Below, one piece after another: positions 1 to 64,000 of a stretch of 64,000 nucleotides of DNA. A program made the translations under genes and the position numbers. The notes beneath the pieces were generated by a model. The model was not told where the DNA came from, did no database searches, and worked only from the letters and a program-made list of their open reading frames with translations. Source of the stretch: Promethearchaeota archaeon (GTDB taxonomy: Archaea > Asgardarchaeota > Lokiarchaeia > Sigyniarchaeales > SOKP01); contig JAHPZE010000002.1 of NCBI GenBank assembly GCA_019058365.1, positions 266,991 to 330,990 on the forward strand, written 5' to 3'. Each line of letters begins with the position of its first letter. Positions within the stretch are counted from its first letter, which is position 1.

Positions 1-797
1 CAAGTTATTACACCGTTTTCCACGAGATCTACAATCCCATCTGAAAAAACCTCACTATGAACGCCCAAATCTTTCTTATCTAGTAATTCTTTTGTAACTG
101 CATTAGGAATCTCTCCTATTCCCATTTGAATAGTTGACTCATCTTCAATTAAAGATGCAACAAATTTAGCTATTTTAGTAGAAACATCATCCAACTCACC
201 ATAGCTAAATTCAATAATATCATGCTCACTTAAAACAAAAGCATCTATATCATCCATATGAATAAATGAATTACCTAAAGTACGGGGCATTTTCGGATTT
301 ATCTCAGCTACAACTTTTTCAGCAGATTCAGCTATTGGTTTAACAATGTCAATATTAATTCCGTAACTACAGAAGCCGTATCGATCAGGTGGACTTACTT
401 GAATTAATGCTGCGTCTACATGCATCTTTCCGGATGTAAATAACTTTGGAATTTCAGAAAGAAGCATTGGAGTATAATCTGCTTGGGCTCCTTCCACGTA
501 TTTACGTAAAGATTTTCCTATAAAAAATGCGTTATGTCTAAATAAGTCTTCTATACCACCCGCAGTTTCATAATAATCCAAATCACTAAGGCTGAGAAAA
601 TGTAATATTTCTACATCCGGAATCTTCAATCCAAGTTCAATTAATTTTTTAGTAAGATCAATAGGTTCAGCACACCCAGAATCGATAAAAATTCGATCTC
701 CTGGGTTAATATAGTCTCTAATTGCGTTATCAAAAGAAACCTGCTTCTTACTATAATCTTGCAATGAGTGTGGGAGATCTTTGTTCATATTAGGCAA
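1..797 (-). CDS. Acetyl-CoA hydrolase/4-hydroxybutyrate CoA-transferase family, N-terminal part (runs off the window)
   Basis: Not in the ORF track. Manual translation from ATG 788 (or TTG 797 after GGTGA) gives MNKDLPHSLQDYSKKQVSFDNAIRDYINPGDRIFIDSGCAEP...ADYTPMLLSEIP...QVSPPDRYGFCSYG...NPKMPRTLG...STIQMGIGEIP. Confidence 0.85.
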   Translation of the reverse strand, partial: MPNMNKDLPHSLQDYSKKQVSFDNAIRDYINPGDRIFIDSGCAEPIDLTKKLIELGLKIPDVEILHFLSLSDLDYYETAGGIEDLFRHNAFFIGKSLRKYVEGAQADYTPMLLSEIPKLFTSGKMHVDAALIQVSPPDRYGFCSYGINIDIVKPIAESAEKVVAEINPKMPRTLGNSFIHMDDIDAFVLSEHDIIEFSYGELDDVSTKIAKFVASLIEDESTIQMGIGEIPNAVTKELLDKKDLGVHSEVFSDGIVDLVENGVIT

Positions 798-1127
798 GAA
801 ATCACCTTTATATTTCAGAAATATATTTAAAATAGTCTTTTTTGGATTTTAAATATAATTATGAGTAATTGAAAGTTAAGTAATTTTTAAATTAAATTAC
901 AATTAAAAATTTATCAGTTTAATTCAGAATTACATAAAAATAAACTTAGCTAACGTGCAATTTTAACATTTTTTTTTAAACTCTTTAGTAATTTTCTTTT
1001 TTTAAAAATGTCTAGGCTATTGTTATTTAACTGCAAACAGGATTTCAAAGATAAATAATCAATAATAAATATTTAATTTCTTTTTAGAACTTATATTTCT
1101 ATAAAAAATGATTTTCTTAGATTTTAA

Positions 1128-1466
1128 ATGGGAAAAGATAAGATTGATATTGAAGATTTAGAAGCTTTCATTAATGGATTGAAAGATTCATTTGACACTT
1201 TAGAGAATATTGATCCAATACAAACTAAGGGATTCCAAGCACAAATGGCAAAAGCTATTTCAGATTTAAGGTCTAAAAGAGCCGCAAAAATTGAACCTCT
1301 TCCAAAACATATAGGGCATTTTAAAAAAGAAGATCTTAAAAATTACTTATTAAAGGAACTAGAGTCTTTACAAGATCTTTTAGATTCTTCTGATTATAAT
1401 AGGAGAAGAAAATTTGAATTAGTAAAAAAGATCGCTCTAATACGGGAGCAAGTAAATAATATGTAA
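1128..1466 (+). CDS. Hypothetical helical protein
   Basis: 112-aa ORF co-oriented with tatD. Confidence 0.6.
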   Translation: MGKDKIDIEDLEAFINGLKDSFDTLENIDPIQTKGFQAQMAKAISDLRSKRAAKIEPLPKHIGHFKKEDLKNYLLKELESLQDLLDSSDYNRRRKFELVKKIALIREQVNNM

Positions 1467-1496
1467 ACTTTTTATTTTTGTTAATATTAAGAGGGT

Positions 1497-2258
1497 TTGA
1501 AAATGCTAATAGATATACATTGTCATGCTAATCTCTATTTAGTTCTTGAGGAAATCATTAAAGATGCAAAAAACGTAGGAGTACAAAAGATAATCTCTGT
1601 TGGAATGAGTTTTATTAGTTTAGAAAGGATCTTAGAAATTTCCAAAAAATTTGATAACATCTATCCTGCATTAGGTATCCATCCAGAAGAAGTAAAGATG
1701 AATAAAAATATCGGAAATCAAATAGATTTAGCAATTGATCTAATTAAAGAAAATAAAGATTATATTTGTGCCATAGGAGAAATTGGTTTGGATCATCATT
1801 TTATTAAAGAGAAAGAGCTATATACACTTCAAAAGAAAATTTTTGAAGACATGCTTTCATTAGCACAAGAATTAGAATTACCCGTTAATTTGCACACTAA
1901 GGGTGCAGAAAAGATTGTATTCGATATACTTCCATCATATAAAATACCTAATATTAATATTCATTGGTATTCTGGTCCTGAAGATCTTCTGAATGTAGGA
2001 ATTGATAGAGGTTATTACTTCTCAATTACTCCTGCAATTAATTATTCTTCCGCAGTCAAAAAGACAGTTTTAAGGGTTGACAAAGAATTTCTTTTACTTG
2101 AAAGTGATGGCCCAGTTAAATATTCGGGAAAAATTGGTACACCTGCAATGATTAGAGACGTGTTAAATACAATCTCTAATATTATAAAAATCAATTCTAA
2201 AGATTTAGAATTGCAGATCGAAGAAAATACTAAGAAAATTTTTCCTAAAATCTTTTAA
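1497..2258 (+). CDS. tatD: TatD family metal-dependent hydrolase/DNase
   Basis: DIHCH, GIHP, IGEIGLD, LH, HW and LLESDGP motifs. Confidence 0.9.
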   Translation: MKMLIDIHCHANLYLVLEEIIKDAKNVGVQKIISVGMSFISLERILEISKKFDNIYPALGIHPEEVKMNKNIGNQIDLAIDLIKENKDYICAIGEIGLDHHFIKEKELYTLQKKIFEDMLSLAQELELPVNLHTKGAEKIVFDILPSYKIPNINIHWYSGPEDLLNVGIDRGYYFSITPAINYSSAVKKTVLRVDKEFLLLESDGPVKYSGKIGTPAMIRDVLNTISNIIKINSKDLELQIEENTKKIFPKIF

Positions 2259-2265
2259 ATTTTCT

Positions 2266-3318
2266 TTACTTACCTTTAAGAGTTTTTTCTATACCTTCCC
2301 AAAGACCGGATATATAAATTGAACCAAGAGCTCTATCATATAATCCATATCCAGGACGTCCTTTTTCTCCCCAAATCATTCTCCCATGGTCAGGACGAAT
2401 CGCACCTGTGAACCCTACTTCTATAAAAGCTTTTATTACTTCATACATATTAATATCTCCAAATTCAGTAGGGTGTTCAACTTCATGAAAACTATATTCA
2501 CCCGTATGCTTGATATTACGACAATGAGCAAATGGAATACGCTCCATAGCCCCAAACTTTCTTATACTTTTTATTAAATCTATTTTTGGATTTGCACCAA
2601 GAGATCCTGTACAAAAAGTTATTCCATTTGATGGACTATCAACAATCTTTACAAAATGTTCTAAAGCAGCCTCATCAGTAATTATACGAGGTAAATTAAA
2701 TATGGGCCATGGGGGATCATCAGGATGAATACCCATTTTTACACCAGATTCTTCTGCAACGGGAATAACTTGCTTTAAGAAATATTCCAAATTCGACCAT
2801 AGTTTCTTTTCATCAGTATCTGAATAAGCATCCAATAGGTCATCCAATTCTTTTTTTTTATATTGAGTTGCCCAACCAGGTAGTTCTAATGTACCTTCCC
2901 TAAGATTTATATTTTTTAATTGTTCATGATCATAACTTAGAACATTTGAGCCATCAGAAATTTCCAAATTGAGTTCAGTACGAGTCCAATCAAACACCGG
3001 CATAAAGTTATAACACAAAACTCTAATACCAAGAGAAGCCATATTACGAATACTTTGGCAATAGTTATCTATAAATTCATCGCGAGTGGGAAGCCCTAGC
3101 TTGATATCCTCGTGAATAGGAATGCTTTCGATAACTGAAAATTTCAATCCTTCAGCTTCAATCTTTCTTTTAAGCAATTTTAATTTCTCTGTAGACCATA
3201 CATCACCTATATTTACATCATATAATGCTGATACAATTCCAGTTACTCTCGGGATCTGTTTTATATACTTTAGTGGTATTGGATCATTATCACCATACCA
3301 GCGGAATGTCATTTCCAT
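2266..3318 (-). CDS. uxuA: Mannonate dehydratase
   Basis: MTFRWYG, CYNFMPVFDWTRT, IHPDDPP, RPDHG and PGYGLYDRALG motifs. Confidence 0.95.
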   Translation of the reverse strand: MEMTFRWYGDNDPIPLKYIKQIPRVTGIVSALYDVNIGDVWSTEKLKLLKRKIEAEGLKFSVIESIPIHEDIKLGLPTRDEFIDNYCQSIRNMASLGIRVLCYNFMPVFDWTRTELNLEISDGSNVLSYDHEQLKNINLREGTLELPGWATQYKKKELDDLLDAYSDTDEKKLWSNLEYFLKQVIPVAEESGVKMGIHPDDPPWPIFNLPRIITDEAALEHFVKIVDSPSNGITFCTGSLGANPKIDLIKSIRKFGAMERIPFAHCRNIKHTGEYSFHEVEHPTEFGDINMYEVIKAFIEVGFTGAIRPDHGRMIWGEKGRPGYGLYDRALGSIYISGLWEGIEKTLKGK

Positions 3319-3345
3319 TTTGAATCACCTTAAATAATTGAAATT

Positions 3346-4203
3346 TTAGACCCCCGCATATGCAGAAAACCCTCCATCAACGGGAATAACAATTCCATTA
3401 ACAAAACTAGAAGCTTTTTCATCAATTAACCATAAAAGAGTTCCAATTAACTCTTCTGGTTCGCCAAAACGTCCCATTGGAGTGTTATTAAGAATTTTTT
3501 CTGCTCGAGCGTTAAATGAACCATCTTTATTAGTTAATAGTATACGATTTTGTTCTGTTAAAAAGAAGCCTGGTGCTATAGCATTAACTCGGATTTTTAC
3601 TTTAGACATATGTACGGCTAACCACTGAGTAAAATTACTTACTGCTGCTTTTGCAGCACTGTATGCAGGGATTTTGGTTAAGGGACGAATTGCATTCATT
3701 GATGCTATATTAATGATTATCGCATCTTTTTCGGTCATCATCTTTTTAGCAAATACTTGAGTTGCTAAAAACATTCCAATAAAATTCAAATTGAAGATAA
3801 ATTCAATGCCTTCTTTTTCTAAATCAAAAAAAGTAATAATTCCTTTTTGCTTATTTGTTAAATCTTCCATGGTGAGATATTCCTTTGATGTAGTAGCTTT
3901 TGGATGATTACCTCCTGCTCCATTTATCAAGATACTCCAAGAACCAAATTCTTTTGAAATAATCCTTTCAGCTTTCTTTAGGCTTTCCATATCTAATACA
4001 TCTGCCTTAACTGAGATTGCAACTCCTTGTTTTGAATTGATTTTATCTACTACCTTCTCAGCTGCGTCTTTATTAATATCGATAATAGCAACTTTTACCC
4101 CACACTCTGCCAGAGCTTCTGAAAAACATCCACAGAGGACTCCGGCACCACCCGTTATTATAGCAACTTTACCCTCTAAATTGATTTTTAAAGGTAAATT
4201 CAT
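3346..4203 (-). CDS. uxuB: SDR-family D-mannonate oxidoreductase (fructuronate reductase)
   Basis: TGGAGVL, NGAGGNHP, YSAAK, VDGGFSAY; directly upstream of uxuA. Confidence 0.85.
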   Translation of the reverse strand: MNLPLKINLEGKVAIITGGAGVLCGCFSEALAECGVKVAIIDINKDAAEKVVDKINSKQGVAISVKADVLDMESLKKAERIISKEFGSWSILINGAGGNHPKATTSKEYLTMEDLTNKQKGIITFFDLEKEGIEFIFNLNFIGMFLATQVFAKKMMTEKDAIIINIASMNAIRPLTKIPAYSAAKAAVSNFTQWLAVHMSKVKIRVNAIAPGFFLTEQNRILLTNKDGSFNARAEKILNNTPMGRFGEPEELIGTLLWLIDEKASSFVNGIVIPVDGGFSAYAGV

Positions 4204-4287
4204 ATAATTCTCACGATTTTTTTATTAAATTTGAGTAATTTAAAGGAGTGAATAATAATTCTTAATTAAATATTGCATGTACTAGTA

Positions 4288-5292
4288 TTAGTCTTTTTCC
4301 ATTAATTTAATAATTTCTTCTGGGAGTTCTCCTTTATTTTTCATACGATTCAACATGTCTTTTACTTCAGAGAGTGTATTTCCATAAATATGGAGAGAAT
4401 TACTAAAATCTAAATAATGCCCAATATCAACTCCTAATTGATCAGCAACGTATTTTTGGATTCTAATCATTCCATTTACATTAGCTTCCCATGCTCGAAA
4501 TAAATCTCTACTCCTCCAAGTTGTTTGGATTATTAACTTTCCCTCTTTTATACGCATATAGATTCGTTGTAAACAAGGAGGATCTACATGATAGGGATCT
4601 ATTAAAGGTCTCCATGTTATTGCTTGCGCTCGACGGCTATATGGTTTTTCTCTTAATTTCTGAATTATATATTCGATTTGATTGATTCTTGGAAAATTTA
4701 AAATCCCTATTGGTATTTTATCTATACCAATTTTATCTGAAATTTTTTTGTCTAATTCAAATTCAACACCATCCTTTAGCTTCCATATATCTGTATCTTC
4801 TGTAGATTTTATCTTTTCTGCTTTAATTAACTTCTGATGGTGTTTTATAAAATCAGTATCCACGAATTCTAAATCATAATATCTATGAATTGTATCTTCA
4901 AGCGCAAATGGTGCATAATTGAAAATTCTATCATGATAGGAATATGGAAAACTCACACCAGAGTCATATATAAAATGATCATTGACTCCTTCCAAAATCT
5001 CTTCAATATAACCGCTCTGTATAGATCCAACTAAATAAGTATCTGCAATACAACCATAGATTTCATAAGAATTTCCATACTTTGATTTAATTTTCATAAT
5101 TTTGTCCTTTCGCATAACAGGACTGCTAAATGGATTAATGATTTCTATTAATACTGTAGCATCTTTAGAGGGTGGATCTTCAGGTTTATCATATTCAGTT
5201 TTTATATCATCTCCTTTGAATAATACTTGCCCCACAGCTGAAAGCCATGCGTCTCGAACATTATTTTTTGAAATGAAAAAAACTTTTGCCAT
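4288..5292 (-). CDS. thyA: Thymidylate synthase (archaeal ThyA/dUMP methyltransferase-like)
   Basis: YSYHDR, SRRA, PPCL, RSRD, N and SLHIY motifs; start taken as MAKVF. Confidence 0.8.
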   Translation of the reverse strand: MAKVFFISKNNVRDAWLSAVGQVLFKGDDIKTEYDKPEDPPSKDATVLIEIINPFSSPVMRKDKIMKIKSKYGNSYEIYGCIADTYLVGSIQSGYIEEILEGVNDHFIYDSGVSFPYSYHDRIFNYAPFALEDTIHRYYDLEFVDTDFIKHHQKLIKAEKIKSTEDTDIWKLKDGVEFELDKKISDKIGIDKIPIGILNFPRINQIEYIIQKLREKPYSRRAQAITWRPLIDPYHVDPPCLQRIYMRIKEGKLIIQTTWRSRDLFRAWEANVNGMIRIQKYVADQLGVDIGHYLDFSNSLHIYGNTLSEVKDMLNRMKNKGELPEEIIKLMEKD

Positions 5293-5584
5293 TTTTGAGC
5301 ACCACAAAAAAATTATTTCAATATCTATTGATATAGATATTTATAATATACAATATTAGAATGTAATTGTTAAATTTTTAATAAACTTCTATTGACTATC
5401 ATAAATTTTTAATTTTCCAAAATAAGTATATTTTAGTTCAAGATTATTTTACAATTTTATAGCATTTATAATGCCCAAATTTACATTATGTTAACATAAG
5501 AATATAACAAAATTTTATCAGAATTTATTTTAAAGAAACAATTACGAATTATAAGCTAATTAACTGACAATTGGTTGAAGTATT

Positions 5585-5785
5585 ATGGGTGACGATAAGG
5601 AAAAAAAGAAAAAAAGTAAATTTGGAAAGAATTTAAAGAAAGGTTTTGCAAAAGGTTTAGGGAAAGTAGTGGAAGGAGTTAGTGGCTCAGAAGCAGCAGG
5701 TAAAGGTATTAAAAAGACTGTTAAATCTGGAAGCGTGAAAAAAGGGGTTAAAAAGGGAGTTAAGGAAGTAAAAGAGGACGATTAA
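5585..5785 (+). CDS. Small Lys/Gly-rich low-complexity protein
   Basis: 66-aa ORF, more G-rich than its flanks. Confidence 0.55.
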   Translation: MGDDKEKKKKSKFGKNLKKGFAKGLGKVVEGVSGSEAAGKGIKKTVKSGSVKKGVKKGVKEVKEDD

Positions 5786-5903
5786 TTCTATTCAAGAAAT
5801 TAAAATTCTTAATAACTTCTTATTTTTTATTATAATTATATTTTTAATAATAAAATCATATTAAATTTATAGAAAATATAAATAAAAGAGTTTATATTTA
5901 AAA

Positions 5904-6194
5904 ATGAAGGTAGATCTCGAATTTTCCCCACCTTTTAATGAAGTATCAAAAAATCTGTTCGAAACACTTGAACTTGATAAAGAATTGACTTTAGATGAAT
6001 TAATAGATTTTTTTGGACAAAAATATGGAAAGAAATTTATTGACTTAATCTGGGAAAATGGAGAGAAGGGAAAGTTTAACAAACTTCTTTCTATCATTAT
6101 TAATGGAATAAGTTATCGAGATGATAATTTTTTAGAAACTAAAATTAAAGACGGAGACCAGATTGTTTTTATATATATTTATTTTGGAGGGTAA
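5904..6194 (+). CDS. MoaD/ThiS/SAMP ubiquitin-like protein
   Basis: IING...KIKDGDQIV and C-terminal GG. Confidence 0.85.
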   Translation: MKVDLEFSPPFNEVSKNLFETLELDKELTLDELIDFFGQKYGKKFIDLIWENGEKGKFNKLLSIIINGISYRDDNFLETKIKDGDQIVFIYIYFGG

Positions 6195-6236
6195 ATTTTC
6201 TTAATTCTAATTCACTATTTCTTACCTAAAAATATT

Positions 6237-7268
6237 TTAAAGCAAATATATTATCCACATTCCAAATCCAGTTAATATTGGATTTAAAATATTATCAGAA
6301 ATATTCTTTGTAAAAGCATCTACTAATAAAAATAACAAAGTAGCAATCAGACTCATAAGAATAATTTTTTCAAAACTAACCGATAACCAAGGATGATAAA
6401 TCATTGAAATTGAAAAAACTATTATAAAGGTCGCAAAACCACCAGCTATGAACCCTTCAATAGTTTTTTTATTATTTGTTTTAAGACTATGTTTCCCATA
6501 TTCTTTACCTATTAGACACGCTACCGCATCAGCTCCAGTAGTTATTAAAGCGACTGATGCAAGAATTGGAAAAGGTGCGAATATGAAAGGAACAAAAGAT
6601 AGAACTAAGGGTGTAGATGCTACGAATGTGTGTAATTCACTTTGTTTCATATCTTGATACCAACTTTTAGCCCAATTAGGGAGCATGTAAAATCTATTTA
6701 AGCGTGCTAAATCTGCAACCTGAAACATTATAACAAAACCAAATCCTACAGTGATTATCAACCAGTATGAGAAACTATAATTATCTAATCCCCATTGAGT
6801 TAAAACGCCTAGATCATTAAGGATTGTTCCTAATGTCCAAAAGAAAAAAATTACAAAACAGGTAAACAGATGCAGGAATTTTCTCCCTAATTCGCTTTTT
6901 AAATCATCTTTCCAATTTTTGTTAAATTCATCACAGAATTTACCATAATCTCTTTGAGCCATAATTTCAGGATTTTTTTTCGAGATCACAGCATTATAGA
7001 TTAATGTAAAAACCCAAACTGTCATCTCGATTGAAAGAAAGAGGGATGTAAAAAGCCATAAGTAATTCAATGAATTTTGACTCAAATTGGGTGAATGAAA
7101 ACGATATATAAAAGGAAATGAAATTCCTGCTAATAAAAATAGAAACGCTATTAATAATTCATTAGTAAATAAATGATTTTCAACCTTAATCTTTCTATTT
7201 TTTAAAATATATATTAAAGTTAAAATAAAATATCCAATGAAAATTAGGCTTGTAGGTAAAAAATACAT
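6237..7268 (-). CDS. CTP-dependent polyprenol/diacylglycerol kinase family membrane protein
   Basis: RKFLH, ADAVACLIGKEYG, KTIEG, SDN. Confidence 0.75.
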   Translation of the reverse strand: MYFLPTSLIFIGYFILTLIYILKNRKIKVENHLFTNELLIAFLFLLAGISFPFIYRFHSPNLSQNSLNYLWLFTSLFLSIEMTVWVFTLIYNAVISKKNPEIMAQRDYGKFCDEFNKNWKDDLKSELGRKFLHLFTCFVIFFFWTLGTILNDLGVLTQWGLDNYSFSYWLIITVGFGFVIMFQVADLARLNRFYMLPNWAKSWYQDMKQSELHTFVASTPLVLSFVPFIFAPFPILASVALITTGADAVACLIGKEYGKHSLKTNNKKTIEGFIAGGFATFIIVFSISMIYHPWLSVSFEKIILMSLIATLLFLLVDAFTKNISDNILNPILTGFGMWIIYLL

Positions 7269-7338
7269 ATTGTTATCCTTTAAAGGTGAATAATTTAAAA
7301 ATTTTTACAGCCTTAAACAAATTCGATTTCACTCCTCA

Positions 7339-8442
7339 TTAAAACCACAATAAGATAAATGAATAATAATTAAAATTAAGAAAGTATCTCAAGAGTACAT
7401 ATATTAAACTACAACCAATTGGAATTAGGAGATTATCTGACAGTTTAATAGGTTTGTTTGTGAAAATATCAAAAATTAAAAATGCTAGAGAAAAAATTAC
7501 ACCCCAATAAATCCCAATAAAGAATAAACATATTATAAAGGTTGTAAACATGCCTGCTAATGATCCTTCCCATGTCTTTCTTTTGTTCCACAGAATATTA
7601 CTGGTTCCAAATCTTATACCAACTTGACTTGTAGCCAAATCACTAATGGAACTTATACCTAAAATAGTAAAAAATACCATTGGAGGACAAATAAAAGCAG
7701 CAAACATTTGACCAATTGCGAAATAAAGATACGTACCATAATTTTCTCTCTCCTCATCAGAAAGATATAGCTTTGGGAAAATAGTAAAAGGGAAAGAAAA
7801 AAAGCGAGACTTACGTGCAAACTCATTAACAAGCATAAATAAACTTAATATATAAAAAAAGAAAAAGAGGAGATAATAAAACCACCCAAATGAAAACATA
7901 ATATCCCTAATTGAATTTGGTTCATTTAAAATTCTAAAATACACTAATAACATATTATTTTCAGTAGGAATCATTCCAGCTGAGGTTCCTGTAAAAAATA
8001 TTACTAAATATAATCCAATGTACCACACAACTAAAAGACCAATGAATATTAAAACATGATTTAGCTTTCGAAGAGTGTCTTTTTTAGCCTTGCTCCATAG
8101 TTTACGTTTCTCTAATAATTTATTAGTCAATTTCGAAAAATCTTTTATTACTTTTTTTTTACTTAGAGATACTAACCCTGTAGATATTATTATTAGTACC
8201 ACTATAAAAGCCAATGGAATCCCTAAAGCAAAAAAAAACAAAGGAACTATAATTGGTGGAAACAATATTTCCTGATTCATCAATATAAGAAAAATTGTAA
8301 TATGAATAAATACAAAAAATAGAGCGCCAAATCCAAATAAGTTATTTAAAATATCTGTTTTATATGAAAAATGGATATAATTAAAAAGAATAAGAAAATA
8401 AGAGAATATGATTAATGAAAACCAGATCAAAATATATTCCAT
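7339..8442 (-). CDS. CTP-dependent polyprenol/diacylglycerol kinase family membrane protein (tandem paralogue)
   Basis: RKLNH, SDLATSQVGIRFG, KTWEG, SDN; likely start MEYIL at 8442. Confidence 0.75.
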   Translation of the reverse strand: MEYILIWFSLIIFSYFLILFNYIHFSYKTDILNNLFGFGALFFVFIHITIFLILMNQEILFPPIIVPLFFFALGIPLAFIVVLIIISTGLVSLSKKKVIKDFSKLTNKLLEKRKLWSKAKKDTLRKLNHVLIFIGLLVVWYIGLYLVIFFTGTSAGMIPTENNMLLVYFRILNEPNSIRDIMFSFGWFYYLLFFFFYILSLFMLVNEFARKSRFFSFPFTIFPKLYLSDEERENYGTYLYFAIGQMFAAFICPPMVFFTILGISSISDLATSQVGIRFGTSNILWNKRKTWEGSLAGMFTTFIICLFFIGIYWGVIFSLAFLIFDIFTNKPIKLSDNLLIPIGCSLIYVLLRYFLNFNYYSFILLWF

Positions 8443-8606
8443 AATTTTAATAACCAAATTTATAATTACTATATATTTGGTAATTAAAATAAATTTAATA
8501 TTTGGATTACTTAGTCCACTGAAATTATTAAGTTTTAATAAAAACTGTATGAATAAATTTACAGAAAAACTATTCTTATAATAAGTAGTCTTTAAATTCA
8601 AAGAAT

Positions 8607-9236
8607 GTGAAAATAAGTATGAAAAAAATCATCTTAGCTTCTAAATCAACTGATAGAAGTGAAATGTTTAACCGAGCAGGGATTTCATTTGAGATCTTTG
8701 CTACCAACATTGATGAAGAAAAATACAAAACAACTATCTCTGATGGGATTGCCCTTGTAAAAAAACTTGCTAAAGAAAAAGCGGTATTTGCAAAAAATAA
8801 ATTGATTAATAATAAAGAAAATGCTATAATCGTTGCAGCAGATACAATAGTAGAACTTGATGGAAAAATTATTGGGAAAGCTCATAGTGAAGAAGAAGCA
8901 TTCAAAATCCTTAAAATAATGATGGGAAGAACACATAGACTTATAACAGGAATTGCTATCACTGAAATTAAAAATCCAAAAATAGTCATAGATTCAGATA
9001 CCACATTTGTTGAATTTCTTAAACTTTCTGATGAAGAAATAAGAAAATATGTTAAAACTAATGAATGGAAGGGACGTGCTGGAGCTTATTCAATAAGAGA
9101 TAAAGCGAGTTTGTTTATTAAAAAAATAAATGGTTCTTCTTCTAATGTAATAGGCTTATCAATGCATAAATTATATCTAATATTAAAAATCGAATTTCAG
9201 ATAAATTTATTTCAACTTGATGAAAATTTTACTTAA
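8607..9236 (+). CDS. maf: Maf family nucleotide pyrophosphatase
   Basis: IILASKS, DE, AADTIV, IGK, AGAY, NVIGL. Confidence 0.9.
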   Translation: MKISMKKIILASKSTDRSEMFNRAGISFEIFATNIDEEKYKTTISDGIALVKKLAKEKAVFAKNKLINNKENAIIVAADTIVELDGKIIGKAHSEEEAFKILKIMMGRTHRLITGIAITEIKNPKIVIDSDTTFVEFLKLSDEEIRKYVKTNEWKGRAGAYSIRDKASLFIKKINGSSSNVIGLSMHKLYLILKIEFQINLFQLDENFT

Positions 9237-9306
9237 CCATGGCGAAAATTAATGTTTGAATAAGTACTTTAACTAATGTAAAGAAACTGAAAAAATAACC
9301 TAGACC

Positions 9307-9477
9307 CTATTTACCTGAAAACTCCTTCCAAACTTTTAAATCTTCATAAAATTTTAACATCTTTTCAAATTTGGAGATTTTATTTTCATAATAAGTATGA
9401 TCAGCATATTTTCTTTTAGATAACTCTTTTGCTGCTAAAATTCCATTTTTATACCGAGTTATTTTTTCATCAATCAC
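9307..9477 (-). CDS. Small hypothetical protein (56 aa, below the ORF-track cutoff)
   Basis: GTG..TAG frame MIDEKITRYKNGILAAKELSKRKYADHTYYENKISKFEKMLKFYEDLKVWKEFSGK fills the intergenic gap. Confidence 0.5.
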   Translation of the reverse strand: MIDEKITRYKNGILAAKELSKRKYADHTYYENKISKFEKMLKFYEDLKVWKEFSGK

Positions 9478-9559
9478 ATTTTTTTTTCAATTATAATCTT
9501 ATTTAAAACACAAAAATATCACGGTATTATCCTATCGAAAGATATAAGCACTGAAGATG

Positions 9560-10504
9560 TTATTTTAATGATAAAATTTTCTTCATTTCTTCTTCTTTTA
9601 CATTTAACAACTCTGAATGAGGAAGTCTTTCTGTAAGTAAACGCCAATTTTTATCTTTTTTAAATATCCTTTTAAACAGTATTAATGCTTTATCCATCTG
9701 ATTTTGATTTGCTAAAGAAACTGCGGTCCAATATGTCATTTCAAGATTCTCTGGAAACATTTTCTGCGCAGCATCATACTCTTTAAGTGCTTTAGCCATA
9801 TCTCCTTTCTCTATAGCGAGATCTCCATTATTCATATGTTCATAAGCACGAAAAATTTTTAATAGTCTGCTTAATTCTTTCAATGGCTCATTATGATCCT
9901 CCACTCTGAGATCAATTAAAGGGTCTTCCCATTTATTCTCTGTTGGTTCACCAGCAACTATTAATATCGCAGCAGATTGTTTGCCTCTTATATCACCTCC
10001 AACCGATTCCGCAGCTTCTAGGCTTTTAATTATTCGCTCTGGTAATGATAAATTATCACATCTTTTAAATGCTTCGGCCATTGCTGGCCATACTTCATCA
10101 GAAAGCATCATATTTGCCTGAACAGAAAAACTATTACCGATTTTATGTCCAGCATGTTTTATACATTTTGGACCAGTATGTGTTGCTACACGTCCTTGTG
10201 TATCTAAAATAGCTACTTGTCTTACATCTCTACCATCGTCATCTGAGATTAAGAGATTAATTGCTTCTTGAGGTGATTTACCTTGTCTTAGAAGTTCAAG
10301 TCCTCTAAGACCGAAAGACTTATTAACAAGTGATTGTGTTGCTACAACACCAATTCCCGCTTCTCCCCATGAAACAACGCTTCCAACTGAAAACCAATGA
10401 CTTTGCACTCCAACACCCATTTCTCCAGTTTTAGGATCTCTCGCAACTATAGAATAAGTATGTGCGAAAAAGTTATTCTTAGATCGATTATTCTTTTGAT
10501 TCAT
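9560..10504 (-). CDS. DUF1028 (Ntn-hydrolase-like) protein with C-terminal TPR
   Basis: TYSIVARD, GVVATQ, GGDIRGKQSAA, DLRVEDH; TPR-like tail. Confidence 0.85.
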   Translation of the reverse strand: MNQKNNRSKNNFFAHTYSIVARDPKTGEMGVGVQSHWFSVGSVVSWGEAGIGVVATQSLVNKSFGLRGLELLRQGKSPQEAINLLISDDDGRDVRQVAILDTQGRVATHTGPKCIKHAGHKIGNSFSVQANMMLSDEVWPAMAEAFKRCDNLSLPERIIKSLEAAESVGGDIRGKQSAAILIVAGEPTENKWEDPLIDLRVEDHNEPLKELSRLLKIFRAYEHMNNGDLAIEKGDMAKALKEYDAAQKMFPENLEMTYWTAVSLANQNQMDKALILFKRIFKKDKNWRLLTERLPHSELLNVKEEEMKKILSLK

Positions 10505-10645
10505 TGTTATTAGATCGGTTTAAAAACTTAAAAAAGTTTTATTATTCCTTTTTTAATTTATTGATATTTCAGAATGAAAAATGTTAAATTCTTTTATAAT
10601 TTAAAACCTTAATAAAAATCATTAATTCATATAAGATGATTTCAA

Positions 10646-10975
10646 ATGACTAAAAAGTATAAAAACGAAGGTTTGATGAAATTTTTAACCATCATTGGCG
10701 GTTTAGTAGCTTTAGCAAGTCAAATATTCGCAATCTTTGACTTTCAGTGGATACTAGGACGATACGTAGGATATTATGATCCTGTATATGCAATTATTGG
10801 AATTATTATCTCGGTTATAACAATCTACACCGCAATTAATCCTGATAACCCTTTTCCATTTCACTGGCTATTTCTTTTTGTATTAGGGGTATTAATTATT
10901 ATTTTTGCTGGTGGAGTAATAGCTTGTGCACTACTAATCATTGCAGCTTTAATTGGATTAATTGAAGCTCTATAA
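10646..10975 (+). CDS. Small membrane protein
   Basis: Three to four hydrophobic segments. Confidence 0.6.
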   Translation: MTKKYKNEGLMKFLTIIGGLVALASQIFAIFDFQWILGRYVGYYDPVYAIIGIIISVITIYTAINPDNPFPFHWLFLFVLGVLIIIFAGGVIACALLIIAALIGLIEAL

Positions 10976-11041
10976 GTAGAAATATAAGAAATTAAAATCA
11001 AACAAATATTAATTTTTTTCTTTTTGTTTTATATATTACCT

Positions 11042-11914
11042 TCAAATACTAGCACTTTTTAGAAAATAATTAATTATTTCCTCCGCAATATTGAAATCTG
11101 TAACCTTTTGTAATGCTGTAAATCCGGGAATTGAATTTACCTCCAATACGGTAAGACCATTTTCGCTCTCTATTATGTCAACACCTGCAATTTCGGTTTT
11201 AGTTATTTTTGCTGACTTTATAGCAAGATTTTTCATTTCATTAGTTAATTCTATAGGTTCGGCTCTCGCTCCAGTGTAGATATTTGTTTTCCAACTATCA
11301 CTTACCCTATACATTCCAGTAATAACTTTATCTCCCAATACTAAAATTCTAATATCTCGATTGTGATGTTCAACAAATTCTTGTAAGTAGAAAACTTGAT
11401 TTATCTGGCCAAGAGAAAAAATAATATTTTCCGCAAATGCTTTATCATTCAATCTAGTTATTCCAATTCCTTTTGAACCATATAAAGGTTTTAAAACACA
11501 ATCTCCTCCTAATTCATCAAAGGCTTCCAAAGCTTTATGAGGATCTTCGCAAACTACTGTTTTTGGAGTAGGAATATCGTGATTTTCCAAAAAAACTGAT
11601 GTTAAAAATTTATCGCTTGCGATTTCTAATGATTCTCTTGAATTAATTAATTTTATATCATATTCTTCTAATGATCTTAAAATATCAAGCCTAAAAAATA
11701 TTTTTTGAGTATCTGCGGCACCAAATCCCCTTACAAGAGCAGCTTTAGGTTCAAGGCATTCAAATTGTTTGTAAAAATCACGCTGGAAACCAATCCCTAC
11801 TTTTATCGTTGATGGAATAAAATAATGAACATTAAAGCCTCGCTTTTCTAATTCAACGGAGAGGATTTGGACTTCTGAGTCTTGTGAATTTGGAGTTATA
11901 ATCATTGATTCCAT
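11042..11914 (-). CDS. RimK-family ATP-grasp glutamate ligase (MptN/CofF-like)
   Basis: DKFLT, KPLYGSKG, QEF, DIR, WKTN, GVD, EVNSIPG. Confidence 0.85.
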   Translation of the reverse strand: MESMIITPNSQDSEVQILSVELEKRGFNVHYFIPSTIKVGIGFQRDFYKQFECLEPKAALVRGFGAADTQKIFFRLDILRSLEEYDIKLINSRESLEIASDKFLTSVFLENHDIPTPKTVVCEDPHKALEAFDELGGDCVLKPLYGSKGIGITRLNDKAFAENIIFSLGQINQVFYLQEFVEHHNRDIRILVLGDKVITGMYRVSDSWKTNIYTGARAEPIELTNEMKNLAIKSAKITKTEIAGVDIIESENGLTVLEVNSIPGFTALQKVTDFNIAEEIINYFLKSASI

Positions 11915-11995
11915 ATCAATATCACTTTAAAATAAATTACTTAATTAATCTATAGCACTAATTTTTAAATAAATTTAAGTTCTTATAAATTATAT

Positions 11996-12622
11996 ATGAA
12001 ATCAATGGATCCTAAAGACGGTGAAAATGAAATTGAGAAATTATTACAGATACTTAGTAAAGTTCAAAATATCTACTATAAAAAAAAAGAGCAACTCGAA
12101 GAGTTGCAATCAGAGATTAGTGAATTAAGAGAAGTATTAAATTTCTTAAATTCTCTCATATCAGGAAAATCATTTCACAGCGCAGACGAGATTTACTCAA
12201 AATCATTTATTAAAAAAGTGGATGGACCAATTGAAGAACAATACTTCGTAGAAGATATCTCAAAAGAAAGAGTTGAGGGAACAAATATCAAAAGAAAGAT
12301 TTTTTCTAAAAATAAGAATAATGATGAAGAATTATTATGTATCTTGAACTTTTATGATTTGAATCGGGTTGTAATAAAAATTGTTGAACCAGAAAAGCTG
12401 TCCATAAAAGAATCTTCTGAAGAATTTATCCGTATCTTCATTAAAGGAGCACTTGTAGAAATAATAGAGAATAATCCTAATATGAGCTTGAAATATGATT
12501 ATTATAAAAGTTCGGATGTAATTAAACATATTAATATTACTAATTTGAAATCAATAAAAGAATATGATATAATTACTTCAAAAATGAGAGAGCTTTTAAG
12601 CCAAAGAGCTTGGAAAGGATAA
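11996..12622 (+). CDS. Hypothetical protein with N-terminal coiled coil
   Basis: 208-aa ORF. Confidence 0.6.
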   Translation: MKSMDPKDGENEIEKLLQILSKVQNIYYKKKEQLEELQSEISELREVLNFLNSLISGKSFHSADEIYSKSFIKKVDGPIEEQYFVEDISKERVEGTNIKRKIFSKNKNNDEELLCILNFYDLNRVVIKIVEPEKLSIKESSEEFIRIFIKGALVEIIENNPNMSLKYDYYKSSDVIKHINITNLKSIKEYDIITSKMRELLSQRAWKG

Positions 12623-12801
12623 AAAAATATAATTTTGCTCTTTTAATTATCAAGTTATTCAAAAGAACTCATTCAAAATGGTTGATTTTATATACAAAAT
12701 ATTATATTGAGATAATATATTGTTTAATTAGAATAGGAAAAATTAATTATGCAGTAATTCTTATTTAAGTTAACCAAATTACCATATGGAAAGTATTCAC
12801 A

Positions 12802-13614
12802 ATGGCAAAGAAAAAATCTTGGTTACAAATGCCAAAAGTCCATTCGAAATTTCATGATGAAAAACTCGAAAGTGTATTAATTGAAAAAGCTTTAGAGTTT
12901 TTAACTGGTGAAAATGTTGATGCCCCTTCTTTTTTATTCCTTTCAGGAGCTTTTTTTGATGTGAAATCATTCGCTTATTCCGGATTAAGAGCTTGGAAAG
13001 GTATTGTAAAACCATCAGAAGATAATGGTGGTAGAAGACCTGTATTGGAAGCCACTTTTGCTTCTTTATCTGTGTATTTAAGTTCTTTATTAGCGCTTCA
13101 AGCTGATTTTTATTTCGCGTATGATGAAATTAAGGATATTTTATTGGAAAAGAAAAGAGAGGATCTCTGGACGATTGTTTCAGAAAAGTTGCCATTTATC
13201 TCAATCCCTCCAAAAGAAATGTATGGGACTCAAGTATCTCCTATATCTCCTTATTTTGTTATTAAACAAGACGAAGAATTAACGTTAGGAGAAATATATC
13301 CATCTGCGTATTTATCTCAAATTATAAAGAATATTAAAACAAGATTTTTTATCTTTTTTCAATACCAAGGATACTCCGCTTTTGGATTTTTTAATGCACT
13401 ACCCGAACTATCTAAATTTGGGTTTGAAGAGCACGCGAATGATTTTAATGGGGATCCAACCGCAGAAAATTTAATCAAATACGCAAAAAATGCAAAGAAT
13501 GTTAAAGAAATATTAATTGCACTTATTCATGCCTATAATAACGCTTTGCTTGAACAATTTTTAATACCCGATTATGAATTATTATTAAATAAATTACTGG
13601 AGGGAGAAGCGTAG
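12802..13614 (+). CDS. Hypothetical protein coupled to the small GTPase
   Basis: 270-aa ORF whose stop abuts the GTPase start. Confidence 0.65.
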   Translation: MAKKKSWLQMPKVHSKFHDEKLESVLIEKALEFLTGENVDAPSFLFLSGAFFDVKSFAYSGLRAWKGIVKPSEDNGGRRPVLEATFASLSVYLSSLLALQADFYFAYDEIKDILLEKKREDLWTIVSEKLPFISIPPKEMYGTQVSPISPYFVIKQDEELTLGEIYPSAYLSQIIKNIKTRFFIFFQYQGYSAFGFFNALPELSKFGFEEHANDFNGDPTAENLIKYAKNAKNVKEILIALIHAYNNALLEQFLIPDYELLLNKLLEGEA

Positions 13615-14250
13615 TTGGTTAATATCGGTTTATTAGGAGATGTGTCCGTTGGAAAAACGAGCATCCTTCGTTTATTTGTGCGATATTTAAAGAAAGGGGA
13701 TATTGAAAAGGTAAAAGGTGGATTAAAATGTTCTGTGGTTAAAGCGGATTTTTCTGGAGAAGCTACAGTCCCAGGAGGAGAAAAAGAGGATGCTCTTAAT
13801 GAAAAAGAGACAAAAACTATTCACCCTAACCGAATTGTGTTTCGGGAAGACGCAACAAATAAAGCACATACGATTTTCGCCCCTGGTGGCGACCGAGCCC
13901 GTGCTGTAGTTAAAATGGGCATTATAACAATTTCAAGAATTGCAACCCAAATAATAGCTGTTTTTTCTCTTGATAGAGAACTGGCTCCTCAATTTGAATT
14001 TTTTAATGATGTTAGGTTTTTTCCAGATAAAATATATGTTTGTATAAATAAAATTGATTTAGTTGAAGGAAACAAAGAGAAAAAACTTAATGAGGTAAAA
14101 ACGCAGATTATTGATTTTTTTAAAACGCGAAAAATAGCGATTAATGACACATTTATAACCTGTGGTGAAACCATAGAAGGATTTGCAGATGTTGAAACGT
14201 ATAATAATCAAGTCGCAGAAATGATTCTAGAAATTACTACTAAACATTAA
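13615..14250 (+). CDS. Small Ras-superfamily-like GTPase, atypical G3
   Basis: G1 GDVSVGKT and G4 NKID; G3 position reads FAPGG. Confidence 0.75.
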   Translation: MVNIGLLGDVSVGKTSILRLFVRYLKKGDIEKVKGGLKCSVVKADFSGEATVPGGEKEDALNEKETKTIHPNRIVFREDATNKAHTIFAPGGDRARAVVKMGIITISRIATQIIAVFSLDRELAPQFEFFNDVRFFPDKIYVCINKIDLVEGNKEKKLNEVKTQIIDFFKTRKIAINDTFITCGETIEGFADVETYNNQVAEMILEITTKH

Positions 14251-14294
14251 TATTTTTTCAATTTTGAAGTTTAAAAATTAAGTATGCTCTCATT

Positions 14295-14810
14295 TTAATT
14301 TTTCAATTTTAACGCAATTTTTAAAAATAACTTTTCTAAATCTAGTAAATATCCAATTAAAGGAGTTAAACTTACTTTATTCAAATTCTTTTCAAACAAT
14401 ACAAATCCCATTTTTTTTAATTCTTTTATATCTTCTATTACCCCTTTTTTTTTACGAAGTTCTATTATTTTTTGAATTGTAGTTTCCCCAGAACTACTAA
14501 AACAACATATTAAGGTGCAAAATAAGGTTGCAGCTAATCTAGGGTTTCCCTCAAATGGATTTGCCGAGATAATTTCAGTTGTTTCCGGATCAAAAGATAT
14601 ATACCAGTAAGAATTCAGAGGATTAAATCTTACTTGAAGACCTAAAGGTTCAAGATAATTAGATGCGTTATTAATTAAGTTCTGAAAATAAATCGATTTA
14701 TTCTTATCTTTAACACTCAACGCGTTAAGAATTTCTTTTTTTGTCGAACCTATTATTGATATATTTTCCTTTTTGCTTAATAAATGTATTAAAACACTTA
14801 ATTCATTCAC
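14295..14810 (-). CDS. KITE-like (ScpB/Nse1/Nse3) tandem winged-helix SMC subunit
   Basis: Last gene of the SMC operon; NASNYLEPLGLQVRF...YWYI and a second wH ending KMGFV...SLTP. Confidence 0.6.
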   Translation of the reverse strand: MNELSVLIHLLSKKENISIIGSTKKEILNALSVKDKNKSIYFQNLINNASNYLEPLGLQVRFNPLNSYWYISFDPETTEIISANPFEGNPRLAATLFCTLICCFSSSGETTIQKIIELRKKKGVIEDIKELKKMGFVLFEKNLNKVSLTPLIGYLLDLEKLFLKIALKLKN

Positions 14811-14826
14811 TTTTCATTCATCTCTT

Positions 14827-15474
14827 TTATAAATACAAAAAATTCGTTTCTTTTTGATATTTTAATTTCCCTATCTGGAGTAGATGTAAAAGATATACAA
14901 AATATTCAAAAATTTTTATTTGATCATCTTCATCGCTAAAGATCTCATCATATGAACACGGTAACTTGTTTTTAATAGAATCAAAAAAAGCAATCATTTT
15001 CTCAGTGAATTTTTTATTAGGTATTTCTAATAAGAAATTTCCTTTTGAATCTATCTTATCAATTGGTTCAATTGTAAAAGGTTCTCCTTTCTTAGCTACT
15101 AAGCGATCTTTAGAATATTCAAGAAATTCCAAGGAAAGCATATTAATAATAAAAGGTTCTCTCCAGCAGTCCCTAAATAATTTAAATATTTCTGTATCTT
15201 TTGGATTTGTTCTTAAAAAGGTTATAAATTTATCTTTGTTATCTAAATAGTTTAGGAAAATTTTTAATTCTTCAAATTTTTGACTGAGTAGTTGAAATGC
15301 ACTCATATATGTTATTGAATATTCATTAATGTTATAGATATTAAGAGAATCCTTCAAATTCTCAAAAATTGGTACTAATTCAATATCCAAAAGTGAAATT
15401 TCTCCTGAAAGAACTCTTGTTTTAATATCTTCAATTTTCTTATTTATCTCTTCAGAAAAATCTTGATAATCCAT
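14827..15474 (-). CDS. Kleisin (ScpA/Nse4-like)
   Basis: N-terminal GEISLLDIEL; C-terminal winged helix FVYLLHLLQIGKLKYQK; follows SMC. Confidence 0.7.
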   Translation of the reverse strand: MDYQDFSEEINKKIEDIKTRVLSGEISLLDIELVPIFENLKDSLNIYNINEYSITYMSAFQLLSQKFEELKIFLNYLDNKDKFITFLRTNPKDTEIFKLFRDCWREPFIINMLSLEFLEYSKDRLVAKKGEPFTIEPIDKIDSKGNFLLEIPNKKFTEKMIAFFDSIKNKLPCSYDEIFSDEDDQIKIFEYFVYLLHLLQIGKLKYQKETNFLYL

Positions 15475-15487
15475 TTTTAATCATAAT

Positions 15488-18400
15488 TTATTTTTTTTTG
15501 ATGATTTTTGGTTTAAATACAGAAGAAATTTCATTCTTTCCTACTCTGGCAATTCCAATTAATTTTTCAGCAAGTAAGAATAATGAATTTGACGATTTGG
15601 GCAAGAACATAAATAATTGTATTGGATTTTGTTCCAACGTTGCCTTTATTAGTTGATATGCTACTTCAGAGTTCTTTTCATCTAAAAACATACCTGGTTC
15701 ATCAAGTAAACACAGCGGAGAAGGTTTAATTTCTTGAAGGGATAAAATTAAACAAATTGATATTAAAGAAACTTGACCGCCACTAAGAGCAGTAAATGAT
15801 TTTAATTGGTCCTTTGAAGTAGCTGCTTTAATATTAACACCTAACTCTTCAAAATTTCCCGTCAACTCTAAAGAACAATAAGATTTTACCTGAGAATCTT
15901 GGAATTTTTTATTAACTCTCTTTTGTAGATTTTCAAGTAAACCACTGAATTTTTCATAATATGTTTTTTCCATCTTATTTTCTGTTTTAATCGCTGATTT
16001 AACGTCATTTTCAAGCGCTTTTTGATTTTTCGAGATTTGCTTAAGAGATGCTAATATCTGATCTTTTTCAATTAGAATTGAATCATCAACATCTAAATAT
16101 TTGAGTAATTCTTTATCTATACCAGAGATATCCCCTTTGATATCTTCTATGGGGCGAATCATGATTATTTCTTTTAAAATTAAAGGACTTATTTCAGAGT
16201 TAATTCTCTCTAAATCACTTTTTTTTGAATATAGATCTTGATTATAGGAATTTAATTTGATATTTTCTTGTTCAAAAGTTAATGTTATTTGAATAGATTT
16301 CCTCTCTAATTCACTTTTTTTGTTTTGTATTAATAAAATTTCACTTTTTAAATTTGAAATCTTTTTTTTAGTTATTTCAAGTTCTTCTTCAATATTTTCT
16401 AATTGCCGATATGTGTTGAATGCTGTAGTGTCTGCTTTTTGAAAAGCTTCTTTCTTTGTTTCATACTCTTTTTGAATTAAGTTCTTTCCTAATATTTGTT
16501 TATTTAGATTATCTTTCACTTCTTCTATGATGTCTGAATTCTCACTTAATTTCAAATCCCATTTTTTCTTATCTTCATTAAGTAAAGCTAATTCTTTAGG
16601 AATTTCTTTTATTCTGTCATTCCATTTAAAAAATTCTGGATCAGTTTGAGATTTTAGATCTTGAATTTGCTGATCAAATTCTTTAATTTCATCTTTAAGA
16701 AACTGATTAGTCTTTTCCAACTCATGCATTTGATCGTATAATTGGTTTTTTTTTGATGTAATTCTTTGTTTTTGGTTAAAATTGTATAGAAGATCGTTAA
16801 AAGATTCCTTCTTTTTAAAGATATCTTGCTGAATTGTATCTATTTTAGCCTGTTCAACCTTCAATTCTGAAATGTTATTATTTAAAGATTTTACATCAGA
16901 CTCTAGAACCTCAGACTGTTCTCTTTGTGTACCAGCACTTAATAATCCCTTTAATCTTTTTAAGTAAGGGGTTTCATATACATATTTATAAGATATTATT
17001 TGTTCTCCTTTTAGTGTAACACACTTTCCTTTGAAATTAAGAGAATTATAAATTTCTCTCCCAGAATGATAATCTTTTACAACAAGGCAATTTTTTACCT
17101 TTGAGTAAATAACTTTCTTAATATCAATATCATCATCGATAATTTTAATTAATTCTGCTAAATAACCTAGCACACCATTAGCCGAAATTTTCATCATAAG
17201 CCTTATATCTATATTTTTGGGTAGATAGATATTGCAATATGCACCAAATTTTTCTTTTAATCTCTTTAACAAGTTTAAAGTATCCCAATCTTCAGCAACA
17301 AAACTATAGAGTAATTTTTCACCAAGAACAGATTCAATTGCGTAACTTAACTCATCTTCATATTTTAAATAATCAATTATTGGACCCTTTACTTTTAATC
17401 CTCTTTTTTTTATCTCATCTTTAAGAATGGTTATATTTGATGGAAGAATTACTCTCCGTTCTCTAAGTGAAGCCTGCAAAATTTGTAGCTTTTTTAATTT
17501 TTTTGATTTCTCTAATGTTAAATGATTCATTTCAGAATCAATTTCATATATTCTTAATGATGCCCTTTTTAGTTCTTCATCAAGCTGAATCAATAGATTT
17601 TTTGTAGGATTACCTAAAAACCATTTATTTTTTTCTAATTTATGTTCAATATCTTTAAAACTTTGAAAAAGTTGATTAATTTCATTATTAGATGCTTGTA
17701 TTGATTTCTCATTCTCTTGAATTCTAACTAATCGCTCTTTTTTTTCAATATTTATATGATTGTAATTATCCAAAAGGACTTTATTTTGTGCTATTTTTTT
17801 TATTAACTGATTTTGTTCTATTATTAAGTTATCAATTTTTAAACCAGAATTTTTACTTTCTCTTCTTACTATTTTAATTTCATTTTCTAAGCTTTCTAGC
17901 TGTTTCTTAAAATTAGTGATAACCCTTGTAAGCTCGTTAATTTTTCCTGATAACTCATCTAACTCTTGTTTTGCTAAAATTTTATCTTTTTGCCAATTTT
18001 GGATTTTTGTAATTAATTCTTGCTTTTTATAAATTAATTCTCCCACTTTTTCAGATAGCTTATTTATGTTTTGTTCCTGTTTTGAAATTTTATTAGATAA
18101 AAGTTCTATTTCTTTATCTGAAAGGTCTTTCTTTTTTCTAATACTTTCTATGACAGATACGACATTTTTAATCATCTCTTCAATATTGATAATATCCTTT
18201 TCTAATTTGTCTTTATTTGCCCATAAAAGTTCGTCATTGAATTTATTTCTAATTTCTAATAACTCATTTTTTAGTTGTAAGCGTTCTAATTTTGGATTTA
18301 ATAGCTCCAAGCTTATATTCAATGTGTTCTTTCTACTTTTTAATGATTGAAGGTCTTTATTCAAATTTAAAACGTTACTCTTCTGGTGTAATAATTCTTC

Positions 18401-18955
18401 TCTCAGATCTTTTAATCCAATTCCCTCCTCTAGAAACGAACATAATTCTGTTGGTTTCAAATTTTTAATTGCATCAATTTTTCCTTGACTTACAAAAGCA
18501 AAGTGATTATCTGGATTAATTTTAAAATCAGAAATTAATTTTTGAATTTCTTGGACTGGAACTTTTTTAAATTCTCTATCTTCCTTTCTCTGAATTTTGA
18601 AGAAAGGAGATTGTCCCCTAATTACATATCTTCTTATTTTAATTACTTTTTCGTCAATTTGAATATGAATTTCAACCATAGCATGATTTTGTCCATTCCT
18701 AATAAAGTTTGACCATTTCTTATATCGTTCATCTCTTTCATTACTACCCAAAGCAAATTTAATTGCTTGAAATATTGAGGTTTTTCCACTCCAATTTGGT
18801 CCTACTATAATCACAAATTTAGATTTACCAAAATCCACTTCATCTTTCTGGAAAGATAAAAAATTTTCTAAAATGATTTTTCTAATAAAAATCCTTGAAT
18901 TTTCTGTTAGAAATATTTCCTTTTTCTTCAAGTTAGAGTCTAATCGAGAAGCCAT
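15488..18955 (-). CDS. smc: SMC-family ATPase, Smc5/6-like
   Basis: Walker A GPNWSGKT, Q-loop FVSQGK, coiled coils, hinge (VKGPIIDY), LSGGQ, LLDE. Confidence 0.9.
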   Translation of the reverse strand: MASRLDSNLKKKEIFLTENSRIFIRKIILENFLSFQKDEVDFGKSKFVIIVGPNWSGKTSIFQAIKFALGSNERDERYKKWSNFIRNGQNHAMVEIHIQIDEKVIKIRRYVIRGQSPFFKIQRKEDREFKKVPVQEIQKLISDFKINPDNHFAFVSQGKIDAIKNLKPTELCSFLEEGIGLKDLREELLHQKSNVLNLNKDLQSLKSRKNTLNISLELLNPKLERLQLKNELLEIRNKFNDELLWANKDKLEKDIINIEEMIKNVVSVIESIRKKKDLSDKEIELLSNKISKQEQNINKLSEKVGELIYKKQELITKIQNWQKDKILAKQELDELSGKINELTRVITNFKKQLESLENEIKIVRRESKNSGLKIDNLIIEQNQLIKKIAQNKVLLDNYNHINIEKKERLVRIQENEKSIQASNNEINQLFQSFKDIEHKLEKNKWFLGNPTKNLLIQLDEELKRASLRIYEIDSEMNHLTLEKSKKLKKLQILQASLRERRVILPSNITILKDEIKKRGLKVKGPIIDYLKYEDELSYAIESVLGEKLLYSFVAEDWDTLNLLKRLKEKFGAYCNIYLPKNIDIRLMMKISANGVLGYLAELIKIIDDDIDIKKVIYSKVKNCLVVKDYHSGREIYNSLNFKGKCVTLKGEQIISYKYVYETPYLKRLKGLLSAGTQREQSEVLESDVKSLNNNISELKVEQAKIDTIQQDIFKKKESFNDLLYNFNQKQRITSKKNQLYDQMHELEKTNQFLKDEIKEFDQQIQDLKSQTDPEFFKWNDRIKEIPKELALLNEDKKKWDLKLSENSDIIEEVKDNLNKQILGKNLIQKEYETKKEAFQKADTTAFNTYRQLENIEEELEITKKKISNLKSEILLIQNKKSELERKSIQITLTFEQENIKLNSYNQDLYSKKSDLERINSEISPLILKEIIMIRPIEDIKGDISGIDKELLKYLDVDDSILIEKDQILASLKQISKNQKALENDVKSAIKTENKMEKTYYEKFSGLLENLQKRVNKKFQDSQVKSYCSLELTGNFEELGVNIKAATSKDQLKSFTALSGGQVSLISICLILSLQEIKPSPLCLLDEPGMFLDEKNSEVAYQLIKATLEQNPIQLFMFLPKSSNSLFLLAEKLIGIARVGKNEISSVFKPKIIKKK

Positions 18956-18976
18956 TTTTACCTCATTTAATATTAT

Positions 18977-20227
18977 TTATCTTCCAAAAGCTTGCTTTAT
19001 TAGATCTACTCGCTTCTTAGCTTTTTCTAAATTAATCTGGGCTCTATTCGGAGAATCGTTTAAGATAAATGGATACTTTGCTAACATCTTCATATCATTA
19101 TCTTCCAATGGCTCTTTTTTACTTAATTTATCAATAATAAGTATAAGTTCAGAATAGTTCTTAGAAGCAGCATTTTCATATAATTGATTTAACATAAATT
19201 CTGAAATGCCAGACTCCCGAATTCCATTAACAATATTATTAACATCCTCCGAGTTTTCAATTTTATTAACTTTTTGAATTGGGAATATTTCTCTGTCTCG
19301 ATGGGATTCTGTATTTAGTTCTAAATTTGAATTTTTTTCTGAAATAAGCGGAATAGAATAAGGTATATATTCACCAGATTCAATTAAATCAATTAAAATG
19401 TCCGTTATTTCATTACTAGTCTCATTTAATTCCGAATTTAAAAAATGTTTGAATATTCCAACTTTCAATAATTGTTTAATGTCTTCTACTTCCCAATTTT
19501 CTGTGTAATTTACAATATCAGTTATATCAAACACGATCTTAGGATTTATTTCTAAAAAATCTTTTAAAACAGTTTCCCTCTCTATTTTATTTAGTAAAGG
19601 GACTTTTATAAAAAGATCAAATATATCATATAATTTGTTCGATATATTGTTAACTTCTTGAATATCATAATTTAACCATACTAGAATAATATTAGATTCA
19701 ATAAAATTAAAATCAAATCCCTTATCTTGCCAAGCATTTAAAAAAACCTCTAATAAGTTTTTATCATCAAACTTCTGCTTTAGAATTGGATGTTGATTAA
19801 TTAGTAATAATCTTTTTTCCTCAATTTTATCTGGATCTCTACCATTTGCTCCAGTTTCATTTTCATTTTCTAATTTTTTACCAAAACCATTAAATATGGA
19901 AATAAAGCTTTTTAAAAATTTATTTGGAGCATTAGTGATTTCGATATCATTAAATTCAATTAAATTTAAGTAATAATTTTTAGATATTAATTTGATATAA
20001 TCTAAAATATCTGTTCCGGGATTAACATTAATTAAAACAGCTCCTTTGGGTGTTAGATAACCATTTAAAAGATTATCATGATGATTAGTTAATATTACTT
20101 TTAGATAATTTATAATATCATTATATTTATCCCGATAGAAAATATCCTCTTTATTAATCTTAATTTCTGAAGGTTTAATCATCTGAAAAAATCCTAAAAA
20201 ATCCGGATTATCGTTTAAATCTTTCAT
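18977..20227 (-). CDS. Inactivated AAA+ ATPase-like protein
   Basis: PKGAVLINVNPGTDIL at the Walker A position; FDLFIKVPLL...RETVL resembles the AAA lid. Confidence 0.55.
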   Translation of the reverse strand: MKDLNDNPDFLGFFQMIKPSEIKINKEDIFYRDKYNDIINYLKVILTNHHDNLLNGYLTPKGAVLINVNPGTDILDYIKLISKNYYLNLIEFNDIEITNAPNKFLKSFISIFNGFGKKLENENETGANGRDPDKIEEKRLLLINQHPILKQKFDDKNLLEVFLNAWQDKGFDFNFIESNIILVWLNYDIQEVNNISNKLYDIFDLFIKVPLLNKIERETVLKDFLEINPKIVFDITDIVNYTENWEVEDIKQLLKVGIFKHFLNSELNETSNEITDILIDLIESGEYIPYSIPLISEKNSNLELNTESHRDREIFPIQKVNKIENSEDVNNIVNGIRESGISEFMLNQLYENAASKNYSELILIIDKLSKKEPLEDNDMKMLAKYPFILNDSPNRAQINLEKAKKRVDLIKQAFGR

Positions 20228-20497
20228 TGAAAATTTTCCTTTATTTCTTTTGTAATTTTATGAACATTATTTACATGACATTTAACACATTTATATTTAG
20301 CGATACTCCTAGTTAGCGATAACTAGATCCCCGACAAAAATCGTAAAATTTATAAAATCGTTTTTTGGAAGAGGAACTTTAATAAAAAATTTGAGAACAA
20401 TTTTTAATACAGATATAGGGACTAAAAAGCAAAAAGTTAAAGCGATTAAAAATTCAACGAACCTTCTATCGAATTTTGATGATTTATAAAAAAAATA

Positions 20498-20947
20498 TTA
20501 AATCCTACTTAAAATAAATCTTGGTAATTTACCTTCATTCACAAGAATTTTTATCAAATTAGGCACACTATTCCATTGTTGAATAGAGAGGTTATATTCT
20601 TCTTCTGTAATATCTTTAAATTGTGCAGCACGATAAGTTAGCATTACTAAAGGAGTTGTCATAAGATGCTTTACTTTATTACAGGGGAAATCATCACATT
20701 GTGCACAACTTTCTAAACCCTTATCTCGTGCACAAGGTCGAGCTTTGCAATTCTTATCAGCAATTTTATCTCCTTTACTCTTGCATCCCTCACAAACAAC
20801 ATTCTCTGCTGTATAATTTTCATGACCTAGATATTTTCTCCATGTATCAACCATTTTTTGTCGAATATAAACATCATCTGATCGAGCTGCACATAAATAA
20901 CAATTATAACCACAATAACCAATCATGTTATCATCAGGCTTTATCAA
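20498..20947 (-). CDS. DUF3795 cysteine-rich protein
   Basis: CGYNCYLC, CEGC, C..RPC, CAQC..FPC. Confidence 0.8.
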   Translation of the reverse strand: MIKPDDNMIGYCGYNCYLCAARSDDVYIRQKMVDTWRKYLGHENYTAENVVCEGCKSKGDKIADKNCKARPCARDKGLESCAQCDDFPCNKVKHLMTTPLVMLTYRAAQFKDITEEEYNLSIQQWNSVPNLIKILVNEGKLPRFILSRI

Positions 20948-21176
20948 AACTTAACACCTCATATATATGAATTAATCCTATTTTTTATACATAATCTCCT
21001 TGAGTGAGTAATGTGTCTATATTAAATCAAATCATAATATTATGGCAATTTTCATAAAAATTTTGTTAGAAAAAGAGGGAGAAACTTTTAGAAATCTTAT
21101 TTTTTAAATAACTTTCACAAACAAACATAACTATTTTATTCGGAGCTCTACTTCATTGGAAATTCTACTAGTAATT

Positions 21177-21596
21177 TTAATGAAAAAGTACTTTTAGACC
21201 TAATTCTTTGTATAATAAATTTAGATTTAATTCAAATTGCCCTCTAACAATATCATAATGAGTGAATTTACCTTTTTTAAAACTTCTTATAAGCCCAACA
21301 CTTTCAAGAATTCGAAGATGATGTGATATAGATGGTTGTGATTTATCTAAGATTGCTTCTAGTTCGCAAACGCAATGATCATTTTCCTTTAATACAGTAA
21401 TTATCTTTAAACGCTCCTTATTTCCTAATGCATAACAAAATTGTGTTAATTTCTTAAAATTATCTTCGTTTTCTAAATTAATTCCGAAATCTTGCAAATC
21501 GTGGAAGTATGTCTTAACATCTATTTCACTCATATCAACGCAGCCTTCCAGGGAATCCATTATTTCAATAGCACGTCTTCTATTAATAATATTCAC
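21177..21596 (-). CDS. arsR: ArsR family As(III)-responsive repressor
   Basis: CVCEL...SQPSISHHLRIL; divergent from acr3. Confidence 0.85.
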   Translation of the reverse strand: MNIINRRRAIEIMDSLEGCVDMSEIDVKTYFHDLQDFGINLENEDNFKKLTQFCYALGNKERLKIITVLKENDHCVCELEAILDKSQPSISHHLRILESVGLIRSFKKGKFTHYDIVRGQFELNLNLLYKELGLKVLFH

Positions 21597-21705
21597 CCAT
21601 ATGATTAAAACTATTTAAAGATTTATTATTTTAGTACTTATTAATTATAATGTATTTATTTTGATATAAATATTTTGTTTAATAATTTAAATCCAAATAT
21701 TTTTA

Positions 21706-21732
21706 TTTGATGCATTTCATAAATATCTCAAA
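21706..21732. promoter_or_regulatory. Imperfect inverted repeat, candidate ArsR operator
   Basis: TTTGA-tgc-ATTT-cat-AAAT-atc-TCAAA between arsR and acr3. Confidence 0.35.
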
Positions 21733-21792
21733 CTGTACAAATACAATTTTAGTTTTTATAACAATAAAATGCATAAGCCTTTGGGAAGATAA

Positions 21793-22848
21793 ATGAGTAT
21801 TTCAGAAACAGAAGAAATTTCAATAACAAATAAAGATGAATCAAAAAAACTCGGTTTATTCGAAAAATTACTTCCTCTATGGGTAGCACTATGCATTTTC
21901 ATAGGAATTCTCTTTTCCATATATATCCCAGGTATAAGTCAAACTATGAATACATTTACCATTGGTCAAATTTCATTACCGATTGGTATTTGTTTATTCC
22001 TAATGATGTATCCTGCAATGTTAAATTTACAAGTCTCAGAGTTAAAAAAATTAAGTAAAAATCCTAAACCTATAATTTTAACAATTCTATCTAATTGGGT
22101 GATCGCCCCTTTTGTAGGTTTGCTTATGGCACGTATCTTTCTACATGGATATGAGCAATTAATTGTCGCTGTTATTTTATTAAGCTCAAGTCCATGTACT
22201 GCTATGGTATTAGTCTGGGGATGGATGGCAAAAGGAAATCAAGAACAGAATGTGGTAAATACGAGCCTTAATACAATAACTATAATATTTGGATATGCTC
22301 CTATGGTTACATTATTAACAGGTATTCAGAATATTCCCATTGATTGGAAACCCCTAGTTTTATCAACGTTTGTCTTTATTGGACTTCCATTATTGCTTGG
22401 AATAATTAGTAAAAGGTTATTAATATCTACCAAAGGTAAAGAGTGGTTTAACAATACATATCGACCTATAGTTGGAAATGTATCGATTGTTGCTCTACTC
22501 ACAACATTAGTGGTTCTTTTCTCTATGAATGGAGAAGTCTTAAGTGATAATCCGGATCTTTTATTATTAGTATCAATTCCCCTATTGCTTGGATTTGTAA
22601 TTGTTGTTGGATACAACATTTTAGTTACGAAAGTATTTAAACTAAAATACAAGGAAGCTATAATCACAGTTATCATCGGGTCTTCCAGTCATTTCGAAAT
22701 TGCGATAGCAACTGCTATTGCAATATATGGGATAGGATCTATTGCTGCTTTAGGTACTACAATGGGGTTATTCTGGGAGGTTCCAGTTATGCTTTCAATT
22801 GTCTATTTAGGTAGGTGGCTAAGAAAAAGAAGTTTTTGGAAGTCCTAG
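21793..22848 (+). CDS. acr3: Acr3 arsenite efflux transporter
   Basis: MMYPAM, NWVIAP, PCTAMVLVW, SSHFEIAIA, EVPVML. Confidence 0.92.
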   Translation: MSISETEEISITNKDESKKLGLFEKLLPLWVALCIFIGILFSIYIPGISQTMNTFTIGQISLPIGICLFLMMYPAMLNLQVSELKKLSKNPKPIILTILSNWVIAPFVGLLMARIFLHGYEQLIVAVILLSSSPCTAMVLVWGWMAKGNQEQNVVNTSLNTITIIFGYAPMVTLLTGIQNIPIDWKPLVLSTFVFIGLPLLLGIISKRLLISTKGKEWFNNTYRPIVGNVSIVALLTTLVVLFSMNGEVLSDNPDLLLLVSIPLLLGFVIVVGYNILVTKVFKLKYKEAIITVIIGSSSHFEIAIATAIAIYGIGSIAALGTTMGLFWEVPVMLSIVYLGRWLRKRSFWKS

Positions 22849-22936
22849 TATTTTTGATTTTGAAATAAAATATCAATTAAAGAATAAAAATCTTGAAAAA
22901 TTAAAATGAATAAAATAAATTTCGGGTGTAATAAAA

Positions 22937-23215
22937 ATTAGTGAAGAAAATTCAGAAAAATTAAAAGTTGATATTTATGTCCCATTAGATGCTTGTTCGT
23001 GTGAATGGGATAAATTTATGAATCGAGTATTTGTTGAACTAACACCTTATATAAAATATATTGATTATGATACTAAGAATCTAAATTCAGAGGAAGCTAG
23101 GGAACTCAATCTTTACAATAAATGTGTAGTTGTAGATGGACAGAAAAAATTTTCGTCCTCTTTTACACTTAAAAAGGAATTACCGAACCTTCTTAAGGCT
23201 AAAGGATTTATTTAG
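22937..23215 (+). CDS. Small thioredoxin-fold/ArsD-like CxC protein, probable ATT (or ATA 22931) start
   Basis: Frame is open upstream of ATG 23018: SEENSEKLKVDIYVPLDACSCEWDKFMNR...CVVVDG. In-frame TAA at 22916-22918; GGGTG SD-like site at 22924-22928. Confidence 0.65.
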   Translation: MSEENSEKLKVDIYVPLDACSCEWDKFMNRVFVELTPYIKYIDYDTKNLNSEEARELNLYNKCVVVDGQKKFSSSFTLKKELPNLLKAKGFI

Positions 23216-23248
23216 ACTTTAGAATCTTTTTATTAAAATTTAATAAAG

Positions 23249-23725
23249 GTGAGTATAAAAATTAAAAAAATTAAGTTAACGGTTTTTGCTCCAGATCCCG
23301 AAAAGAAATTATCTAATGGTCTTGATTTCAATTTAAAAGTTGCTGATGATGGCTCGATTATCGATGTCTTAAGCAATCTAGATAAATATTTTTACGATAA
23401 TCCTGAAAACTCCATTTTCCCTATCTATAAAGGACTAATACACAGTTATCTTCAGCTCATATGGGATCCTGAAACGAATTTAATTTATGATGATTGTGCT
23501 GTAAACGCTTACGGACCAAATAAAGAATTCATGCCATTACATGAAGATATAAATTTTACTTTATATCCTGATAGTGAAATAACAATAGTAGTCCATGCTG
23601 ATTGATGAGCTGATGTTATGAAAGAACGATTGGATTATGGCACATTCAAACGGATTTTATTGAAAACTTATGGAAAAAACCACGAAACTTTTGCTCATTA
23701 TTTTAAAGATAAAAGAAATAACTAA
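23249..23725 (+). CDS. Beta-grasp/ubiquitin-like protein A, probable tandem-Sec selenoprotein (TGA TGA at 23603-23608)
   Basis: The ORF track stops at 23605, but the in-frame continuation ADVMKERLDYGTFKRILLKTYGKNHETFAHYFKDKRNN is homologous to paralogue B; SECIS-like element follows. Confidence 0.65.
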
Positions 23726-23728
23726 TAG

Positions 23729-23786
23729 GTTGAATGATGCCTTTCAAAAAATAATTGTGAAAGGTTGACAATAGGATTGCTTCCTA
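23729..23786 (+). ncRNA. SECIS-like K-turn element plus short hairpin
   Basis: ATGA(23734)-t-GCCTTTCA-aaaaataattg-TGAAAGGT-TGA(23766), then TAGGA-ttgct-TCCTA. Confidence 0.7.
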
Positions 23787-23842
23787 TAAATATAAATTTT
23801 AATCGAATTGTATAAATAAGCTGTCTTATTTTTAAAACATAT

Positions 23843-24841
23843 ATGGACTTTTTCACACATATGTTTATGGGGGTTTTAGCGGGTCTATTTTCATTAACCA
23901 AGTTAAGTCCAGAAGCTATTATCCTTATGTGGATTATGACCTTTTTACCAGATTTCGATGTCTTCTTAGGGCCACTCCAAAAAATAAGAAAAGCGTATTT
24001 TCTTTCGCATAAAGCTGGTTCTCATTCTTATATTATAGGATTTATTTTTACTGGAATTGTTAGTTTTTTTATATCTATATTTAGAAATGTTTTATTCATT
24101 GAGGTCTGGTTTGCTGGATTCATAGGATATAGTATCCATGTCTCATTAGATTTTTTTGCTGCTTCAAAAATACCAATTTTTTATCCAATCTCGAAAAGAG
24201 AATATAGATTAATTGCTGATAGAGCTGTTAATCCAATATTGATGATTTTTTCTTGTATAAATCTTCTGGTTTTAATAGCATTTTATTTTACATTACCTTA
24301 TTATCAAATACTTATGAACCTTGCTTTCTTTTATCTGTTTGTTTATCTAATATATTTTGTGATTAGAGCTTTTTTAAGAACTATAATACAGCTGAAAATT
24401 CCTAGAAATCAGAAATATATTCCTGGTCTTCTTCCATTTTACTATTTCATTTATGAAAAAATTTTGGATAATGAATCTACCACTTTTAATTTAAAAAAAA
24501 AATTTGTATTTTCATCTAAAAAACAAGATTTAATAAATCAAACAATTTCAAATGTTTCAGATGAATTCACCTTTTTTGAATTAGCTAAGCAAATTAGTCA
24601 AGAGTACAGATTTTATCATAAATGGAATTATGTTCTTCCTTTTATTCATGAAAATAAGGATTCAGTTAATGTTGTTTTGATCTTAGCTGAAAGTTTTTCA
24701 CAATCTCTCCGGCATAAATCAATTAAACGAGAAATGTCCTCTTATTATATCTCAATTCTTTTTGATAAAAGTTCAAAACAAGTAATTTCAAAAACTGAAG
24801 GATTTGGTTCTTTTAAGAAATGGGAAAACAAAGATTGGTAA
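23843..24841 (+). CDS. Membrane metal-dependent hydrolase (YdjM-like)
   Basis: MDFFTH, LPDFD, H..SHS, H..LD. Confidence 0.75.
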   Translation: MDFFTHMFMGVLAGLFSLTKLSPEAIILMWIMTFLPDFDVFLGPLQKIRKAYFLSHKAGSHSYIIGFIFTGIVSFFISIFRNVLFIEVWFAGFIGYSIHVSLDFFAASKIPIFYPISKREYRLIADRAVNPILMIFSCINLLVLIAFYFTLPYYQILMNLAFFYLFVYLIYFVIRAFLRTIIQLKIPRNQKYIPGLLPFYYFIYEKILDNESTTFNLKKKFVFSSKKQDLINQTISNVSDEFTFFELAKQISQEYRFYHKWNYVLPFIHENKDSVNVVLILAESFSQSLRHKSIKREMSSYYISILFDKSSKQVISKTEGFGSFKKWENKDW

Positions 24842-24938
24842 AATCAATGTTAATAATAATTTCTATTTAATAATGAAGATAAATGTCATTTTTCTAACAA
24901 TATTTTAATTATTTTGCATAAATATTATTTACTTAGAA

Positions 24939-25004
24939 TTTTCTTCAACATTCACACTAAAGAAAGAATTACCCAAACTTCTTAAAGCTAAAGGACTTAT
25001 TTAA
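24939..25004 (+). pseudogene. 3' remnant of the thioredoxin-like gene (duplicate of ~23150-23215)
   Basis: FSSTFTLKKELPKLLKAKGLI* versus FSSSFTLKKELPNLLKAKGFI*. Confidence 0.8.
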
Positions 25005-25037
25005 AATTTAGATATTTGATTTGAAATCTTAATAGGG

Positions 25038-25514
25038 GTGATTATTAAAATTAAAAAGATTACTTTTAAAATTAGTATACCTTCAATGGATTTACAAAAA
25101 GGCAAAGCATTTATTGTACAAGTAAAAGATGATGCTACTTTTGTTGAAGCTTTAGCAATGGTAGATAAATATATTTTTGAAAATCCGCATGAATCGATAT
25201 TTCCAATATATGAAGGTTATATTCATAATTATTTACAGTTGTTTTGGGACCCAGAACATAATATAATCTATGAAGATGTTGGGATAATGCCTTATGGTCC
25301 TGATGAAGAGGGTAATTTGAGAAGTTTTATGCCAATTCGAGATAATTTAGATTTCAACTTATTTCCTAACAGTGTTATAGATCTACAACCAGATTCTGGA
25401 TGTTGATGAGAAAAAGTGAGAACTCGGTTAGATATAGGTAAATTTAAATCTATTTTAAGAGAAAAATTTGGAAAATATAATAAGGTTTTTGATCATTATT
25501 TTAAATCTAAATAA
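25038..25514 (+). CDS. Beta-grasp/ubiquitin-like protein B, probable Cys-Sec-Sec selenoprotein (TGT TGA TGA at 25401-25409)
   Basis: In-frame continuation EKVRTRLDIGKFKSILREKFGKYNKVFDHYFKSK; SECIS-like element follows. Confidence 0.65.
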
Positions 25515-25520
25515 TATAGA

Positions 25521-25578
25521 ATTGAATGAGATCTTTTAGAAAATATTAGTAGAAGATTGACATTAGGAGAGCTTCCTA
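25521..25578 (+). ncRNA. SECIS-like K-turn element plus short hairpin
   Basis: ATGA(25526)-g-ATCTTTTA-gaaaatattag-TAGAAGAT-TGA(25558), then TAGGA-gagct-TCCTA. Confidence 0.7.
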
Positions 25579-25670
25579 TATATTCTATTAAAAAAATAAC
25601 TAAAAATACAATAAATTTTTACTCTTTCAATCTAATTTTCTTCTATCATAATTTCTTTTAAAGCTTAAAG

Positions 25671-27080
25671 ATGGAAAAAGTCAAATTTAAAGAAATAAGA
25701 AAATCACATAAAGGCATCACTAAGCTTTCTTATGAAGTTACTCAAATTTTAGGAAATGATCCGAATAGATCTCCGTTATATTCTTTATTATATGTAATAA
25801 ATAAGGAAGAAAATACTAAAGAAGAAATTTATAGCTATTTTAAATATTTCTATGTTAATGAATTTGCTAATATTAGGCTAAAACAACCTGAATTAGATGA
25901 TTTATTATTAGATGGAATTACTAAAACTTTAATTCAAAAACAAAACAATACTTATTCTTTAACTGAAAAAGGAAATGAAGTTTTAACTAAATGCAAAACA
26001 GTTAATTTAGTCACAAATAAAGCGTTAGGATTCTTTTTTAGTGAAAAAGTTGTTTTAATTTTCTCTTTAATTTGCTTAATTTTTATGAGTTCACTTAAAA
26101 TAATTGTTGGATTGAATGCAGGCAGTGATGCGTTATTTAACGAGGGTATTGAGAATTTTACAGATATAATAAAGATATTTATAATTACTTTAAGTATTAA
26201 ATTGGGGAAAGATAGGTTAGGGGCAATCGCAATCATTATTTTAATGTTGATAACAGGAATAAATTTGATAATAGCTTCGGTATTTTCAATTTTTCAAACC
26301 GATATTATTTCTCCATCATATTTTACGTTTATATTAATGTTTATCTCGATTTTACTAAACTTAATGTTGTTAGTTCTAAAAAATTTCGTTGGAAAATTAC
26401 AAGCCAATTTTGCATTACTCTCCGATGCTAAAGATAATGTAATTAATATTAGATTATCATTAGGAGTAATAATTGGACTAATTTTTGCATTATTTGGAAT
26501 TTATTGGGTAGATTCTATTGTTGGTATAGTAATTGCTAGTTTAATTATATTTGACGGGTTAGAGACACTACTAGCATTAATCAAATCTGGTGAGGATATT
26601 GATATTGACAGCTTTAAATTAAGCTTAGATAAAGCCTTTGAATTTAAAATTGCACATTGGATATTAGTGGTTATTGAAGAAGAAAGGCTTTCCATTCACC
26701 AATTAAATGAGAAATTTAATGAGTCTATTAACAAGGGATATGAAATTTTTGGTATTTGGGCAATATTTGGACTTTCTAGTATTGAAACATTTAGCATTCA
26801 ATATATTTTAAACCTTATGAAAAAAAGAGGTTTATTTTTTGAACAGGATAATAAAATATATCTTACTGATAAGGGGAAAAAGCAATATAATAATGCTTTA
26901 TCTCAAGAATTAAAGAGAGTTTCAAAAGATAAGAAAAAATATAAAGATTGGAAACCTCCAAGCACGATAGTAAGAGTTTTATGGTGTATTTTTGGAATTC
27001 TCACTCCAATTATCTTAATCATATTAACAATTTTTGTTGGACCAATTATTTATAATTTTATAATTGATTTAATTGGATGA
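25671..27080 (+). CDS. Cation diffusion facilitator-like membrane domain flanked by winged-helix-like domains
   Basis: KIIVG...GSDAL..EG.EN..D, ALLSDA and WVDSIVG; YSLTEKG and IYLTDKG wing motifs. Confidence 0.65.
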   Translation: MEKVKFKEIRKSHKGITKLSYEVTQILGNDPNRSPLYSLLYVINKEENTKEEIYSYFKYFYVNEFANIRLKQPELDDLLLDGITKTLIQKQNNTYSLTEKGNEVLTKCKTVNLVTNKALGFFFSEKVVLIFSLICLIFMSSLKIIVGLNAGSDALFNEGIENFTDIIKIFIITLSIKLGKDRLGAIAIIILMLITGINLIIASVFSIFQTDIISPSYFTFILMFISILLNLMLLVLKNFVGKLQANFALLSDAKDNVINIRLSLGVIIGLIFALFGIYWVDSIVGIVIASLIIFDGLETLLALIKSGEDIDIDSFKLSLDKAFEFKIAHWILVVIEEERLSIHQLNEKFNESINKGYEIFGIWAIFGLSSIETFSIQYILNLMKKRGLFFEQDNKIYLTDKGKKQYNNALSQELKRVSKDKKKYKDWKPPSTIVRVLWCIFGILTPIILIILTIFVGPIIYNFIIDLIG

Positions 27081-27090
27081 AAGAATAGGT

Positions 27091-27246
27091 ATGCTAGATA
27101 ATAATGTGATTTCAAAAGTAAAGAAGTTTGCTCTTGATAACTTTGCCAAAGATGATATTTATGGTTTCATACATGTTGAACGCGTCCTAAATTTATATAT
27201 TCAGTTAGGAACCACTTTTTTTCACTTTAAATTAAGAAATAGTTAA
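27091..27246 (+). pseudogene. 5' fragment of the HD-domain gene (copy of the 32089 gene)
   Basis: MLDNNVISKVKKFALDNFAKDDIYGFIHVERVLNLYIQLG versus MLEYNLISKIREFAIDNSEKDDIHGFLHVERVLNLCLQLG. Confidence 0.8.
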
Positions 27247-27364
27247 TCCTAATTAGGTGTTCAAATATTTAGAAGTTTACAAAATATAATTTTTATAGGT
27301 TATACAGTTAAAAATATAAGGATAAGGAGTATTTATCGTCTAAATTAATCAAGATTATGTCATT

Positions 27365-29821
27365 TTATTCAGTAAACTGTGTCTGTACTTGCTCATATAG
27401 GTTCTTCTTATAAATAATTTTCACTCCAGCCCTAGTTGCAATAAAGATTACTGCAATAGGGATCAGAATCGTGCCGAGATATGTAAGTATTGTAAACTTC
27501 GGAAAGATAGCAAATTCTTCTTGATATGCCATTACCATATAATTCATTATAAGGGGTATTAAAAGAATTGCTATAAGGATCGCTAGTACGGTCCAAATCA
27601 GATTTTCCAGAATGATCTGTCCAAATATTTTCTTTTTCTTGAACCCAAGACTTCTTAACACTCCATATTCGTTTTCGTGCTCTGTTATCTTCATTATTGT
27701 AGAATTAACTAATATAAAAAATTCAACGATTCCTGCAAATGCAACAATAACAACGAGAAATGGGATTATTAGATCGCCGTATACTTTTATTTGATTTATT
27801 AAATCCGTCATAGGTTGGACTACTGAAATGTTATCAGAAACATTATATATGTCATTAATGAGTTGTGATTCATCAGTAGGCATATCGGAATAAGTTAAAA
27901 AGAGAGTATTTATTTTTCCTGGCAAATTTGAAAATGATTGGGCGGAATTTAAAAACACATAGCAGGTTGACATAATCTCTTTAGAAATACCAACTATTTT
28001 GAATTGCTGCTCATTTCCAGAGGGATTATATAATGTAATATTATCTCCAATTTCTAATTCCAATTTTAATGAGATATGATCGGATATTACTATCTCGTAA
28101 TTATTTTGATATAACCGACTGGATTTCCCATCTCTTTCAATAAGGTTGAAATGATGTAGGGTTTGATTCTGTTTCATACCCAATAAAATTCCCGACTGAT
28201 TATCTACATCTTTTTGTGGATTTTCAAATAGCAATGTGAGTTTAAGTGCAGACTCCACTTTCTCAATATTTGGTAAAGCACTAATATCTTGCATTTCAGG
28301 ACTCGCATCATTAACTCCGATTGAAAATGATACGCTCGTATCCCATTTCTCCGTTAACCTTATTGCATTATTTGTTGTATATTGCATGCTGTCCCACATA
28401 ACGAACATTGAGCTCACAATTAGGACGGAAAAGGTTATTCCGATCATCATTAGAGATGTGTTGCGCGGATTCATGGTGAAATTTCTCCAGAATAATTTAT
28501 TTGAGGGTCGCATACCTTTCTTACCTTTTCTTTTTAAACTTTTTTTCGTTTTTCGCCGAGAAAATCCTTCGGAACTCTGTTGTTTATATACCAAATCAAC
28601 CATATTTTTTTTCATCATCTTATAAATCGGAGGAATCATTGATATAAAGCCGATTGCTATACTTAATAGGAAAGCCTCAATAATAGGAATAAATGAAAAT
28701 GGAAATAGAACTGTTATCCCCAAAATCCCCGAGCCCATTTCCATAGCCATTTCCTCTAGAAATGCGTATGCAAACAAGCTACTGACTACAGTTGATATCA
28801 GTGTAATTTCAAGTAATAATATAATATATGACTTGGATATTTTTTTCTTAGAGAACCCCAAACAACCAAGAATGCCAATTTGTTTTTGTTGGGCAAAGAT
28901 AAACTGTCTATAGATCGACATATTCGAGGTTAGGGCCATGATAATTCCAAGAATCAGGATTATATAAAAAACTTCTGTACTTCCTTCTAGGTCACTCATT
29001 AAATAATGCCATGTATAGCTATCTTCAAATTTAGTACTTGAGATCAATTGAATGCCAAGATTTTCAAATTTATCTTCCACTAATCCATTTATATCCTCTT
29101 GATTAACATTCTTATCAAATACAACCTGCAATTGGTTAAATTGATATGATACATATGGAAAAAATAGAAGAGGGTTCGAATTATTGATCGTTTGAATTAA
29201 ATCATCTACATTAACAAACCCAATACCCATTGATCCTTTAATTGGAAACAACACTTCAGGTGCACTATTGGTAAGAGTAAATTCAATGCTCCAGAAGTCT
29301 CCTTTAATTGTAAAGTTTACATTTCCCAGTGATTCAATCGAAATATTTTCTGAATTTTGCAGACTTCGAGCTTTATAAAATTCTTTTGATAATATTATTC
29401 TATGATAATCACCAGGTTGCAGATTATGTCCAGATCTTAATTCATAGTTATATATTGGTAAATTATTTGTGTCTGAAAATGATGAGGTTACGTTAATTCC
29501 AATCAGCCGTATCTGAAATGTCTGGGGGTCATCTTTTATTTTAATAGGAAACTGAAACACAAGACGGGGAACAACATCTTTCACACCTGGTATTGAGCTA
29601 ATCTCATTTGCTGCAGTCGAATTAAATCCATAAGTAACATATTCATAATCAGCCCGATTTGCATCTATATAGAGATTTTCGAAAAGTGGTTTAACAGAAG
29701 TAAAGATTTGAAAAATTCCAACAGCAAAACCTATACATAGAGATAATATGATTATTAGAATTATCCTTCGTTTTCCTAATCTTTTTAAATCTCTCCAAGG
29801 TTTTTTAGTTAATAATTTCAT
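27365..29821 (-). CDS. ABC transporter permease, duplicated MacB/FtsX type
   Basis: Two FtsX motifs (IGILGCLGFSKKKI, YGVLRSLGFKKKKI) with large extracytoplasmic domains. Confidence 0.85.
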   Translation of the reverse strand: MKLLTKKPWRDLKRLGKRRIILIIILSLCIGFAVGIFQIFTSVKPLFENLYIDANRADYEYVTYGFNSTAANEISSIPGVKDVVPRLVFQFPIKIKDDPQTFQIRLIGINVTSSFSDTNNLPIYNYELRSGHNLQPGDYHRIILSKEFYKARSLQNSENISIESLGNVNFTIKGDFWSIEFTLTNSAPEVLFPIKGSMGIGFVNVDDLIQTINNSNPLLFFPYVSYQFNQLQVVFDKNVNQEDINGLVEDKFENLGIQLISSTKFEDSYTWHYLMSDLEGSTEVFYIILILGIIMALTSNMSIYRQFIFAQQKQIGILGCLGFSKKKISKSYIILLLEITLISTVVSSLFAYAFLEEMAMEMGSGILGITVLFPFSFIPIIEAFLLSIAIGFISMIPPIYKMMKKNMVDLVYKQQSSEGFSRRKTKKSLKRKGKKGMRPSNKLFWRNFTMNPRNTSLMMIGITFSVLIVSSMFVMWDSMQYTTNNAIRLTEKWDTSVSFSIGVNDASPEMQDISALPNIEKVESALKLTLLFENPQKDVDNQSGILLGMKQNQTLHHFNLIERDGKSSRLYQNNYEIVISDHISLKLELEIGDNITLYNPSGNEQQFKIVGISKEIMSTCYVFLNSAQSFSNLPGKINTLFLTYSDMPTDESQLINDIYNVSDNISVVQPMTDLINQIKVYGDLIIPFLVVIVAFAGIVEFFILVNSTIMKITEHENEYGVLRSLGFKKKKIFGQIILENLIWTVLAILIAILLIPLIMNYMVMAYQEEFAIFPKFTILTYLGTILIPIAVIFIATRAGVKIIYKKNLYEQVQTQFTE

Positions 29822-29834
29822 TAAGAAAGCCTCC

Positions 29835-30560
29835 CTATATTTTCAGTTGTTTTTCCAAATCAGTTACAATTTTTCCATTCCTTATATGAATTTCCCTGGA
29901 TTGTAATTTTTGCGTGAGTAGAGGGTTATGGGTAACAACTATGAAAGTCGCATTATAATCCTTTGCAATTGTTTTTATTAATTCGAGTATTTGATCACCC
30001 GTTTCCTCATCGATATTACCTGTAGGTTCATCCATAAGGATGAGGAGATTACCCATTGCAAATTCTTCCTTCGCCAAAGCTCGGGCGATGGTGACTCTTT
30101 GCTGCTGACCTCCGCTAAGTTCGGAAGGAAGATGATCCAATCGATCGCCTAATCCGACAGCTTCGAGATATTTTAAGGCAATTTTACGAATCTCTTCTTT
30201 CTTTCCAAAGGTCTCAATTGCGATTTCCACATTTTCCAATGCGGTTAAAGAAGATAGTAAATTAAAGAATTGGAAGACAAACCCCACTTTCTTTTTTCTA
30301 TAGTCTGCAAGTTCATCAGGAGATAAAGTACTAATGAGTTCACCAAAAACTTTTATCTCTCCTGATGTTGGAGAATCTATTCCACCTAATAAATTTAACA
30401 AAGTTGTTTTACCTGCTCCAGAAGGTCCAAGTAGCGTTATTAACTCTCCCGATTTGATTTGTAAATTCACATTATCCAATGCAGTAACTTTGTATTCGCC
30501 CATAGTATAGATTTTGCTCACATTATTCAAAATTAAGGATTGTTCTTCCATGTTAATCAT
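29835..30560 (-). CDS. ABC transporter ATP-binding protein (LolD/MacB type)
   Basis: GPSGAGKT, LSGGQQQR, MDEPTG, VTH. Confidence 0.92.
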   Translation of the reverse strand: MINMEEQSLILNNVSKIYTMGEYKVTALDNVNLQIKSGELITLLGPSGAGKTTLLNLLGGIDSPTSGEIKVFGELISTLSPDELADYRKKKVGFVFQFFNLLSSLTALENVEIAIETFGKKEEIRKIALKYLEAVGLGDRLDHLPSELSGGQQQRVTIARALAKEEFAMGNLLILMDEPTGNIDEETGDQILELIKTIAKDYNATFIVVTHNPLLTQKLQSREIHIRNGKIVTDLEKQLKI

Positions 30561-30764
30561 TATTCTTTCATTTTTTTAACGAATTGAAATAATTCAATGT
30601 TATAATTTTTTATTATATTATAATAGTCTTCTAACAATTTAAATCTTTTTTATGATTCCAGCTATAGATTTAACATAATCGTTTTGTACCTTCACATTTT
30701 TCGATTTTTTCCCAATTTACGGACTTTCCGTAACTTTATTATATCTTCTTCAATATTTTATACC

Positions 30765-31643
30765 ATGGCAAAGAATAAAAATTTTGAGTTAAATATACTA
30801 TTAAATGCAATTTCCTCGGAAATAACTTATAATATATTAAAACTTTATGAAGATAATAGTTTTAATTTAACCGACACCGCCAAACGATTAAATTTCTCCA
30901 TATCCACAGTACAAGATAATCTTAAAAAACTTCTTCAATCCGATTTAATTTATTTATGTGAAAAAGAATACCATCTATCGAGTTTGGGAAATTATTTTTT
31001 ATCAAAATTAAAAGAATTCGAAGAAGTAAATAAATTAAGGCATTTATTTGGAAAAGTCCCTTCAAAATTAATCCCTTGCGAATTTATTGAAGAGCTTATC
31101 CCGTTATTAAAAAACATAAAACTTAAAGAGACATCTTGGCATTTTCTAAATTCTTTTAATGAATTATTAGCTAGATTTAAAGATGAGATAGAAAAGGGAG
31201 TATTTACTGGAGAGATTAAAGTTTTAGGTTGGTGGGATGTTAATTTTGATTTTGAACTTTTAAAGGCTATCTTTCCTGATATGATAATGGAATATAAATC
31301 TCTGTTAAAATACTTTAAAAATCTTAAATTTAGATTGATCTCGGATAAAAGATTCGCCACTGATTTAGTTAATAATAAATATTTTCAAGATATGATGCAA
31401 TATTTTGATATGGGTGAATATATCAGAATCGTGGAAGATGATATAATTTTTAATTTTACAATCATGGAATATGAAGAAAATTTAAGCTTATTTATTATAG
31501 AAAATAATGATATTGATGTAAAACATCACATATTTATCCAAAATCCTAATAGACATATTTTTTTTAATGATCTTTTTAATTATTATCAAGAAAAATCTAT
31601 CCCAATTGATGAATATATGAAGAAATTATTAGTAAATCAATAG
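30765..31643 (+). CDS. Winged-helix transcriptional regulator
   Basis: N-terminal HTH (LTDTAKRLNFSISTVQDNLKKL...LSSLG); likely start ATG 30765; divergent from the ABC genes. Confidence 0.7.
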   Translation: MAKNKNFELNILLNAISSEITYNILKLYEDNSFNLTDTAKRLNFSISTVQDNLKKLLQSDLIYLCEKEYHLSSLGNYFLSKLKEFEEVNKLRHLFGKVPSKLIPCEFIEELIPLLKNIKLKETSWHFLNSFNELLARFKDEIEKGVFTGEIKVLGWWDVNFDFELLKAIFPDMIMEYKSLLKYFKNLKFRLISDKRFATDLVNNKYFQDMMQYFDMGEYIRIVEDDIIFNFTIMEYEENLSLFIIENNDIDVKHHIFIQNPNRHIFFNDLFNYYQEKSIPIDEYMKKLLVNQ

Positions 31644-32088
31644 GATTAAAATCACACATATTTTCTTCTTTTTTAATTTATGCTAATAAGTTCTGGTTCG
31701 TACATAGTATAAATCTTGCTTTCTTAATTCAAGATCAATGATTGTTCTTTCATAATAATCATTAAATTCTAATTATATTAAATATATGAGTTAAATTTGG
31801 ATTACATTATTTCTTTAATTAATTTTTAATAAGGTTTGCATTAATTTAAAGATTAAAAATTAAAATAGTTCAACTTTTCATCATTTTTAATTTAAATTAA
31901 TAAGTACTAATAGACATAGAATAATTATAAATTAAAATTCAGACAAACCACTAAGTAAACAATCGAAAATTTAATGGGTTTCTTCAGAATTTTTGGCTCT
32001 ATTTTATTAACTTTACTGATAATATATGTTAGACCAAATATTTACAATTTTATTATCAATTTAATAGAATAAAAAAGAGAATTTTTTC

Positions 32089-32688
32089 ATGCTAGAATAT
32101 AATCTTATTTCAAAAATAAGGGAATTCGCTATTGATAATTCTGAGAAAGATGATATTCATGGTTTCTTACATGTTGAGCGAGTCCTAAATTTATGTCTAC
32201 AATTAGGTAAACATTTAAACGCTAATTTATTGATACTTGAAATTGCAGCATTACTTCATGATATTGGCAGAAAATGTAAATATAATAAGATATATAGTAA
32301 GAATCATGCTGAATTATCAGCTGAGATGGCTTTTAAATTCTTAAACTCTTATGATTTTAAACTCTCTCAAGAAGATTTTGATAATATAATTCACTGTATT
32401 AGAACACATTCATTCTCAAATAATTCAACCCCTCAAACTCTTGAAGCAAAAATATTGTCTGATGCGGATAAATTGGATGCTCTTGGTGCAATAGGGTTAT
32501 ACCGGACAATAGGATTTACCATAAAAAATAAAGGAAATCTTAATGATGTTATAAAACATTTAAGAGAAAAAATAATTAAATTGAAAGATATGTTATTACT
32601 TGATATTTCAAGAAAGATAGCTAGAAAAAGATACAAAATCGTGCTAGATTTTTATAAACAAATAAAAAATGAAGCAGATTTAGATTAA
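32089..32688 (+). CDS. HD-domain phosphohydrolase
   Basis: H..HVERV, LLHDIG, HAE, DADKLDALGAIG. Confidence 0.9.
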   Translation: MLEYNLISKIREFAIDNSEKDDIHGFLHVERVLNLCLQLGKHLNANLLILEIAALLHDIGRKCKYNKIYSKNHAELSAEMAFKFLNSYDFKLSQEDFDNIIHCIRTHSFSNNSTPQTLEAKILSDADKLDALGAIGLYRTIGFTIKNKGNLNDVIKHLREKIIKLKDMLLLDISRKIARKRYKIVLDFYKQIKNEADLD

Positions 32689-32818
32689 AAAAGGAATTAA
32701 AAATTAATCTTATTTTTAAAAAAAAAATTTTTTTAATTATTCATTGCTATTTTTATTAAAGTATGAAAAAATTATAAAATAATATTAACACTGGATTGAA
32801 AGTTCAGAAAAAATAGAA

Positions 32819-34792
32819 ATGACTCATTTTAAAACTTATCCTTTTACTGCTATTGTAGGACAAGATCTTATGAAACTTGCGCTTATTCTAAACGCAATAA
32901 ATCCAAAAATTGGTGGACTCTTAATAAAAGGGACAAAAGGAACTGCAAAATCAACCGCTGTAAGAGCTTTAGCAGATTTACTTCCTGAAATTGAGATTAT
33001 TAAAGATTGTCCATTTAATTGTAATCCATACGTTCTAAAAGAATCATGTCATGAATGCCAACATAAAATAATTGATAAAAAGTTGAAGAATACTGATATA
33101 GAATTTCGTAAAATGCGCGTTATTAATCTACCTATAAATGCCACTGAAGATAGAGTAGTAGGGACAATTGATATTAAAAAAGCACTGGAAGAAGGATTGA
33201 AAGCTTTAGAACCGGGAATTTTAGCAGAAGCAAATAGAAATATTCTTTATATAGATGAAGTAAATCTACTTGCTGATAATGTGGCAGATGTATTATTGGA
33301 TAGTGCGGCAATGGGAATTAATAATATTGAACGAGAAGGTATTAGTATTCATCACCCTTCTAATTTTATCTTAGTAGGAACGATGAATCCTGAGGAAGGA
33401 AATCTGAGACCTCAACTTTTAGATCGATTTGGATTAAGTGTGGAGGCAAAACCTATTTTAAATATCAATAAACGAGTTAAAATAATAAAATACGTTGAAG
33501 ACTATCATTATGATCCTCATAAATTTCACGATAAGTTCGAAACTAAACAAAAATTATTAAGAGAGAAGATTGTTAAGGCTCGTGAAATTCTTAATAAAGT
33601 TAAAATTTCAGATGAACAATTAGAAAACATTGCAAAATTATCTATTAAACTGGAAATTGATAGTCACCGTGCAGATATTACTATAAATATAACAGCAAAA
33701 ACTATTGCTGCTTTTCATGGAAGAATCAACGTTTTAGATGAAGATATAAAAATAGCAGCAAGATTGGCATTAGCACATCGTTTAAGAAAACTTCCATTTG
33801 AAGAACAAGCAATAAATGAAGATGATATCGAAAAGATGTTTGAAGAACAAGATAAGGAAGAAGCACAGAAATTGAATATAAATAATCCAGAACATCGAAA
33901 TAATAAAGAAATTATAAATCTAAAAGAGGAAATTTTCGATATAGATACTAAGATATCTACAGATGGACTATTAGAAAAAAAAAGAATTGTAACAGATATG
34001 AACACCTCTGGTCAAAGAATATTACACCCTACTCGTGATAAAAAGGGGAAATATATTGGTGGTCAAAAACCCAAAGATTTTAATTTTAAATCGTCTTCGG
34101 ATATTGCTATTCTTGAAACTATTAATAAGGCCGCTTTAGAACCTGAAAATAAAAATGCTTTTAAAAATGGAGCAAAATTAGAAATTAAAAATGAACATAT
34201 ATATATTAAGAAAAGAATTGGAAAATCAAGCAATTTATTTATTTTCTGTGTTGACGCTTCAGGATCGATGGGAGCAAATGAAAGAATGATAACCGTTAAA
34301 GGAGTGATATTTTCTATCCTTCAATCTAATTATGTATATCGCGATAAAGTCTCATTAGTTGTTTTTCGTGGAGACGATGCAGAAGTTATTTTACCTCCCA
34401 CTCGAAGTATTGATTTAGCATATAAATTATTAAAAGAAATACCTACAGGAGGTACAACACCACTAATTAAAGGGTTAGTAAAAGCATTAGATATTGCTCT
34501 TGAAGAGAAAAGAAAGAAAACAGGATATATACCCTTGATCATTCTTATTTCTGATGCCAGAGGAAATGTATTTTATAAGGACGCTATAGACGATTTAGTA
34601 AAAACTGGTAAAGAAATTTCTAAAAATCAAATTGATATGATTATTATTGATACAGAAGGCTTGGATGTCAAATTAGAAATTAATAAAAAATTATCTGAAT
34701 CAGCAAATGCGAAGTATTATCATATTGATACCATGAATAAAGAAAAAGTAAATGAAATTCTGGGAATGGAAGGATTATTTGAAAATATCTAA
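32819..34792 (+). CDS. chlD: Chelatase ChlD-type subunit (ChlI-like AAA+ plus VWA)
   Basis: [38 protein letters not shown]; MIDAS DASGSM, GGTTP, SDAR. Confidence 0.88.
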
Positions 34793-34801
34793 TTGTGAAT
34801 A

Positions 34802-37800
34802 TTGATTATGAATCAAAATATAGATAATACGAGAGATACACCTAAAATTACATTAATTACAGCTTCTGTTTTTTTGAAATGGTTAACCGAAGGTATTCAC
34901 GAGATTTATAGTCAATTTGGAAGGTTATTCGATTTTAAAATTTTTTTTCTTAATGATTTGGACTCAGGAAAAATATCAAAAGAGGAAGTTCAAGAAGCTA
35001 TTTATCAATCTAAAGTTATGTTAATTGATATCCGAGGAAATTCTCCTACAGTTGAACTATTGGTAAAATCTTATGAAGAAATGGAAAAAAATCAACCAGA
35101 ATTATTTGATACCAAAGAAATAATAGCATTAGTGGGAGGGAATAGCGAAATAAGAGGTTTAACAAAAATGGGGCCCTTTCAAGCCCGAAAAATACCTTCT
35201 CCTCAAAATAGGGAGTATAATATCGATGAAATACCAGATTTAACGAAAGCAGTAAGATTTGGACAAAGAATGACTGAGTTTTTGAAATTTTTAGGAAAAG
35301 TATTCCCTTTTAAAGTATTAAGACATGCGCGCTATTGGGTCATAATGATGGATTACTGGGTACATGGATTGGGAGGTATCGCTGAGAATCATAAATACAT
35401 GCTCCTGTTTCTTTTAAAGCACTATTTAGGATATAAGAATATTAAGGTTCCCAAACCAAAAAAGATACCCTCTTTTGGCATTTATGATCCTCAATTGAAT
35501 GAATATTTTAATAATACTGAAGATTATTTTAGAAAAAAGCCAATAGACCATAATAAACAAACTATAGGAATATTTTTTTATGGAGGATTATACTTTGAAC
35601 AATCTTTACCTATAGTAAAAGAATTTATGAAAAATTTCTCAGAATTTAATACTCTTCCTGTTTTTTCTGATGTTTTAACAAATGTAGAAGCTTATCAAGA
35701 ATTATTTTTTAAAGGTGGAGTAAAATTAATAAGCGCTGTTATTAATCTTCAATATTTTCAGTTAAATGGGGGTCCTTTTGGTGGAAATACCTATATAACA
35801 AGGGATTTATTTAAAAAATTAGATATCCCACAATTTAATCCAATTATACAATATGATATGTCTTTTGAGGAATATACTAAATCAAATGAAGGGATTAACC
35901 CCATTAACCAAGTGATTGCAATTGCAATGCCCGAATTAGATGGAAGAATAGAAATGATTACTGTTGGCAGTCTTAAAAATTTAGGATATTCTGATGATTT
36001 AAAATCCAATATTTTAGAAGTACAACCAATAATTGAAAATGTTAAATTCTATGCTCAAATGGTTAAAAAATGGTTATATTTGAGACTAAAAGAAAATTCT
36101 GAGAAAAAACTAGCAATTATTATTTATAACTATCCTCCTGGGGAAGATAAAATAGGTAATGCTGCATATTTAGATGTGTCTGAGTCAATCAAGAATTTAA
36201 TAGAAAAATTAATTAAAGAAGGATACAATACAGAAAAAATCCCTGAAAACAAAAATTTAATGGATTTATTTATTGATTTTGGTGCTGTAAATACACCAAA
36301 ATATATGAAGATCCAAAAATATAATGGACATAAAGTCTCTTTACAAGTCTATCTTAAATTCTTTAAAAATCTTCCTTTACATCTCCAAGATGAAATTATT
36401 GAATATTGGGGACCTCCACCCGGTAAGATTATGGTAGACAATTCACATCTCAAATTACCCATTATTCAATTTGGTAATATATATATTTGTCTACAACCCT
36501 CCAGAAGTAAAGTATCTGGAGATCCTAATGAATATCATAACAAGAATTTACCCCCTCATCATCAATATTTCGCTTTTTATCGTTATTTAGAAAATATTTT
36601 AAATATAGATGCCATAATTCATGTTGGAACTCATGGGACTGAAGAATTTCTTCCAGGCAAGGAATGTGCTGGTTGGATTTATGATTTTAATTTAAACTTA
36701 ATTAGTAGTATACCAAATATTTACTATTATCATATTACAAATACTAGTGAATCAGCTATCGCTAAAAGAAGAAGTAATGCGATTATTATTAATCATGCTG
36801 GACCTTCATTCAAAAACGCGGGATTGTATCAAGAATTTGCTCAGTTAGAGTTATTAATATCTGAATATCAAAATACCAACCTTTCTTTTAGCCTTAAAAC
36901 CCAAAAGAACAATAGAATCGATGATCTCGAAAAAGAAATTAAATATTTAGCAAAAAATATGAATATTGATTACGAACATATAGCAGAGTTGGAAGATAAA
37001 TTATATAGATATAAAGCTTCTGTAATTCCCATGGGGCTTCACATATTAGGAAAATCTTATTCTTCTCAACAAAAATTTGATCTAATTCGAATGATTTTAT
37101 TACACTCAACTGAAAAACCGGATTATGTTGAAGAATTTCTGTCATATTTTAAGAACAAAGAAAAAATTGATGTAAAAAAGGTTAAAAATTACTTAGACAC
37201 TTTTTTTAAGAGTAATGCAAATCAATTGTCTTTTGAAGATATAAATCAAAAGTTAGTATCTGAATATAGTATAAGTGAAGAAATAAATCAATTAACAATA
37301 AAATGGATATTGTCTTTAAAAAACAGAATTGAAAATTCTCTTGAATTAGACAATATCATCCATGCTCTGGAAGGAGGATATATTGAGCCAGGATTAGGAG
37401 GGGATCCAATCCGTTCTCCTCATATTTATCCAACTGGAAAAAATTCATATGGTTTTGATCCACGGCTAATACCTAATTCTACTGCAATAAAACGAGGAAA
37501 TGAAATAGCAGAAAAATTAATTCAAAATTACAAAACTAATAATAATGAGTGGCCCGAAACTGTTAGTGTAGTACTATGGGCCTTTGAAACTATGAAAACT
37601 GGGGGAGAGACTATTGGGCAAATTTTTAATTATTTAGGAGTTAAATCCGTTAAAAATAAATCCATTTGGACCACTGAATTAGAAATCATACCTTTAGAAG
37701 AAATGAATCATCCGAGAATCAATGTGATTATTACAATTTGTGGTATCTTTCGAGATACATTCCCTTATCATCTAGAATTAATTAATAAAGCAATTGAATT

Positions 37801-38605
37801 AGTAGCAGAGCTAGATGAAGATATTGAAAATAATTTTGTAAAAAAATCGATGTTTACATTGAAACAGAAAGGAGTAGAGAATATCGAAGCACGTGTATTT
37901 GGTCCACCTCCAGGAAAATATAATACAAATTTAACAGAGATAATAGCAGCTGGAAAGTGGGATGATGAGACAGAATTGGCAGAAGATTACCTTAAAAATA
38001 TGAGTTTTGCATATATGAAGAACCAGAAAGTAAGACAATTAGAAAAGAATTTTAGATTAAATATTAATGAAATTAAATTAATGAGTCAAATAAGAGATTC
38101 GAGTGAATATCAAATAACAGACTTAGATCACTACTATGAGTTTACTGGAGGATTAGCTCGTACATACAAACAAATTAATGGAAAAGACGCAAATGTTTAT
38201 ATAGCAGATTCTTCTAGTAAAGAAATTAAAATAAATACTTTAAGGGAAAGCATTAAAGAAGGCGCGATAACGCGTTCGTTGAATCCTAAATGGATTAATG
38301 GTTTATTAAAGCATAAGTATCATGGCGGTCAAAAAATAGCTGAAAGAGTAGAAAACTTTCTTGGCTTATCTGCTACAACTCATGAAGTAGATAACTGGAT
38401 TTGGGATAAAGCATATAATCAATATATAGAAAACGAAGAATTGAGGGAACGTTTAAAGGATAATAACAGGTTTGCAATGATGGACATAATAAAAAATATG
38501 CTTCAAGCTAATAACAGAGGTTATTGGGATGCTAATGAAGAACAAATAAATAATTTGAAAAAAATTTATCTTGAAATAGAAAATTGGGTTGAATTAAAGT
38601 ACTAA
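34802..38605 (+). CDS. CobN/ChlH class I chelatase large subunit
   Basis: MPELDGRI, YNYPPG, HVGTHGTEEFLPGK, AKRR, PTGKN, TICGIFRD, NPKWI. Confidence 0.88.
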   Translation: MIMNQNIDNTRDTPKITLITASVFLKWLTEGIHEIYSQFGRLFDFKIFFLNDLDSGKISKEEVQEAIYQSKVMLIDIRGNSPTVELLVKSYEEMEKNQPELFDTKEIIALVGGNSEIRGLTKMGPFQARKIPSPQNREYNIDEIPDLTKAVRFGQRMTEFLKFLGKVFPFKVLRHARYWVIMMDYWVHGLGGIAENHKYMLLFLLKHYLGYKNIKVPKPKKIPSFGIYDPQLNEYFNNTEDYFRKKPIDHNKQTIGIFFYGGLYFEQSLPIVKEFMKNFSEFNTLPVFSDVLTNVEAYQELFFKGGVKLISAVINLQYFQLNGGPFGGNTYITRDLFKKLDIPQFNPIIQYDMSFEEYTKSNEGINPINQVIAIAMPELDGRIEMITVGSLKNLGYSDDLKSNILEVQPIIENVKFYAQMVKKWLYLRLKENSEKKLAIIIYNYPPGEDKIGNAAYLDVSESIKNLIEKLIKEGYNTEKIPENKNLMDLFIDFGAVNTPKYMKIQKYNGHKVSLQVYLKFFKNLPLHLQDEIIEYWGPPPGKIMVDNSHLKLPIIQFGNIYICLQPSRSKVSGDPNEYHNKNLPPHHQYFAFYRYLENILNIDAIIHVGTHGTEEFLPGKECAGWIYDFNLNLISSIPNIYYYHITNTSESAIAKRRSNAIIINHAGPSFKNAGLYQEFAQLELLISEYQNTNLSFSLKTQKNNRIDDLEKEIKYLAKNMNIDYEHIAELEDKLYRYKASVIPMGLHILGKSYSSQQKFDLIRMILLHSTEKPDYVEEFLSYFKNKEKIDVKKVKNYLDTFFKSNANQLSFEDINQKLVSEYSISEEINQLTIKWILSLKNRIENSLELDNIIHALEGGYIEPGLGGDPIRSPHIYPTGKNSYGFDPRLIPNSTAIKRGNEIAEKLIQNYKTNNNEWPETVSVVLWAFETMKTGGETIGQIFNYLGVKSVKNKSIWTTELEIIPLEEMNHPRINVIITICGIFRDTFPYHLELINKAIELVAELDEDIENNFVKKSMFTLKQKGVENIEARVFGPPPGKYNTNLTEIIAAGKWDDETELAEDYLKNMSFAYMKNQKVRQLEKNFRLNINEIKLMSQIRDSSEYQITDLDHYYEFTGGLARTYKQINGKDANVYIADSSSKEIKINTLRESIKEGAITRSLNPKWINGLLKHKYHGGQKIAERVENFLGLSATTHEVDNWIWDKAYNQYIENEELRERLKDNNRFAMMDIIKNMLQANNRGYWDANEEQINNLKKIYLEIENWVELKY

Positions 38606-38624
38606 TTTATCTAAATTATTGATA

Positions 38625-39536
38625 TTATACTAAATGATGAAATTCTTCAGCATTAATAATGACTTCTTTTAAAATTTGAAAGTTTTTATCCTCTCCATGA
38701 ATTAAAAATATCTTATTTTTGATTGGAATTGCTGCTTCTTTTCCGATTAAAACCCATTCTTCTTTAATTAAATTTCTAACTATTGAACCTTCTTTAAATT
38801 TAATATAAACTAATGCTCCTAAAAAACCATTAAATTTAGTTTCTTCAAGTTTCACATCTTCAAAGTCGGGAATTTCATTATTTTTACCTTCATTTTTAAT
38901 CTCATATTCAGTTTTACTCAATAGCAAATTTAAATTAGCTTGAATTAAATTAATATCATTCTCTATATTTCTTTTATAATTGTACTCGAAAATGATAAGA
39001 CCACATTCCTGTGTAAATGTTCCTTTATGACCTATCAGTTCATAATCATATACTATTCGACCTAAAGATTCTGAATGTTCGATAACTTCTGATTTTACTT
39101 TCCATCTCTTTGAAATAAGAGGTTCTATGTATTTTTGAGAACCAGGATGGATGGTATCAATCGTTAACTCTTTTTTTTCTTGATATAGTTTATCTAGAGT
39201 ATCGCCAATATACAACCTCTTTTGTTTTAGGTTCTCAATCTTTCCTTCCAGATTAACTAATATTTCATTAAAAATTTCCAAGGGGGGTTTAGCTATAAAT
39301 TTCATCCTTCGAGGTTGTTTTCTTATTTCTAAAACCTCAATCCAACCTTTATCACTCAGTTTTTCTAATATTCCATATAATGTTGTTCGTGCAATTTGAA
39401 GATTATATTTTAATCTTCCTACCATATCGCCATTGTGCCCTCTTTCAACTAATGCTAAATAGACTATAGCTTCGTCAGCAGTTAAACCAAAATCTTGTAA
39501 ATCTTGAATATATATTTCTTTTTCCTTATCTTTCAT
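38625..39536 (-). CDS. TrmB-family HTH regulator (paralogue of the 43356-44606 gene, without profilin domain)
   Basis: FGLTADEAIVYLAL...RTTLYGILEKL..KGWI; shares CGLIIFEYN and PI.NKI with the paralogue. Confidence 0.8.
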   Translation of the reverse strand: MKDKEKEIYIQDLQDFGLTADEAIVYLALVERGHNGDMVGRLKYNLQIARTTLYGILEKLSDKGWIEVLEIRKQPRRMKFIAKPPLEIFNEILVNLEGKIENLKQKRLYIGDTLDKLYQEKKELTIDTIHPGSQKYIEPLISKRWKVKSEVIEHSESLGRIVYDYELIGHKGTFTQECGLIIFEYNYKRNIENDINLIQANLNLLLSKTEYEIKNEGKNNEIPDFEDVKLEETKFNGFLGALVYIKFKEGSIVRNLIKEEWVLIGKEAAIPIKNKIFLIHGEDKNFQILKEVIINAEEFHHLV

Positions 39537-39590
39537 ACTTTTTCATAAATTATATAATAATTAATTAACATTTTTTATTATATAAATATG

Positions 39591-39610
39591 TTGTCGAGAA
39601 AGGACGACAA
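39591..39610. promoter_or_regulatory. Palindrome TTGTC-N10-GACAA
   Basis: ttgtcgagaaaggacgacaa, adjacent to the minus-strand TATA of the TrmB gene. Confidence 0.6.
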
Positions 39611-39674
39611 TAAGAATTTATTTAAATAGAATTCTTATTTTTGTTTATTTAGATAATTTAAAAATTGAAATAAG

Positions 39675-40376
39675 ATGATAATTGTGAGTAAAAGTAAAAA
39701 AATATGTGAAAGAATCCCTGAGGGTGAAGCAATATTAGATCAGATTGACTTCACAACAGAAGAATATAGTGAAGCATGCAGAAAAATGGAAGGAGAATAT
39801 CGGCGTTTGATAAATTTCATATTTAAAAAACTTGATATTAAAGAAAATTCAAAAATTTTAGAGATCGGGCCAGGACCAGGATGGATTGGAATTATGATGG
39901 CAAAACAAGATCCTTCACTGACAATAATTGGAATTGAACTTTCTAAAGATATGATGCGTGTAGCTAATAAAAACATAAGAAAGGAAGATATTGATGATCG
40001 AATTTCTTATATTCACGGAAATGCTGAAAATATGTATCAATTTTTAGATAATACATTCGATGTTGTTTTTGGAAATGGTACCCTTCATCATTGGGAAAAT
40101 CCTATAAATGTATTTAATGAGATTTTTAGAGTTCTGAAACCAGATGGTGTTTTTTGTATTTCTGATGGTCGACGAGATATAAGATTAGGAGCAAAAGTAA
40201 TTTTTCATACAATGAAATGGTTTATCCCTAAATTTATGAGAATTGGTTGGAAAACTTCAATAAATGCGGGATACACACCCGAAGAATTAACAGAAATATT
40301 AGATCAATCAAATCTAAAAGAAAATTATGAATTAAAAGCTGATCTTTTTGATATATTAGTTTATAATAAAACTTAA
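39675..40376 (+). CDS. Class I SAM-dependent methyltransferase
   Basis: ILEIGPGPG, LHHW, RVLKPDG. Confidence 0.88.
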   Translation: MIIVSKSKKICERIPEGEAILDQIDFTTEEYSEACRKMEGEYRRLINFIFKKLDIKENSKILEIGPGPGWIGIMMAKQDPSLTIIGIELSKDMMRVANKNIRKEDIDDRISYIHGNAENMYQFLDNTFDVVFGNGTLHHWENPINVFNEIFRVLKPDGVFCISDGRRDIRLGAKVIFHTMKWFIPKFMRIGWKTSINAGYTPEELTEILDQSNLKENYELKADLFDILVYNKT

Positions 40377-40396
40377 TATAAGAAAGGGAAGAATTA

Positions 40397-40864
40397 ATGC
40401 CACAAATTGCAAAGGGAGGAAAATATTTATTTGGATGGTCAAGAGTAGGAAATCAAGGTAAAATTAACATTCCTCCCGAAGCTTTTAATGAGTATAATTT
40501 AAAACTGGATAAATATGCCATCTTATTTTCAGGTAGTAAAACTTCAGGTGGATTTGGATTAAGTTCTGTGAGGATTTTAAAAAATTCCATCATGAAAGAA
40601 TTAATAGACAAATATACTTCACTAGCCAATTATAAGATACCTGAGGGAGAGGTTATCGAATTTAAAAATAAAAAATACTGTTGGGTAGCAATCCAAAAAG
40701 ATAGAAGTATAAATCTATCAGAAAAGACTTTAAATGCGTTTGGAATTAAGAAAAACGATAATTTGCTCTCCGGAAGAGGTAGCCATTTAGCTATCGGATT
40801 TATCGCAAAAGGACCAATATTTAAAGAAGCAAAAAAATATCCTGAAATTGAATTTTTTGAATGA
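40397..40864 (+). CDS. Duplicated AbrB/SpoVT-like swapped-hairpin protein
   Basis: GWSRVGNQGKINIPPEA, with a second degenerate repeat. Confidence 0.6.
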   Translation: MPQIAKGGKYLFGWSRVGNQGKINIPPEAFNEYNLKLDKYAILFSGSKTSGGFGLSSVRILKNSIMKELIDKYTSLANYKIPEGEVIEFKNKKYCWVAIQKDRSINLSEKTLNAFGIKKNDNLLSGRGSHLAIGFIAKGPIFKEAKKYPEIEFFE

Positions 40865-40896
40865 AGATAGTCGTTATATTTAAATAGTATGATTCG

Positions 40897-40934
40897 TATG
40901 ATCATATTAATATGATCATACCTATATGATCATA
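40897..40934. repeat. Three TATGATCATA palindromes at 14-bp period
   Basis: Copies at 40897, 40911 and 40925; degenerate copies at 40888 and 40939. Confidence 0.85.
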
Positions 40935-40953
40935 TCAATATGAATCTTAAAAG

Positions 40954-41412
40954 GTGATTAAAATAACTGAATTTCCTGGTAAAAAAGGAAAATATTTTTT
41001 TGGCTCAGTAAAGGTTGGGGAACGCGGTCAAATTGTTATTCCCCTTAAAGCTAGAGAAGTTTTTGGAATTGAAGCTAAAGATGAAGTATATATTGCTGGA
41101 GAATTAAATAAAGGATTAGGTTTAGCTAAAAGTTTGGATATCGATATAAAAGAGTTAGAAAAACATGAACATTATTTTGGTACTGCTAAAGTTGGTGAGC
41201 GAGGACAGATTGTTATTCCACAAGAAGCTCGAGAAATCTTTAAAATAAACTCTGGAGATTTAATCCTAATATTTGGAGATATTAAAAAAGGAATTGCCTT
41301 TACGAAAGCAACAAAATTGAAAAATTTTGCTATAAAGCTATTTCAATCATTCTTAGGAGGCTTCGAGGATATTCAGGAAAACAATAGAGGTGATTTTAAT
41401 GAAGAAGAATAA
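40954..41412 (+). CDS. Tandem AbrB/MazE/SpoVT DNA-binding protein
   Basis: KVGERGQIVIP..ARE.F.I occurs twice. Confidence 0.85.
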   Translation: MIKITEFPGKKGKYFFGSVKVGERGQIVIPLKAREVFGIEAKDEVYIAGELNKGLGLAKSLDIDIKELEKHEHYFGTAKVGERGQIVIPQEAREIFKINSGDLILIFGDIKKGIAFTKATKLKNFAIKLFQSFLGGFEDIQENNRGDFNEEE

Positions 41413-41932
41413 AAATCAATCAAATATTGATTTTAGATTTATGTCATTTTTCTTTAAAATTCGTGATAAAATTCACCCTCCTATAGAAAAAATTATAAAA
41501 GCCAACATTAAACAAGGAGATATAGTTTTAGATTATGGTTGCGGATCAGGAAGTTATTCAATAGCTGCTGTTGAGATAGTAGGATCAAATGGGAAAATTT
41601 TTGCTGCAGATATTCATCCATTAGCATTGGAGAAAGTCAGAAAAAAAGCTGAAAAAAAAGGTTGTACTAATATTGAAACAATTCAAACCGATTGTGCTAC
41701 TGGATTAGATAATGAATATATTGATAAAGTAATTTGTTTTGATGTATTTCATGACATCCCTCATAAAAATGATCTATTAAAAGAATTTCATCGAGTTTTA
41801 AAATCAAAATCAATACTTTCCTTTGATGATCATCATATGAATGAAGATGAGATAATAGATTGCATCACTTCCAAAGGGCTCTTTAAATTAGTTGAAAAGA
41901 AGGATCAACAATATAATTTTATTAAAATCTAG
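41399..41932 (+). CDS. Class I SAM-dependent methyltransferase
   Basis: VLDYGCGSG, FHD, HRVLK. Confidence 0.85.
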   Translation: MKKNKNQSNIDFRFMSFFFKIRDKIHPPIEKIIKANIKQGDIVLDYGCGSGSYSIAAVEIVGSNGKIFAADIHPLALEKVRKKAEKKGCTNIETIQTDCATGLDNEYIDKVICFDVFHDIPHKNDLLKEFHRVLKSKSILSFDDHHMNEDEIIDCITSKGLFKLVEKKDQQYNFIKI

Positions 41933-41944
41933 GTGGAAACAAAA

Positions 41945-42715
41945 ATGGAAGATAAACCTAAATATGGATGGTATGTGAAGGATCTAATTATTGGATTCAA
42001 TATCATAGGATTAATAGGATTATCTGCTTTTATTTACGGATTTTTAATAGACGGTATAGCACAAATATTTCTAATAATTTCAGGATTAGCTGTTGTTTTG
42101 GTATTTTTATGGCCAGGTATCGGAATGATAATACTGAATCTATATTTATTACGAAAAATACCTAAAATAGATTTAATTGCTAGAATGAAAGCATTAGATG
42201 AAATAAGTAATCCACAGATTTTAGATGTTGGATGTGGAACTGGAAGAACAGCAATTAAGATTGCTAAGGCATTAAAAAATGGAGGACATTTATTTGGAAT
42301 TGATATTTATTCGAAAATGGCAATTTCAGGAAACAGTTTAGATACTGTACAAAATAATGCTATAGTTGAAAAAGTGGAAGAAAGAACTACGTTTAAAAAT
42401 GGTTCTGCTATAGACATCCCTTTTGAAAACAATAGTTTCGATATTGTTAATGTTTCTTCAGTACTCCATGAAATACATGATCCAAACGGGCAAGATAAAG
42501 CAATGAAAGAGCTTTATCGAGTTTTAAAACCGGGTGGATATCTTTACTTGAGTGAATGGAACCGAACGTCATGGCAATTAATAGCATTTAGTGGGTTGTG
42601 TTGCTTTGTTTTTAAGCATAAGGATTACTGGGAGAAATTACTCAAAGAAAATAAATTTAAGAATATAATATATGAGAACATCACAGGTTTTGGAATTTTT
42701 ACCGTAAGAAAATAA
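41945..42715 (+). CDS. Membrane-anchored class I SAM-dependent methyltransferase
   Basis: Two N-terminal TM segments; ILDVGCGTG, RVLKPGG. Confidence 0.85.
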   Translation: MEDKPKYGWYVKDLIIGFNIIGLIGLSAFIYGFLIDGIAQIFLIISGLAVVLVFLWPGIGMIILNLYLLRKIPKIDLIARMKALDEISNPQILDVGCGTGRTAIKIAKALKNGGHLFGIDIYSKMAISGNSLDTVQNNAIVEKVEERTTFKNGSAIDIPFENNSFDIVNVSSVLHEIHDPNGQDKAMKELYRVLKPGGYLYLSEWNRTSWQLIAFSGLCCFVFKHKDYWEKLLKENKFKNIIYENITGFGIFTVRK

Positions 42716-42722
42716 ATTTTTT

Positions 42723-43265
42723 TTATTCTATTTTTTTATTTTTAAAAATAATACCTTCTTCAATCCAACTCCAATGTAACATTGGTCGTCTAAATTCTCC
42801 TTCAAATTCAAAACTAGATTTTTTTATCTGTTCTTGGACTTTATTTAATTGAATTCCATAAGAACCTATATGAGTAGCATGATAAGATAAAAATCCGGAT
42901 TTATCTTTTAAAACTCGATGTATTTCATTTAATAATTTGATTCTATCTTCTTTATCGAGTAAATGATACACATCATACATTAACACAACATCTATAAAAT
43001 TGTTCTTCAATGGAATCGATATTTTTTTCAAAGTCTTTATGATTTCAATATTCTTAATATTTTGAGACTTAATTTTATTAGATAATTCCTCTAAATGATC
43101 TTCATCGTAATCAAGAGCATAAATTTTACCAGTATTTCCTATAATTCGCGAAGCAATTATTGAATATACTCCTGTTCCACATCCAAAATCTAAGATTTTT
43201 TGTCCACTTTTAATTCCAAATTCTCTAAGTATGCTTTCTCCCTTTGAATTTAACCATTCTTCCAT
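42723..43265 (-). CDS. Class I SAM-dependent methyltransferase
   Basis: ILDFGCGTG, HRVLK; paralogue of the 41399 gene. Confidence 0.85.
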   Translation of the reverse strand: MEEWLNSKGESILREFGIKSGQKILDFGCGTGVYSIIASRIIGNTGKIYALDYDEDHLEELSNKIKSQNIKNIEIIKTLKKISIPLKNNFIDVVLMYDVYHLLDKEDRIKLLNEIHRVLKDKSGFLSYHATHIGSYGIQLNKVQEQIKKSSFEFEGEFRRPMLHWSWIEEGIIFKNKKIE

Positions 43266-43355
43266 GTTTATTTCTACTTTTTATTATTTATTAAAATAAA
43301 GGATATGAAAAATTTCTATAATAAGAAAGAATTGTGAAAAACATAAAAATAGCCT

Positions 43356-44606
43356 TTAAAGTTTTAAGATAATACTCAATAAAATTGGAAATTGTTCTTC
43401 AGAACCCCAAACGACATAGATTTTATTTTGAATAGGAACAGCTACATGCCTAGCTGCTACAATCCAATCCAATCCAACATTATTTCCCGTCTCAGTTCCT
43501 TCTTTAAATTTAAAATACATTGTCATTCCTAAATAATCTTGAATTTTTATATCCTCAATTTTAATATCTTCAAGATCAAGAATCGTAAATTCTTTTATAT
43601 CAAGATCGGGTTGTATTGGTTCTCTCATTTTTTCTGAAGAAAGTTGTAATGCTGCTCTGATAATAACTTCTTCCTTTACTTTTTTATTATATTCAAAAAT
43701 AATAAGACCACAATCTTTTTCCTTTCCCGTTATTCCAAGGGTGTTAAAATCAAACGATTTTTTGCTGTATAATTGAAAATCTTTCTTTATTTCTGAGATA
43801 TCCATCCATCCATTCTCAAGCGTCTCACCCATTATATACCGAAAACTCTTTAAAATTTTTAATTCCTCTTCTTTTTGTTGAATTCTTTCATCAAATATGC
43901 TTGTTAAGGGTCTTGCTACAAAATATTGTGCACTTTTTGGTAATAATGGCAATTTTATTATCCATTCTTTGCTAATTAAACGATCAATAATACGATAGAT
44001 AGTTGTTCTTTTAATGGATAAATCTTCATCTAACTCACCTACTTTTGCCCCTTTATTCCCCTTTCTTAGCAAAGCTAAATAAACTTTGGCCTCTTCAATA
44101 CTCAACCCAAATTTAAGTAATCCAAGCTCTTGCAAATTATTTGTATCATCAAGAAGTATTCTTGGAGTTGCCCATTTTAATTCTTCTACTTTTCCTAACT
44201 GGGCATCTAAATCCATATAAGGCTTTTTTGAACTTAAATTGTGTAATGTTCGAGATGCTTCCATCATTCCGAGTCGCATTATTCCATCTGGAGCAATTTT
44301 ACAAATAATCTTCCTCTCTTCATCTTTAAAACCTAAAATTCTTCCTTTTTGAATAGGATCTATCCCAATCAATCTTTCAGGAGTACACTGTATTATTACG
44401 TATTTAATATCTGAAATTGTAAGATAAGTATGCTTCATTAATTTCCAAACCGAGATAATTTCATCAATATCTTCGCTAATATTCCAATTCTCTGTTGAAT
44501 ATTCTATTTCTCTATCTCCTTTAATTATTGCGGCTGAAATTGTTTTTGATTCAGATTCTATGAGTTTATTTAGAGCATATTTTACCTTTTCCATATTTAG
44601 CTTCAT
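43356..44606 (-). CDS. Profilin-like domain fused to TrmB-family HTH regulator
   Basis: Residues ~1-125 (AAII...TENWNISEDID...LTISDIKYVIIQCTPERLIG...KGRIL) match Lokiarchaeal profilin motifs; then FGLSIEEAKVYLAL...RTTIYRIIDRL. Confidence 0.75.
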   Translation of the reverse strand: MKLNMEKVKYALNKLIESESKTISAAIIKGDREIEYSTENWNISEDIDEIISVWKLMKHTYLTISDIKYVIIQCTPERLIGIDPIQKGRILGFKDEERKIICKIAPDGIMRLGMMEASRTLHNLSSKKPYMDLDAQLGKVEELKWATPRILLDDTNNLQELGLLKFGLSIEEAKVYLALLRKGNKGAKVGELDEDLSIKRTTIYRIIDRLISKEWIIKLPLLPKSAQYFVARPLTSIFDERIQQKEEELKILKSFRYIMGETLENGWMDISEIKKDFQLYSKKSFDFNTLGITGKEKDCGLIIFEYNKKVKEEVIIRAALQLSSEKMREPIQPDLDIKEFTILDLEDIKIEDIKIQDYLGMTMYFKFKEGTETGNNVGLDWIVAARHVAVPIQNKIYVVWGSEEQFPILLSIILKL

Positions 44607-44653
44607 CTTCTCTTTTTATATTAAGTTAAAAAAAAAAAATATTTTACAATTAG

Positions 44654-44860
44654 TTATTTTTCTCCAAATTTTTTTTTTATTTCATCTAATACCTTTTTAA
44701 AATAGCTTTTTTCTTTAGATTCCTGAATTTCTATAAAATAGTCAGGCACGATTAATTTCTTAGATTCTCTTTTTATCTCTACGTCTATCCAAATTATCCC
44801 ATCATCCAACACGATACAAGGTATACCTTCCAAAAGTTTTATTCGTGTCATTTTCATCAC
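44654..44860 (-). CDS. Small hypothetical protein between actin and the profilin-TF
   Basis: 68-aa co-oriented ORF; gaps of 27 and 47 nt. Confidence 0.55.
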   Translation of the reverse strand: MMKMTRIKLLEGIPCIVLDDGIIWIDVEIKRESKKLIVPDYFIEIQESKEKSYFKKVLDEIKKKFGEK

Positions 44861-44887
44861 TTTTAATTAATTTTTAATTGAAAGAGT

Positions 44888-46033
44888 TTAAAAACATCGA
44901 TGGATAACTTGAGGCCCCATCTCCTTGTATTCTCTTCGAGTAATCCACATTCTATGAAATGTTTTTAAGGAACTTAAGATAGATCCTCCTATCCACACAG
45001 AATACATTCTTTCTGGAGGAGCGATTATCTTTACATCTATAGATTCAGCAACTTGTTCCTTTATTTCTCGAGTTAGACGTTCTTTAATTCCCGGAAACAT
45101 TGTAGAACCACCTGAAAGGACAATATTACTATAAAGATCTCTTCGTAAATCTACATCGCATTCAGAAATTGCTCCTACTACTACATCATCTAAAGGAGCT
45201 AATTCCTTACCAACCACAGAAGGATTAAATAAGCACTCTGGAGCTAAGAATCTTTCAATCCCTATTGTAATTGTTTCACCATCTGGAAGCATGAAATTCT
45301 TTGCCATACCAGCTACTTTATTTGAAAGTAAAATCTCTTTTTCAGGTTCAATAGCAACATAGCAAAGTTTTTCTTTTATTTCTCTTACAATCTGTTTTTC
45401 TGCAGAAGTATAAAATGAGTATCCATTTTGCCTTAATAATCTTTGTAAGTACGTTGTAACATCCCTTCCAGCAAGATCAATTCGCTCTATTGCATGGCTT
45501 AATGCAAATCCCTCAAAAATTGGTACAATATGTGCTACTCCATCCCCTATATCTACTACACATCCAGTAGTTCGACCAGAAGCGTAAAGTGATAAGACTG
45601 CTTGTGTTGCGATATAAAGAGCAGGAACATTGAATGTCTCGAACATTATTTCGGCCATTTTTTCTCTATTCGATCTTGGATTTAAAGGAGCTTCTGTTAA
45701 TAACACTGGAAATTCTGAAGGATCGATTCTTAGATCAGTATAGAATGTATAATGATATATTCTTTCCATTGCTGGCCAATCCTCAACGACTCCATGTTCA
45801 ATAGGAAACTGTAAATTCATTATTCCTTTTAATTCCATAGCTTCCTCACCAATATACCACTCACGGCTATAATCCTTTACATCAGGCATAATATTTCCAT
45901 ATTTTGGTTTACCGATAACAGTAGGGAATACTGAACGAGGTTGATCTTCTCCTCCAAATCCATTTTTTGATATCCCTGTCCCATTATCTATAACAATTGC
46001 TCTATTTTTTCTAAAATCCCCGTTGACTGAAAT
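44888..46033 (-). CDS. Eukaryote-like Asgard actin, 381 aa from an ATT start
   Basis: PIEHG, LLTEAPLNP, YASGRTTG, LPDG, SGGSTMFPG, SVWIGGSIL, HRCF. The phosphate-1 loop IVIDNGTG..K.GF lies in frame upstream of ATG 45889. Confidence 0.93.
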   Translation of the reverse strand: MSVNGDFRKNRAIVIDNGTGISKNGFGGEDQPRSVFPTVIGKPKYGNIMPDVKDYSREWYIGEEAMELKGIMNLQFPIEHGVVEDWPAMERIYHYTFYTDLRIDPSEFPVLLTEAPLNPRSNREKMAEIMFETFNVPALYIATQAVLSLYASGRTTGCVVDIGDGVAHIVPIFEGFALSHAIERIDLAGRDVTTYLQRLLRQNGYSFYTSAEKQIVREIKEKLCYVAIEPEKEILLSNKVAGMAKNFMLPDGETITIGIERFLAPECLFNPSVVGKELAPLDDVVVGAISECDVDLRRDLYSNIVLSGGSTMFPGIKERLTREIKEQVAESIDVKIIAPPERMYSVWIGGSILSSLKTFHRMWITRREYKEMGPQVIHRCF

Positions 46034-46098
46034 TTTAAAACCACCTCTTTTTTATTTTATTGTTTTATAGATAGAATGAAAATCATAATATTTAAAAC

Positions 46099-46118
46099 TT
46101 GTCACATAATGGTGACAA
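46099..46118. promoter_or_regulatory. Palindrome TTGTC-N10-GACAA at the actin promoter
   Basis: ttgtcacataatggtgacaa, adjacent to the minus-strand TATA-like TTTTAAATA (46089-46097). Confidence 0.65.
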
Positions 46119-46197
46119 TTATGTTATGCAACTTTAACAACAATCAAGAAATCAAAAATAATTATTTTAAAATTATTATAAAGCAAAGAAGAGTATA

Positions 46198-46626
46198 ATG
46201 ACGCGTTTAACTAGTACTGAAATAAGTTGTCTTCACTGTCAAAATTCTTTTCGAGTTAATTGGGAAGCATCAATTAATACTTGGTTAAATCCAGAATTAA
46301 TCCAAAAATTACTTGATGACAAATATTACTATAAATGTCCGAATTGTAAGAATCAAATACATTTAGTTACAAAGATATTAATTAATTGTCCTAAAGGTAT
46401 GTTTTGGATATCAAATGATGAAGATTTAGAAATCAAAAAAAGAATTTTAAAAGAATATAATGTTTTAAATGAAGAGGGTAAGATTTTAACTCCTATCATA
46501 GGCATAGATCGTCCTGAGGTAAATCACACTAGTTTAATTTCAGAGATAGGTGATGAAATTCAAAAATTATATGATGAATTTTTAAAAAAAGACACAAATC
46601 AAATAAATGAAAAGAAAAATGAATAA
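46198..46626 (+). CDS. CpXC-domain zinc-ribbon protein
   Basis: CLHC...SINT..NPEL...CPNC. Confidence 0.7.
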   Translation: MTRLTSTEISCLHCQNSFRVNWEASINTWLNPELIQKLLDDKYYYKCPNCKNQIHLVTKILINCPKGMFWISNDEDLEIKKRILKEYNVLNEEGKILTPIIGIDRPEVNHTSLISEIGDEIQKLYDEFLKKDTNQINEKKNE

Positions 46627-46648
46627 TAAAAAAATAGAGAGTCGTTAT

Positions 46649-49504
46649 TTATTCCAATTTTTTTTGAGCGAAACTAATATTTTTCTTAATAGAAGTTGCT
46701 AAGGGTGAATCATTAAACTCGATTTCCTCTAAGAAATTCATAGCAATATTGAATTTATCTAGAGCTTCTTGGTATTTTCCTTGTTTAAAATATATTAACC
46801 CGATTCTATTGTTATATTTAGATTTTTTTGTTTTTTGTATTTTTTCTTCTAATTCGTCAGAAATCTTTAATGCTTTTTCATATAATTTTATCGCTTCAAC
46901 TTGATTCCCTAATTTGTTATTCATATTAGCAATATTACTCAAATCAGTGGCAGTTTCAGCTAAATCACCAAGAATCTCATGAACCTTCATTAATTTATCA
47001 AAATATTCCAAAGCTGCTTGAAATTCTTTTTGTTTTTCATATGTTTTTGAAAGACTATTAAGGAGTATAACTTGCCATTCAAGATTCTCTAATTTTTCAC
47101 TAATTTCTAATGCTTCTTTCCATTTTTCAATAGCAATTAAAGGATTTCCAATGGTATTATTAATTAGTCCAATTGTATTAAGACATAAAGCTTTATCAGG
47201 AAGGTTATTATATTTTGTATATATTTCAAGAGCCTTTTCGTATGAACCTAATGCTTCATCATAATTTTCTAAGCCAGTATATAGCTGTCCAATCGCATTT
47301 AAAGTAGTGGCCTTTTCTAGGTGATTTTCTATTTTTTCAGTAATTTCTAATGAATTTTTATAATATTCTAGTGCTTTCGTATGATCTCCTTGAACTCTAT
47401 AACTATTACCTATATTATTCATAATAATAGAAATTGATAATTGATTTCCCAATTGCTCAAATATTTCTGTAGCTTCTTTATAATACTCTATCGCATCAGA
47501 AAAGTTTTCTTGCCTTTCAAAAACTGTACCAATGTTGTTTAATGATACAGCAATGTCGGGTAGATTTTTTAACTTTTTATTTAATTCAAGTCCCTTTTTA
47601 TACCAGTTTAGAGCTTCTGTGTACATTTCTTGATCAAAATATACACCACCAATATTGCAATACACTGCAGCTTTATCAGCCTCTATCTTTAGTTTTTCTT
47701 TAATTTCAAGAGATTGATGATATATTTCTAAAGATTTTTCGAACTTTTTGAGATGTTGATAAACTAATGCCAAATTATTTAGACTAATAGCCTTACTTGT
47801 CAAATTCCCAACTCTTTCAGTTAATTCAAGCGCTTTTTCAAACCATTTTAAAGCTTCATAGTCATCTCCGAGATCAAAATGTATTAAACCTATATTGTTG
47901 TATGATACTGCTATTCCTGGAAAGTTAGCTAATTGTTCATCAATTGCCAGAGAATCAAGGTAATATTTTAGAGCTATGTTAATATCACCTTTGTCATAAT
48001 AGAGGCTTCCAATATCGTTTAAGCATTTTGATTTTGCTGAAAGATCTCCAACTTTTTCAGTTAATTTTAGAGCAGTTTGATATTTTTTTAGTGACTCATC
48101 AAATTCTCCTAAATTTTGAAGAGTATTCCCCATATTAATTAAATATATACCTTTCCTTTGATCATCCTGCAAATTTTCTGCAATTTTCAAAGCATGTTCA
48201 TAGCTTTTTAAGGCTTCATCATATTTACCCTGTTCTTCATAAATCTTTCCAATATTTGCATAGCTCCCTGGCTTTTCTGACGCTAAACCTAGCTCTTCAT
48301 CAATTTGAATAGATTCATGATATTTTTCTAAAGCTTCTTCGTAATTACTTTGATTATAATTGATAAATCCAATGTTACTTAATATCACTGATTTGTTTTC
48401 TAAATCGCCTGTATTAGATGAAATCTCAATCATTTCTTTCGCACATCTCATTGCATCATCATACATACCTAAATCAAGATATATCTTATGAGGTATAAAG
48501 TATTTCGTAAATTTACTCGGTTTGTCAATATTAATTTTTAGCCATTCTAACGGATTCACTTCAGAATCATTATGATTAATAGGAGGTTTAGTTTTCATCA
48601 TTTCTTTTATTAATCGAGATGTATTTACATCAACTCTATATATATGTTCAGCAAAATCCATTCGCTTAATATCTGCAAGAATTTGATTTACTTTGCTTAT
48701 AGTATCATAATTTTTCAATGTCTCTTCGTCAATTTCAAAAATGTGAGCTTTATTTGCATCATCTTTAATATAATTTATCCAGATAACGTTTTTAATGTTT
48801 TTAAGTGCTTTTATAGTTGGAACGACATCAAAATCGTCACTTCCAGAATAACCCATAATTATAAATGAACGGTTTTTTGAGATATTTTCGAATAGATCCC
48901 GTTTAAATAGCTCGACTTGAAAAACATTCACCCCTTCTTTATTTGAGCCAAATGCTTGAATTGTAGCAACCAATGTATTACTAGTATCTTCACCTTTTAT
49001 TAGATTTTTCTTTGAACCATGGATTTTATAAAGAGTTTTCAATCCTCTTGCATAAAGATTTTCAGGGTCATTGTATTTTTCAAAATTCTTTTGAGTTATA
49101 ATTATCTTTAATTCCTCTTTAGGAATCCCAATCTGGAGTAATGCATGTTCTATTAAAAAATCAAAATTAGTTGTCATTACAAAATTGCCGTTATTTATCA
49201 TCTCAGCGAGAAAAAAGTGTTGAATATTTGGATTTTCACATTCTCCATAATAATCAATAATTTTCAAATCATCATCTATATTATCTCGCACTATTTCAAC
49301 TAATGCTTCAAATCTTAGATTCTCTAATCGAGATATTTTTTCTACCTCCGATTCAACACAGGTATATTGAATGATTGCATCCATCATTGGACGTCCAGCT
49401 GGTAATCTTGAAGGAGCATCTACAGAACACCCCGCACCAACAAGAAATGTAAGTTTTTGGTCTTTCCCAATTAGTTCATTTATTGAGAAATTTACTTCTT
49501 CCAT
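46649..49504 (-). CDS. SIR2-like domain plus long TPR array
   Basis: FLVGAGCS, TTNFD, KIHGS, GYSGSD; many ~40-aa TPR units (NNIG..Y...EAL..Y..SL). Confidence 0.85.
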   Translation of the reverse strand: MEEVNFSINELIGKDQKLTFLVGAGCSVDAPSRLPAGRPMMDAIIQYTCVESEVEKISRLENLRFEALVEIVRDNIDDDLKIIDYYGECENPNIQHFFLAEMINNGNFVMTTNFDFLIEHALLQIGIPKEELKIIITQKNFEKYNDPENLYARGLKTLYKIHGSKKNLIKGEDTSNTLVATIQAFGSNKEGVNVFQVELFKRDLFENISKNRSFIIMGYSGSDDFDVVPTIKALKNIKNVIWINYIKDDANKAHIFEIDEETLKNYDTISKVNQILADIKRMDFAEHIYRVDVNTSRLIKEMMKTKPPINHNDSEVNPLEWLKINIDKPSKFTKYFIPHKIYLDLGMYDDAMRCAKEMIEISSNTGDLENKSVILSNIGFINYNQSNYEEALEKYHESIQIDEELGLASEKPGSYANIGKIYEEQGKYDEALKSYEHALKIAENLQDDQRKGIYLINMGNTLQNLGEFDESLKKYQTALKLTEKVGDLSAKSKCLNDIGSLYYDKGDINIALKYYLDSLAIDEQLANFPGIAVSYNNIGLIHFDLGDDYEALKWFEKALELTERVGNLTSKAISLNNLALVYQHLKKFEKSLEIYHQSLEIKEKLKIEADKAAVYCNIGGVYFDQEMYTEALNWYKKGLELNKKLKNLPDIAVSLNNIGTVFERQENFSDAIEYYKEATEIFEQLGNQLSISIIMNNIGNSYRVQGDHTKALEYYKNSLEITEKIENHLEKATTLNAIGQLYTGLENYDEALGSYEKALEIYTKYNNLPDKALCLNTIGLINNTIGNPLIAIEKWKEALEISEKLENLEWQVILLNSLSKTYEKQKEFQAALEYFDKLMKVHEILGDLAETATDLSNIANMNNKLGNQVEAIKLYEKALKISDELEEKIQKTKKSKYNNRIGLIYFKQGKYQEALDKFNIAMNFLEEIEFNDSPLATSIKKNISFAQKKLE

Positions 49505-49594
49505 ATTAAACTCTTAAATTAATGATTTCTCTTAAAATTATTAGAATATCATAAATGAATAAAATAAGAGTTTTGTAAGGAATAATCTATGAAT

Positions 49595-50008
49595 TTATAG
49601 AAAATTCAATGATGAGATTAGTTGATATTGATCTTCTGATATTTTATCTTTTACTACTTCAAAAAGCTCTAAAAGCACATTGTCGGGAGCTGCTGCCATT
49701 ACATAATTTAAAGGACCAAAATTCTTTATTTCATTAATAAATTGAAACCCTCTTTTTTCCATATGTACTACGAGAGCCTTTAAATCATCGGTTTCAATCC
49801 CCAAATGATGAATAGCTCCTCGTCCTTGGTCCTTAGGTGGTTGATCATAAAAATTAATTTTCGATGATCCGATTGAAATCATTACATTTCGAGCTCCTGC
49901 CATTTTTAAATCAAATAAAACTTTAGCTCCAAACATATCCCGATAAAACTTGATACTCTCATCAAGATTAGAAGCAAAAAGATGTGCATGATGGAGTGAT
50001 GTTTTCAT
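49595..50008 (-). CDS. VOC/glyoxalase family protein
   Basis: LHHAHL...FYRDMFG, IHHLG, PDNVLLEL. Confidence 0.85.
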   Translation of the reverse strand: MKTSLHHAHLFASNLDESIKFYRDMFGAKVLFDLKMAGARNVMISIGSSKINFYDQPPKDQGRGAIHHLGIETDDLKALVVHMEKRGFQFINEIKNFGPLNYVMAAAPDNVLLELFEVVKDKISEDQYQLISSLNFL

Positions 50009-50159
50009 ATTTTTACCTTTTATTATTCATGATATAAATTTTAATATATGAATTATGTAATGATATTATTAAATCTTTATACTTGGTTTCTTTTTGGGTT
50101 TAAATAGGAGAATAGAAATAGAAACCAGGTTATTGATTAAGCTAGAAATCTATTTAAAA

Positions 50160-50573
50160 TCAATTTTTACATTTTTTGCAATATCTATATACTTTTATTT
50201 CTTGGTTAATTGGATGGATTTTTAATTCTTCCATAGTTAAATCCCAGAATTCTTTGATTTTATTCGAAAATAAATCTTCAATCTCATTACATTTTGGGCA
50301 TATGATATGAATGTGAAATTCCAGTTGATTTTCATATCTTTGAACTCCATCGATTTCTATTCGAGTAATTATCCCTAATTCTTCTAAAAGATGTAAAATC
50401 TGATAAACTGTAGATTTACTAATATTTTCAAATCTTTTCTCAACAATTTCAAAAATATCTTCTGCTCTAGGATGATTTTGGTTATTTAATAATGCTTCAA
50501 AAACTGCTATTCTTTGAGGTGTTATTTTAATTCCTTTTTTCTTGAAAAGAACTTTCAAACTTTGCTTACTCAT
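50160..50573 (-). CDS. Fur/PerR family regulator
   Basis: TPQR, HP.AE, STVY, HIHIICPKC, CKKC; divergent from the peroxiredoxin. Confidence 0.9.
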   Translation of the reverse strand: MSKQSLKVLFKKKGIKITPQRIAVFEALLNNQNHPRAEDIFEIVEKRFENISKSTVYQILHLLEELGIITRIEIDGVQRYENQLEFHIHIICPKCNEIEDLFSNKIKEFWDLTMEELKIHPINQEIKVYRYCKKCKN

Positions 50574-50649
50574 AAATAGATTAAAGATTTATATTTTATA
50601 AAACTAGTTATTATAAACTAATAACTATTATCTAATATTAACTTTTAAA

Positions 50650-50664
50650 TAATAATCATTATTA
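50650..50664. promoter_or_regulatory. Fur/Per-box-like 7-1-7 palindrome
   Basis: TAATAAT-C-ATTATTA, 18 nt before the prx ATG. Confidence 0.6.
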
Positions 50665-50682
50665 ACAAAAAAAGTGAAATAA

Positions 50683-51351
50683 ATGAATAATGAAAATATT
50701 GGAATACCATTAATAGGAGATAAATTTCCTGAAATGGAAGTAATGACGACTCATGGAATGATGAAGCTTCCTGATGATGCTAATGAAGGAGGAAAATGGT
50801 GGTTTATCTTATTTAGTCACCCAGCAGATTTTACACCAGTTTGTACAACCGAATTCCATGCGTTTGCGAAAAGAAATGATCAATTTCAAGCAATGAATAC
50901 AAGATTGATAGGTCTTTCAATTGATCAAGTATTTTCACATATTAAATGGACAGAATGGATTAAAGAAAATTTAGATACTGAGATTCCTTTTCCTATTATT
51001 GCTGATCATGGTGCAGTCGCTAATAAATTGGGAATGATTCATCCTGGTAAAGGATCAAATACAGTAAGAGCAGTATTTATTGTGGATGCTGAAGGTAAAA
51101 TTAGAATAATTTTATATTATCCACAAGAAATTGGGCGTAATATGGACGAGATTTTAAGATGTGTAAAAGCTTTACAAACTGCTGATAAAGAAAAAGTTGC
51201 ATTACCTGCGAATTGGCCTAACAATGAATTATTCGGTGATCATGCTATTATCCCTCCTGCTAAAGATGTAAATACCGCTAAGGAAAGACTTGCTAACGCA
51301 GGAAAAGATTATGAGTGCCTTGATTGGTGGCTATGTCATAAAAAATTATAA
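50683..51351 (+). CDS. Peroxiredoxin (archaeal Prx6 type)
   Basis: [25 protein letters not shown]-terminal CLDWWLC. Confidence 0.93.
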
Positions 51352-51353
51352 TC

Positions 51354-51364
51354 TTTTTTTTTTT
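51354..51364 (+). terminator. Oligo-T archaeal terminator
   Basis: Long T run immediately after the prx stop. Confidence 0.45.
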
Positions 51365-51397
51365 AAACTAAGATATGTATTTCTTTAAAAATGTATG

Positions 51398-52432
51398 TTA
51401 GAATCTTTTCATTTTTTTAGGATAAGCTTGAAATGGGGTCCGTGGTTCAGTAGAAATCCATTCAGTATTCTCTTCTAAATGTGAAAGAGAATATAATAAA
51501 TCAAAAGTTAACCAATGTGTCACTTTTGGATGGTTAATATAATCCCACAATCCAAATTCTCCTCGTTCAGATTTTATAAACTCTATAAATTCAGAAACAC
51601 GATTATCATCCTCACTAGCACCAATCCTCCAACAAAGATTCAATAGATGAGCAATATCAAATTTAGCCATAAATGTAATTTGTCCAATAGATTTTTCTAA
51701 CCCTATAAGCCTAGCAACCACGAAACCAAGGTTACTTCTTAATTTTGTATCTGTTCCAAGGATTAGATCTAATGCTCGCTTAGCTTCTTCACTTTTTCTA
51801 CGATTTGGATGATAAGCAAAACAACTAAGAACTGCTGTTGTATTTGATCGGCATCCCCATTTTGAATGAGCTAAACGTCGATATCTAGCAATACCTCCAT
51901 AATTTCCCGCAGACAAACCAACAGGCCATGCACCATCTTCTAGACGTTGTTCTATTAACCATTCAAATGCCTTTTCAGATCTTACATCAGTTGCATAACC
52001 ACACATTACTAATCCTAAGAGTGGAATCGCAGTTTGAATAGGCATCATTTGATACCCAATCTCCTCATCAGTTCGTAACTTTTTACCCGGCATTGGCCAA
52101 GAACCATTATTTTGTTGTTTTGAAAAAATAAATTCTGCAGCTTTCTGTATTACTTGATGAGACGAATCAAATCTTAAGTAACCAAGTCTCTGTAATACCA
52201 TAGAAGTTATTTGAAGGTTATCGTTATATATCAATTGATTTATCCCGAAAGAATCCCAAGATCCATTAGAATTTTGAAGTTTAAACAAAGTTTTAACAAG
52301 TGGATCTAATTCTCTCATTTCCAATAGTTCTTGAACTTCTTTTTCATTCTCAGGAAGATGTAATAATTCAGTCAATACTAAATATCGTAAACAAGGTGAT
52401 GGATCAGTTAATAAAAGTGGAATCCAAGTCAC
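51398..52432 (-). CDS. Prenyltransferase/squalene-cyclase-repeat (alpha/alpha barrel) protein
   Basis: QW repeats QNSNGSW, QQNNGSW and RLEDGAW; overlaps the uvrA stop. Confidence 0.7.
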   Translation of the reverse strand: MTWIPLLLTDPSPCLRYLVLTELLHLPENEKEVQELLEMRELDPLVKTLFKLQNSNGSWDSFGINQLIYNDNLQITSMVLQRLGYLRFDSSHQVIQKAAEFIFSKQQNNGSWPMPGKKLRTDEEIGYQMMPIQTAIPLLGLVMCGYATDVRSEKAFEWLIEQRLEDGAWPVGLSAGNYGGIARYRRLAHSKWGCRSNTTAVLSCFAYHPNRRKSEEAKRALDLILGTDTKLRSNLGFVVARLIGLEKSIGQITFMAKFDIAHLLNLCWRIGASEDDNRVSEFIEFIKSERGEFGLWDYINHPKVTHWLTFDLLYSLSHLEENTEWISTEPRTPFQAYPKKMKRF

Positions 52433-55400
52433 TTTCCTTCCTCCAATACTTTTTTTAAATATGGTGCTGTTGGCGTATCTAATTTAGCGAGTTCATCAGG
52501 AGGACCCTTCGCAATTACTCGACCTCCTTCTGGTCCTGCTCCTGGACCAAGTTCAATTAACCAATCACATGATGCTAATACATGAGGATGGTGTTCGATG
52601 ATTACAACAGTATTACCATTATCCACTAAAAGATGTAGAACATCAATTAATTTGGAAACATCCTCTAAGTGTTGCCCAATAGTCGGTTCATCTAAAATAT
52701 AAAGTGTTTTATTATTAGATTTTTTTGATAATTCCTTTACAATTTTAAGCCTTTGAGCTTCACCTCCAGAAAGGGTGCGAGCAGGTTGATTTAATTGCAA
52801 ATATCCAAGGCCTACTTTCTCAGCGTAATTTAATTTTGTGAAAATAGTATCAAAATCTTTAAACAATTGATATGCTTCATCAATAGTTAAATTATTTATC
52901 TCGGGTAGCGAAATACCTTCAAAATGTATTTGCCACGCTTCCGTTTGATAACCTGTTCCTTTACAAATTTCACAAGTTTCAACAATATCTGGCAAAAATT
53001 TCATATCAATTTTAATATAACCACGCCCTTTACAAACAGAGCATCTTTTTGTTAAATCTTTATAGGTTAACCCTAATAGTTTTGCATCTTCGGTCTCTGC
53101 AAACACTTGGATAATTAAATTTTCTAAACCTAAAAATTTGAGAGGACTACCTATCTTTTTTTTAGTTTGATCAATAATAACTGTTTTCGGTAAATTTCCC
53201 TCAATCTTCTTATATTCCCCTGGTTCAATAGGTTCTCGAGCCACTGAAGTTGTATGCTTTATAGGTACTAAAGCTCTTCCCAATGTGTCAATCAATAATG
53301 TACTTTTTCCTGAACCCGAAACTCCACATATTCCTATTAATAAATTATGAGGAATCTCTACTAAATCACCTTTAAGGTTATTTTCTTTCGCCCCATAAAT
53401 TTTTAACCATTTCTGTGGCTTTCTAAATTTTCTTGATAAATTAAACTTTTTTTTTCCACTTAACCAGTGGCCAGTAATAGTGTTAGCTTTTAATATATCT
53501 TCTAGTGATCCTTCAGCTATTATCTCACCCCCATTAATACCGGCTCCAGGACCCATATCAACAATATAATCGGCAGCTTCCATAAATAATTGATCATGCT
53601 CTATGGAGATGATTGTATTTCCTTTATTACGCAATTCCTTCAATACTTTGACTAATATTTGCAGCTCAGAAGGATGCAAGCCCCTTGAAGGTTCATCAAG
53701 TAGAATGGTTAATGATGTTAAATCACTCCCCAATAGCCCAGCTAATCGTATTCTTTGCGCTTCTCCGGTGGAGAGACTTTCAGCAACACGATTTAAATTA
53801 ATATATCCTAATCCTGTTTTAATTAGAAATTCCAAACGAGTTAAAATGATTTTAAAACTATTTGACACAAATTCTGGTATATTTTTTTGAATCTTTATTT
53901 CTTTTAATATTTTATAGAGTTCGTTAAATGGAATTTCACACATCTGATGAATATTATAACCATTTAGATAGATAGATAGATATTGAGGGCGTAACTTCAT
54001 TCCATTACATTCAGTACATATTTCTTTATCTGTGTAAGTTCCTCCTGTATCCCAATCTCTCAACCATTGCCCATAAAATCCTTGAAATTTAATTAATCTT
54101 CTTGTTACTATTCCTTTTTTATTTTCAAATTCTACGTCTAAAGGATTCTTATCTCCAAAAATAAATGCGTTTTTTGCATTTTCCGATAGTTCATTCCAAG
54201 GGGTTAAGAAGGGATTAAAACCATAACGAGTTGCGAGAGCTTGAACTATATAATAACCACCATTATATGGTTTACATAGGAACCCTTTTGGAAAAAATCC
54301 CGGAGAATACATAGCTCCATTGCATAAAGGTTTCCCAGGGTGAATTATTAATTTATTTGGGTTAGGAACTTGAAATGAACCTACTCCATGGCACTTAAGA
54401 CAAGCCGCTGAATAATTTGTTGATATAAAATGTCGTGGTTTAGCAATAGGTATTGAAATTTTACAATTTTTGCAATACCATCTTTCTTCTCTCTCCATCG
54501 ATTTATTACATTTAGGACAACTTATTTCTCCCATATAAGAAAAAACGTTGGCTAAATGGAGTATTATATCAGTAACCCTTCCTATTGTATTTCTAAGATT
54601 AAAAAACCACCCTTGTATAATTTTTTCAGGTAATATTGATGCTGTAATCCCTAAACCTTGAATATTTTCAACTAAAGCTTCAGTACTTTCTTTAATACTT
54701 TGTCGTTCATACATTGATAATGTTTCAAAATATCTACGTCTCGCTTCTGTTTCAAGGGTATCCATAATAAGACTAGATTTACCAGATCCAGAAACTCCAG
54801 TAATTACAGTAAATTTCTTTTTCGGTATCTTTACATTTACATTTTTAAGATTATGAATATGTGCATTCTCAATGAAAATTTTTTCTGAACTCTCTCGCTT
54901 CTTGATTTCTTTTTCAATTAAAGGCTGAATTTTTTCCTCTTCTCTAAGAGCTAAGGCTGTAAGAGAATCTTTAAAATTTATGAAATTATTTAGAGAGCCT
55001 TGATATAAAACATTTCCACCATTAGGTCCGGAACCCGGACCAAGGTCTATTATCCAATCAGCAGCTCTTATAATATCGATATTGTGCTCTACTATCACTA
55101 TAGTGGCTCCTGCTCGAATCAATCTATCCAGAATCATTAATAGTCCTGCTAAATCTTGTGGATGTAGCCCTGTGGATGGTTCATCCAGAATCATTAATTG
55201 GTCCTTCAAGTTTTTCTTTCCTAAATATTTTGATAATTTAACTCGCTGAGCTTCTCCCCCTGATAATGTTGGAGATGGTTGACCGAGTGACATATAACCT
55301 AAACCTATATCGTTTAGAGCTTTTAACATCTGCTTAATAGTATTAAAATCTGCAGCTGATAATCTTTTTTCATTCTCAAAAATTTCATTCATTTGGGATA

Positions 55401-57303
55401 TTGAAATATCATATAATTCAGCAATAGAATATTCCTTTTCTCCAAATTTTACCTTTTCATTAAGAATCTCTTCAGAAAATCTCTGACCATTGCAATCTGG
55501 ACATGTAATCCAATTAGAGGGTAAATATTTCATTTTGATCTCAATAGCTCCCATTCCATTACATGTTGGGCATTGACCTTCAAGAGTATTAAATGAATAG
55601 TAAGTAGCTTTAAATTTCGTAACCTTAGCAAATAATTTTCTAATAATATCAGCAATCTCTGTATATGTTGCCGGATTTGATCTCGGATTCTTTCCAATAG
55701 GTCCTTGATCTATCATTATAGGTTTCACTTTTGGACCTTTAATTTCATCACAGCCTATATTTTTTTTTTCTTTTAGTGTAGTATATAATACATTTTCTAC
55801 TAAAGTACTTTTTCCTGAACCCGATACGCCAGTAATAACCGAAAAACGGTTTAAGGGGATCTTAACTGTTATATTTTTTAAATTATGCATGTTAGCATTT
55901 TCTATTGTTAAAAACAATTGAGGTTTTATTCTATGCTTTGGAATTTTTACTTTTTCTCTTGAACTAAAAAATTTACCAGTGGAAGTTTCTGCTTTCCAAA
56001 GTTCGGTTGGCGTTCCGGTGAATATTATCTTACCACCTTCAATTCCTGCACCAGGACCAAGATCAATATTATAATCAGCTGTGGCTGAAGCTCTCTTATC
56101 ATGTTCGATAAAAATAATAGGACCAGTCAATTTTGTAAGTATAGGCATTAATTTTGCAACGTCAGCAGGGTGTTGACCAATAGTAGGTTCATCAAGAATA
56201 TGTGTAATATCTTCCAAATCACTCAATAAAGCAATAGCTAATCGAACTCTTTGAGATTCACCTCTAGAAAGTGTAGGAGAACTACGATTGAGTGTTAAGT
56301 AATCAAGTCCAACTGAATTCAAAGCATGCAACCTTCTAAAGATCTCTTGTATTAAACGATCTGAGGCTATTAATATATCACTAGTAAATAATTTTAGTAA
56401 ATCTTTTATTGATTTACTAAGAAATTCTGTGAAAAGTAATTCTGACCAAGTGACTCTTGAAGCGAATGGATGATATCCTGTATGATTACATTCATCGCAT
56501 CCCTTTCCTTTACAATGAGGACAATTTCGCTTGAAATGTGTAGGATCTAGATCACCAAACCATGTTCCACAATGTACACATGCAGGAACTCGAGATATGA
56601 GGTTATTAAATGTTTTACCTTTTATCATTAAAGAATTAGCTCCTAATGCATGAACTTTTTCAATAATATTGCGAATATCGTGAATTTTAGTATATTTATT
56701 AATTTTGCCAAGAGAAATTAGGATGTCATGATTTCTTTTGGAATCTAAATTTTGACTATTCCATGGTATTCCATCAATCTCTATTGAGTTATAATCAAAT
56801 TCTTTTAATAATAAATTGAGGAGTGTTTGATGACTACCTTGAACATTTTTTACTAGGATTGCAGAAATAGAAATAGATTCTTTTTTTGAACTTGTTTTTA
56901 ATTGATTAATAATCTCATCTTCTTTTAATATTGATAGTTCAGTTCCACAAACATGACATTTTCTTTTCCCATATCGAGCAAATAAAATTCTTAATAATGG
57001 TAAGATCCCTGCTGCTGAACCTACTATTGAGTTTGGATTTCGATTTAATAAGTTCTGCCCTAAAGCAATAGTAGGACCAAGCCCAGTTATAGAACGAACT
57101 TTTACTGGATTCAAATCAATTTTTTCTTTACTTACTGAGAATGCTTCTAAGAAACGTCGGCGTGCTTCTTTATATAGAGTGTCAAAGATTAATGAAGTCT
57201 TACCAGAACCAGAAACTCCAGTTATAACTGTTAAACCATCTTCTATATCTACATCAACATTCTTTAAATTATGCTCCTTTGCTCCACGAATCTGAATTTT
57301 CAT
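52429..57303 (-). CDS. Double-length UvrA-like protein (four ABC ATPase domains)
   Basis: Four G[VI]SGSGK Walker A motifs, four signature/LDEP motifs, CxxC zinc modules. Confidence 0.88.
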   Translation of the reverse strand: MKIQIRGAKEHNLKNVDVDIEDGLTVITGVSGSGKTSLIFDTLYKEARRRFLEAFSVSKEKIDLNPVKVRSITGLGPTIALGQNLLNRNPNSIVGSAAGILPLLRILFARYGKRKCHVCGTELSILKEDEIINQLKTSSKKESISISAILVKNVQGSHQTLLNLLLKEFDYNSIEIDGIPWNSQNLDSKRNHDILISLGKINKYTKIHDIRNIIEKVHALGANSLMIKGKTFNNLISRVPACVHCGTWFGDLDPTHFKRNCPHCKGKGCDECNHTGYHPFASRVTWSELLFTEFLSKSIKDLLKLFTSDILIASDRLIQEIFRRLHALNSVGLDYLTLNRSSPTLSRGESQRVRLAIALLSDLEDITHILDEPTIGQHPADVAKLMPILTKLTGPIIFIEHDKRASATADYNIDLGPGAGIEGGKIIFTGTPTELWKAETSTGKFFSSREKVKIPKHRIKPQLFLTIENANMHNLKNITVKIPLNRFSVITGVSGSGKSTLVENVLYTTLKEKKNIGCDEIKGPKVKPIMIDQGPIGKNPRSNPATYTEIADIIRKLFAKVTKFKATYYSFNTLEGQCPTCNGMGAIEIKMKYLPSNWITCPDCNGQRFSEEILNEKVKFGEKEYSIAELYDISISQMNEIFENEKRLSAADFNTIKQMLKALNDIGLGYMSLGQPSPTLSGGEAQRVKLSKYLGKKNLKDQLMILDEPSTGLHPQDLAGLLMILDRLIRAGATIVIVEHNIDIIRAADWIIDLGPGSGPNGGNVLYQGSLNNFINFKDSLTALALREEEKIQPLIEKEIKKRESSEKIFIENAHIHNLKNVNVKIPKKKFTVITGVSGSGKSSLIMDTLETEARRRYFETLSMYERQSIKESTEALVENIQGLGITASILPEKIIQGWFFNLRNTIGRVTDIILHLANVFSYMGEISCPKCNKSMEREERWYCKNCKISIPIAKPRHFISTNYSAACLKCHGVGSFQVPNPNKLIIHPGKPLCNGAMYSPGFFPKGFLCKPYNGGYYIVQALATRYGFNPFLTPWNELSENAKNAFIFGDKNPLDVEFENKKGIVTRRLIKFQGFYGQWLRDWDTGGTYTDKEICTECNGMKLRPQYLSIYLNGYNIHQMCEIPFNELYKILKEIKIQKNIPEFVSNSFKIILTRLEFLIKTGLGYINLNRVAESLSTGEAQRIRLAGLLGSDLTSLTILLDEPSRGLHPSELQILVKVLKELRNKGNTIISIEHDQLFMEAADYIVDMGPGAGINGGEIIAEGSLEDILKANTITGHWLSGKKKFNLSRKFRKPQKWLKIYGAKENNLKGDLVEIPHNLLIGICGVSGSGKSTLLIDTLGRALVPIKHTTSVAREPIEPGEYKKIEGNLPKTVIIDQTKKKIGSPLKFLGLENLIIQVFAETEDAKLLGLTYKDLTKRCSVCKGRGYIKIDMKFLPDIVETCEICKGTGYQTEAWQIHFEGISLPEINNLTIDEAYQLFKDFDTIFTKLNYAEKVGLGYLQLNQPARTLSGGEAQRLKIVKELSKKSNNKTLYILDEPTIGQHLEDVSKLIDVLHLLVDNGNTVVIIEHHPHVLASCDWLIELGPGAGPEGGRVIAKGPPDELAKLDTPTAPYLKKVLEEGK

Positions 57304-57330
57304 ATGACTTTCATTAGTTATATACTTAGA

Positions 57331-59841
57331 TTAATTCAAATACGGACCAGTTTTAGATGCTTTATTCTTTCTTATATCTTCTGGGAGTCCTAATGCAATG
57401 ATTTCTCCTCCTTTAGGACCACCTTCAGGACCCAATTCGATAATATAATCGCAGAATGAAAGAATATTTGGATCATGCTCAATAATAATGATACTATTCC
57501 CTTCTTGAACCAACCGTTCAAGTAGCTCTATAAGTTTTACTACATCATAAAATGATAAACCAACTGTAGGTTCATCTAGTATATATAATGAATTACTCTT
57601 TCTTACTTTCCCTAATTCCTTTGCTAATTTTACACGTTGTGCTTCTCCTCCACTTAAAGTTGGAGCAGGTTGTCCAAGCTCAATATATCCCATCCCTATT
57701 TCATCTAATATCTTTAATACATTCGAGATGCTCGGCTGAGATTTGAATAATTCAGCAGCTTCATTTACAGTCATTTCAAGTACATCCGCAATAGATTTAC
57801 CCTTATATTCAACTTCTAAAATCTCTGGGATATATCTTACTCCCTTACATTCCTTACAAGGAATTGTAAAACTGGTGAGAAATGATACTTGAAGATCTTG
57901 TACTCCTTGACCTTTACATGCTGGGCAACGTCCACGGTCAGAATTATAGGAAAAATGTCCCGCTGTGTATTTTCGCTTTTTTGCTTCACTAGTTTTGGCA
58001 AATTCATTACGTATTTTATCCCAAATACCAATAAATGAACATGGTGTAGAAGTTCGGGTACGAGAGATTGGTTTTTGATTGACAACAATAACATCATTAA
58101 TATTTTGCCAACCTTCAACTTGGCCAGAATATTCCAATAAATCATCTCCATTCTCTTCTTCTTCATCCTCCCCATTTTCATTCTTTTTCTTTGCTTGATT
58201 TTTTGCACCTCGCTTGAAATATGGTTTTAATAGGGGAACTAAAGAATCCAAAATAAGAGAGCTTTTTCCAGACCCAGATACTCCTGCAACACCCACCAGT
58301 AATCCTAAAGGAATTTTTACTGTAATATCCTTTAGATTATTTGTACTCGCATTCCTAAGAGTTATATATTTAGTAGTCTTTTCAATGTTCCTTTGTGAAT
58401 CAATTTCTTTCTTAGATAGCTCCATTTGTCCTGCAAGAAACTGACCTGTATAAGATTCTTTAATCTTTTTAATACCATCTAAAGAACCCTGATAGACAAT
58501 TTCACCTCCATGGATGCCAGCTCCCGGACCAATATCGATAATTTCATCAGCAATCTCAATAAATCGTTTATCATGCTCAACTACTATAATAGTATTTCCT
58601 AAGTTTTTTAATTGCATTAGTAAAGCAACTAATGAATCTTTTTCACGCTCATGTAAGCTCATACTAGGTTCATCCAAAATATAAATTAATGAGTCTAAAC
58701 CACCCTCTAAATGAGTCATAAGAGATAACCTTTGTAATTCACCTCCACTGAGTGTTGGCAAAGAGCGATGTAAGTGAAGATAGGACAATCCCACATTAAT
58801 CATTCGTTTTAAACCTAGCTTTAGATTGTCGAGCATTGCTCTTCCTTGTGGATTTTTTATATGATCATTAGTTAGCTTGTTAAAATATTCTTGTAATTCA
58901 TCTATCGTCATCATTGCTAATTCACCAATATGCTTATCCGCAATCTTTATTTCCCGAGCTTCTTCATTAATTCTATATCCTTGACATTCTTCACATTTTT
59001 TTTTGGACATATACTCCTTAGTGATCTTGTTCTTTCTATAATCACTTTTACCTTCAGTCATAGCACGTTCCATGTGCGGAATGATCCCTTCAAAAACACG
59101 TTCTAATTCTCCTTGAAAAGACTTTGATTCCCACCAGAACTTGAACTTTTTACCTTTACTACCATACAAATATAAATCTTTTATTTCTTGAGGCAAATCC
59201 TTATAGGACGTTTTCATATCAAAATTGAAAAAATTTGGTAATTGTTCAACAAATTTTATTTGATCGGCAAAACAGCCTGAACCTGCCTTTGTAATCTGCA
59301 TTAACGTCCTATTATAATCCTGAACAATCATCTCTTCCGTAAATTGCATCTCATACCCGCGCCCCTTGCACGCTAAGCACATCCCTGAAGGTTCATTAAA
59401 GGAAAAATGTTTTATTTGTTTGCGCTCCGCGATCATCCCACATTGGTTGCATTCAAGAGTGGATTGATTCACGCGTTCTTTACAGATTGGACAGATTAAG
59501 ATCCCTTCAGTAGCATAGAGCATTCTAATTAAACCATAAATTCCTGTTTTCGTACCTACAGTAGAACGAGGATTAAATACGCGAGTAGTTCTTTGCTCTA
59601 CTGCCACAGTTGGGCTTAAACCGTCAATCATATCGAAGGGTTTATCATCCTCAAACTTAGGTGGGAAGCCGATTGATTGTAGATACCGATTCATTCCCTC
59701 ATCAAATATGATATCAAACGCCAGGCTCGATTTTCCCGAGCCCGAGACGCCTGTTATTAGGATCATTTTCTTTTTAGGTATATTTACATTAATATCCTTT
59801 AAATTATGAATTCTAGCTCTAACAATCTTTATCTCATTCAT
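57331..59841 (-). CDS. uvrA: UvrA-like protein (class II/DrrC-like)
   Basis: HNLK, GVSGSGKS twice, LSGGE twice; likely start MNEIK at 59841. Confidence 0.88.
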   Translation of the reverse strand: MNEIKIVRARIHNLKDINVNIPKKKMILITGVSGSGKSSLAFDIIFDEGMNRYLQSIGFPPKFEDDKPFDMIDGLSPTVAVEQRTTRVFNPRSTVGTKTGIYGLIRMLYATEGILICPICKERVNQSTLECNQCGMIAERKQIKHFSFNEPSGMCLACKGRGYEMQFTEEMIVQDYNRTLMQITKAGSGCFADQIKFVEQLPNFFNFDMKTSYKDLPQEIKDLYLYGSKGKKFKFWWESKSFQGELERVFEGIIPHMERAMTEGKSDYRKNKITKEYMSKKKCEECQGYRINEEAREIKIADKHIGELAMMTIDELQEYFNKLTNDHIKNPQGRAMLDNLKLGLKRMINVGLSYLHLHRSLPTLSGGELQRLSLMTHLEGGLDSLIYILDEPSMSLHEREKDSLVALLMQLKNLGNTIIVVEHDKRFIEIADEIIDIGPGAGIHGGEIVYQGSLDGIKKIKESYTGQFLAGQMELSKKEIDSQRNIEKTTKYITLRNASTNNLKDITVKIPLGLLVGVAGVSGSGKSSLILDSLVPLLKPYFKRGAKNQAKKKNENGEDEEEENGDDLLEYSGQVEGWQNINDVIVVNQKPISRTRTSTPCSFIGIWDKIRNEFAKTSEAKKRKYTAGHFSYNSDRGRCPACKGQGVQDLQVSFLTSFTIPCKECKGVRYIPEILEVEYKGKSIADVLEMTVNEAAELFKSQPSISNVLKILDEIGMGYIELGQPAPTLSGGEAQRVKLAKELGKVRKSNSLYILDEPTVGLSFYDVVKLIELLERLVQEGNSIIIIEHDPNILSFCDYIIELGPEGGPKGGEIIALGLPEDIRKNKASKTGPYLN

Positions 59842-59860
59842 TTTCTGATCAATTCCTTTT

Positions 59861-60532
59861 TTAATCAACTTTTTGATAAATATAAAATCCGCAATCAAAT
59901 TCCTTAGGATTTTTTTTAAGCATAGCTATATCCTTTTCGTGACCTTCTAATTCTTTAAGTTCCTTAGATCCTTTATATTTGATCCGTAATTCCTTAATCT
60001 TATTCTCCAACGGGGAGTAATAATCTGTCCACCAAGCTTCTTCCGGTAATAAGAACTTATCTACAAGTTTAAAACCATGTTTAGGAAAGGCTTTTAAATT
60101 ATTACTCACCCATTTAATCGTTTCAAATGAGACTAGAAAACCGTCCAGCTTTAAAATGCGATTGCATTCTTCGAGACATTTCTTTATATTAAGGATATGT
60201 ATCACTCCTTCTTCCCAAAGAATGTCAAATCTTTCATCGGGGAATTTGGTATTATATATTGAACGATTGAAAGTTTTTATACAACTTGAAAGCCCTTTTT
60301 TTTCGATTTTTCCATTGAATTTATCTAATTCTTGTTGGTCAATATCAATACCTATAATCGCTCCATTACTGAGCTCTGCGAGTTCAAGAGTAGGTGTACC
60401 TGAACCACAACCTATATCTAATAGTTGTGGACTCTCTATTTTAGGAAGCATTTCAAAAGCTCTCCTTGTATATTTAAGGAAGACCTTTCGCATTTGCTCA
60501 GCCCCTAATTCTTCTAAAATATCTATAGACAT
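59861..60532 (-). CDS. Class I SAM-dependent methyltransferase
   Basis: LLDIGCGSG, FDILWEEG. Confidence 0.85.
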   Translation of the reverse strand: MSIDILEELGAEQMRKVFLKYTRRAFEMLPKIESPQLLDIGCGSGTPTLELAELSNGAIIGIDIDQQELDKFNGKIEKKGLSSCIKTFNRSIYNTKFPDERFDILWEEGVIHILNIKKCLEECNRILKLDGFLVSFETIKWVSNNLKAFPKHGFKLVDKFLLPEEAWWTDYYSPLENKIKELRIKYKGSKELKELEGHEKDIAMLKKNPKEFDCGFYIYQKVD

Positions 60533-60762
60533 TTTAACACCTTTTTTCTATTATATTGCTTTTTTATTATTTTCCATTTATTTGTTTCCATTTCAACCCC
60601 TTCTTGATTACCCTTATCTATTTCAGGGATACACTCTCTCCATGTTCCCACTTCTTCTAAGACTCCATCTTGGCCTTTTTCAACTCCATTATTTTTCGGT
60701 TTTAATTGCTTTTGATAATCACCAGCCATGTCTTTAAAGCCATCTATAACTAATCTAAACAT
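60523..60762 (-). CDS. Small hypothetical protein
   Basis: GGAGGT SD before MFRLV; fills a gap in the operon. Confidence 0.35.
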   Translation of the reverse strand: MFRLVIDGFKDMAGDYQKQLKPKNNGVEKGQDGVLEEVGTWRECIPEIDKGNQEGVEMETNKWKIIKKQYNRKKVLKCL

Positions 60763-60776
60763 TCTAATTACCTCCT

Positions 60777-61205
60777 TCATTTTTTATTTGGATTAATTTT
60801 ATTGCCACAATCGTAGCATTCCTCATCGTGAACGCAGATTTCGCCTTCACATTTAGGACATGTATAGAATTTTTTCTGTTCTAAGAGCCACTTTTCAGCT
60901 CCAATTTCTTTAATTCTCTTTAAAGATTCTATAAGATTTAGAGAATATCTTTCCCTATAACGCTTGTCAATTGTCTTTAAGTTTTGACATGGAAATTTAT
61001 CACATTCATAACAAAATTCTAATTCTTTTTTTTTTAATGCTGGACAGTCTCTTCTTATAAAAACACAATTTTTATTTCTTATGCGACATCCCTTACAGCC
61101 TGTTTTAAAACCTCTTTGTTCTAACAAATCTTTTTTCAACACAAGATAATGACGGCAAGCTCCGCAATAGATACCACACGGCGCAGCTAAATTATTATTT
61201 AACAT
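60777..61205 (-). CDS. DUF3795 cysteine-rich protein
   Basis: PCGIYCGAC, CKGC, CYEC..FPC, plus a C-terminal zinc ribbon. Confidence 0.8.
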   Translation of the reverse strand: MLNNNLAAPCGIYCGACRHYLVLKKDLLEQRGFKTGCKGCRIRNKNCVFIRRDCPALKKKELEFCYECDKFPCQNLKTIDKRYRERYSLNLIESLKRIKEIGAEKWLLEQKKFYTCPKCEGEICVHDEECYDCGNKINPNKK

Positions 61206-61216
61206 CTGAATAAATC

Positions 61217-62353
61217 CTAATTTTTAATTTTAGATAATTTAGTGAATAATTCCTCTTCCCTTGAAAGAATATATAGGGCAATATTATGCAATTCATCAAT
61301 ATCAATATGGTTTAAGCAATCATCTTTATATTCATTCCCCGCTTTCTTCAAGGTTTCTGCTATTAGAGTCCAATTTTGAGCAGAATCACTTATTATGGGG
61401 ATAGTTTCTTCAAGAATACTGAATTCATCGGAATTCCATGTCTTAGGTCCTTCCCTAAGCTCAGGATGGGCTAATAATTCTTCTAAGAAATCCCTATAAA
61501 GCTTTCGGAATGCTCCTCCCCCTGTGCCCCATGTTTCGATGTATCCATAAATAAGTTCAAACATAAATCGCGCTAAGGATATATCAGTTCCTTTAGAGTT
61601 TTTTATTCTTTTATTTAATAAATCTCCCCATTTAAGTATAGAATTGGCAAAGCCCTTCAAACCTTGGATGCCATTATAGTTCATTGAAGGGCGAAGCATA
61701 TTATTCACAACTTTTTGAATAGCTAACTTAACTCCTGCTGCTAATGGTGGATGTTTCCCATCGGGACGACGTGTCATCGAAAACTGAATATTGCTCGGAT
61801 GCATGAATTTTGGTCCATAGGTCGAATTCCTCGCTGTTTTAAGGATAGAAATAGGTACTTCTTGAAAGCCCTCAAATTCAGTATCTCCTATATAGGCTAC
61901 TCCTTTTTCCTCCTCATATCCACCTAAGGTTACTGCATGACCTCCAAAATGAGCTTGGTCAAATTCTTCATCGAAACTTTCGTAAGGCATGTATGCAATA
62001 TCAACTCTTAAAATTAATGGAATATCTTGGTCTAAAATCTTCTTAGATTCCTCCCAAGCTTTATCCATATTAGTGAAAGATTGCTTCCTAAGTATAATAC
62101 CTAATAATCGACATGCTAGGCTATTAGGTTCAATAATGCCTTGCTTTCCTCCTAAGAAGAAAGGGATGTTTGAATCAGGTATAAATGAGATTTGACCAGT
62201 AGTATCAAAAAAACCAAACCCCATTGTACCATCTAAACCAAATGCCATAGCCTCAGACATCGGAAATCCATAATACTCGAATAAATCCCTAAGTGAAGAT
62301 GACTCGCAGTGATAACCAATTCTATGTATAAAATTCTTAACTATATGTTTCAT
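61217..62353 (-). CDS. BtrH-like (papain-fold peptidase C39-like/DUF4872) protein
   Basis: HCESS...SEAM.FGL, HFGGH....GY, GTGG..FR..Y..FL. Confidence 0.75.
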   Translation of the reverse strand: MKHIVKNFIHRIGYHCESSSLRDLFEYYGFPMSEAMAFGLDGTMGFGFFDTTGQISFIPDSNIPFFLGGKQGIIEPNSLACRLLGIILRKQSFTNMDKAWEESKKILDQDIPLILRVDIAYMPYESFDEEFDQAHFGGHAVTLGGYEEEKGVAYIGDTEFEGFQEVPISILKTARNSTYGPKFMHPSNIQFSMTRRPDGKHPPLAAGVKLAIQKVVNNMLRPSMNYNGIQGLKGFANSILKWGDLLNKRIKNSKGTDISLARFMFELIYGYIETWGTGGGAFRKLYRDFLEELLAHPELREGPKTWNSDEFSILEETIPIISDSAQNWTLIAETLKKAGNEYKDDCLNHIDIDELHNIALYILSREEELFTKLSKIKN

Positions 62354-62979
62354 TTTTCCTCAACTTTATTTGGGTTATAATTACTAGGATCAATTTGATT
62401 CCGAACTCTTTTGATCTCCTCTAAAACTTTCTTTAAAAATTCTTCATCAGCTTCAAGGATTTTAATAGGGTGTATAAAGAGCCCTGTTACATTGATTGGC
62501 ATTTTTGAGAAATTGGATAACATTTCCTTTAACATAAATTTTAATCCCCTTCTGTGTTTCCTTACAATTTCTAAAGAATGGTTAAATACTTCAATTTGCT
62601 CTTCGGGACTCAGAATTGGAAACATTGAAAAAGCAACATAGAAGTCTTCATCATTTTTTCCTGTATAATTATATAAAACCTCGTAAACTTTAGTCCTCAA
62701 GACTTCATATCCATAATGCTTGATCTTATAGATTTTTCGAGTCCTACCATCTATTTCTTCTTCATAACTCTCTACTAATTCATCATTTTCTAGCCTTTCT
62801 AAAGTTCTATAAATTGTTGAAAATGAAAAATCAACTCCTATGTTCGTCCAATCCCGCATTCCTCTCTCTTCAATCCTTTTATTGATATCATACGCATGGC
62901 AACCACCTTCATGCATTTTCTCGTTAATTAAGCCCAATAAGACAAAAGCTCGATGTTTTAAGGTATAATCTTCAGTCAA
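62350..62979 (-). CDS. PadR family regulator
   Basis: LLGLI...HAYDI...STIYRTLERLE...RKIYKI. Confidence 0.85.
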   Translation of the reverse strand: MTEDYTLKHRAFVLLGLINEKMHEGGCHAYDINKRIEERGMRDWTNIGVDFSFSTIYRTLERLENDELVESYEEEIDGRTRKIYKIKHYGYEVLRTKVYEVLYNYTGKNDEDFYVAFSMFPILSPEEQIEVFNHSLEIVRKHRRGLKFMLKEMLSNFSKMPINVTGLFIHPIKILEADEEFLKKVLEEIKRVRNQIDPSNYNPNKVEEK

Positions 62980-63180
62980 GATTAATCAGTATTATTTGCA
63001 TTTTTAAATAATTGACAATATCACTGATATGAAAAATAGGAAAATTTCACATATAAATACTTGCAAAAAATAAAAAATGACAATATGTAAAAAAATATGA
63101 AAACTTGATATTGAAGGATGAAAATCCTTACTAAAGATGAATTATAATTATTTAATTAGTTATAATTTATCAAAACAATT

Positions 63181-63528
63181 TTGGGTGTCAAATATATGGA
63201 TATGAAGGAAATTATAAAAAATTGTCAATTAACTGAGCAAGAAATGAAGGAATTTTTACGATTAACAAAAGATATAAACCATAAAGAAGATCATCGTCGT
63301 GCTTATAGAACTATGATGAATCAAACGAGGAGAGAATTGCTAAAATTCATTGGAACCAATAAAAAATCATCTGAACAAATAATAAACAACTTTCTTGAAA
63401 TAAAAGATCAAATAAAATATCACTTATCAATGTTAGAGCAATTATTTTACATCATGAACACAGAAAGTGGTTGGAAAGCAACCCCAAGAGGAATTGGGTT
63501 TTTAAATAATGCAATAATGGGAGATTGA
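63181..63528 (+). CDS. ArsR-like winged-helix protein
   Basis: RRELLKFI...IKYHLSMLE...ATPRG. Confidence 0.65.
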   Translation: MGVKYMDMKEIIKNCQLTEQEMKEFLRLTKDINHKEDHRRAYRTMMNQTRRELLKFIGTNKKSSEQIINNFLEIKDQIKYHLSMLEQLFYIMNTESGWKATPRGIGFLNNAIMGD

Positions 63529-63550
63529 GTTTTAAAGGAGTTTTTCTTAT

Positions 63551-63900
63551 TTACTCCGCTTTTTCTACGTGGTTAAAATATTTTATGGGTCCTTTCTCAT
63601 TTTTCTTATGGAATTGCCCACCATATAGCTCAAACTCAGGAGCTCACTGAACTCATCTATAACCAGATTGAGAGTACCAATTTTCAAATGTTTTAAAAAT
63701 CTTAGGAAGTTTTGATAAAGGGGTTTCGACCACAGCATATATTTGAGCGGATACATTCCATATTATCATCCCTTCTGGAATATCTCCCTCACTTTCTATT
63801 TCAACTACCGCCAAATATTCCAGTTCATTTTTTTCCATATCAAAATTCCACATTATACCATTAGAATTTGCTAAACCCCATTCTTCTATATGGCTTAAAG
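63551..63900 (-). pseudogene. Degraded GyrI-like small-molecule-binding domain
   Basis: EYLAVVEI...IPEGM...YAV...WYSQSGYR*VQ*APEFELY; two in-frame stops and no intact N-terminus. Confidence 0.6.
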
Positions 63901-64000
63901 AGGCCTTTTTTTTTTTAATTTCAAGAGTAAATATAATAAAAATAAAGACAGTACCAAAGGATTTTAAAGTCTAAATCCCTTTAACTTGAATTAAATCTTA

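Follow-up and report, generated by a model that had tools for sequence, protein, structure and literature searches.

Two paralogous genes, each carrying consecutive in-frame TGA codons, lie beside an acr3 gene in the window, i.e. the whole 64,000-nucleotide stretch of lokiarchaeial DNA that was analysed. The features identified at the locus are as follows.

21177..21596, - strand: arsR-family metalloregulator gene, divergent from the operon (Pfam HTH_5, 1e-15; NCBIfam NF033788, over cut-off)
21793..22848, + strand: acr3 arsenite efflux transporter gene (TIGR00832, 283.7 bits, over cut-off)
22931..23215, + strand: gene for a small conserved C-x-C protein of about 93-95 aa, probable ATA/ATT start (from translation; not in the ORF list)
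23248..23253, + strand: Shine-Dalgarno sequence GGTGAG of paralogue 1, containing the GTG formerly taken as the start
23261..23725, + strand: paralogue 1, U-U-A type, 154 aa from ATT (158 aa if from GTG 23249)
23495..23497, + strand: sole Cys codon of paralogue 1 (Y-D-D-C, start of strand 3), candidate third ligand
23603..23608, + strand: TGA TGA, predicted Sec-Sec codons of paralogue 1
23734..23768, + strand: lokiSECIS 1 (AUGA, 9-bp stem, 11-nt A-rich loop with final G, GA), fitting the description in PMC4989117
23772..23786, + strand: small conserved hairpin 3' of lokiSECIS 1
23843..24841, + strand: YdjM-family membrane protein gene between the paralogues (PF04307, 7e-16), adjacent to the Sec gene in 11 loci
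24935..25004, + strand: degenerate copy of the 3' end of the C-x-C gene, ahead of paralogue 2 (aligns with 23150-23215)
25035..25041, + strand: Shine-Dalgarno sequence GGGGTGA of paralogue 2
25050..25514, + strand: paralogue 2, C-U-U type, 154 aa from ATT (158 aa if from GTG 25038)
25401..25409, + strand: TGT TGA TGA, predicted Cys-Sec-Sec codons of paralogue 2
25526..25560, + strand: lokiSECIS 2 (AUGA, 9-bp stem, 11-nt loop ending AG, GA)
25564..25578, + strand: small conserved hairpin 3' of lokiSECIS 2
25671..27080, + strand: cation diffusion facilitator (CDF; metal efflux) gene with winged-helix domains (PF01545, 7e-12), found after the Sec gene in 7 loci

In the frame 23249-23725, TGA TGA at 23603-23608 is followed by 38 sense codons and TAA, and in the frame 25038-25514, TGT TGA TGA at 25401-25409 is followed by 34 sense codons and TAA. 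The two products share 44% identity (E 4e-48) in an alignment that is ungapped across the stops and places the motif Cys of paralogue 2 opposite the first TGA of paralogue 1. Both the open frames and the gap-free alignment had been described in the first-pass annotation and were reproduced here. Paralogue 2 consists of a beta-grasp domain, a loop carrying the motif, and a two-helix tail. The length of 158 aa previously assigned to both products was not retained, because the GTG codons on which it depends belong to the Shine-Dalgarno sequences; a conserved ATT 7-8 nt downstream gives 154 aa. In most orthologues from the same genome family, the Shine-Dalgarno motif sits 7-9 nt ahead of this ATT, and translation of both paralogues probably starts at AUU (ATT 23261 and ATT 25050).

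In many loci, the C-x-C gene is conserved as the immediate upstream neighbour of the Sec gene; in one locus (L113), it is fused to ArsM. Its product matches nothing in Pfam or NCBIfam; a thioredoxin-like fold may be guessed from the sequence. The degenerate copy ahead of paralogue 2 is, judged by its sequence, a trace of duplication or rearrangement.

Predicted recoding of consecutive UGA codons

The published lokiSECIS geometry comprises AUGA, a 9-bp stem, an 11-nt loop with an A-rich start and a final G, and GA or AA, located just 3' of the stop codon (PMC4989117). The 3' hairpins of both paralogues match this geometry exactly and are the strongest local evidence for recoding. A loose search pattern was too permissive (369 matches), and the published geometry was used in its place: strict elements were found downstream of 52 of the 82 family genes and of none of 469 neighbour genes. 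Stem pairing is 92%, against 74% (maximum 78%) when columns are shuffled and 44-53% when the register is slid, and several pair types occur per position, indicating covariation. In this genome, HdrA and three VhuD genes are also followed by SECIS elements of the same type. In Rfam, no SECIS model fits either element, and only chance matches were returned. The hairpins are absent from the first-pass annotation.

The Sec machinery of the genome is complete. SepSecS and SelD were detected above the model cut-offs, and EFSec (3e-71) and PSTK (9e-44) were both detected below them; two SelD genes are present, each bearing a TGA. The tRNA-Sec gene (UCA), located via the tRNA-Sec genes of relatives, lies upstream of SepSecS and is split by two introns, owing to which it was missed by the RF01852 and Aragorn scans.

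The family is present in 138 of 161 Lokiarchaeia genomes (~86%), including all seven families of the class, and is thus about as widespread as SelD in Lokiarchaeia. Among the 150 matches listed from the 161 class genomes, all contain at least two in-frame TGA codons except two fragments, which stop short of the motif. Four motif types were distinguished, namely C-U-U, U-U-A, U-G-U-U, and U-U-U. The Cys/TGA interchange, which the first-pass annotation proposed looking for at three positions, is seen in the first motif column, where C-U-U and Bathyarchaeia proteins have Cys and the U-U-A and U-U-U types have TGA; columns 2-3 have no Cys counterpart among the sequences compared. The tail that follows the motif is 32-53 residues long and is under purifying selection, with dN/dS of 0.08-0.10 after the TGA pair and 0.10-0.14 before it. 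Five of 4396 long ORFs in the genome end in TGA-TGA followed by at least 30 open codons, two of the five being the present paralogues; this pattern is by itself not rare in the genome, and chance is excluded because the TGA pair is conserved. Sequencing error was rejected as a source of the TGA pairs. Genome-wide reassignment was likewise rejected, since TGA is the normal stop for 825 long ORFs and for 23 of the 82 family genes.

Without recoding of UGA, the first TGA would terminate the protein and leave Cys or Asp as its free C-terminus, the second would be a backup stop, and the tail would be a separate ORF or non-coding. Every gene caller does stop the protein at the first TGA, and 51 of 82 genes have an NTG codon no more than six codons past the TGA pair; the other 31 have no such start, which argues against the tails being independent ORFs. 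No homologue examined has TAA or TAG at the motif, although the true stops of the 82 genes use all three codons (49 TAA, 23 TGA, and 10 TAG). Termination would also leave the SECIS without a client, U-U-U variants occur, and the tail is continuous within one ORF in Bathyarchaeia homologues and in a Sec-free C-V-S homologue. Translational coupling via the ATG in TGATGA was rejected, as this ATG opens a median of only 6 codons. Termination at the first TGA is accordingly extremely improbable, and our computational prediction is that both paralogues almost certainly read two consecutive UGA codons as Sec. The new selenoprotein family proposed in the first-pass annotation is thus supported by TGA conservation, SECIS elements, Cys/TGA interchange, selection on the tail, and the Sec machinery. 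Of the outcomes that it named as refuting the idea (other stops at the motif, tails that are ORFs of their own, or missing Sec machinery), none was borne out by the homologues and genome examined.

Relatives and predicted fold

Neither paralogue matched anything in Pfam or NCBIfam at E up to 1, and a sequence search of the PDB gave nothing under E 0.2. Other Asgard classes yielded only marginal profile matches, in 7 of 239 genomes and with per-genome E values of 4e-4 to 0.014, and no bacterial counterpart was found in this analysis. The family is missing from the 119-family selenoprotein list of 2026 (PMC13188914), where U-U adjacency, a feature of the Lokiarchaeia family, is unlisted for any family; a literature search, with subscription papers outside its coverage, found no published description. 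The present family brings the Asgard selenoprotein families to eight and is in none of the published catalogues searched. With the known lokiSECIS selenoproteins (SelD, HdrA, VhuD/FrhD, VhuU/FrhA, PrxL, AhpF-N-like, and DsbA-like; PMC4989117, PMC11227280), it shares the 3' element, the machinery, and several Sec per protein, and in them, likewise, the SECIS sometimes overlaps a UGA stop or is apparently common to tandem genes. It differs from these seven families in being non-homologous, in its beta-grasp fold, and in its adjacent Sec residues, up to three in a row.

Homologues were found in Bathyarchaeia (profile E down to 2e-19), e.g. the hypothetical proteins UCH02879.1, MEM2920734.1, and MFP3985191.1. 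These are Sec-free and encode the domain and first tail helix in a single ORF with a shorter tail; a single Cys at the first motif column precedes, for example, I-T-E or S-T-D, and G-G-C is retained in several of them. Their gene neighbourhoods are mixed.

Two predicted models (pLDDT 88-89, one 88.9) had only beta-grasp proteins as top structural matches, led by SAMP1 (Z 7.3, rmsd 3.3, 86 residues) and followed by the transcobalamin beta domain, CysO, and MoaD; these matches are middling, with Z under 8. The ubiquitin-like fold claimed earlier is in agreement with these models, as is the placement of the motif at the GG terminus of MoaD/SAMP, since the C-termini of SAMP1 and ubiquitin fall on model residue 124. 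Confidence is lowest in the motif loop (pLDDT 70). No PDB match by Foldseek reached E 0.001; those obtained were weak and to beta-grasp proteins, and Pfam ThiS matched neither paralogue. An Atlas feature search with a Bathyarchaeia homologue returned, as leads only, a cluster of Bathyarchaeota (0.88) and a pointer to ThiS/MoaD (0.81). Compared with MoaD, ThiS, SAMP1, CysO, and Urm1, the family shares the beta-grasp fold (Z 5.4-7.3), carries its motif in the place of the C-terminal diglycine, and includes Bathyarchaeia relatives that retain G-G before the Cys, whereas the Lokiarchaeia proteins contain Sec and have no terminal Gly-Gly or free carboxyl end but G-C-U-U or D-U-U-A and a helical extension of 32-53 residues.

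The total of Cys and Sec is exactly three in 54 of the 82 family genes. The U-U-A subfamily is without the motif Cys and has a Cys on strand 3 instead in 10 of 11 genes; this residue apparently compensates for the lost one, and beta-grasp topology would place it near the Sec pair.

Gene neighbourhoods and possible functions

The Sec gene lies within 8 kb of acr3 in 84 of 104 genomes of this genome's family and in 2 of 4 of a second, but in none of 14 genomes of four others; three of these 14 genomes are single contigs in which over 1.5 Mb separates the gene from acr3. In the unlinked families, it adjoins genes for aldehyde:ferredoxin oxidoreductase (AOR) and ferredoxin, CDF transporters, or unrelated genes. 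Across loci, its neighbours include ArsM, ArsC, ArsR, ArsP, DUF166, DGC proteins, an HgcA/HgcB-like pair, and CDF transporters. The arsenic role proposed earlier is thus favoured by strong acr3 linkage in this family and by linkage in one other, and is weakened by its absence from four. Because the linked genomes are close kin, the 84 linkages may be a single event, and because linkage is absent from four other families, complete genomes included, arsenic handling may be a derived use of the family.

Vicinal thiols are used by the arsenite chaperone ArsD, and HgcB and MerA carry vicinal Cys-Cys tails. The present family resembles these proteins in its vicinal and third chalcogen donors, its ars/hgc operon setting in the lineages with that linkage, and the proposed way of working, and differs in that fold and sequence are unrelated, Sec replaces Cys, and binding is here a prediction; neither paralogue showed ArsD homology in Pfam or NCBIfam, the fold being beta-grasp instead. 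With SaoC, SaoL, and MbdU (C-U motifs), Sec-HgcA/HgcB, Sec-ArsM, and DUF166 (PMC13188914), it shares vicinal Cys-Sec and arsenic or mercury neighbourhoods. Unlike the bacterial metal(loid) selenoproteins, the family is archaeal, with no NCBIfam match to their models.

In the mechanism that we propose, each gene would be translated, probably from AUU, through two UGA codons as Sec under its own 3' lokiSECIS. The product would be a soluble 154-aa protein with a MoaD/SAMP-like beta-grasp domain, a chalcogen loop replacing the diglycine end, and two helices beyond. The loop would provide three soft donors (C-U-U, U-U-U, U-G-U-U, or U-U plus the Cys of the neighbouring strand), which would suit As(III) or another soft metal(loid), e.g. 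Hg(II). As a metallochaperone or buffer, the protein may capture the ion and, where it is encoded in such an operon, pass it to Acr3, ArsM, or HgcAB. Recoding, the three-chalcogen site, and this inferred function, taken jointly, come close to an even chance without quite reaching it. The shared fold shows no function, the Bathyarchaeia homologues with a single Cys and mixed neighbourhoods also count against a chaperone, and three adjacent residues on one ion are possibly strained.

Alternatively, the Cys-Sec or Sec-Sec pair could act as a redox shuttle, cycling between the reduced form and a selenenylsulfide or diselenide to re-reduce ArsC, ArsM, ferredoxin-linked enzymes, or the neighbouring C-x-C protein. 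Mammalian thioredoxin reductase offers a parallel in its Gly-Cys-Sec-Gly tail, and the G-C-U sequence in an exposed loop, the dependence of neighbours on reductant (ArsC, ArsM, HgcB, ferredoxins, AOR, and Hdr-linked genes), and near-universal presence in the class whatever the operon are consistent with such a role; most known selenoproteins are redox enzymes (PMC13188914). The third chalcogen, conserved and apparently compensated, would however be superfluous for a two-centre pair, the protein has neither a thioredoxin fold nor a CxxU motif, and no dedicated reductase is conserved adjacent to it, making this role rather unlikely.

A sulfur or selenium carrier derived from MoaD/SAMP, donating a loop persulfide or perselenide to tungsto/molybdopterin, Fe-S, or selenophosphate synthesis, is less probable still. 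The closest folds (SAMP1, CysO, MoaD, and Urm1), the motif at the thiocarboxylate position, and G-G-C in several Bathyarchaeia homologues point in this direction, as do individual contexts: one Bathyarchaeia homologue directly upstream of moeA-moeA and another near an SBP_bac_11 ABC transporter, AOR and ferredoxin neighbours in Lokiarchaeia families f2 and f5, the C-V-S homologue whose gene overlaps a NifU gene, and one family copy 2 kb from SepSecS. These contexts are scattered single cases, and the largest family is strongly linked to ars/hgc. Since the Lokiarchaeia proteins lack a free C-terminus and diglycine, E1/MoeB chemistry is impossible without cleavage, and no E1-like gene recurs among the neighbours of family genes. 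Selenium sensing or storage, in which tandem UGA and the conserved weak AUU start would make full length steeply selenium-dependent and the short product, a complete beta-grasp domain in the model, would differ in function from the full one, is very unlikely given only 2-3 Sec per protein and equal selection on head and tail.

On the chaperone reading, Lokiarchaeia would possess, near-universally, a ubiquitin-fold, selenium-based chaperone that incorporates two or three consecutive Sec under one SECIS without SBP2 and delivers As(III) or Hg(II) to export and methylation enzymes, a prediction that we offer tentatively. The accompanying notion of a previously unknown three-chalcogen site on a sulfur-carrier scaffold is equally tentative. 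The family shows that real selenoproteins escape searches that depend on Cys homologues or on families already known. Conservation of the U-U and U-U-U runs implies that Sec is inserted processively at one codon after another by means of a eukaryote-like SECIS, SBP2 being absent, a point relevant to the passage of Sec recoding from archaea to eukaryotes. If the metalloid role is true, selenium would be tied, in archaea abundant in sediments, to the detoxification of arsenic and the methylation of mercury.

Tandem UGA codons and the start of translation

Both paralogous ubiquitin-fold genes are organized as the first-pass annotation described, i.e. each contains TGA-TGA followed by a homologous open frame:

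Gene 1: 23249–23725, + strand, H-A-D-TGA-TGA and then 38 open codons
Gene 2: 25038–25514, + strand, S-G-C-TGA-TGA and then 34 open codons

The products share 44% identity (E 4e-48) in an alignment that is ungapped around the stops, and D-U-U-A of gene 1 (U, Sec) lies opposite G-C-U-U of gene 2, placing a TGA against a Cys as initially noted. No other copies of the family were found in the source assembly. A TGA-TGA end with an open frame behind it is present in three other long ORFs of this genome, and the bare pattern is by itself not decisive.

The GTG codons at 23249 and 25038 are part of Shine-Dalgarno sequences, and orthologues in the source's family of genomes contain an ATT (sometimes ATA) 7–9 nt past this motif, in some cases with an in-frame stop immediately ahead of it. 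Thus, the full readthrough frame proposed earlier stands but its GTG start and 158-aa length probably do not, and the products are probably 154 aa each, starting at 23261 (gene 1) and 25050 (gene 2). The AUU at these positions is apparently a conserved start over the whole family of genomes, and the aligned column holds ATG, TTG or GTG in distant families.

Selenocysteine machinery and 3' hairpins

All of the Sec machinery sought was identified. SepSecS and EFSec are encoded on the window's own contig, and the source genome also has PSTK and two copies of SelD that contain in-frame TGA. Neither Rfam nor Aragorn detected tRNA-Sec in this genome because two introns interrupt the gene, which was found via the relatives' genes, upstream of SepSecS and with a UCA anticodon:

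tRNA-Sec: contig G000:C34, about 23029–23181 (locus L141), introns in the D arm and T loop

A partial tRNA-Sec-like stretch lies at C34:22634, and other tRNAs of the source genome seem to contain introns as well.

A hairpin follows each gene, 11 (gene 1) and 14 (gene 2) bases beyond the first base of the TAA stop. Both consist of AUGA, a 9-bp stem, an 11-nt A-rich loop with a final G, and GA, the same geometry as that of lokiSECIS, the 3' Sec-insertion hairpin of Lokiarchaeia (Mariotti et al., PMC4989117). Scanning the source genome with this geometry yielded 17 matches (3–10 in shuffles), including HdrA, three VhuD genes, and genes 1 and 2. A strict match was found 3' of 52 of the 82 distinct family genes versus 0 of 469 neighbouring ORFs, and a looser pattern detected 70 and 15, respectively; several family genes without their own SECIS are the first member of a tandem pair. 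In 58 elements selected without a pairing filter, stem positions 2–9 were paired in 92% of cells, compared with 44–53% in slid registers and a mean of 74% (maximum 78%) in partner-shuffled stems; the sequences are related and the shuffle figure is not a probability. A-U, G-C, and C-G interchange at a given stem position. A further element is conserved in the source's family of genomes:

Second small hairpin, 3' of the SECIS: 23772–23786 and 25564–25578

It was not seen in the few bases covered behind the HdrA and VhuD elements.

Two other ORFs of the source genome are candidates for further, undescribed selenoproteins:

88-aa ORF: G000:C16:318228–318494 (L139:629–895), + strand, N-terminal hydrophobic helix, G-C-G-U-G-G, then a lokiSECIS-like hairpin
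99-aa ORF: G000:C35:296900–297199 (L140:401–700), + strand, N-terminal hydrophobic helix, D-C-F-U, with a GUGA-type SECIS-like hairpin spanning its end

The former has a match in 15 of 53 congeners, with one in-frame TGA in each, and the TGA of the latter is kept in four congeners.

Distribution, conservation, and fold of the family

With a single query, the gene was detected in 138 of 161 Lokiarchaeia genomes and in all seven families, and contigs carrying it, where named, are from Promethearchaeota/Lokiarchaeia. One Lokiarchaeia locus (L075, DATKTW010000027.1) is on a contig filed under a bacterial MAG (Nanopelagicaceae), which is probably mis-binned or misnamed. Every full match contains at least two TGA codons. 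The 82 genes comprise 64 C-U-U, 11 U-U-A, and 7 U-G-U-U types, and G-U-U-U occurs on two metagenomic contigs. TAA or TAG, which would have argued against readthrough, was not seen at the motif in any family gene examined, whereas TAA, TAG, and TGA all occur as real stops. As expected for a translated tail, dN/dS was below 1 on both sides of the motif (0.08–0.10 in the tail and 0.10–0.14 ahead of the motif). A P-M-C-U-U gene in a relative (G016) matched none of the SECIS patterns used. The L116 gene contains a third in-frame TGA in place of a conserved Gly codon, ten codons past the motif, which may be a sequencing error, a mutation or an extra Sec.

In the other Asgard classes, profile matches were marginal at best. 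Among 1.84 billion proteins, 93 matches were obtained, mostly Loki proteins ending at the first TGA; the remainder are full-length Sec-free homologues, of which the named ones are Bathyarchaeia hypothetical proteins. These run on into the same tail helix, in one frame with the domain, and the tail is thus part of the protein and not the independent ORF that had been considered. Cys/TGA interchange, anticipated at all three motif columns, is seen at the first, where Sec-free homologues have Cys, often as G-G-C; none has Cys at the second and third. This pattern may explain why surveys based on known families or Sec/Cys pairs did not report the family (PMC4989117, PMC11227280). Three homologues (P0055, P0077, and P0121) keep the domain and tail, with the whole chalcogen motif absent. 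At L084:1274–2216, directly ahead of a NifU-like gene, a homologue with C-V-S at the motif and no space for a SECIS has apparently lost Sec. We regard the predicted recoding of UGA to Sec in genes 1 and 2 as almost certain.

Two concordant AlphaFold models (U replaced by C) predict a beta-grasp domain (residues 5–118, 158-aa numbering), a less certain motif loop (pLDDT 70), and two helices. The closest structures are SAMP1, the transcobalamin beta domain, CysO, and MoaD, with middling scores (Z 5.4–7.3) that speak to the fold alone. Since the SAMP1 and ubiquitin termini map to model residue 124, the motif is placed in the models at their diglycine position, in agreement with the annotated MoaD/SAMP-type fold. 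Strand 3 of a beta-grasp fold starts beside the end of the last strand. A near-invariant Asp80 is located at this start, and 10 of 11 U-U-A genes have their sole Cys there, versus about 2 of 64 C-U-U genes. In 54 of the 82 genes, the Cys and Sec residues add up to exactly three. This count and the strand-3 Cys of the U-U-A subfamily suggest a conserved three-donor site.

Operon context and predicted function

The order in the window is arsR, acr3, a Cys-x-Cys (C-x-C) protein gene, gene 1, ydjM, a C-x-C gene remnant, gene 2, and a CDF transporter gene. Two components of such operons are:

C-x-C protein: 22931–23215, + strand, conserved, probable ATA/ATT start
Methyltransferase-HgcA-like corrinoid fusion and HgcB-like ferredoxin in an arsR-acr3 operon: L077:2940–4959; also L076, L078, L111, L114, L116–L118, and L124

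The C-x-C protein marks the ars/hgc operon of Loki genomes; it matched no family and is fused to ArsM in L113. The relatives' operon additionally encodes ArsM, ArsC, ArsP, DUF166, and DGC proteins, and a SAM-methyltransferase-HgcA fusion (cap-helix motif N-V-W-C-A-A) ahead of an HgcB-like ferredoxin; the HgcA-like and HgcB-like calls score under NCBIfam cut-offs. In bacteria, ArsR controls hgcAB along with ars genes (10.1101/2022.10.17.512643). The arsenic-resistance location is seen in much of the source's family, where 84 of 104 genomes (10 of 13 genera) have acr3 no more than 8 kb away, and in 2 of 4 genomes of family f4, but in 0 of 14 genomes of f3, f5, f6, and f7; these are lower bounds, from listed coordinates only and with broken contigs. 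In other lineages, the gene has aldehyde:ferredoxin oxidoreductase together with ferredoxin, CDF transporters, or genes of unrelated kinds next to it. The Bathyarchaeia homologues are found beside moeA, beside ribosomal genes, or by a heavy-metal ATPase-like/HMA cluster.

Because the donor count is conserved and in view of the operon context, we tentatively favour a protein that binds soft metalloids and hands them on. A redox shuttle is a less likely function. A sulphur/selenium carrier role inherited from MoaD-like ancestors is more doubtful still; a free Gly-Gly end defines MoaD/SAMP proteins, whereas the family proteins are without one.

The initial view that no such family has been described was borne out in the resources searched: no Pfam or NCBIfam model (June 2026) matches it, it is not one of the seven known Asgard selenoprotein families, a 2026 review covering 119 prokaryotic families neither includes it nor gives a U-U motif for any of them (PMC13188914), and further literature searches found no description. 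Since the recoding mechanism is already known, what appears to be new is the family, its motif, and the fold for a selenoprotein. Its ancestral role may differ from that of soft-metalloid hand-off favoured inside the ars/hgc operon.

Follow-up and report, generated by a model that had tools for sequence, protein, structure and literature searches.

TrmB, the regulator of the TM operon in Pyrococcus furiosus and Thermococcus litoralis, represses malE from a site at the BRE/TATA, and the TGM motif of TrmBL1/Tgr is TATCAC-N5-GTGATA (PMC4158304). The palindrome from which TFB-RF1 (PF1088) of P. furiosus activates stands immediately before a weak BRE, at a distance that is conserved (PMC5937170), and the several sites of the Ss-LrpB and Ptr2 arrays share a helix face and are spaced by two or three turns (PMC2995911). 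Asgard profilins (PDB 5YED/5YEE, 5ZZB, 5ZZA, 7PBH) stand alone as proteins. MAL/MRTF-SRF, a system of animals, uses RPEL and MADS domains. It lets actin feed back on actin mRNA (PMC4035534). In the literature covered, which included few subscription papers, we found no cis-regulatory element for an Asgard actin gene, no profilin-transcription-factor fusion and no cassette of the kind described below.

Within a window of 64,000 nucleotides (the whole stretch of DNA that was analysed), we studied an actin promoter with a palindromic site at 46099 and the regulator gene downstream of it. By the labels of its homologues and its matches to lokiactin and profilin, the genome belongs with the Loki-type Promethearchaeota. 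The system is like TrmB and TrmBL1/Tgr in its PF01978 winged HTH, coiled coil and palindromic operator; as in TrmB, the position relative to BRE and TATA would set the sign, and the regulator is encoded within the cluster that it presumably represses. TGM resembles the 46099 site, but arms and spacer differ: the TGM regulon has TATCAC-N5-GTGATA at many sugar-metabolism promoters, whereas here we found one strong site per genome, TGTCAC-N6-GTGACA. Unlike in TrmB and TrmBL1, there is one target and not a sugar regulon, an extra N-terminal profilin domain is present, and the C-terminal domain is unmatched to the sugar-binding domain. The layout of TFB-RF1 equals that of a second site, at 39591, towards a methyltransferase gene, a likeness in geometry alone; its motif differs (TCTG-N5-CAGA), and the actin promoter, with a site that overlaps a good BRE, does not have this arrangement. 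A phased array is shared with Ss-LrpB and Ptr2, but these belong to the Lrp family and have their functional core site before the BRE, not on it. Residues 1-130 of the regulator are homologous to Asgard profilins in sequence and fold and are predicted to use the same actin face; here, however, the domain heads a DNA-binding regulator, and its actin binding is a prediction. With MAL/MRTF-SRF the possible logic is alike, although the proteins are unrelated to the fusion. Judging from sequence, we regard the system as a variant of the TrmB-type operator system, set apart by its target and its profilin domain. What this analysis adds is the array with its 11-bp period, the contrast in geometry between the two sites and the fact that they dissociate.

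The actin-2 cassette

The cassette, defined as a second lokiactin plus the profilin-TrmB fusion, reads on the minus strand in the order 46099 site, TATA, Shine-Dalgarno sequence, ATT start, actin, 68-aa ORF, T12 tract and 416-aa regulator (Table 1).

Table 1. Positions of the features discussed (numbering of the window)
Feature	Position	Strand	Remarks
Short TrmB-type paralogue, without profilin domain	38625-39536	-	303 aa
TATA-like box of short paralogue, TTTATATA	39579-39586	-	5 nt after GACA core
Sister operator, TTGTCG-N8-CGACAA	39591-39610		Divergent promoter, short TrmB paralogue/methyltransferase
TATA box of divergent methyltransferase unit	39621-39628	+	11 nt from GACA core; weak BRE
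SAM-dependent methyltransferase	39675-40376	+	Divergent neighbour in 21/22 orthologue loci
Regulator: profilin domain, TrmB-type winged HTH, coiled coil, C-terminal alpha/beta domain	43356-44606	-	416 aa
T12 tract ahead of regulator gene	44628-44639	-	T runs of at least 7 in most orthologous intergenic stretches
68-aa ORF	44654-44860	-	No Pfam match; in only some cassettes
Actin-2, second lokiactin paralogue	44888-46033	-	381 aa from ATT
Shine-Dalgarno sequence, GAGGTGG	46041-46047	-	Precedes non-canonical ATT start at 46033-46031
TATA box of actin-2 promoter (predicted), TTTAAATA	46089-46096	-	3 nt after GACA core
Proximal operator of actin-2 promoter, TTGTCAC-N6-GTGACAA	46099-46118		Heptamer slots -21 and -10 from TATA
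Degenerate distal heptamer pair	46122-46139		Slots -32 and -43; 22 bp upstream of proximal site

Actin-2 is 84% identical to the canonical lokiactin copy (contig C39), and its orthologues share 81-85% identity with canonical lokiactin and a mean of 83% among themselves, the greatest divergence from lokiactin being at residues 38-90. It is a spare paralogue and not the near-invariant canonical lokiactin core copy. The apparent ATT start behind GAGGTGG (46031-46047, minus strand) is kept in most same-genus orthologues, and the same start codon is ATG or TTG in other actin-2 orthologues; gene calling restricted to ATG drops the phosphate loop of actin-2. The T12 tract could possibly act as a partial terminator, and co-transcription of the regulator with actin-2 may therefore be partial.

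Of 135 family genomes, 47 gave a match to the fusion (two remnants included); outside this one family it was not found in the 301 phylum genomes searched. At every locus with upstream DNA assembled and intact it is located behind actin-2. Natural deletions were seen at L035:5915-6268 and L167:1994-2308, where the regulator gene is reduced to its 3' end; both remnants adjoin the same glyoxalase-like gene, the cassette being lost from this island. In genome G005, actin-2 and the operator are lost and only a fusion remnant is left. Another lokiactin duplicate (93%; L183:3828-4994, genome G067) has a different N-terminus and no operator.

Conservation of the actin-2 operator

The first-pass annotation of this DNA had described two 20-bp palindromes with identical 5-bp arms and spacing, each directly upstream of a minus-strand TATA-like box at the head of a unit that encodes one of two TrmB paralogues, with the recognition helices RTTIY and RTTLY. 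Both palindromes are present with these arms and spacing, and the helices were confirmed in proteins that are 33% identical over 284 columns. Both boxes exist as well, but the fixed partner of the 39591 site is the methyltransferase TATA, a feature absent from that annotation, as was the degenerate distal pair at the actin promoter.

The two 20-mers are the sole matches to TTGTC-N10-GACAA in the window (0.03 expected), and two matches were reached by none of 100 shuffles, for a pattern that was picked only after the sites had been seen. Across the 4.74-Mb genome, the exact pattern is at background (three matches vs about 1.9 expected, and other spacer lengths alike), the third match lying within apparently coding sequence (C30:60130); the proposed genome-wide scan thus yielded no cytoskeletal regulon. 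We take the significance of both sites to come from their conservation; the counts alone prove nothing. A sigma-70 promoter scan is inapplicable to archaea.

The phylogenetic footprinting that had been suggested bore the sites out in 42/42 and 22/22 promoters. In all 42 readable cassette promoters, from four genera (39 anchored automatically, 3 by eye), a TGT[C/G]ACA array with an 11-bp period places its last unit over the BRE, and the array is kept while the flanks diverge. Heptamer peaks fall at -10, -21, -32 and -43 from the TATA, one helical turn apart (41 distinct promoters). The TATA is nearly invariant among 39 aligned promoters, and AA stands at -4/-3 in 39/39 of them, in agreement with the pair of adenines by which the archaeal BRE is defined (PMC4158304); in the 46099-46118 palindrome it is the terminal AA that occupies the BRE position. 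The distal pair is weak by itself here (-5.5 bits) and was deduced from the orthologues. Several g22 promoters carry a full palindrome 11 bp further upstream, a position that could permit activation, and in one group a single half-site at -10 accompanies a perfect palindrome at -32/-21. Because the genomes are relatives of one another and most are incomplete, such counts are non-independent and absences are soft.

Exact TGTCAC-N6-GTGACA occurred in 31 of 154 genomes, once in each, and a control pattern in none; 28 of the 31 matches head a cassette. As for those away from a cassette, the match in G080 belongs to a full promoter that stands where a contig ends, probably through a break in the assembly, and those in G059 and G110 have no TATA beside them and seem to be due to chance or to be relics. 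The operator-like palindrome of G110 (L180:4624-4643) is perfect and lies between convergent genes of a 100%-complete genome without a fusion match.

A matrix trained without this genome found the 46099 site as the sole strong site in the genome (26.7 bits). The next site, at 15.5 bits, is in coding DNA, and weaker hits were no more numerous than with permuted matrices. Scores below zero were obtained for the lokiactin promoter and for those of four actin-related and four profilin-like genes. In the genomes surveyed, the site was absent from canonical lokiactin promoters (matrix scores no higher than 0.5), and no promoter site was present at loci that have extra actins but lack the factor. We also considered the 46099 site as a regulator of the divergent CpXC gene (46198) and rejected this, since that neighbour changes between genomes and actin does not.

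The profilin-TrmB fusion and its short paralogue

The winged HTH matched PF01978 with 41.7 bits in the fusion and 40.9 bits in the short paralogue (cut-off 25.6), and the match was found in 79/79 homologues. The recognition helix KRT[T/H]IYRI is invariant in the fusion; no RTT[I/L]Y helix was present in the other PF01978 matches of this genome. A long helix (85-119) follows the winged HTH as in the coiled-coil dimerisation of TrmB/TrmBL2, and the closest structural match was TrmBL2 (5bpd; Z 13.4, rmsd 1.9, 101 aligned), with TrmB (3qph) at Z 10.4. Fusion and short paralogue form one clade with a tree support of 100/100, from which the shared core of their sites can be taken as inherited. More distant members outside this clade carry differently spaced TGT-type sites. 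Upstream of distant family members (L036, L037, L038, L039, L088 and L092) we saw their own palindromes beside divergent TATA boxes, and the TGTGTA arms of the RTNIYP group suggest helix-site covariation. At C18:8300-8390 of genome G000, between another PF01978 gene with a different helix and a small Cys-rich ORF, GTGACA stands 3 nt before a TATA together with two more half-sites, in no palindromic pair.

The C-terminal domain, common to the fusion and the 303-aa paralogue, had no Pfam match, the TrmB sugar-binding domain included. Foldseek gave weak matches only (LpqN, EagT6, PA94 and PknH sensor; E 4e-3 to 1e-2), in lists dominated by the winged HTH; these matches we take to be PsbP/Mog1-like. 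Its conservation is 0.72 vs about 0.6 for the profilin domain.

Residues 1-130 are homologous to Loki profilin-1 (E 2.8e-13) and adopt the profilin fold (Z 19.3, rmsd 2.1, 118 aligned to Odin profilin), so the N-terminus is a true Asgard-profilin homologue. Modelled on actin-2, the domain was put on the usual actin face with a score of 0.69 (best control 0.00), which may include memory of solved profilin-actin structures; contacts agreed by at least 89% between runs, and the pLDDT of the partner was at least 81. The mark for complex scores is reached by 58 of 80 solved pairs and by 2 of 110 mismatched pairs, and the score of such a model indicates likeness to solved complexes, not binding. The contact residues Q73, F93 and D95 are conserved, and the profilin-facing surface of actin-2 is identical to that of lokiactin at all listed positions; taken together, the predicted interface residues do not exceed the remainder of the profilin domain in conservation (0.57 vs 0.61).

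The profilin domain has its closest paralogue (42%) at L223:2338-3684, the same as G000 C16:240337-241683, where a profilin-like part is joined to a leucine carboxyl methyltransferase domain (PF04072, E 1.6e-33); this protein is possibly an actin-targeted methyltransferase. Further profilin-like proteins of about 210-240 aa with C-terminal extensions (L222:2966-3697 and L224:1943-2638) have matches in most relatives.

Two sister operators and their proposed roles

Exact TGTC-N10-GACA lies upstream of 22/22 short-paralogue orthologues (44-100% identity), and the core precedes just 5 of 3325 genes in this genome. From the site to the methyltransferase TATA there are 11 nt in 20 of the 22 and 12 nt in the other 2, whereas the distance to the paralogue's own TATA varies (2, 3, 5, 22 nt or none). 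The conserved spacing thus belongs to the methyltransferase, and the earlier view of 39591 as chiefly the paralogue's own promoter site is not supported. AA at -4/-3 was found in 1/22 methyltransferase promoters. The geometry favours an activator type for the 39591 site, 11 bp before a TATA with a weak BRE, and a repressor type for the actin site, which overlaps the BRE. The first-pass annotation had allowed recruitment or occlusion of TFB; by geometry, each would have its place: actin would be subject to occlusion, and recruitment would apply to the methyltransferase, the putative activated target of the short paralogue. Elsewhere in the window (40888-40948), 14-bp-periodic TATGATCATA repeats stand ahead of a double-AbrB gene.

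The sites had also been proposed as one operator and as the autoregulatory site of the family. They do share a core, but their inner bases and geometry differ; each is a local site of the two-paralogue clade, as tree and footprints indicate. A match to the short-paralogue clade was missing from 32 of 41 operator-bearing genomes (mostly incomplete assemblies, which makes such absences soft), and 13 genomes with the short clade but without an intact fusion retain the short clade's site. Each site therefore outlives the absence of the other factor, which argues for two local operators that are sisters and have inherited their core, rather than for one shared switch.

For the actin operator, the fusion is the best candidate factor and would be its binder. 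From the observed conservation, geometry, co-occurrence and domain homology we infer DNA binding, its sign and co-transcription, and consider it likely that the fusion binds the 46099 operator and represses the actin-2 unit, that its sister activates the methyltransferase, and that there is no wider regulon. A fusion dimer would read two TGT[C/G]ACA heptamers one helical turn apart at 46099, and further dimers probably join upstream in phase. Occupation of the last heptamer would cover the BRE and most likely block TFB, so that the actin-2 unit, including the regulator gene itself, is most likely repressed. The sister would have kept the same ancestral core and most likely activates the methyltransferase from just upstream of its weak BRE, each factor acting on its own locus. 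The least certain part of this explanation is the effector: we hold it possible, at somewhat less than even chances, that monomeric actin (actin-2 or lokiactin) on the profilin domain alters the grip on the operator, so that the actin pool would set actin transcription in a one-protein prokaryotic circuit.

Part of the evidence could be read otherwise. The same factor and site might work as a switch, low occupancy filling the upstream slots and recruiting TBP/TFB and high occupancy filling the BRE slot and repressing, or there may be plain activation. The four phased slots, the group whose perfect palindrome lies at -32/-21 and the precedent of Ss-LrpB as a concentration-dependent dual autoregulator (PMC2995911) point this way. 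We nevertheless judge it unlikely, as the strongest site includes the BRE slot here and in most orthologues, the consensus-like actin-2 BRE (39/39) makes recruitment unnecessary, and the actin slots and the activator position of the sister are offset in phase by 3 bp. Rather improbable, too, is one shared operator through which the short paralogue controls actin-2 as well and ties it to the methyltransferase and detoxification genes. Besides the shared core, it has in its favour that the short-paralogue matrix ranks the actin site second in the genome (18.1; training minimum 18.5) and that here, as in several other genomes, the two factors are encoded within about 10 kb of each other; but the core is accounted for by shared ancestry, most operator-bearing genomes lack a sister-clade match, and the actin matrix scores the sister site low (9.9; training minimum 10.8, most above 19). 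Weak cross-binding where both factors occur is possible but not required.

The remaining alternatives concern the signal and the site itself. The operator may be real and actin not the signal: a small molecule binding the shared C-terminal domain or the profilin-like fold would then induce the spare actin under chemical stress. The sister manages with no profilin domain and stands opposite methyltransferases, the surroundings have a detoxification-like look (ORFs which we take to encode methyltransferases, one of them Pfam-tested, and peroxiredoxin-, glyoxalase- and UvrA-like proteins), and the C-terminal domain is the better conserved one; against it stand the constant place of the fusion behind actin-2 wherever the upstream DNA is assembled and intact, the lokiactin-like profilin-facing surface and the conserved contact residues. 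We would not quite give this reading an even chance; a small-molecule signal is about as plausible as an actin signal, touches the effector only and is compatible with repression of actin-2 by the fusion. That the palindromes arose by chance, form an RNA hairpin or terminator, or merely reflect a conserved BRE is scarcely credible, even though exact counts are at background genome-wide and a terminator scan lists a hairpin at the site. The arms are invariant and the loop variable, direct-repeat variants are unable to pair, and the site lies upstream of the TATA; GACA fills the BRE slot in none of 399 surveyed TATA promoters; the core is rare upstream of genes; and the footprints already contradict this reading.

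Repression of actin-2 by the fusion remains our preferred reading, and it comes with an operator of exactly 40 bp, a candidate for the factor and a predicted sign; the sister factor and its site, which lack the profilin domain, serve as a built-in control. With these in hand, coupling between actin state and transcription in a prokaryote becomes testable with purified parts, without culture. Because the fusion was found in one family only among the 301 phylum genomes searched, its likeness to MRTF-SRF is at most convergence, and its restriction to one family and a spare actin speaks to convergence and not to eukaryotic ancestry. An actin signal, if true, would make this a prokaryotic circuit that lets actin control an actin gene, convergent with MRTF-SRF.
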